20,000 bases of DNA from an uncultured virus (IMG/VR IMGVR_UViG_3300048018_000259) (taxonomy: Duplodnaviria; Heunggongvirae; Uroviricota; Caudoviricetes; Crassvirales): the IMG/VR virus record IMGVR_UViG_3300048018_000259. The stretch is one strand, 5' to 3'. Positions 1 through 20,000 of the stretch are shown in pieces. Under the pieces are notes generated by a model that saw nothing but the letters and a program-made list of their open reading frames with translations, had not been told where the DNA came from and searched no databases. Position 1 is the stretch's first letter, and every line of letters starts with the position of its first letter. The position numbers and the translations under genes were made by a program.

Positions 1-1183
1 TTGTTTTAATTCGTAAGCTTTTGGAATCAGCACCGCTTATAGCTTTTACCTTAAGTCCATTTATAAACACATCTCCTTGAGTAGACCTAGCTTTAGTGCT
101 ACTTAAGTTTTTAGAACTGTTTACAACTTCCTTTACAGCATCCGCTTTTCCTTGCTCATAAAAATGAGCCGCGATCTTATCCACGTTGTCAGCCGCATAC
201 ATAGCTTTGTGATAACCTTTTGCATCAGTAACATTACCTTCAGCGTCTAGGAACTTCCCGACAAGGTTTTTAATGTTTGATTGGTTTTCTGCAACTTTAT
301 CACGATTTTGAATATTGTACTTATAGTTCTTTTCTCCAACCTTAATATCGAAACCTTCGAAATTGTCATTAAAAAGTTGTTTAGTACTTTCTTTAAATTG
401 TGCATGCTGTTGCTCCGCTTGTTCTTGCTGCTCGTTATATCGGTTAAAAAAGTCCATAGCTTTTTGTTGATCTTGAGTAACGCCCGGTCTCAACTTGATC
501 TCGTCGTAATACTTACTCTTGGTTTCTTCCAAATAGTTTTTGGCTTTTGCAACTTCTTCTTTAAACGCAATTTTCTTTTTGCGCATATCTTTTTCCTCAT
601 CAACATCTTCGTCATAAACAAAGTCTTCTAAGATGAGATCTATATCTTCGCCTTCTAAATAAGGCTTTTCTTTTTTGTAATATTCTTTTAACAATGTAAC
701 ATCATCCACTTTTGAATAGTCTGCATTTAGTCTAGCATAGTCCTCTATTGTCCCACCTGTATCTTCCATAAAAGAAACAAGCTTTTCAATATTTTTTGGC
801 AATTCCTTACCAAGAATTTTTTTGTCTTGCTTAGCTTTTTCAACTTCAGCTTTTACTTCTTCTACGTTATCTACTTTGACTTCTTTGATTGGAGAAAACC
901 CTTCAATATTCTCGTTGGGCTTTTGTACAGGTTCTCCCATCTTTGCGCTATCTCCGGATGGTTCTTCCACAGATACCTTCTCTGCTTCTCCGATTTGAAT
1001 GGCATCTTCTTTTTGTTTAGGTATTATTACTTTTTTAACGTCTGGCTCTAATTCAACTAAGGGTTCTTTAATATTAACCTTAACTGGCTCTTCGCTCACG
1101 TTTGTTAATTTTTTAGGAGTTTTCTTTTTAATTTTAAACTCACCTTCCTGTTTAACAGGTTCATTTGTTTTTGTTTCTGACAT
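1..1183 (-). CDS. Probable capsid scaffolding/head-assembly protein (partial, runs off the left edge)
   Basis: Not in the ORF track. Translated by hand from the ATG at 1183: MSETKTNEPVKQEGEFKIKK...LPKNIEKLVSFMEDTGGTIEDYARLNADYSK...HFYEQGKADAVKEVVNSSKN...LRIKT, with no stop seen down to position 1. It has a Glu/Lys-rich low-complexity N-terminus and a helical C-terminus, and lies directly downstream of the portal gene. The function is inferred from position and composition. Confidence 0.65.
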   Translation of the reverse strand, partial: MSETKTNEPVKQEGEFKIKKKTPKKLTNVSEEPVKVNIKEPLVELEPDVKKVIIPKQKEDAIQIGEAEKVSVEEPSGDSAKMGEPVQKPNENIEGFSPIKEVKVDNVEEVKAEVEKAKQDKKILGKELPKNIEKLVSFMEDTGGTIEDYARLNADYSKVDDVTLLKEYYKKEKPYLEGEDIDLILEDFVYDEDVDEEKDMRKKKIAFKEEVAKAKNYLEETKSKYYDEIKLRPGVTQDQQKAMDFFNRYNEQQEQAEQQHAQFKESTKQLFNDNFEGFDIKVGEKNYKYNIQNRDKVAENQSNIKNLVGKFLDAEGNVTDAKGYHKAMYAADNVDKIAAHFYEQGKADAVKEVVNSSKNLSSTKARSTQGDVFINGLKVKAISGADSKSLRIKT

Positions 1184-1213
1184 AATATAATATAATTAAA
1201 TAGTTGTTACTTT

Positions 1214-3601
1214 CTATATGAAAGCTTGCATGCCTTGTTCAGGCTGATTTTCAAAGTCTATTGGTAAGCCGTCATTTTTTCTTTGACTTATTAATTCACT
1301 TTGTTGTGTAGCTTCCATTTTGCTACGTTTATCTTTACGATCTTCAATTGCTCCTTCTTTTTGCTGGATTGTTTGAACATCTAATTGTTTAAGTTGCATA
1401 TCGTATTGGAATTTTGATTGCATTTTTTGCGCTTCTAATTGCGCTGCTATTTCCATACGTTGTATTTCCATTTGATTTTTTGATTGCTCAAATTGAACAT
1501 TAGCTCCCATTATAGCTTCTTGCTTTTGTACTTCAGCCATTGCTGTTTTTTCTGCAGTATCAGCTTGTGCTTGCCCTTGAGCTGCAATATTGGCTTGCTG
1601 GTTAGCTTGATCTTGTTTAGCTTTTGCTTTACGCTTTATTTTAAGCATTTGATTTGCTAGCTTAAGATTTTTTATTTGTCTTAAGTCTATAGCATCTTCC
1701 AAATTCAAACTACCTTGTTGTAATGAAACTTGAATATTTGCTTCAAGCTGTGCTAGCTCTTCGTCATCTGGCTCTAGTTCTAAGAATATGCCAAAGTCAT
1801 GCAGGTTTAAATTTATAACCTCGTCTAAAGTTTTTATATTAAACGTTGATATAGAATTTTGTAATGCACTTCTTGTGAGTGGAAATTCTAAAGCATCTGC
1901 TATTTTAAGAGCAATGTTTTCAGCTAGTTTAAGCGTTATATAAAGACTAGACTGATTAATATGCCTAGTAGCAACATTGGACGCATTAGCAGCCATCTTT
2001 TGCAGTCCTACGAGAGAATTTTTATCCATTGCCGTGCCGTCTCTTGCTTCGTTTAAACCCGTTACATCACGTATCATTTGTAAATAATATTGATACGTTT
2101 GTATAAGTGCTGCAATTTTAGCTTGACCGCTTGAACTATTAAGTTCTTGGATAGGTACTTTACCAGCATTCATATCACCGTCTTGTGTAAGTGATCTACC
2201 TACAATAGAACCTGTTTGGAAATACATATTAAGTGCTTCCGCAGGATTGTAGTTTGTGCCATTACCTAAATCAACTTCCGCAAGCCCGTCCATATCTAAG
2301 TATACACCGTCTGGTACCATACGAGATAAAACTTGCTGCAGCTTTAAATGAGTTAATTGAATCATATCAGCAAAACCAATACATTTGCTTACAATAGATT
2401 CAATTCTTCCTTTGTACATTCTAGGTGCACATATAGCATAATTCATTTCAACCTTAGTTGTATCTGCTACAGGCCTTGACATATTTTCTGCCAACTCCCA
2501 TTTAAGCATATCATTATTGCCTAATACTTTTGCCCCTGTATATAATACTTCAATAGATCTTGATACTCTTTCAAAATTATCATTTTCAGGTGGGTTAAAT
2601 GTATCTGGCTTTTCTAAAGCTTTCATTAACCCTTGTTCTGTTTGCTTTATTTTAAATACTTGATTATGATATGTTTTATATTCAAAGTATAAAACTTGTA
2701 CAGTATTTTTATCGTAATTACCCCATCCTGTTACATATTGACTGTTGCCTGGCATTTTTTGAATTCTTTCAAGCTCCTCTTCTGATATGTTAGGAAATTC
2801 TTTTTTAAGTTCAGGTATTGTTATAGACTTTACTTCGCCTACATAATATATGTCATCAAAGTTTGGATCTTCTGTATAAGAATAAACAGCATAAGCTGGA
2901 TCTACATAATCAACTGTTACACCTTCTGCAGTATTAAAGCCTGTTTTAGCAATAGCAATCCCTAGAACAGTTAAATCCATGTTTAATCTTTTCCTAGTAA
3001 GATCGTATTTGTTTTGAGCAAGTACAGACGATATAGCTTCTTCTTCTGCTATTTCAATTGATTGCTTGTAGCTTAGTTGCATATGAAGTTCAAGCTCTTC
3101 TTTAGACTCTGGTATTGTATCTATATTAGGTGTTTGGTATAAATCAATTCCTAATGTTTGTTTTAAACTATCTAAATACTCTTTAGCTACCATATCCTCA
3201 TAAAGCATAGAAGCATAATCTGTTCTTTTCTTTATTGATTGAGGATCTTGTGCATATGCTTTTATATCATAAGACTTAGATGAAATACCATTAACCACTA
3301 TATCTACAAATTTAGATAATATGGGCACAGGTTTCCAGTCTAAGTTTAAATAAGACAAATCGCCATTAATTGACAGCTCATCTTTATACTTTTGTATTGA
3401 TTGCTCTCCTCGAGCATATAATCTTAATTGGTGAAATTGATTCCAACTAGTTAAATATCTATTACCGTTAGTTCGACCTTGACCAAACCATTCGTATTCA
3501 ATAGCCTGCCCAACTTGCGTACCATATTCCAAACTTGCTTTTTCTGCGTCACTTACTACCTGACTTGGAAAAGCGCTGTTTGTGTTAGTATATATACTCA
3601 T
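1214..3601 (-). CDS. Portal protein
   Basis: 795 aa, directly after the large terminase (TAA-ATG abutting at 3602/3601). Portal-like features: LDWKPVPILSKFVDIVVNG near the N-terminus, IRDVTGLNEARDG, and a long Gln-rich coiled-coil C-terminus. Confidence 0.85.
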   Translation of the reverse strand: MSIYTNTNSAFPSQVVSDAEKASLEYGTQVGQAIEYEWFGQGRTNGNRYLTSWNQFHQLRLYARGEQSIQKYKDELSINGDLSYLNLDWKPVPILSKFVDIVVNGISSKSYDIKAYAQDPQSIKKRTDYASMLYEDMVAKEYLDSLKQTLGIDLYQTPNIDTIPESKEELELHMQLSYKQSIEIAEEEAISSVLAQNKYDLTRKRLNMDLTVLGIAIAKTGFNTAEGVTVDYVDPAYAVYSYTEDPNFDDIYYVGEVKSITIPELKKEFPNISEEELERIQKMPGNSQYVTGWGNYDKNTVQVLYFEYKTYHNQVFKIKQTEQGLMKALEKPDTFNPPENDNFERVSRSIEVLYTGAKVLGNNDMLKWELAENMSRPVADTTKVEMNYAICAPRMYKGRIESIVSKCIGFADMIQLTHLKLQQVLSRMVPDGVYLDMDGLAEVDLGNGTNYNPAEALNMYFQTGSIVGRSLTQDGDMNAGKVPIQELNSSSGQAKIAALIQTYQYYLQMIRDVTGLNEARDGTAMDKNSLVGLQKMAANASNVATRHINQSSLYITLKLAENIALKIADALEFPLTRSALQNSISTFNIKTLDEVINLNLHDFGIFLELEPDDEELAQLEANIQVSLQQGSLNLEDAIDLRQIKNLKLANQMLKIKRKAKAKQDQANQQANIAAQGQAQADTAEKTAMAEVQKQEAIMGANVQFEQSKNQMEIQRMEIAAQLEAQKMQSKFQYDMQLKQLDVQTIQQKEGAIEDRKDKRSKMEATQQSELISQRKNDGLPIDFENQPEQGMQAFI

Positions 3602-5815
3602 TTAACTTATTATTTTTGATATTGAACCTTTGTTGTCGTATTTTTTAATTCCTAAATCAACTGGCAATGGCCTTTCTCTTTTAGGACCTGGCGTGTATCT
3701 ATGTTTGTTACATGCCATTAATGCTAAGCCGGAGCTTATAGATGCATCGTGTTTTGTTCTATTATTAATATTAAACTTTGCCCAATCTTCTAATGTTCTT
3801 TGAAAGTATACGTCGCCGTATCCTGTTTCTTTTAGCCCTACAAATTCATTTATATATGTTTCTATAGCGGCTGCGTGAGCTTGTTTTATATCTTCACTTG
3901 AGTTTGGTATACCACCTAACTCTCTTTCTGTTACTGATAATTTGTTATATTTTCTATCCGGTCTATTAATTGAATAGCCTCTATAGCCTCTTCGTTTGAA
4001 ATGATATAACAATCTTGGTTTGTTATTTTCTGCTAGTATGGGCATTCCGTAAAAAACACATGCCATAAGCACATCTTCAAAAAATATTTCAGCTGTTTGT
4101 GGTCTAGCTATATATTCTAAAAAGAAATGATTAGGAGGCACATCTTCCATGCTAAACTTCGTTAAACCGTGAAGAGCGCCTTTCGACCCCCTACCGTCCA
4201 CAGTGCCTGATATATCATATGGATCACAACCAAATGCTCCACAATGCTCATTGCCAGGATAATTAGTACCATTTTTTATATATCTTTTATTTTGCAAGTT
4301 TGCCGGCGGAACCCAAGTTACTAAAAATCTACCATCATTATTTGGAACAAATATTACTTTAGTATCTTTTTCTCCGTGCTCCCATTGAAAACTTCCTCTT
4401 GTTACGTTGATTGAGTTTTTAAGATCTTCATTAAAATCTATTTGTTGATATATCTTAGTTAGATTAAATAAGGATTGTTTTGATTCATCTCTAAATGCGT
4501 GCTTAGTTGTACGCGGAAATTGTCTGTAAAATTCATTTAAACTATCTTGATCTGATTTTAAACCTTCTACTTCATTTTCCCAGTACTCTATTACGCCTTG
4601 TGTTATTTTTGTTCCGTGTGGATCTGTAACTTCTTTTTTTGGTGTGTTGAATACAGGTAAGCCATAAGAATCAATGTATCCTTCGTAGTTCCATTCCATA
4701 GGTATGAACAAAGAATAGAGTCCTGAGCGAGTCTGTCCGTTGGCGTTTCTTTGTGTAACATCTGAATCATTATAAAGCTTTTTAAAATTATCGCCGCCTT
4801 TATCTAATGAGTTTGACGTTGATCCCATCATACATTTACCTATTACTCTACTACCTAATCTAAGGGTGGTTTTCGTAACACGCCAGTTGTTGAGGATGTT
4901 GTTGGGCCTTTCCCATTTCCCCGATTCATCGTGGACGAGGAGTTTGAGTTTCTCCCCATCATAGGCGTTGTCGCCGGTGTTCTTCCAGTCGATGGTGGTG
5001 TCCAAACCGGTAATTTCTTGTATTTTTTCGTTGGCTTCAAGCTTTCTACGGGTAAATTTGGAGGCAGGGACTCTGTAGGCGAGCTCGGTCTTTGGCCTGT
5101 CCATACCGTCCTGGATCGGTTTGAAAAAGAAGGGATAGTTGACGGAAATAGGTACGACCTTATCTGTGAACATCTTTTTAGCATCGGCACCAGATTTGGA
5201 CAATATGCCAAACCGTGAATCCGTTGATATTGTAGCAAGGTTGACCGATTCAGCTGAGGACATAAATGAAAATCCGCTTCGACGGTTTTTAAGATAACAC
5301 ATTCCATATGACCTGGTATCGGATTTGCATGCCTCCCAAAATATGTAGAATAATCTATTCGATTCCCTAAAGTCTGGTTGCCCGACGTCAATCTTACTCC
5401 ACTGCAAGTACATATAATAAGTGCCAGTAATGTAAGTAGGAATACCTTTGCTAATGAACCAAAAGCCTTCTTCACGTCGTATAAATTCTTCATCAATATA
5501 GTCATACCATTTTTCTTTAAAATCTAACGGGTATTCTTCCCAGTCAAATACAGATTTAATTTTTTTTAATTCTTTTGGGTATTCAGAATAAGTCCATTTA
5601 TCATTTTCAAATTCAACTACATTAGCTTTTTTAGGCAAAGCTATTTTTAAGTTTTGTATTTCGTATATTTCTCCTATCTCACCTGTTTTACTTATAACGA
5701 CAAGATCGTGCTCTTCGTTATAGCCATATTCCCATTTTTTATACCTATTCATTCTTTTAAGAACTTGAGGCTTTACATGGTCTTTTAATACTTTATATAA
5801 AGTTTGTTCGTACAT
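3602..5815 (-). CDS. terL: Terminase large subunit
   Basis: 737 aa. Walker A-like LKNRRSGFS, Walker B LLVHDESGKW, coupling motif MMGSTSN, and RNase H-like nuclease acidic motifs FGCDPYD and HDASISSGLAL. Adjacent to the portal gene. Confidence 0.92.
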   Translation of the reverse strand: MYEQTLYKVLKDHVKPQVLKRMNRYKKWEYGYNEEHDLVVISKTGEIGEIYEIQNLKIALPKKANVVEFENDKWTYSEYPKELKKIKSVFDWEEYPLDFKEKWYDYIDEEFIRREEGFWFISKGIPTYITGTYYMYLQWSKIDVGQPDFRESNRLFYIFWEACKSDTRSYGMCYLKNRRSGFSFMSSAESVNLATISTDSRFGILSKSGADAKKMFTDKVVPISVNYPFFFKPIQDGMDRPKTELAYRVPASKFTRRKLEANEKIQEITGLDTTIDWKNTGDNAYDGEKLKLLVHDESGKWERPNNILNNWRVTKTTLRLGSRVIGKCMMGSTSNSLDKGGDNFKKLYNDSDVTQRNANGQTRSGLYSLFIPMEWNYEGYIDSYGLPVFNTPKKEVTDPHGTKITQGVIEYWENEVEGLKSDQDSLNEFYRQFPRTTKHAFRDESKQSLFNLTKIYQQIDFNEDLKNSINVTRGSFQWEHGEKDTKVIFVPNNDGRFLVTWVPPANLQNKRYIKNGTNYPGNEHCGAFGCDPYDISGTVDGRGSKGALHGLTKFSMEDVPPNHFFLEYIARPQTAEIFFEDVLMACVFYGMPILAENNKPRLLYHFKRRGYRGYSINRPDRKYNKLSVTERELGGIPNSSEDIKQAHAAAIETYINEFVGLKETGYGDVYFQRTLEDWAKFNINNRTKHDASISSGLALMACNKHRYTPGPKRERPLPVDLGIKKYDNKGSISKIIS
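4855..5505 (-). CDS. Candidate overprinted membrane/lipoprotein nested in the +1 frame of terL
   Basis: 216-codon ORF on the same strand as terL. N-terminus KK...VFLLTLLALIICTCSG resembles a signal peptide or TM helix ending in Cys, and the C-terminus is Pro/Thr/Ser-rich. It coincides with a GC-rich, C3-biased stretch of terL that ends at this ORF's stop codon. An alternative start is the Met at 5493. Confidence 0.55.
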   Translation of the reverse strand: MTILMKNLYDVKKAFGSLAKVFLLTLLALIICTCSGVRLTSGNQTLGNRIDYSTYFGRHANPIPGHMECVILKTVEADFHLCPQLNRSTLLQYQRIHGLAYCPNLVPMLKRCSQIRSYLFPSTIPSFSNRSRTVWTGQRPSSPTESLPPNLPVESLKPTKKYKKLPVWTPPSTGRTPATTPMMGRNSNSSSTMNRGNGKGPTTSSTTGVLRKPPLD

Positions 5816-6090
5816 TACTTAGATCTACCTTCAGCAAAACCTCTAAAAGACTTTTCTTCTTTTATTTCTTTAGGCTTTTCATTTAACAAATCTTCTTCAG
5901 CTTCAATGCGATTAAGTATTTCAAAGCAATCAAATATTGCTAGCTTTTTTGTGGCTGCAGCATTTTTAAGTCTATCTGCTGATATGTCATCATCAGAATC
6001 AACAATAGGTTCTTTTGCTACCTTTATTAATTCTTCAACAGCTATTTGACCAGCTAGGATTATATTCTTCTTCGTTTCCTTTGTGTTCAT
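5815..6090 (-). CDS. Probable terminase small subunit
   Basis: 91 aa helical, charged protein immediately upstream of terL with a TAATG stop/start overlap at 5813-5817. The assignment is positional. Confidence 0.5.
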   Translation of the reverse strand: MNTKETKKNIILAGQIAVEELIKVAKEPIVDSDDDISADRLKNAAATKKLAIFDCFEILNRIEAEEDLLNEKPKEIKEEKSFRGFAEGRSK

Positions 6091-6640
6091 ACTTAATTAC
6101 AATATCATTTGATTTCATACAATATAAACGCTTACCTTCAATTAAAAATTCCCATTCACCATTAGGTTTGTAACCTACTAGGTCGCCTGGGTTAATATTA
6201 AGCGCTTTTAAGAAGCTATTGCCGTATTTTAATATACCAATAAGACTTTGCTCTTTTTCCAATGTTAAAGACTCTTTGTCTTTTATCGGTGTTATAAAAC
6301 ATCTGTCATTAAACGAATTCCAACCTGTTTTATTTTTATATAAATATATTTGGTCTGCAGCACAAAAATATAAGTTATCTTTAAACCAAGATCTACTTTT
6401 TTTCTTATCACCTTTCATATCATAAAATGTTCTAAACACATTTTGATGAATGACAATTGTATCGCCTGCTTTAATCCCTGTGCTAAAAGCTTTGGGGGTT
6501 TCTAAAACTTTAGCTAACCTATTTACAAATTTAAAATCTTCTATACCTGTGTTTACGATTAGCTGCTTGTTACCAACTTTAATTTTATTACTGTACTCAT
6601 CGCCTAGCGGTTCTACAATAAAGTCGTATATACTTTTCAA
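6035..6640 (-). CDS. Tandem (two-domain) GroES/Cpn10-like co-chaperonin
   Basis: 201 aa with two GroES-like halves: MKSIYDFIVEP...AKVLETP...IKAGDTIVIH and SFNDRCFITP...GILKYG...INPGDLVGYKPNGEWEFLIEGKRLYCMKSNDIVIK. These match the GroES pattern DRV-V...G-V...V-VGD-V...I-G--Y--M-E-DI. Confidence 0.65.
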   Translation of the reverse strand: MKSIYDFIVEPLGDEYSNKIKVGNKQLIVNTGIEDFKFVNRLAKVLETPKAFSTGIKAGDTIVIHQNVFRTFYDMKGDKKKSRSWFKDNLYFCAADQIYLYKNKTGWNSFNDRCFITPIKDKESLTLEKEQSLIGILKYGNSFLKALNINPGDLVGYKPNGEWEFLIEGKRLYCMKSNDIVIKYEHKGNEEEYNPSWSNSC

Positions 6641-6864
6641 TACTCCAAGTCATACTCAACAGAGATTGCCATGTTAGAATTAAACTTCTTCCATGGCATA
6701 ACCTCGTTGTTTTTTTTAATGTGAATATTATAAGAACCGTCAGATTCATTTAATAAAATATGCGATATTTCGTGCCCACCATAAACTTGCTGACCAACCG
6801 AGTAATGCATTGCATCATTTTTATAATCAGAACCTATACTGATTTTTCTTATATTATTCTGCAT
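6637..6864 (-). CDS. Hypothetical phage protein (small, beta-rich)
   Basis: 75 aa ORF in the co-oriented gene run, overlapping both neighbours. No motif recognised. Confidence 0.7.
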   Translation of the reverse strand: MQNNIRKISIGSDYKNDAMHYSVGQQVYGGHEISHILLNESDGSYNIHIKKNNEVMPWKKFNSNMAISVEYDLEY

Positions 6865-7117
6865 CTTCTTTTTCGATATCAGTATAAGAACCGTCGGTTA
6901 AGTCAATATTTATTTGACCGTACTCTTCTTCAAGCTCTTTTTTAGTATCTTCGATTTCTTTAGATAACTCAGTTATTTGACCGTGAACATTTTGTTTTTG
7001 AACATCTAGTACCCCTAAAGTTCTTAAGCCTTCAGTTAACTTTCCTTGCTGCTCTTGAAGCAATTTTAATTGCTCTTCGGTTATCATTGCTTTTACCATT
7101 TCTTTTACTTTACTCAT
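6854..7117 (-). CDS. Small coiled-coil hypothetical protein
   Basis: 87 aa. Heptad-like helical region followed by YGQINIDLTDGSY, with an A-rich upstream initiation region. Confidence 0.7.
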   Translation of the reverse strand: MSKVKEMVKAMITEEQLKLLQEQQGKLTEGLRTLGVLDVQKQNVHGQITELSKEIEDTKKELEEEYGQINIDLTDGSYTDIEKEDAE

Positions 7118-7140
7118 AATTTGATTTTATTTAATTGTTT

Positions 7141-7156
7141 ATATTAATATAGTTAC
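7141..7156 (-). promoter_or_regulatory. Putative phage promoter motif GTAACTATATTAATAT
   Basis: Intergenic, about 24 nt upstream of the ATG at 7117. Near-identical copies lie at 8504-8519 and 14409-14424. Confidence 0.4.
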
Positions 7157-7167
7157 TTATATATTAG

Positions 7168-7734
7168 TTATTTACATATAACTATGTCTGCGTCTGTTAT
7201 TGTTGTAAACCCTGTTATGTAATCTACTGCTATTGGCAATACACTTCCAGCTACTACTTTAAATTCTACACTTTGAGCAGCAATTGGAATTCCAGCATTT
7301 ACAGCCGTAATAGTAAACCTGCCATTTGCCCCGCCTGTTTGAACTACAGTAACTATATCCCCCACGTTATAGCCAGATCCCGCAGAATTTCCTATAACAG
7401 CAGTGTCAATAACACCACCGGTTTCAGTAATAGTTAATGTTAAGCCTTGAGCCATATTGTTAGAACACGTTGTTGGTAGATTTGCTAAAGCGGAATAACC
7501 AGTGCCTGCATTTAACTTGCTTAATGTACTTACAGAACTTAAGCTAGTACCAGCAGGTATAACATTTATTGAACCATTAACCCCGCACCATACAATAGAG
7601 CTATTTAATAAGGTTCCTAAATCACCTGTTTGATTTTCAAAAACCCAAGCTGGCTTACCGTCTGGAGTTCCTGTTTTACCTACAGCTCGCATTCCTTTGC
7701 CAAGCACTCCGGCATTAATTACATATTGTCCCAT
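7168..7734 (-). CDS. Putative virion structural protein
   Basis: 188 aa, Gly/Thr/Val-rich, with the AGTGYS and AGSGYNVGDIVTV motifs typical of beta-rich phage structural modules. Confidence 0.55.
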   Translation of the reverse strand: MGQYVINAGVLGKGMRAVGKTGTPDGKPAWVFENQTGDLGTLLNSSIVWCGVNGSINVIPAGTSLSSVSTLSKLNAGTGYSALANLPTTCSNNMAQGLTLTITETGGVIDTAVIGNSAGSGYNVGDIVTVVQTGGANGRFTITAVNAGIPIAAQSVEFKVVAGSVLPIAVDYITGFTTITDADIVICK

Positions 7735-7737
7735 TTT

Positions 7738-8136
7738 TTATTTATTACTTATTGATTTATACTTTTCAAAACCACGTGAGCCAAAATATGCTACATACAC
7801 GGTTGTTAATAATTGTTTTAATAATTCTATCCATTCCTGTTCTACAGTAAATGAAATTTCGTGATGACTATCAACCCATATAAAGGCTATAGCCATAAAC
7901 GATAAGAATATGAGCGCCATAGGGCGCGTGTTTTTACTAAGCCACGAATCGGATGTCATATCTGATTCCCAGCGTTTTGTTATTTGGTCTTCTGCATTAG
8001 CTGCGGCTTTTTCAACTATGACTTGAATTTCTTTTTTAATCTGAAGCTTTTCTTCGTCTGTAGTTGTAAGCTTGTCAATAACGTCACCAACATCTTTGAT
8101 AACGTTACCGCTTAGCCATTCCCAAATTTTTTTCAA
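7738..8136 (-). CDS. Holin, GTA 3TM-holin-like family
   Basis: 132 aa. Pattern: VIDKLTTTDEEKL...RWESDMTSDSWLSKNTRP, a hydrophobic helix (MALIFLSFMAIAFIWV), a second helix (LLTTVYVAYFGSRGFEK). The YFGxRxxEK ending is characteristic of this family. Confidence 0.75.
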   Translation of the reverse strand: MKKIWEWLSGNVIKDVGDVIDKLTTTDEEKLQIKKEIQVIVEKAAANAEDQITKRWESDMTSDSWLSKNTRPMALIFLSFMAIAFIWVDSHHEISFTVEQEWIELLKQLLTTVYVAYFGSRGFEKYKSISNK

Positions 8137-8139
8137 ATT

Positions 8140-8484
8140 TTATTCTTTTTTAGTAAGCTCAATTATTCCGTGAAAATCACCGCTGAATTCACAAATAATA
8201 GTTTTTTTGTTTTTTAATCTATACTTTATAATTACCTCATATCCATTTCTAGGATTATAACATTCAGTTGTAAATGTATAATCATCTTGATGTAAAATAG
8301 TTTCTTTAATATAGTTGTCAAATTTAAAGCTAAAATTAAACACCTGTAGCACAGCATAGTCGCTTGCTATAATAGTAGTTACATATGATGATGTGTCTGT
8401 AACCCATTCGCCCTCAAATTGCTTTTGTGCTTGAGTTGTTAAAAATGTTAATACGCTAAATAGTGTAATAAATAATTTTTTCAT
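8140..8484 (-). CDS. Secreted/periplasmic protein with Sec signal peptide
   Basis: MKKLFITLFSVLTFLTTQAQ is a classic signal peptide with cleavage before Gln, as is common in Bacteroidota. It is followed by FEGEW and alternating beta strands. Confidence 0.65.
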   Translation of the reverse strand: MKKLFITLFSVLTFLTTQAQKQFEGEWVTDTSSYVTTIIASDYAVLQVFNFSFKFDNYIKETILHQDDYTFTTECYNPRNGYEVIIKYRLKNKKTIICEFSGDFHGIIELTKKE

Positions 8485-8503
8485 AATATTAAATTTAAGT
8501 GTT

Positions 8504-8519
8504 ATATTAATATTATTAC
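8504..8519 (-). promoter_or_regulatory. Putative phage promoter motif GTAATAATATTAATAT
   Basis: Intergenic, about 20 nt upstream of the ATG at 8484. Matches the copy at 7141-7156 at 14 of 16 positions. Confidence 0.4.
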
Positions 8520-8535
8520 ATAAATTATTAATGTT

Positions 8536-9294
8536 TTAAAATAACTCGCCGCCTCTTGTATCGAAGTAATTATCTTTTAAAGGTAGTCTAGCACGCTTCC
8601 CAAAATAATCTCTATAATAGTCAGCTTCGTCTTGAGCAATTCCTGATTCTCTTCTTAGGTTGTTATATGCAGTAATCATTGCTGCATTTTTATAAGCAGG
8701 GTGATTGCTTCTTTCTATTCCAGGGGCATTTGGATTTGTGCCCAATGTTTTAGGTCCGCTGTATGTTGCATCTATTGCATCGAATATTGCATCACTCATT
8801 TCATTTTCTGTAGGGTTTGAGAATCTTGCTTCTCGTAATTTATCTCCTATTTTTGAGGATGCTTTTGCAGCTTTCTCATACTCTTTTAATATTTCTGGAT
8901 TACCTCTTATACCTCTTGTGTTTCGCGATTGCTGAATAACTCTTTCTTCTCTTCTTTTTGAAGGTGGTGTATAGCCGCCGTTAGTATCATTAAAATCGTT
9001 AAAATCTTTTAACTCTGGGTTTATTAAGGTTTGAGATGATAAATATGGGTATTTTCTAGACGGATTAATGTCTTCCATTCCACGAGGATCAAAATAAGAA
9101 TTAGTTATTTTAGTTTTAGCGCTTCGTAAATTTTTTTGGAAAGCGTTTTTACCTCTAAATGAAAATTGAGGTAAATCTAACTCACCCCCAACAATATCAG
9201 GGTCATTGCTTTTCAATTGCTCTTCATTAAATTTATCCTTCATTCTTCTAAAAGTAGTAGAGTCAAATGAGTTGTGTCCTGGTCTGTGTGCCAT
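8536..9294 (-). CDS. Hypothetical protein
   Basis: The ORF track gives 8536..9399, but the ATG at 9294 (MAHRPGH...) lies just after the upstream gene's stop at 9296 and avoids a long overlap. About 252 aa, hydrophilic. Confidence 0.6.
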   Translation of the reverse strand: MAHRPGHNSFDSTTFRRMKDKFNEEQLKSNDPDIVGGELDLPQFSFRGKNAFQKNLRSAKTKITNSYFDPRGMEDINPSRKYPYLSSQTLINPELKDFNDFNDTNGGYTPPSKRREERVIQQSRNTRGIRGNPEILKEYEKAAKASSKIGDKLREARFSNPTENEMSDAIFDAIDATYSGPKTLGTNPNAPGIERSNHPAYKNAAMITAYNNLRRESGIAQDEADYYRDYFGKRARLPLKDNYFDTRGGELF

Positions 9295-9295
9295 A

Positions 9296-9604
9296 TTATG
9301 AGTTTTTATAAGCTTCGTTTTCCCAAGGCAAATTTTTTGCCCCTTCTTCCATATCAGCTCTTGAATATTTTTTACCCTTCCAATATACGTTGTCATCATC
9401 GTAATCTAAATCACCACGCTTCATTTGATTTATATGAACCATTTCATGATTAATTACATCCTGACATTGAGAAGGATCTAAGTCTTTGTTTAATATTATA
9501 GTACCATTATTGTTAGCTTTTCCCATAACACCATCTTCCATAGGTACATTGTAAATTGGAGTATTGTCTGTTTTATACGGGGCGTTAGTGAGTTTAAAAG
9601 CCAT
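9296..9604 (-). CDS. Small zincin-like metallopeptidase-domain protein
   Basis: 102 aa with an HExxH motif (VINHEMVHINQ) and a downstream PWENEAY carrying a candidate third-ligand Glu. Confidence 0.7.
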   Translation of the reverse strand: MAFKLTNAPYKTDNTPIYNVPMEDGVMGKANNNGTIILNKDLDPSQCQDVINHEMVHINQMKRGDLDYDDDNVYWKGKKYSRADMEEGAKNLPWENEAYKNS

Positions 9605-9607
9605 CTG

Positions 9608-9763
9608 TTATTGTTTGTAAGGAAATATTTTATTTAACACTCCTTTTCTGGCTTCACAACCGCAAGGGAGGTTTAATCCCTTGCTCATTGTGTCAACCAT
9701 TGTTTTGATACCAGTAGCTTTAGTAAACTTTTCTACGCTGTCTCCTAAACCTTTTGATTTCAT
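9608..9763 (-). CDS. Small phage protein with GLGD...CGC motif
   Basis: Below the ORF-track cutoff. Hand translation (51 aa): MKSKGLGDSVEKFTKATGIKTMVDTMSKGLNLPCGCEARKGVLNKIFPYKQ*. It fills the gap between the flanking genes. Confidence 0.75.
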   Translation of the reverse strand: MKSKGLGDSVEKFTKATGIKTMVDTMSKGLNLPCGCEARKGVLNKIFPYKQ

Positions 9764-9768
9764 AAATA

Positions 9769-10149
9769 TTAACTAAAAGCTGCAGCAGTGTAAGTTACAA
9801 AAGTAGCTGGCGCTGTTATTAATATTTTTCCTTGTTGCCCTGATTGAGCTGCTGGTACTTGTGCAGTTTTTATAGGTGATCCAAGTGTAGATGTAATTCC
9901 TCCTGGGTTTGCAGTTAAAGCAGAATTAAAAGCAGCTAAAACATCTCCAGCTACTAAAGCAGCAGTGTGAGTTACTTCTACAACATCAAAAGCTGCAGCA
10001 GCGTTTAATAAAATTCTAGTTTTAGTTGTTGGATTTGCTCCAGGTCCAGCTACATCTCCAGGTATTACTGATACTACTTGGTCAATTGCTATTAATTGTT
10101 CTGGTGTATTAGCCACTCCAGTTAGTGGGATCTTTAAAAATTTTGCCAT
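9769..10149 (-). CDS. Hypothetical protein, possibly virion structural
   Basis: 126 aa, Ala/Thr/Pro/Gly-rich and low in charge, with strong T/A-ending codon usage. Confidence 0.65.
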   Translation of the reverse strand: MAKFLKIPLTGVANTPEQLIAIDQVVSVIPGDVAGPGANPTTKTRILLNAAAAFDVVEVTHTAALVAGDVLAAFNSALTANPGGITSTLGSPIKTAQVPAAQSGQQGKILITAPATFVTYTAAAFS

Positions 10150-10153
10150 TTTT

Positions 10154-10187
10154 TGTTAGTGTTAGTGTTAGTGTTAGTGTTAGTGTT
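10154..10187. repeat. Hexanucleotide tandem repeat (TGTTAG)5+TGTT; (AACACT)n on the coding strand
   Basis: Read directly from the sequence. It ends 4 nt upstream of the ATG at 10149. Confidence 0.95.
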
Positions 10188-10216
10188 TGGCTGAGGTTTG
10201 TACAGTCCTCTCTGTT

Positions 10217-10537
10217 TTACATATAATCTTTTTTAGACTTTGAATCGTCTCCTTTTTTACCGCCATACATTTTAGCTGGAGATTCAGGAGCAGCTTCAAT
10301 AGCTTTTTTTAGTCCTTCTGGTAAATTCTTTTGCCCTCCTACTAATTCTTTCTCCATTGGAGATTCCATTTTAGGTGCCATACCATGTGCTTTACCCATA
10401 GATAGGGGACTTACATGTTTTGACATCCATGATCCCCCGCTTGCAACTTTTGCTACCGGGTTGTCTTTAAGTAAATCTTTTTTTTCTTGTGCTGCGTAAC
10501 CTTTATTTTGGTTTTTCAGCGGTGCTCCGTATCCCAT
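10217..10537 (-). CDS. Low-complexity hypothetical protein
   Basis: 106 aa, Lys/Met/Gly/Pro-rich, with repeated SP-hydrophobic motifs (VSPLSM, ESPMEK, ESPAKM). Confidence 0.65.
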   Translation of the reverse strand: MGYGAPLKNQNKGYAAQEKKDLLKDNPVAKVASGGSWMSKHVSPLSMGKAHGMAPKMESPMEKELVGGQKNLPEGLKKAIEAAPESPAKMYGGKKGDDSKSKKDYM

Positions 10538-10564
10538 TGTTTTTTTATTTATTTGGTTTAATAT

Positions 10565-10924
10565 TTATCCTTCGTTATAATCGTAGTAATAAGAATTTTT
10601 ATTACTCAAATCGTTGTAATATCCTGGCTTTGGCTTAAGCTTACCTTCTTTTTGGCTTTTGCTATGAGAATGCGCAATCACGTGTTTTGCAGGGGAGTCA
10701 TGCTTTTTTTCATCATATTTCAAATCTCCAGCTAATTTTGAAATGTGCTTTTCATCAGCTGTCATGTTTTCATCGCTATGTCCATGCTTGTCATCATATT
10801 TAATATCTTGCTTAAGATAATCCATATGTGCTTCGTCATCTCGTTTTGTAGCTCCCATATTGGAATCTGTAACTTTTGACCATTTTGCGTTTCCGCTGTA
10901 TTCTCCGTAATGTCCTTTATGCAT
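10565..10924 (-). CDS. His/Asp/Lys-rich hypothetical protein
   Basis: 119 aa with an internal repeat: DDEAHMDYLKQDIKYDDKH / ADEKHISKLAGDLKYDEKKH. Confidence 0.65.
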   Translation of the reverse strand: MHKGHYGEYSGNAKWSKVTDSNMGATKRDDEAHMDYLKQDIKYDDKHGHSDENMTADEKHISKLAGDLKYDEKKHDSPAKHVIAHSHSKSQKEGKLKPKPGYYNDLSNKNSYYYDYNEG

Positions 10925-10935
10925 AATTAATTTTT

Positions 10936-11382
10936 TTAACCTAAATCAGGTAGTTCTACGTCAAATCTAGTTGTATAAGGTGATTCGTATCCTTTTCCCA
11001 TATAATATGGATTTGTTTTGTTTGATTTTTTATAGTCTGAAAGAGAAGTCATTTGCCCCTCAAAAGGTTTTTTACCTGTAACATTTTCAAACGAGCCCGT
11101 ATTATCTGAGTCTTTATCGTCATTACTCTGTTCAGCACATTTTGCTTTCAATACTTTATAAGCTCCTTCTTTTATTGTTCCTTCTGATAATTTTTGTTCT
11201 AAATTACTACAAGAATTAGTTTTTGGTGCGTAAGCCTTAGCTACATTAGCAGCTATACCATCTTGAAACTTTTGGTGTACATCATCGTAAGAAACTGTAA
11301 CCATACCACCTGCGCCTGAGCTATATGCTCCTTGCAGAGGTGATTTTTTAAAAAACGGCGATGAAAATTTAGAGCTGCTCAT
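10936..11382 (-). CDS. Hypothetical protein
   Basis: 148 aa, with a 1-nt stop/start overlap with the upstream gene at 11382. Confidence 0.65.
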   Translation of the reverse strand: MSSSKFSSPFFKKSPLQGAYSSGAGGMVTVSYDDVHQKFQDGIAANVAKAYAPKTNSCSNLEQKLSEGTIKEGAYKVLKAKCAEQSNDDKDSDNTGSFENVTGKKPFEGQMTSLSDYKKSNKTNPYYMGKGYESPYTTRFDVELPDLG

Positions 11383-11585
11383 TATTTATAAGCTTTAGCC
11401 AGCTGAGTAATGGGTCCAGCTTTATATTCACAAGGGTACTTAGATACTTGCATACCTGTTATACCAGAGCTTGATCCTACACCCATTGGAAATCCTTTTT
11501 TACTTAACGGTCCGTCCCATACAGCGTTTTCCCCAACTTGCCCGTCAAGTTTAGGATTGTTTATTATTGCTTTATCTTTATCCAT
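11382..11585 (-). CDS. Hypothetical protein
   Basis: 67 aa, in the tightly packed co-oriented run. Confidence 0.6.
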   Translation of the reverse strand: MDKDKAIINNPKLDGQVGENAVWDGPLSKKGFPMGVGSSSGITGMQVSKYPCEYKAGPITQLAKAYK

Positions 11586-11587
11586 AA

Positions 11588-11776
11588 TTATTTATTTTGT
11601 GGCATTATATTATTAAAAGATTGAGTAGGTTGAGGCTGACCAAACATATTTGGCATTTGAGATTGCATACCACCTAATGCTGTTGGATTAATCAAACTTT
11701 GTGGCATTTGATTAGGCTGAACAGGCATCCCGGTTATTGGATCTATTGCTTGCATCATTTTATTTGGTGTTTCCAT
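11588..11776 (-). CDS. Gln/Pro/Met-rich hypothetical protein
   Basis: 62 aa, low complexity, fitting between the flanking genes with 1-2 nt spacers. Confidence 0.55.
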   Translation of the reverse strand: METPNKMMQAIDPITGMPVQPNQMPQSLINPTALGGMQSQMPNMFGQPQPTQSFNNIMPQNK

Positions 11777-11777
11777 A

Positions 11778-12224
11778 TTATCTTTCTTTATCTTTGTTTA
11801 CATTTTTAATTGAAGTAATAAGAACTTTATCTGTATATGTTCTACCCTTCATAATACTGTTTCTGTGGGTGCTTACAGGCAAATCATCTTCTCCTAGTAT
11901 AATTCTATACATATACTTTATAAGATGTTTGCATTTAAACGATGTCTTGTATATGTGATACTTCTGCGTTGTTCTATTACGCTTTCTCCACACCACAATC
12001 CAACCTTCCTTAAGCAATCGATTCCACCGGCGGTTATCCCAGCTATAGGAATAGCTACCGGCTTCGAAATCTTTTTTTGTAAACATATCCATACAATCTA
12101 AATAGATAAGTAATTCTATGTCCGCATCATTTAAGTTATTGTTTCTGCAAGCCCACTTACGTATTATACGCCAGTGTTTAAACAGATTCATTTCCTTAAG
12201 ATCATCTGCGTTTAGCCTTCTCAT
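11778..12224 (-). CDS. Winged helix-turn-helix (MarR-like) DNA-binding protein
   Basis: 148 aa. LNDADIELLIYL...FTKKDF...RWNRLLKEGWIVVW...YKTSFKCK resembles the MarR helix/wing pattern (L--L---GWI...Y-LT-KG). ATGA overlap with groES. Confidence 0.55.
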   Translation of the reverse strand: MRRLNADDLKEMNLFKHWRIIRKWACRNNNLNDADIELLIYLDCMDMFTKKDFEAGSYSYSWDNRRWNRLLKEGWIVVWRKRNRTTQKYHIYKTSFKCKHLIKYMYRIILGEDDLPVSTHRNSIMKGRTYTDKVLITSIKNVNKDKER

Positions 12225-12481
12225 AAAACAACAACTACATCCTGCGCTTTAATTACGTGATATGTTTGTTTATTTATTTCTATTTTATGCCCCGCGTGCC
12301 GATCAAAAAAGATTTTGTCTTTTTCTTTTAACCCTTCTACTTGTTCGCCTAGTGATAATACTGTGGCTTGTGTATAACGAATGTCGTCACGTTGGTTTTC
12401 TGCAAGAAGTAAACCACCTTTTGTTTTAGTTGTTCCTTCTTTTAACTTTTCTATTATTATATTTCTACCTATCGCTTTCAT
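12221..12481 (-). CDS. groES: Co-chaperonin GroES (Cpn10)
   Basis: MKAIGRNIIIE...TKGGLLL...ATVLSLG...LKEKDKIFF...IEINKQTYHVIKAQDVVVVL. ATG at 12481 (the track starts at the preceding TTG). Overlaps the groEL 3' end. Confidence 0.88.
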   Translation of the reverse strand: MKAIGRNIIIEKLKEGTTKTKGGLLLAENQRDDIRYTQATVLSLGEQVEGLKEKDKIFFDRHAGHKIEINKQTYHVIKAQDVVVVL

Positions 12482-14018
12482 CAATTCTTAAATTATTGAT
12501 TACACAATCAGTTGATAATATCGTTGTTGCTACTGAAGCTGCGTTCTGAAGAGCGCTTTTGGTGACTAACAAAGGATCTATAATACCTGTTTTAATCATA
12601 TTTACCATTTTTCCTGTAACCACATTTAATCCTCGTCCTTTAGCTTTTGGTAATTCCGCTTCCGTTATACCGGCATTTTCTAATATAGTCTTAAAAGGTG
12701 CTTTAATGGCTTCTAGGAGCACTTCTTCACCTTTTGTTTTACTTACTATACTTGTTGATGCATTTAATAAAGCAATTCCACCTCCAGGCACTATACCTTC
12801 TTTAATCGCAGCTTTTGTAGCACAAATAGCATCTTCAACCCTATCTGTTTTTTCTTTTAATTCGATATCAGAATTAGCGCCTACTTTTACAATAGCTATT
12901 CTAGCCGCAAGCATTGCTAATCTTTTTTCTAATTTTATTACTTTATGAGCCGGATTGTCTTTCGACAACTCTTCTTTTAATTCAGCTATAATGTTTAAAA
13001 CTTCTTCTGTAGGTTCGTTAAACTGCAATATAGTTTCTTGATGCGTTGTAACGCTTTTTAAACAAAAGCCTAAATGCTCAACTTGAATCAAATCTAAATC
13101 ATCGCCTAAGTCTTCATTTATAATTGTAGCTCCTGTTAACAAAGCTAAATCATCAAGCATTTCTTTTTTGCTTATACCATAAGTAGGAGCATTAATAACA
13201 TTTACTTTAATGTTTCCTTTCTTTTTATTCATAGCTAAAGCAGATAAAACACCTTGTTCTAAGTCGCCGATAATCAGCAAAGGTTTGTTGTTTTTTATTA
13301 CATACTCTAGCACTGTTTGAATTTGCCTAATTGTATCAACTGGTGATTCAACTAGCAATACTAATGCGTTTTCTAATTCAGCTGATTTGCTTTGAGCGTT
13401 TGTTATAAAGTGTGAATTAGTAAGACCTTTGTCATACTGAACACCATCTACAACTTCAACTTCTGTTTTGCCATCAGCTGCTGTTTCCAGCATTACAATC
13501 CCCGTGTTATCTACGGATCTAAAAGCGTCAGCTATAATGCTTCCTAGCTTTGGATCGTTATTGGTTGATATGGTTGCTATTTGATCAATCATATCGCCTT
13601 CAACCGGTACTGATACAGATTCTAAGTATTTGATTACTTTTTCAACTGCATTGTTAATACCTTCTTTTAACTCTCTCGAGTTTGTTTTGTCCGCTACTTT
13701 ATAAGCTTCGGTTAATATTGAGTGAGCTAAGACAGTTGCGGTAGTTGTACCATCACCGGCTTCTCTCACCGTTTTTCTTGCTGCTTCTTTTAAAAGTGTT
13801 GCACCCATATTTTCAACTGGGTCTCGCAAGATAATCGAGTCTGCTACTGTTACACCGTCTTTTGTTATTACTGGATTACCGGTGTGATCTTCCAGCATTA
13901 CACATTTGCCGCTAGCCCCTAAAGTGGAGCTAACAGCTTTTGTGAGTTTTTCTATTCCTTTAAATACATTAACTCTGGCTTCGTTGCCGAAGTTAAGATT
14001 TTTGACAATTGCGTCCAT
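12465..14018 (-). CDS. groEL: Chaperonin GroEL (Cpn60), phage-encoded
   Basis: 517 aa with ITKDGVTVA, AGDGTTTATVLA, KDRVEDA-like KTDRVEDAICATKAA, GIVPGGG and GIIDPLLVTKSALQNAASVA motifs. Confidence 0.97.
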   Translation of the reverse strand: MDAIVKNLNFGNEARVNVFKGIEKLTKAVSSTLGASGKCVMLEDHTGNPVITKDGVTVADSIILRDPVENMGATLLKEAARKTVREAGDGTTTATVLAHSILTEAYKVADKTNSRELKEGINNAVEKVIKYLESVSVPVEGDMIDQIATISTNNDPKLGSIIADAFRSVDNTGIVMLETAADGKTEVEVVDGVQYDKGLTNSHFITNAQSKSAELENALVLLVESPVDTIRQIQTVLEYVIKNNKPLLIIGDLEQGVLSALAMNKKKGNIKVNVINAPTYGISKKEMLDDLALLTGATIINEDLGDDLDLIQVEHLGFCLKSVTTHQETILQFNEPTEEVLNIIAELKEELSKDNPAHKVIKLEKRLAMLAARIAIVKVGANSDIELKEKTDRVEDAICATKAAIKEGIVPGGGIALLNASTSIVSKTKGEEVLLEAIKAPFKTILENAGITEAELPKAKGRGLNVVTGKMVNMIKTGIIDPLLVTKSALQNAASVATTILSTDCVINNLRIDESDR

Positions 14019-14048
14019 ATTTGATTTGATTTAATTAAAGTGGTTTGG

Positions 14049-14366
14049 TTATTTAAAGGTTTTTACTACTTTAGGTCCGTTTAAAAATTCAACTTTCTTT
14101 TGGTAGTGTTCCACGGAACTATCTATTGCCATTTCAGCACCTTCAATAGTTTCGCGTCTGGTTACATCAATCCAGTTTTCGCAGCACGTATCCTTTTCAG
14201 GATTACATTCGCATTTTGGATCTTTGTATTCGGTTTGGTAAAAACCGTTTACTAATTGTACAATACGCCAATTCTTTTTTTCGGCTACGTGCTTCCAAAG
14301 ATTTATGGTTTCTTGCGTTACTTGTGGTTGACTAGTCCACGAATTAGTCTGGTAAAATAGTGTCAT
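14049..14366 (-). CDS. Hypothetical protein
   Basis: 105 aa with a Cys-rich insert (KCECNPEKDTCCENW). Confidence 0.7.
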   Translation of the reverse strand: MTLFYQTNSWTSQPQVTQETINLWKHVAEKKNWRIVQLVNGFYQTEYKDPKCECNPEKDTCCENWIDVTRRETIEGAEMAIDSSVEHYQKKVEFLNGPKVVKTFK

Positions 14367-14408
14367 TGGTTTTGGTTTAAGTTTGACATTGGTTATATGC
14401 TTGATAGC

Positions 14409-14424
14409 ATATTGCTATTATTAC
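14409..14424 (-). promoter_or_regulatory. Putative phage promoter motif GTAATAATAGCAATAT
   Basis: Intergenic, upstream of the 14049..14366 / groEL / groES block. Matches the copy at 8504-8519 at 14 of 16 positions. Confidence 0.4.
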
Positions 14425-14444
14425 CTGTTTTACTCAATATTTAC

Positions 14445-14825
14445 CTATTCTTCTTCGTCCTCTACTACTGGCGGTACCGGCGGTACTGGATTTTGCCATG
14501 TAAAATACAAATCTTCATTTACTGGTGTAATTTCAGATTGAATAGCTGCAGCTATGCTAGCTTGCATTGCAGGTACGTCTAACGATCCTTCTAACCATCC
14601 GATAACTACATTTTCAAAAGCTTCTGTGTCTTCGTAAGGTACAAAAGGATCTCCTGCTACATACGTGTAACTTTGTGTTCCAATGTTTGTTGATGAATAA
14701 GTTTCGCCTCCTGATTCTTCAGAACCTGTGTATCTGTAATGTACCGTGTAGATCACATTGTCTTCACCTTCTGCTTGAATGTGAGCGTTCATTTGCGGGA
14801 TATCCCATTTGTAAATAATTGCCAT
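14445..14825 (-). CDS. Tail-fibre-associated hypothetical protein (acidic)
   Basis: 126 aa, directly downstream of the tail fibre. Pattern: Y-W-I...VIYTVHY...FVPYED...VIGWL...acidic tail. A fibre assembly or adaptor role is inferred. Confidence 0.6.
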   Translation of the reverse strand: MAIIYKWDIPQMNAHIQAEGEDNVIYTVHYRYTGSEESGGETYSSTNIGTQSYTYVAGDPFVPYEDTEAFENVVIGWLEGSLDVPAMQASIAAAIQSEITPVNEDLYFTWQNPVPPVPPVVEDEEE

Positions 14826-14829
14826 AATT

Positions 14830-17800
14830 TTAGTTTTCTAATTTAGTTATTCTTGTTTTTAAATCTTCTATTATTTCTTGCTGTTCTTTTATTGCGTTTA
14901 TTAATACAGCTGTTAACTCTGAGTAGGCTACAGATTTAAGTCCGTCTTCTGGTGACTCTATTATAAGCTCTGGTAAGACAGCTTCAACGTCTTGAGCTAT
15001 AACACCTACTTTTGTAGCTTCTGTGTTAAAATCAGTTCTATTATAGTAAACACCTTTCATTGCTTGAACCTTACTAATACAATCACTTATTTCAACAACG
15101 TTTTCCTTAACTCTTGCATCGGAGTTTTGTGTTATGGTACCATTGACTGTCATGTTGGCAGTTGATGGGAAAAACGTATATCTAGTTGAGGCTCCATCTC
15201 TCCAATAAATATTACCACAATTCATGTCAAAATAAGTATTGGCATTATTTGTGTGAAACCTAAAATGATTAGCAGTTGCGTAGTTACCTAAATAAAAATC
15301 AGCAACTCCATTACTATCTTTTATTAGCACTCTTCCATCAACGTCTAATGCTACGTTAGAATTAGGAGATGTTGTATTAATACCAATTCTATTATTAAGC
15401 AAGGTTAACATTGGGCTGTCTGTTATTGCCACGCCGTCACCGGCTCTAAAGTTTATGAAATCTGTGCCAGAAGACACTATTCCGGTTACTTCACTGGAAT
15501 TTTCAAAAGCAATATGACCATTAGAGCTAGAGTCATCATCTCGTATATTTAATATAGATTCATTATTAGATGGATTGTTAATATTAACAACATTTAAAGC
15601 ATCTAATCTGTTATGAACAATTGTTTTTACAGCTCCTCCATCTAAGGTTAAAGCAGGGTCGCTGCCTTTGTATTTAAAAATTAGATCTCCAGAACCTGAT
15701 ACTTCTATTATACCGTTATTGTTTCCACCTCCAAAATTTATATCACCAACTACAGATAGCTTAGCACTCGGACTAGTAGTCCCAATCCCGACGTTTCCGC
15801 CTCCTGAATTTAAAATTACATTATTTCCAAGTTGATTTATATAAAGAGGTTTTGATGCGTGACTTTGTATCCAACTGTATGTAGTGTTACCTCCTATTTT
15901 TAAATTTGTACCTGTTGTTTTTATTTCAACCACACCTGTTCCAGCGGCATCATTAGTTCCTTCTATTACAAGTTTTGTTCCAGGCGAAGTCGTCCCGATA
16001 CCAACGTTTTGACTATTGTTTATAAACATAGCTACACTACCTGATGTAGAAAAACTAGTAGCAAATGCTGATTTTATTTGTATATTATTATTAGTATTTT
16101 CTATATAAGAATCACCAGAAACACTTCCGTCACAGAATATTTCAAGATAATCCCCGCTATTGCTGTCGTTGCTTCTTATTTTACCTTCAACATCTAGTGG
16201 AACCGCAGGATTAGTCATACCAATCCCGACGTTACCTTCAACAATTAATCCATTAGTTGGTGCTGAAGTTGCTGTATAGCTACTACCTATACTAGCATTG
16301 CCGCCAACTGTAAGTCTGCTTCCTAATGTATTTGTAGGCGAAGCTCCAATACCCCAAAAACCAACTTGGTTTGTCATAGTAGAAACACCACCATAAATAT
16401 TAGTACTATCCAAGTTACGAAGAATAAGCGCGTATCTTGTAGCGGCAGTTCCTTGTGATTGTATTGCTACTCCATAACCATTAGTTGCATCACTGTTTGT
16501 GAAACTTGCAGCGGTTCCACCACTAGAGGTTGTTTGATTTATTTTACCTAATACATCAAGCGCACTGACAGGACTAGTTACTCCAATTCCAAGTCTACCG
16601 CCGTTAGTTAATACCATTTTTATATTACCAGAAGTATTAATTGGATCAGATGAAGTTCTGAAATCTAAACGCCCATTAGCGTTCATAATACAAACACCTT
16701 CTGCAGCTGTGTCAGTTTGAAAAAATAATCTACCGGAGTTTGAACCAGCTGAGGTGTCTTTTTTTAGTATTAATCCATTTGCTCCGCTTGAGCTAATATA
16801 TAGTGAATTTGTTAAAGGCTCATTTGGTCCAGCAGCTAAAGGTAACCAAGGACCTATAGAACTACCAGCCGTACTTTTTACTATAAGACCATTAGCATCT
16901 GTACCTAGTATATGCGTTGGGCTACCTGTGTTATTTGTGCCATTATAAGCGTTGAATTTTACAGATCCAGCATTATTTATATTTAAAACTTCTGTACCTG
17001 TAATAGAATCGTTTAGCATTCTAACACTAAACGATGGAGTTCCATCAGTTCCCGCTCTAAGGCCACCAATAGCAACGCCATAATTGTTAACTGGTGATGT
17101 TCCAAAAAAGATATTTGTAAAACCACCTGAGTTTGTAGTTGTTGTTGGGTGCAATCTTAAAAAAGAATCTCTATCAAATTGAGTTGTTACTTGTGATCTT
17201 TGAATTTCTAGTTTTCCTGTGGGACTAGTCGTCCCGATACCTACGTTGCCAGTTGAGGTGATACGCATTTGTTCGCTAGCGTCTTTTCTAAATACATGAT
17301 TGTTACCTATTGCTCCGTATTCAATATTTGCAGTGCTTGAATTATCTCTAAATGAAGCAAAACAGTTAGCGTCTGTGCTTGTAGCATATATAGCTCCATC
17401 AAGAGTTCCTGCTGCAATAGTTAGCATTTGACTATCATAACCTGAGTGACCAATACCAACAGTCCCGCTAGGTCTAATACGCATTTTTTCTGTTAGATTT
17501 GTGTACAACGCGAGAGCATCATTACTTACTGAACCAATTACAACTGCACCTATATTAGTATCAAGTAATCCTGTTCTTGTGCCATCACTCCACTGTAATT
17601 TGTAAGAGGGCGTGCAGTTTATTCCTACGTAGCCTGCAGAAGTGATACGCATTCTTTCTATAGGTGTTCCTGTTAAGGTTGGATTAGTTAATATGCTAAA
17701 ATCTCCACCACCTGATCCGTTTCTTTTGTGTCTTAGTATAGTGCCAAAAGTTCCGGCATTAGTATTACCAGCGATCATTTTTAAATCTACATAATCATTT

Positions 17801-19062
17801 GCGGATCCAGATGTTTGGTGTAATTCTAAAGCAACACCACTACCTGCTCTTCTAACATCTAATCTAGAATTAGGATTAGTTGTCATACCAATTCCTAAGT
17901 TACCACTTGGTATATTAGTATCACCAGTATGATTCCAAAGCTGCAAATATCTAGCATCTGTGTAATTATATAATACAACTCTATCTGCTTCATTGTTAAA
18001 CCCACACAAGTCATTTGCTGTTTTTTGATAACCTTGCAAGAATAATTTTCCAGTTGCTATATCTCCTCCATCAGCATTTATTGCAGATCCAGTATAATCT
18101 TTACCACCAGGGTCAGCCGCGTGTTGATTTGCTTGTATTTGCAGCTTTGACTGAGGACTAGTCGTTCCGATCCCGACGTTGCCGTTGTTTTTAACAAACA
18201 TTGCATTGCTAATAATACCACCAGCATTATTACCTACATCAAATCCTAAACCACCATTATCTACTCCTTGTATTCTAGCTAAAGTTCCTCCAGGGTTTGT
18301 AAATGAAATTAATGAATCTAAACCATCTGTTGAATTATGTAATTTTAGTAAATCTTCAGATGTATTTTCCACTACTAGTCTGTAGCCTGTAGGACTAGTC
18401 GTCCCGATCCCGACGTTGCTGTTTGCAAAGTAAGCATCACCACCACCTCCATTTACAACAAAATCAGTTGATCCAACTCTAAATTGTTCTTGTGGAATTA
18501 ATATAGTAGAACTTGCAGCTCCAGGATCTGTAGCTGTTGCACCGCTGTTAACCCAAGTACCAGTTGAATTTTCAGCCACATAAAAACTACCATCTCCAGT
18601 AAATTGAGGAAAAAGTACATATAAAGTATAGGCTGTTGCTGAAGTACCTGCTGCATTTGCCACCCATTTTATATTGCCGCCTCCCAACGATCCACTTGGC
18701 CCAGTAGTATAAAAACTACTATCAGCAGCAAAACCATTTGCATCAGTACTACCACCATTAGATGTTTTAAATCTTATGTATACCTCATAGTTTTGACTTA
18801 TGGTTGCATTGTAACCATTGTTTGATACAATTTTTATAAAAATACTCTTACCACCCTGACTTGCTGTAAATGTACCCATATTTCTCCAAGCAGCACCAGA
18901 ACCTACTGTTCCCACAGTATACACTGAGCTAAAACCTGAAAACCAATCTACACCTGTACCAGTAGACCTTAAGATTTTTTGTGACGTACCTGCATCTCCA
19001 CTTGTATCTAAAAACTTATTTAATATTTGAAGCTCTGTGCTTATTTTTTTTATTTCTGCCAT
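14830..19062 (-). CDS. Long tail fibre / receptor-binding protein with C-terminal intramolecular chaperone (peptidase S74-like)
   Basis: 1410 aa with about 11 G(N)VGIGTT(S/N)P-type repeats separating variable modules. The C-terminus SDARVKENV...KVGVIAQDVEAVLPELI...VAYSELTAVLINAIKEQQ...L is the S74 autocleaving chaperone pattern. Confidence 0.9.
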   Translation of the reverse strand: MAEIKKISTELQILNKFLDTSGDAGTSQKILRSTGTGVDWFSGFSSVYTVGTVGSGAAWRNMGTFTASQGGKSIFIKIVSNNGYNATISQNYEVYIRFKTSNGGSTDANGFAADSSFYTTGPSGSLGGGNIKWVANAAGTSATAYTLYVLFPQFTGDGSFYVAENSTGTWVNSGATATDPGAASSTILIPQEQFRVGSTDFVVNGGGGDAYFANSNVGIGTTSPTGYRLVVENTSEDLLKLHNSTDGLDSLISFTNPGGTLARIQGVDNGGLGFDVGNNAGGIISNAMFVKNNGNVGIGTTSPQSKLQIQANQHAADPGGKDYTGSAINADGGDIATGKLFLQGYQKTANDLCGFNNEADRVVLYNYTDARYLQLWNHTGDTNIPSGNLGIGMTTNPNSRLDVRRAGSGVALELHQTSGSANDYVDLKMIAGNTNAGTFGTILRHKRNGSGGGDFSILTNPTLTGTPIERMRITSAGYVGINCTPSYKLQWSDGTRTGLLDTNIGAVVIGSVSNDALALYTNLTEKMRIRPSGTVGIGHSGYDSQMLTIAAGTLDGAIYATSTDANCFASFRDNSSTANIEYGAIGNNHVFRKDASEQMRITSTGNVGIGTTSPTGKLEIQRSQVTTQFDRDSFLRLHPTTTTNSGGFTNIFFGTSPVNNYGVAIGGLRAGTDGTPSFSVRMLNDSITGTEVLNINNAGSVKFNAYNGTNNTGSPTHILGTDANGLIVKSTAGSSIGPWLPLAAGPNEPLTNSLYISSSGANGLILKKDTSAGSNSGRLFFQTDTAAEGVCIMNANGRLDFRTSSDPINTSGNIKMVLTNGGRLGIGVTSPVSALDVLGKINQTTSSGGTAASFTNSDATNGYGVAIQSQGTAATRYALILRNLDSTNIYGGVSTMTNQVGFWGIGASPTNTLGSRLTVGGNASIGSSYTATSAPTNGLIVEGNVGIGMTNPAVPLDVEGKIRSNDSNSGDYLEIFCDGSVSGDSYIENTNNNIQIKSAFATSFSTSGSVAMFINNSQNVGIGTTSPGTKLVIEGTNDAAGTGVVEIKTTGTNLKIGGNTTYSWIQSHASKPLYINQLGNNVILNSGGGNVGIGTTSPSAKLSVVGDINFGGGNNNGIIEVSGSGDLIFKYKGSDPALTLDGGAVKTIVHNRLDALNVVNINNPSNNESILNIRDDDSSSNGHIAFENSSEVTGIVSSGTDFINFRAGDGVAITDSPMLTLLNNRIGINTTSPNSNVALDVDGRVLIKDSNGVADFYLGNYATANHFRFHTNNANTYFDMNCGNIYWRDGASTRYTFFPSTANMTVNGTITQNSDARVKENVVEISDCISKVQAMKGVYYNRTDFNTEATKVGVIAQDVEAVLPELIIESPEDGLKSVAYSELTAVLINAIKEQQEIIEDLKTRITKLEN

Positions 19063-19473
19063 GTCTTATGCGTAAGTTGAATTAATTGAATGACCAGTTG
19101 CTTGTACTACAATTCTTGGACTGTATCCTTGGGATCCAGATCTTGTTTTAAATGTAAAAGTTATAGTTGTTCCATCTGCAGAAGCTACAACGTCATAAGT
19201 ATTTGATCCTTCGTCTATCATTTTTCTTGGTCTCCAAGTTGTTGAATCGCAATAACAGCTATATGATATTCTTTGATATTTTCCTGTGCCTCCATAACAT
19301 TTAAATTCAAATCCTGCAGAAGCACCATTAAATCCAGCTGTTAACCCAGCCACTGCGTATCCTGTTGTATTTAAACTACCAGCTACTTTACTATATGTAA
19401 CTAAACCACCAGCTTCTATACCGCCTGATACAGTTAATTTATAAGTAGGATTAGTTGTACCAATCCCGACGTT
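15770..19473 (-). repeat. Dispersed 26-bp direct repeat (coding-strand consensus AACGTCGGGATCGGGACGACTAGTCC) in the tail-fibre genes
   Basis: Copies at 15770-15795, 15983-16008, 16208-16233, 17222-17247, 18155-18180, 18392-18417 and 19448-19473, plus a degenerate copy at 16571-16596. Each encodes an NVGIG(T/M)T(S/N)P-type motif. Confidence 0.85.
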
Positions 19474-20000
19474 GCCGGAAGTATTAATAGTCATTACCGT
19501 ACCTGTTCCATCTGAATCAGATATTTGTAGGTCTCTACTGCTTTGTACATTTGTAAAAACCCAATTTCCAGTATTAGCTTGCAATGTCAGTGTAGAATTA
19601 CCTGTGTCGCCAGTAGCGGTTATATTTGCACCTGTTGTTACATTTCCAGTAAAAGTTGCGTTTTGTGAAGTGTTTATAGTAAGAGCTCTTGCATTTCCAG
19701 CTTTTAATGAAAACGAATGTGCTGTAGATGTACCTAATGACATATCAGTAGTTGCGTCATCATAACTCCAATCACCAGCAACAGCGCCGCCGCTTCTTTG
19801 CGCTTTATATATTATCTTACTATTTCCTGCTGTGTAGTTAGCGGTTGCTGTTACATCACCTGCAAAAGTTGCGTTAGCAACAAATTCTACATCATTATTA
19901 GTTTTAAGTCTAATTTGATGGACATTGTTTGCGCCTAAATAAAGTTCATCTCCAACGGCCGCAAATACTAAACCTGCATTTGTTCCTGCAGTATCAATTC
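19066..20000 (-). CDS. Second tail fibre-like protein (partial, 5' end beyond the right edge)
   Basis: The frame of the track ORF 19066..19743 stays open to the window end (...IDTAGTNAGLVFAAVGDELYLGANNVHQIRL...NATFAGDV...). Contains NATFTGNV and GNVGIGTTNP fibre motifs. Confidence 0.8.
   Translation of the reverse strand, partial: IDTAGTNAGLVFAAVGDELYLGANNVHQIRLKTNNDVEFVANATFAGDVTATANYTAGNSKIIYKAQRSGGAVAGDWSYDDATTDMSLGTSTAHSFSLKAGNARALTINTSQNATFTGNVTTGANITATGDTGNSTLTLQANTGNWVFTNVQSSRDLQISDSDGTGTVMTINTSGNVGIGTTNPTYKLTVSGGIEAGGLVTYSKVAGSLNTTGYAVAGLTAGFNGASAGFEFKCYGGTGKYQRISYSCYCDSTTWRPRKMIDEGSNTYDVVASADGTTITFTFKTRSGSQGYSPRIVVQATGHSINSTYA

What the first reader, a model, noticed from the sequence alone, without database searches (positions are those of the whole stretch)
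4855..5505. Hidden overprinted membrane/lipoprotein gene inside the terminase ATPase domain
Seen: a 216-codon same-strand ORF in the +1 frame of terL, spanning both Walker A and Walker B. GC jumps over its distal part (hand counts: 29/60 at 4861-4920 and 33/60 at 4921-4980, against 15/60 at 4441-4500 and 16/60 at 5581-5640). The terL codons there end in C (GAC ACC ACC ATC GAC ... CTC AAA CTC CTC GTC CAC), unlike the rest of this A/T-ending genome, and revert right after the nested stop codon (GGT AGT AGA GTA ATA GGT AAA). C at terL position 3 becomes C at position 2 of the nested frame, which gives its Pro/Thr/Ser-rich tail. The N-terminus (MKNLYDVKKAFGSLAKVFLLTLLALIICTCSG) is a basic region, a hydrophobic helix and a Cys, resembling a signal peptide or lipoprotein signal. 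Established: lambda Rz1 (o-spanin) is a Pro-rich lipoprotein overprinted in the +1 frame of Rz. Inference: this may be an envelope protein (spanin-like, other lysis function, or superinfection exclusion) coupled to DNA-packaging gene expression. I know of no described example nested in terL.
Basis: partly seen in the sequence, partly recalled or inferred. Interest (0 to 1): 0.85.

Follow-up and report, generated by a model that had tools for sequence, protein, structure and literature searches.

The report
Hidden gene inside phage terminase
A second, out-of-frame protein-coding gene lies inside the DNA-packaging motor gene of an uncultured marine phage and has been kept open by selection in most of its relatives, which makes it a clean natural example of a new gene born by overprinting.

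Summary
A 216-codon ORF (4855-5505, minus strand) sits in the +1 frame of terL (3602-5815), under the strongest GC3 island in the window.

It is not a composition artefact:
- The frame stays open in 68 of 81 clade members. Shuffling synonymous codons within the region predicts 5-12 stops.
- The GC3 island ends where each lineage's ORF ends. It is absent in the 13 lineages where the frame is broken, and those are scattered over the tree (about 10 losses).
- None of 80 sister-clade terL genes has the open frame, even at GC3 0.5-0.66.
- terL codon choice is fixed site by site so that nested Leu residues of a hydrophobic leader and Ser/Thr clusters in the tail are preserved.

The product is an N-terminal helix followed by about 175 basic, disordered residues. 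The best reading is a real overprinted accessory gene whose product is probably targeted to the membrane.

The lipoprotein/spanin reading is not supported: 2 of 67 proteins have a canonical lipobox. Function is unknown and translation is unproven.

T7 genes 19.2 and 19.3 are an annotated precedent for ORFs nested in terL. This scan has already noted the same gene in two other genomes (e1-5854045, e1-6352766). Five literature searches found no description of it.

The parts
3602..5815 (-). terL, terminase large subunit, 737 aa; the host gene of the overlap
   Evidence: ORF. phrog_6681, E 4.7e-163. No Pfam or NCBIfam hit.
4855..5505 (-). Nested +1-frame ORF, 216 codons plus stop (stop at 4855-4857)
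   Evidence: Open in 68 of 81 clade members. Beyond the shuffle null.
5491..5505 (-). Candidate start codons: ATG at 5503-5505 (M1) and ATG at 5491-5493 (M5). The upstream context is A-rich with no Shine-Dalgarno, like the other genes of the window.
   Evidence: An ATG at one of the two sites in 59 of 68 open-frame sequences and in 0 of 80 sister-clade sequences. Upstream contexts.
5398..5445 (-). Hydrophobic leader (nested aa 21-36), ending in the conserved motif C-T-C-S-G (5398-5412). It overlaps TerL aa 125-139.
   Evidence: Site-specific codon fixation that keeps the nested Leu, Thr, Cys and Ser. Lowest synonymous diversity in the gene. Modelled as a helix over residues 2-41, pLDDT 54-75.
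4858..5397 (-). Basic, Ser/Thr/Pro/Gly/Asn/Gln-rich tail predicted to be disordered (nested aa 37-216): 23 K+R against 7 D+E, and 50% STPGNQ
   Evidence: Composition. pLDDT below 50 for residues 36-211. pI of 9.0 or more in 65 of 67 orthologues.
4882..4950 (-). Two conserved Ser/Thr clusters of the long-form tail (nested aa 186-192 and 202-208), written over the TerL Walker-B region
   Evidence: In the 29 long-form sequences: CTC 27/29, AAC 28/29 at three sites, and ATC 25/29. Shorter, broken and sister sequences use AAT/ATA/TTA at these sites.
4826..5455 (-). GC3 island of terL (terL nt 361-990)
   Evidence: Its extent follows the ORF length in each lineage.

Best explanation
The ORF at 4855-5505 is a genuine protein-coding gene overprinted in the +1 frame on the ATPase domain of terL. 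It arose once at the base of a clade of marine phages related to phages of Flavobacteriaceae, and it is kept there by selection.

Shown here:
- The frame is kept free of stops well beyond what the local codon usage gives.
- terL third positions are recoded toward G/C exactly over the length of the ORF.
- Individual terL codons are fixed so that the nested residues are preserved.
- The recoding decays to the genome's A/T baseline wherever the frame has been broken.

Inferred:
- The gene is translated from the late terL mRNA by internal initiation without a Shine-Dalgarno sequence, at ATG 5505 or ATG 5493.
- The product has a Lys-rich N-terminus, a 14-16 residue Leu-rich helix and small residues (C-S-G) after it. 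This would act as a Sec-type signal peptide or signal anchor with the N-terminus inside.
- The remaining ~180 residues are a cationic, Ser/Thr/Pro-rich disordered chain, placed at or across the cytoplasmic membrane late in infection.
- It is an accessory function, dispensable in about one lineage in six. It most likely acts on the cell envelope (lysis modulation or exclusion).
For: 1. Conservation of the open frame. 68 of 81 sequences (the window plus 80 IMG/VR loci whose TerL is 69-91% identical to the window's) have no +1 stop from TerL codon 140 to at least codon 245.
2. Only the +1 frame is open. The other four alternative frames average 8-33 stops.
3. Shuffle null. With synonymous codons shuffled inside the region, 5-12 stops are expected. 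The observed open run is reached in at most 0.002 of shuffles for 63 of the 69 sequences outside the first 12-member broken set, and in at most 0.022 for all 69. 11 of those 12 broken sequences are not significant.
4. Dose-response in GC3. For long forms (n=29), GC3 is 0.67 and 0.62 in codons 261-290 and 291-320, then 0.24. For forms stopping at codon 290 (n=15) it is 0.56, then 0.27. For short forms (n=20) it is 0.27 and 0.26. For broken forms (n=13) it is 0.16-0.25 throughout.
5. Negative control. In 80 sister-clade terL genes (56-66% identical) the longest open +1 run is 27-119 codons, with 6-21 stops. This holds even at GC3 0.5-0.66, and there is no island (inside and outside GC3 within 0.14 of each other). 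79 of these 80 have Met-(I/M/T/N/K) dipeptides, which force a +1 TGA. 0 of the 68 open-frame sequences do.
6. Site-specific constraint. TerL Thr codons 127, 130 and 132 are ACT in 181 of 184 cases in open-frame sequences. The figure is 19 of 37 in broken sequences and 15 of 142 in the sister clade. The CT at codon positions 2-3 is kept even where the TerL residue changes (Pro/Ala/Ser at 126; Thr/Ser/Ala at 132), which preserves the nested Leu. The tail Ser/Thr clusters are fixed in 25-28 of 29 long forms.
7. Recurrent loss. The 13 broken lineages need 11 parsimony changes, against a mean of 13.2 for shuffled labels. The pairs L037/L014 and L039/L031 have support 1.0.
8. Product. The model shows a helix at residues 2-41 and pLDDT below 50 for residues 36-211. 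62 of 67 orthologues have a 15-residue Kyte-Doolittle maximum of 1.55 or more, and 65 of 67 have pI of 9.0 or more.
9. No sign of an RNA element. The folding z-score is +0.59 and there is no Rfam match.
Against: - There is no direct evidence of translation. The metatranscriptome contigs cannot show frame or strand, and DNA carry-over is possible.
- Overall synonymous diversity of terL is not reduced in the overlap: 0.443 inside against 0.382 outside for long forms, and 0.5-0.63 against about 0.4 for all open forms. Only codons 121-140 and 301-320 show suppression. The middle of the protein appears constrained only in composition and in staying open.
- The link between GC3 and ORF length could partly run the other way, since stops appear wherever GC3 falls.
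- The Fisher tests are not corrected for phylogeny.
- Six of the 68 open-frame sequences lack an ATG upstream of the leader and have only TTG or GTG there.
- The hydrophobic run is short for a membrane span.
- The tail is very basic and carries Arg/Lys two residues after the motif, which is unusual for exported proteins.
- No signal-peptide predictor was available.
- The product has no similarity to any known family, so the function is inference only.
Confidence: 0.78

Rival explanations
1. The ORF is a by-product of composition. A GC-rich patch of terL, present for some other reason, happens to lack A/T-rich stop codons in one frame, and nothing is translated.
For: GC3 is raised exactly over the ORF. 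G/C at terL position 3 removes most possible +1 stops. Overall synonymous diversity is not suppressed.
Against: A shuffle that keeps local codon usage still predicts 5-12 stops, and 63 of 69 sequences reach P of 0.002 or less. Sister terL genes with GC3 0.5-0.66 carry 6-21 stops. T at position 3 would avoid stops just as well, yet C/G is preferred in the tail and T is fixed at the Leu sites of the leader. The island vanishes whenever the frame is broken.
Confidence: 0.04
2. The constraint acts on nucleic acid rather than on a protein, for example a structured RNA or a DNA signal such as a packaging or regulatory site inside terL.
For: Fixation of synonymous codons at particular sites is also what a functional RNA or DNA element would produce.
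Against: The RNA does not fold better than shuffles: z = +0.59, and 13 of 20 shuffles fold at least as well. There is no Rfam match at E up to 1. Stop avoidance is specific to one of five alternative frames. Codon positions 2-3 stay CT through changes of the TerL residue, which conserves an amino acid rather than a base-pairing partner.
Confidence: 0.03
3. One reading: the product is a lipoprotein of the Rz1 / o-spanin type, or another lipoprotein that acts in lysis.
For: The protein is overprinted in a +1 frame. It has an N-terminal basic region, a hydrophobic region and conserved Cys residues (C32 invariant, C34 in at least 90%). The tail contains some Pro. A relaxed pattern that allows Thr at -1 matches 63 of 67 proteins.
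Against: The canonical lipobox [LVI][ASTVI][GAS]C (pattern recalled) is present in only 2 of 67. The first Cys is forced by the TerL Met-Tyr dipeptide. The protein is 216 aa, against about 60 aa for Rz1 (recalled). No i-spanin partner is present and the ORF is outside the lysis region. The gene has been lost about 10 times.
Confidence: 0.07
4. The frame is read by a programmed +1 ribosomal frameshift from terL. This would give a fusion of the TerL N-terminus to the nested sequence rather than an independently initiated protein.
For: The nested frame is on the same strand and the same mRNA. In some lineages the +1 frame is open for up to 56-59 codons before the first ATG in the frame.
Against: A +1 stop lies 0-20 codons upstream of the ATG in most sequences, and directly before it in 12 (L012, L028, L049, L057, L066, L070, L073, L074, L076). 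An ATG at M1 or M5 is present in 59 of 68 open-frame sequences and in 0 of 80 sister-clade sequences. I did not search systematically for a conserved slippery site.
Confidence: 0.05
5. The gene is real, but the product is not an envelope protein. It would be a cytoplasmic, highly basic, disordered protein that binds DNA or RNA or the packaging machinery, with the helix used for oligomerisation or docking.
For: The net charge is strongly positive, with pI of 9.0 or more in 65 of 67 orthologues. The tail is predicted to be disordered. The gene is co-expressed with the packaging motor by construction. The hydrophobic run is short and Arg/Lys follows it closely.
Against: Selection specifically preserves Leu at several positions and small residues (Thr, Cys, Ser, Gly) after them. 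That is the layout of a signal peptide or signal anchor. The gene is dispensable in 13 of 81 lineages, so it is not a core packaging factor.
Confidence: 0.12

Closest known systems
T7 genes 19.2 and 19.3 inside gene 19 (terminase large subunit)
   Same: Both are same-strand ORFs nested in the +1 frame of a podovirus terL (record positions 38016-38273 and 38553-38726 within 37370-39130; frame computed). Both are annotated only as hypothetical proteins.
   Different: They are 85 and 57 codons long, against 216 here. They have no sequence relation to this ORF.
Lambda Rz1 in Rz, and T7 18.7 in 18.5 (o-spanin genes embedded in i-spanin genes)
   Same: Each is an out-of-frame gene embedded entirely in another phage gene and encoding an envelope-targeted protein. 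The T7 record describes 18.7 as expressed from another frame of a gene that completely contains it.
   Different: Spanins have a canonical lipobox, are small, are embedded in their functional partner and sit in the lysis cassette (recalled). Here the lipobox test fails in 65 of 67 proteins, the host gene is terL, and no partner is evident.
phiX174 lysis gene E embedded in scaffolding gene D, and embedded single-gene lysis (Sgl) genes of ssRNA phages
   Same: Each is an overprinted gene lying entirely inside an essential morphogenesis gene, whose active part is a transmembrane domain (PMC4825663, passages read). Sgl genes are small, lack sequence similarity to one another and are embedded (PMC7693330, abstract seen in the listing). 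The architecture here is comparable: a constrained N-terminal hydrophobic helix and a fast-evolving basic remainder. That the rest of E is basic is recalled.
   Different: Those phages are tiny ssDNA or ssRNA phages with no holin or endolysin. This is a dsDNA phage (relatives' records are about 60 kb) with its own holin homologue. The protein is 216 aa and has been lost repeatedly. No lysis activity has been tested.
Overprinted de novo viral genes in general (reviewed in PMC8227390; single-genome detection method in PMC6188560; both seen only as search listings and abstracts)
   Same: It shares the taxonomically restricted distribution, the predicted disorder, the unusual composition and the detection by a codon-permutation test.
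   Different: Most documented cases are in small RNA or ssDNA viruses. This one is a 651-nt overlap on the conserved ATPase domain of a dsDNA phage motor protein. It also has a natural presence/absence series that shows the recoding and its reversal.

Membership tests
Overprinted (out-of-frame nested) protein-coding gene | The ORF is longer than expected given the host gene's protein sequence and local codon usage | tested here: met
   the window reaches P = 0.0004 over 5000 shuffles. 63 of 69 sequences outside the 12-member broken set reach P of 0.002 or less.
Overprinted (out-of-frame nested) protein-coding gene | The open frame is conserved across diverged relatives and absent from outgroups | tested here: met
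   68 of 81 clade members are open. 0 of 80 sister-clade genes are open. MW202828 and Flavobacterium phage elemoF also lack it.
Overprinted (out-of-frame nested) protein-coding gene | Purifying selection acts on the nested frame, seen as constraint on host-gene synonymous sites | tested here: inconclusive
   The constraint is strong and site-specific at the leader and the tail clusters. There is no overall drop in synonymous diversity: 0.443 inside against 0.382 outside. The tests are not corrected for phylogeny.
Overprinted (out-of-frame nested) protein-coding gene | The product is translated | not testable with these tools
   Only metatranscriptome contigs were available. There are no Ribo-seq or proteome data.
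o-spanin / bacterial lipoprotein | A lipobox with Gly, Ala or Ser at -1 before the lipidated Cys (pattern recalled) | tested here: not met
   2 of 67 proteins match the strict pattern. The residue before either Cys is Thr or Ile, and Ser in 2 sequences.
o-spanin / bacterial lipoprotein | Embedded in or adjacent to an i-spanin gene within the lysis cassette | tested here: not met
   The host gene is terL. The holin homologue is at 7738-8136, with three predicted genes and a GroES-like gene in between.
Sec signal peptide / signal anchor | A positively charged n-region, a hydrophobic h-region, and small residues at -3 and -1 | tested here: inconclusive
   The sequence has Lys at positions 6, 12, 13 and 20, a hydrophobic run at 21-34 and C-S-G at 34-36. 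The h-region and small residues are under selection. No SignalP, LipoP or TMHMM was available, and a basic residue follows at +2.
Single-gene lysis protein (phiX174 E-like) | Expression alone causes host lysis by blocking cell-wall synthesis | not testable with these tools
   The resemblance is in architecture only.
Terminase large subunit (host gene) | A full-length match to a terL profile, with the portal gene next to it | tested here: met
   phrog_6681 covers residues 24-734. The portal gene (phrog_6547) is at 1214-3601.

The most novel reading that the evidence does not exclude
A protein born de novo inside the packaging ATPase gene acts at the host envelope as a membrane-anchored, cationic, disordered effector. 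It could be a phiX174-E-like or spanin-substituting lysis accessory, or a late exclusion factor. Because it is written into terL, its dose and timing would be tied to DNA packaging in a widespread group of marine phages related to phages of Flavobacteriaceae.
Probability: 0.15. Interest if true: 0.85.

Novelty: new variant of a known kind. Interest (0 to 1): 0.66.

Why it matters
Long same-strand overlaps are normally discarded when dsDNA phage genomes are annotated. Convincing cases of overprinting come mostly from very small viruses.

In this case a 651-nt second gene is written over the most conserved part of an essential motor protein. Nature also supplies the controls:
- a sister clade that never had the gene;
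- many lineages that keep it at three different lengths;
- about ten lineages that lost it, in which the terL codons relaxed back to the genome's A/T bias.

This makes the cost and mechanics of dual coding directly measurable. It also shows that a local GC3 island inside a phage gene can flag a hidden gene.

The clade is common. More than 600 IMG/VR stretches matched the search patterns, and near-identical DNA is present in seawater and viral metagenomes of at least 10 studies. An unannotated protein, possibly envelope-directed, is therefore widespread among marine phages whose cultured relatives infect Flavobacteriaceae.

Tried and rejected
- Family searches on the nested protein gave nothing. 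Pfam had 0 families. PHROGs gave only phrog_28355 at E 0.085. NCBIfam had 0 and PADLOC 0. ESM Atlas gave no usable hit.
- The large protein database holds 80 relatives of the nested protein (E from 4.8e-97 to 2e-14). All are unnamed or 'hypothetical protein'. Some gene callers have therefore emitted the ORF, but nobody has named it.
- RNA-element idea: folding z = +0.59 and no Rfam match.
- Search for a free-standing copy in lineages that lost the frame. The profile search of 5 partial records (L037, L010, L030, L078, L017) found only the in-terL remnant, with 8-16 TAG/TAA stops. The records are estimated at 7-45% complete, so absence elsewhere is not shown.
- Search for a cultured phage carrying the ORF. 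tblastn against 50,697 phage records gave only a 31.7% frame echo in MW202828. No isolate is available as a model.
- Metatranscriptomes. Contigs of 4 RNA runs cover parts of 4862-5616. They cannot show strand, frame or transcript ends, and DNA carry-over is possible. Uncovered parts mean nothing. One X16 contig joins 4861 to 5811 with a 31-letter side at 90% likeness, which is most likely another organism.
- Overall synonymous-diversity scan, a crude Synplot-style test, showed no global suppression.
- The window's own assembly is not held.
- The notes of this scan by place held nothing.
- Literature: searches returned no paper describing a gene nested in terL of these phages. Subscription journals and supplements were not searched.
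- I did not run a complex prediction, because no binding claim is made.
Full report
**1. The observation**

The window encodes a phage morphogenesis region on the minus strand:
- portal, 1214-3601
- terL, 3602-5815 (phrog_6681, E 4.7e-163)
- a GroES-like gene, 6035-6640
- a holin homologue, 7738-8136
- GroEL, 12465-14018
- a tail fibre gene, 14830-19062

The nearest named phages infect Flavobacterium, Tenacibaculum and Maribacter, at 60-80% DNA identity.

The GC3 island in terL (0.37-0.77 against about 0.2) gives the five highest of 140 sixty-codon GC3 windows across eight long genes of the window. The ORF spans the motifs I take, from recall, to be Walker A (TerL aa 178-183) and Walker B (aa 292-297).

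**2. Chance or composition?**

I collected 80 IMG/VR loci whose TerL is 69-91% identical to the window's. These are the best 80 of more than 600 matching stretches.

In 68 of 81 sequences (window included) the +1 frame has no stop from TerL codon 140 to at least codon 245. The stops fall at a few recurrent positions:
- codons 318/320: 29 sequences
- codon 290: 15 sequences
- codons 245-275: 20 sequences
- codons 308/313: 4 sequences, left out of the class means below

Thirteen sequences are broken, with 6-18 stops. The other four alternative frames average 8-33 stops.

I then shuffled synonymous codons within the region, which keeps the local G/C-rich usage. This still predicts 5-12 stops. The observed open run was reached in 0.0004 of 5000 shuffles for the window. 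It was reached in at most 0.002 of 500 shuffles for 63 of the 69 sequences outside the first 12-member broken set, and in at most 0.022 for all 69. Eleven of the 12 broken sequences were not significant.

**3. The GC3 island follows the ORF**

| Class | n | GC3, codons 261-290 | GC3, codons 291-320 | After |
|---|---|---|---|---|
| Long forms | 29 | 0.67 | 0.62 | 0.24 in codons 321-360 |
| Stop at codon 290 | 15 | 0.56 | 0.27 | |
| Short forms | 20 | 0.27 | 0.26 | |
| Broken forms | 13 | 0.16-0.25 throughout | | |

(All.) Both C and G rise at terL position 3: C from 0.115 to 0.233 and G from 0.112 to 0.19. The direction of cause could in part be reversed, because stops appear where GC3 falls. 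Sections 2, 4 and 5 address that.

**4. Outgroup control**

Eighty sister-clade terL genes (56-66% identical to the window's TerL; relatives of MW202828) have 6-21 +1-frame stops in the same interval. Their longest open run is 27-119 codons. This holds even where their overall GC3 is 0.5-0.66, and inside and outside GC3 differ by at most 0.14. L081 was misaligned in that script. Its terL was checked separately and has no nested same-strand ORF of 70 aa or more. The same is true of Flavobacterium phage elemoF.

Seventy-nine of the 80 sister TerL proteins contain Met-(Ile/Met/Thr/Asn/Lys) dipeptides, which force a +1 TGA whatever the codon choice. None of the 68 open-frame sequences does, and only 1 of the 13 broken ones does. 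The start codon is also clade-specific: an ATG at one of two sites is found in 59 of 68 open-frame sequences and in 0 of 80 sister sequences.

**5. Selection on nested residues**

In the hydrophobic segment, TerL Thr codons 127, 130 and 132 are ACT in 181 of 184 cases in open-frame sequences. The figure is 19 of 37 in broken sequences and 15 of 142 in the sister clade (Fisher 1.5e-13 and 9.5e-69, not corrected for phylogeny).

Where the TerL residue itself varies (Pro/Ala/Ser at codon 126; Thr/Ser/Ala at codon 132), codon positions 2-3 stay CT, so the nested Leu is kept.

Three further TerL codons, counted in the 69-sequence open-frame set, are fixed in the same way:
- Codon 136 is TAC in 64 of 66 (nested Thr rather than Ile).
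- Codon 137 is TTG or CTG in 66 of 69 (nested Cys rather than Tyr).
- Codon 138 is CAG in 54 of 69 (nested Ser rather than Asn).

The broken sequences use TAT, TTA and CAA at these sites.

In the tail, long forms fix CTC (27/29), AAC (28/29 at three sites) and ATC (25/29). These encode two Ser/Thr clusters. All other groups prefer AAT, ATA and TTA at those sites.

Against this, pairwise synonymous diversity is not reduced over the overlap as a whole (0.443 inside against 0.382 outside for long forms). It is reduced only in codons 121-140 (0.27, against 0.52 in broken and 0.58 in sister sequences) and codons 301-320 (0.35, against 0.48 and 0.54). The middle of the protein therefore seems to be held only to composition and openness.

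**6. History**

The 13 broken lineages are scattered in trees built from the C-terminal part, from the overlapped part and from the whole of TerL. Parsimony needs 11 changes, against a mean of 13.2 for shuffled labels. The rooting check in that script printed False, so I use only the root-independent count.

Well-supported sister pairs with and without the frame are L014/L037 and L031/L039 (support 1.0) and L045/L018 (support 0.857). Twelve of the 13 broken TerL proteins remain compatible with an open frame. This fits secondary loss by synonymous decay. The simplest history is one gain followed by about ten losses, so the gene is accessory.

**7. The product**

AlphaFold2, run on 43 of the 67 orthologues, gives a helix over residues 2-41 (pLDDT 54-75) and pLDDT below 50 for residues 36-211. 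Mean pLDDT is 41.9.

The window protein has:
- Lys at positions 6, 12, 13 and 20
- a Leu-rich run at residues 21-34
- C-S-G at residues 34-36
- a 180-residue tail with 23 K+R against 7 D+E, and 50% Ser/Thr/Pro/Gly/Asn/Gln

Across orthologues, 62 of 67 have a strongly hydrophobic 15-residue window. The five exceptions are sequences whose first ATG lies downstream of the leader, and they have upstream TTG or GTG candidates. The pI is 9.0 or more in 65 of 67.

The layout fits a Sec signal peptide or a signal anchor with the N-terminus inside. The residues under selection (Leu in the core; Thr, Cys, Ser and Gly after it) are what such a signal needs. This is inference, because no predictor was available. 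A strict lipobox is present in only 2 of 67.

Genes of this phage have no Shine-Dalgarno sequences. Their starts sit in A-rich contexts, and so does the nested start.

**8. Rivals**

- RNA element: no excess folding (z = +0.59) and no Rfam hit.
- Frameshift fusion: in most sequences, including the window, a +1 stop lies within 0-20 codons upstream of the ATG.
- Spanin: fails the lipobox, partner and location tests.
- A cytoplasmic basic protein cannot be excluded.

**9. Comparison with what is known, and novelty**

Nested ORFs in terL have an annotated precedent in T7: genes 19.2 and 19.3, both in the +1 frame, both hypothetical proteins.

The closest working analogies are these:
- Rz1 in Rz, and T7 18.7 in 18.5.
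- By architecture, phiX174 E, which lies entirely inside gene D and acts through its transmembrane domain (PMC4825663, passages read).
- The embedded Sgl genes of ssRNA phages (PMC7693330, abstract only).

None of these is a homologue. Five literature searches found no description of this gene. Two earlier notes of this scan report the same gene in two other genomes and reached the same reading. Those notes are not independent evidence.

**10. Verdict**

The gene is real with high probability, about 0.85 for 'protein-coding and under selection'. Membrane targeting is likely, about 0.6. The specific function is open. The lipoprotein/spanin label is not supported.

Noticed in passing
window 8140-8484 (-): A 114-aa ORF directly upstream of the holin homologue (7738-8136) begins with a classic-looking signal peptide: MKK, then a hydrophobic run, then a T-Q-A-Q stretch. 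It has no Pfam or PHROG hit. It may be a secreted lysis-cassette partner.
   Followed up: no
window 10150-10180 (-), upstream of the ORF 9769-10149: The 30 bases before this gene's ATG consist of the hexamer CACTAA repeated four times in tandem, followed by CAAAAA.
   Followed up: no
window 12465-14018 and 6035-6640 (-): The phage encodes a GroEL (phrog_5725, E 6e-133) and a GroES-like co-chaperonin (phrog_13932, E 1.1e-22). The GroES-like gene has the same position next to terL as in Flavobacterium phage elemoF.
   Followed up: partly
L165-L169 (in-terL remnants in lineages that lost the frame): All 62 stops in the five decayed +1 frames are TAG or TAA, and none is TGA. This is what decay of terL third positions toward A would give, since a +1 TGA needs G at terL position 3.
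   Followed up: partly
window 4861 / 5811, RNA run X16: One metatranscriptome contig (1105 letters, depth 28) joins 4861 to 5811 and skips 949 bases, which is nearly the whole N-terminal third of terL. The shorter side is only 31 letters at the 90% likeness threshold. It is probably another organism or a chimera.
   Followed up: no
window 5815-6090 (-): A 91-aa ORF whose stop overlaps the terL start is conserved in MW202828 as a 94-aa ORF in the same position. It has no family hit. It could be the small terminase subunit of this group.
   Followed up: no
TerL aa about 121 and 172, sister clade L085-L164: The sister clade has conserved Met-Asn (66 of 80) and Met-Ile (51 of 80) dipeptides, which make an open +1 frame impossible. 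The window's clade has other residues there. These TerL replacements either permitted the birth of the nested gene or followed from it.
   Followed up: partly
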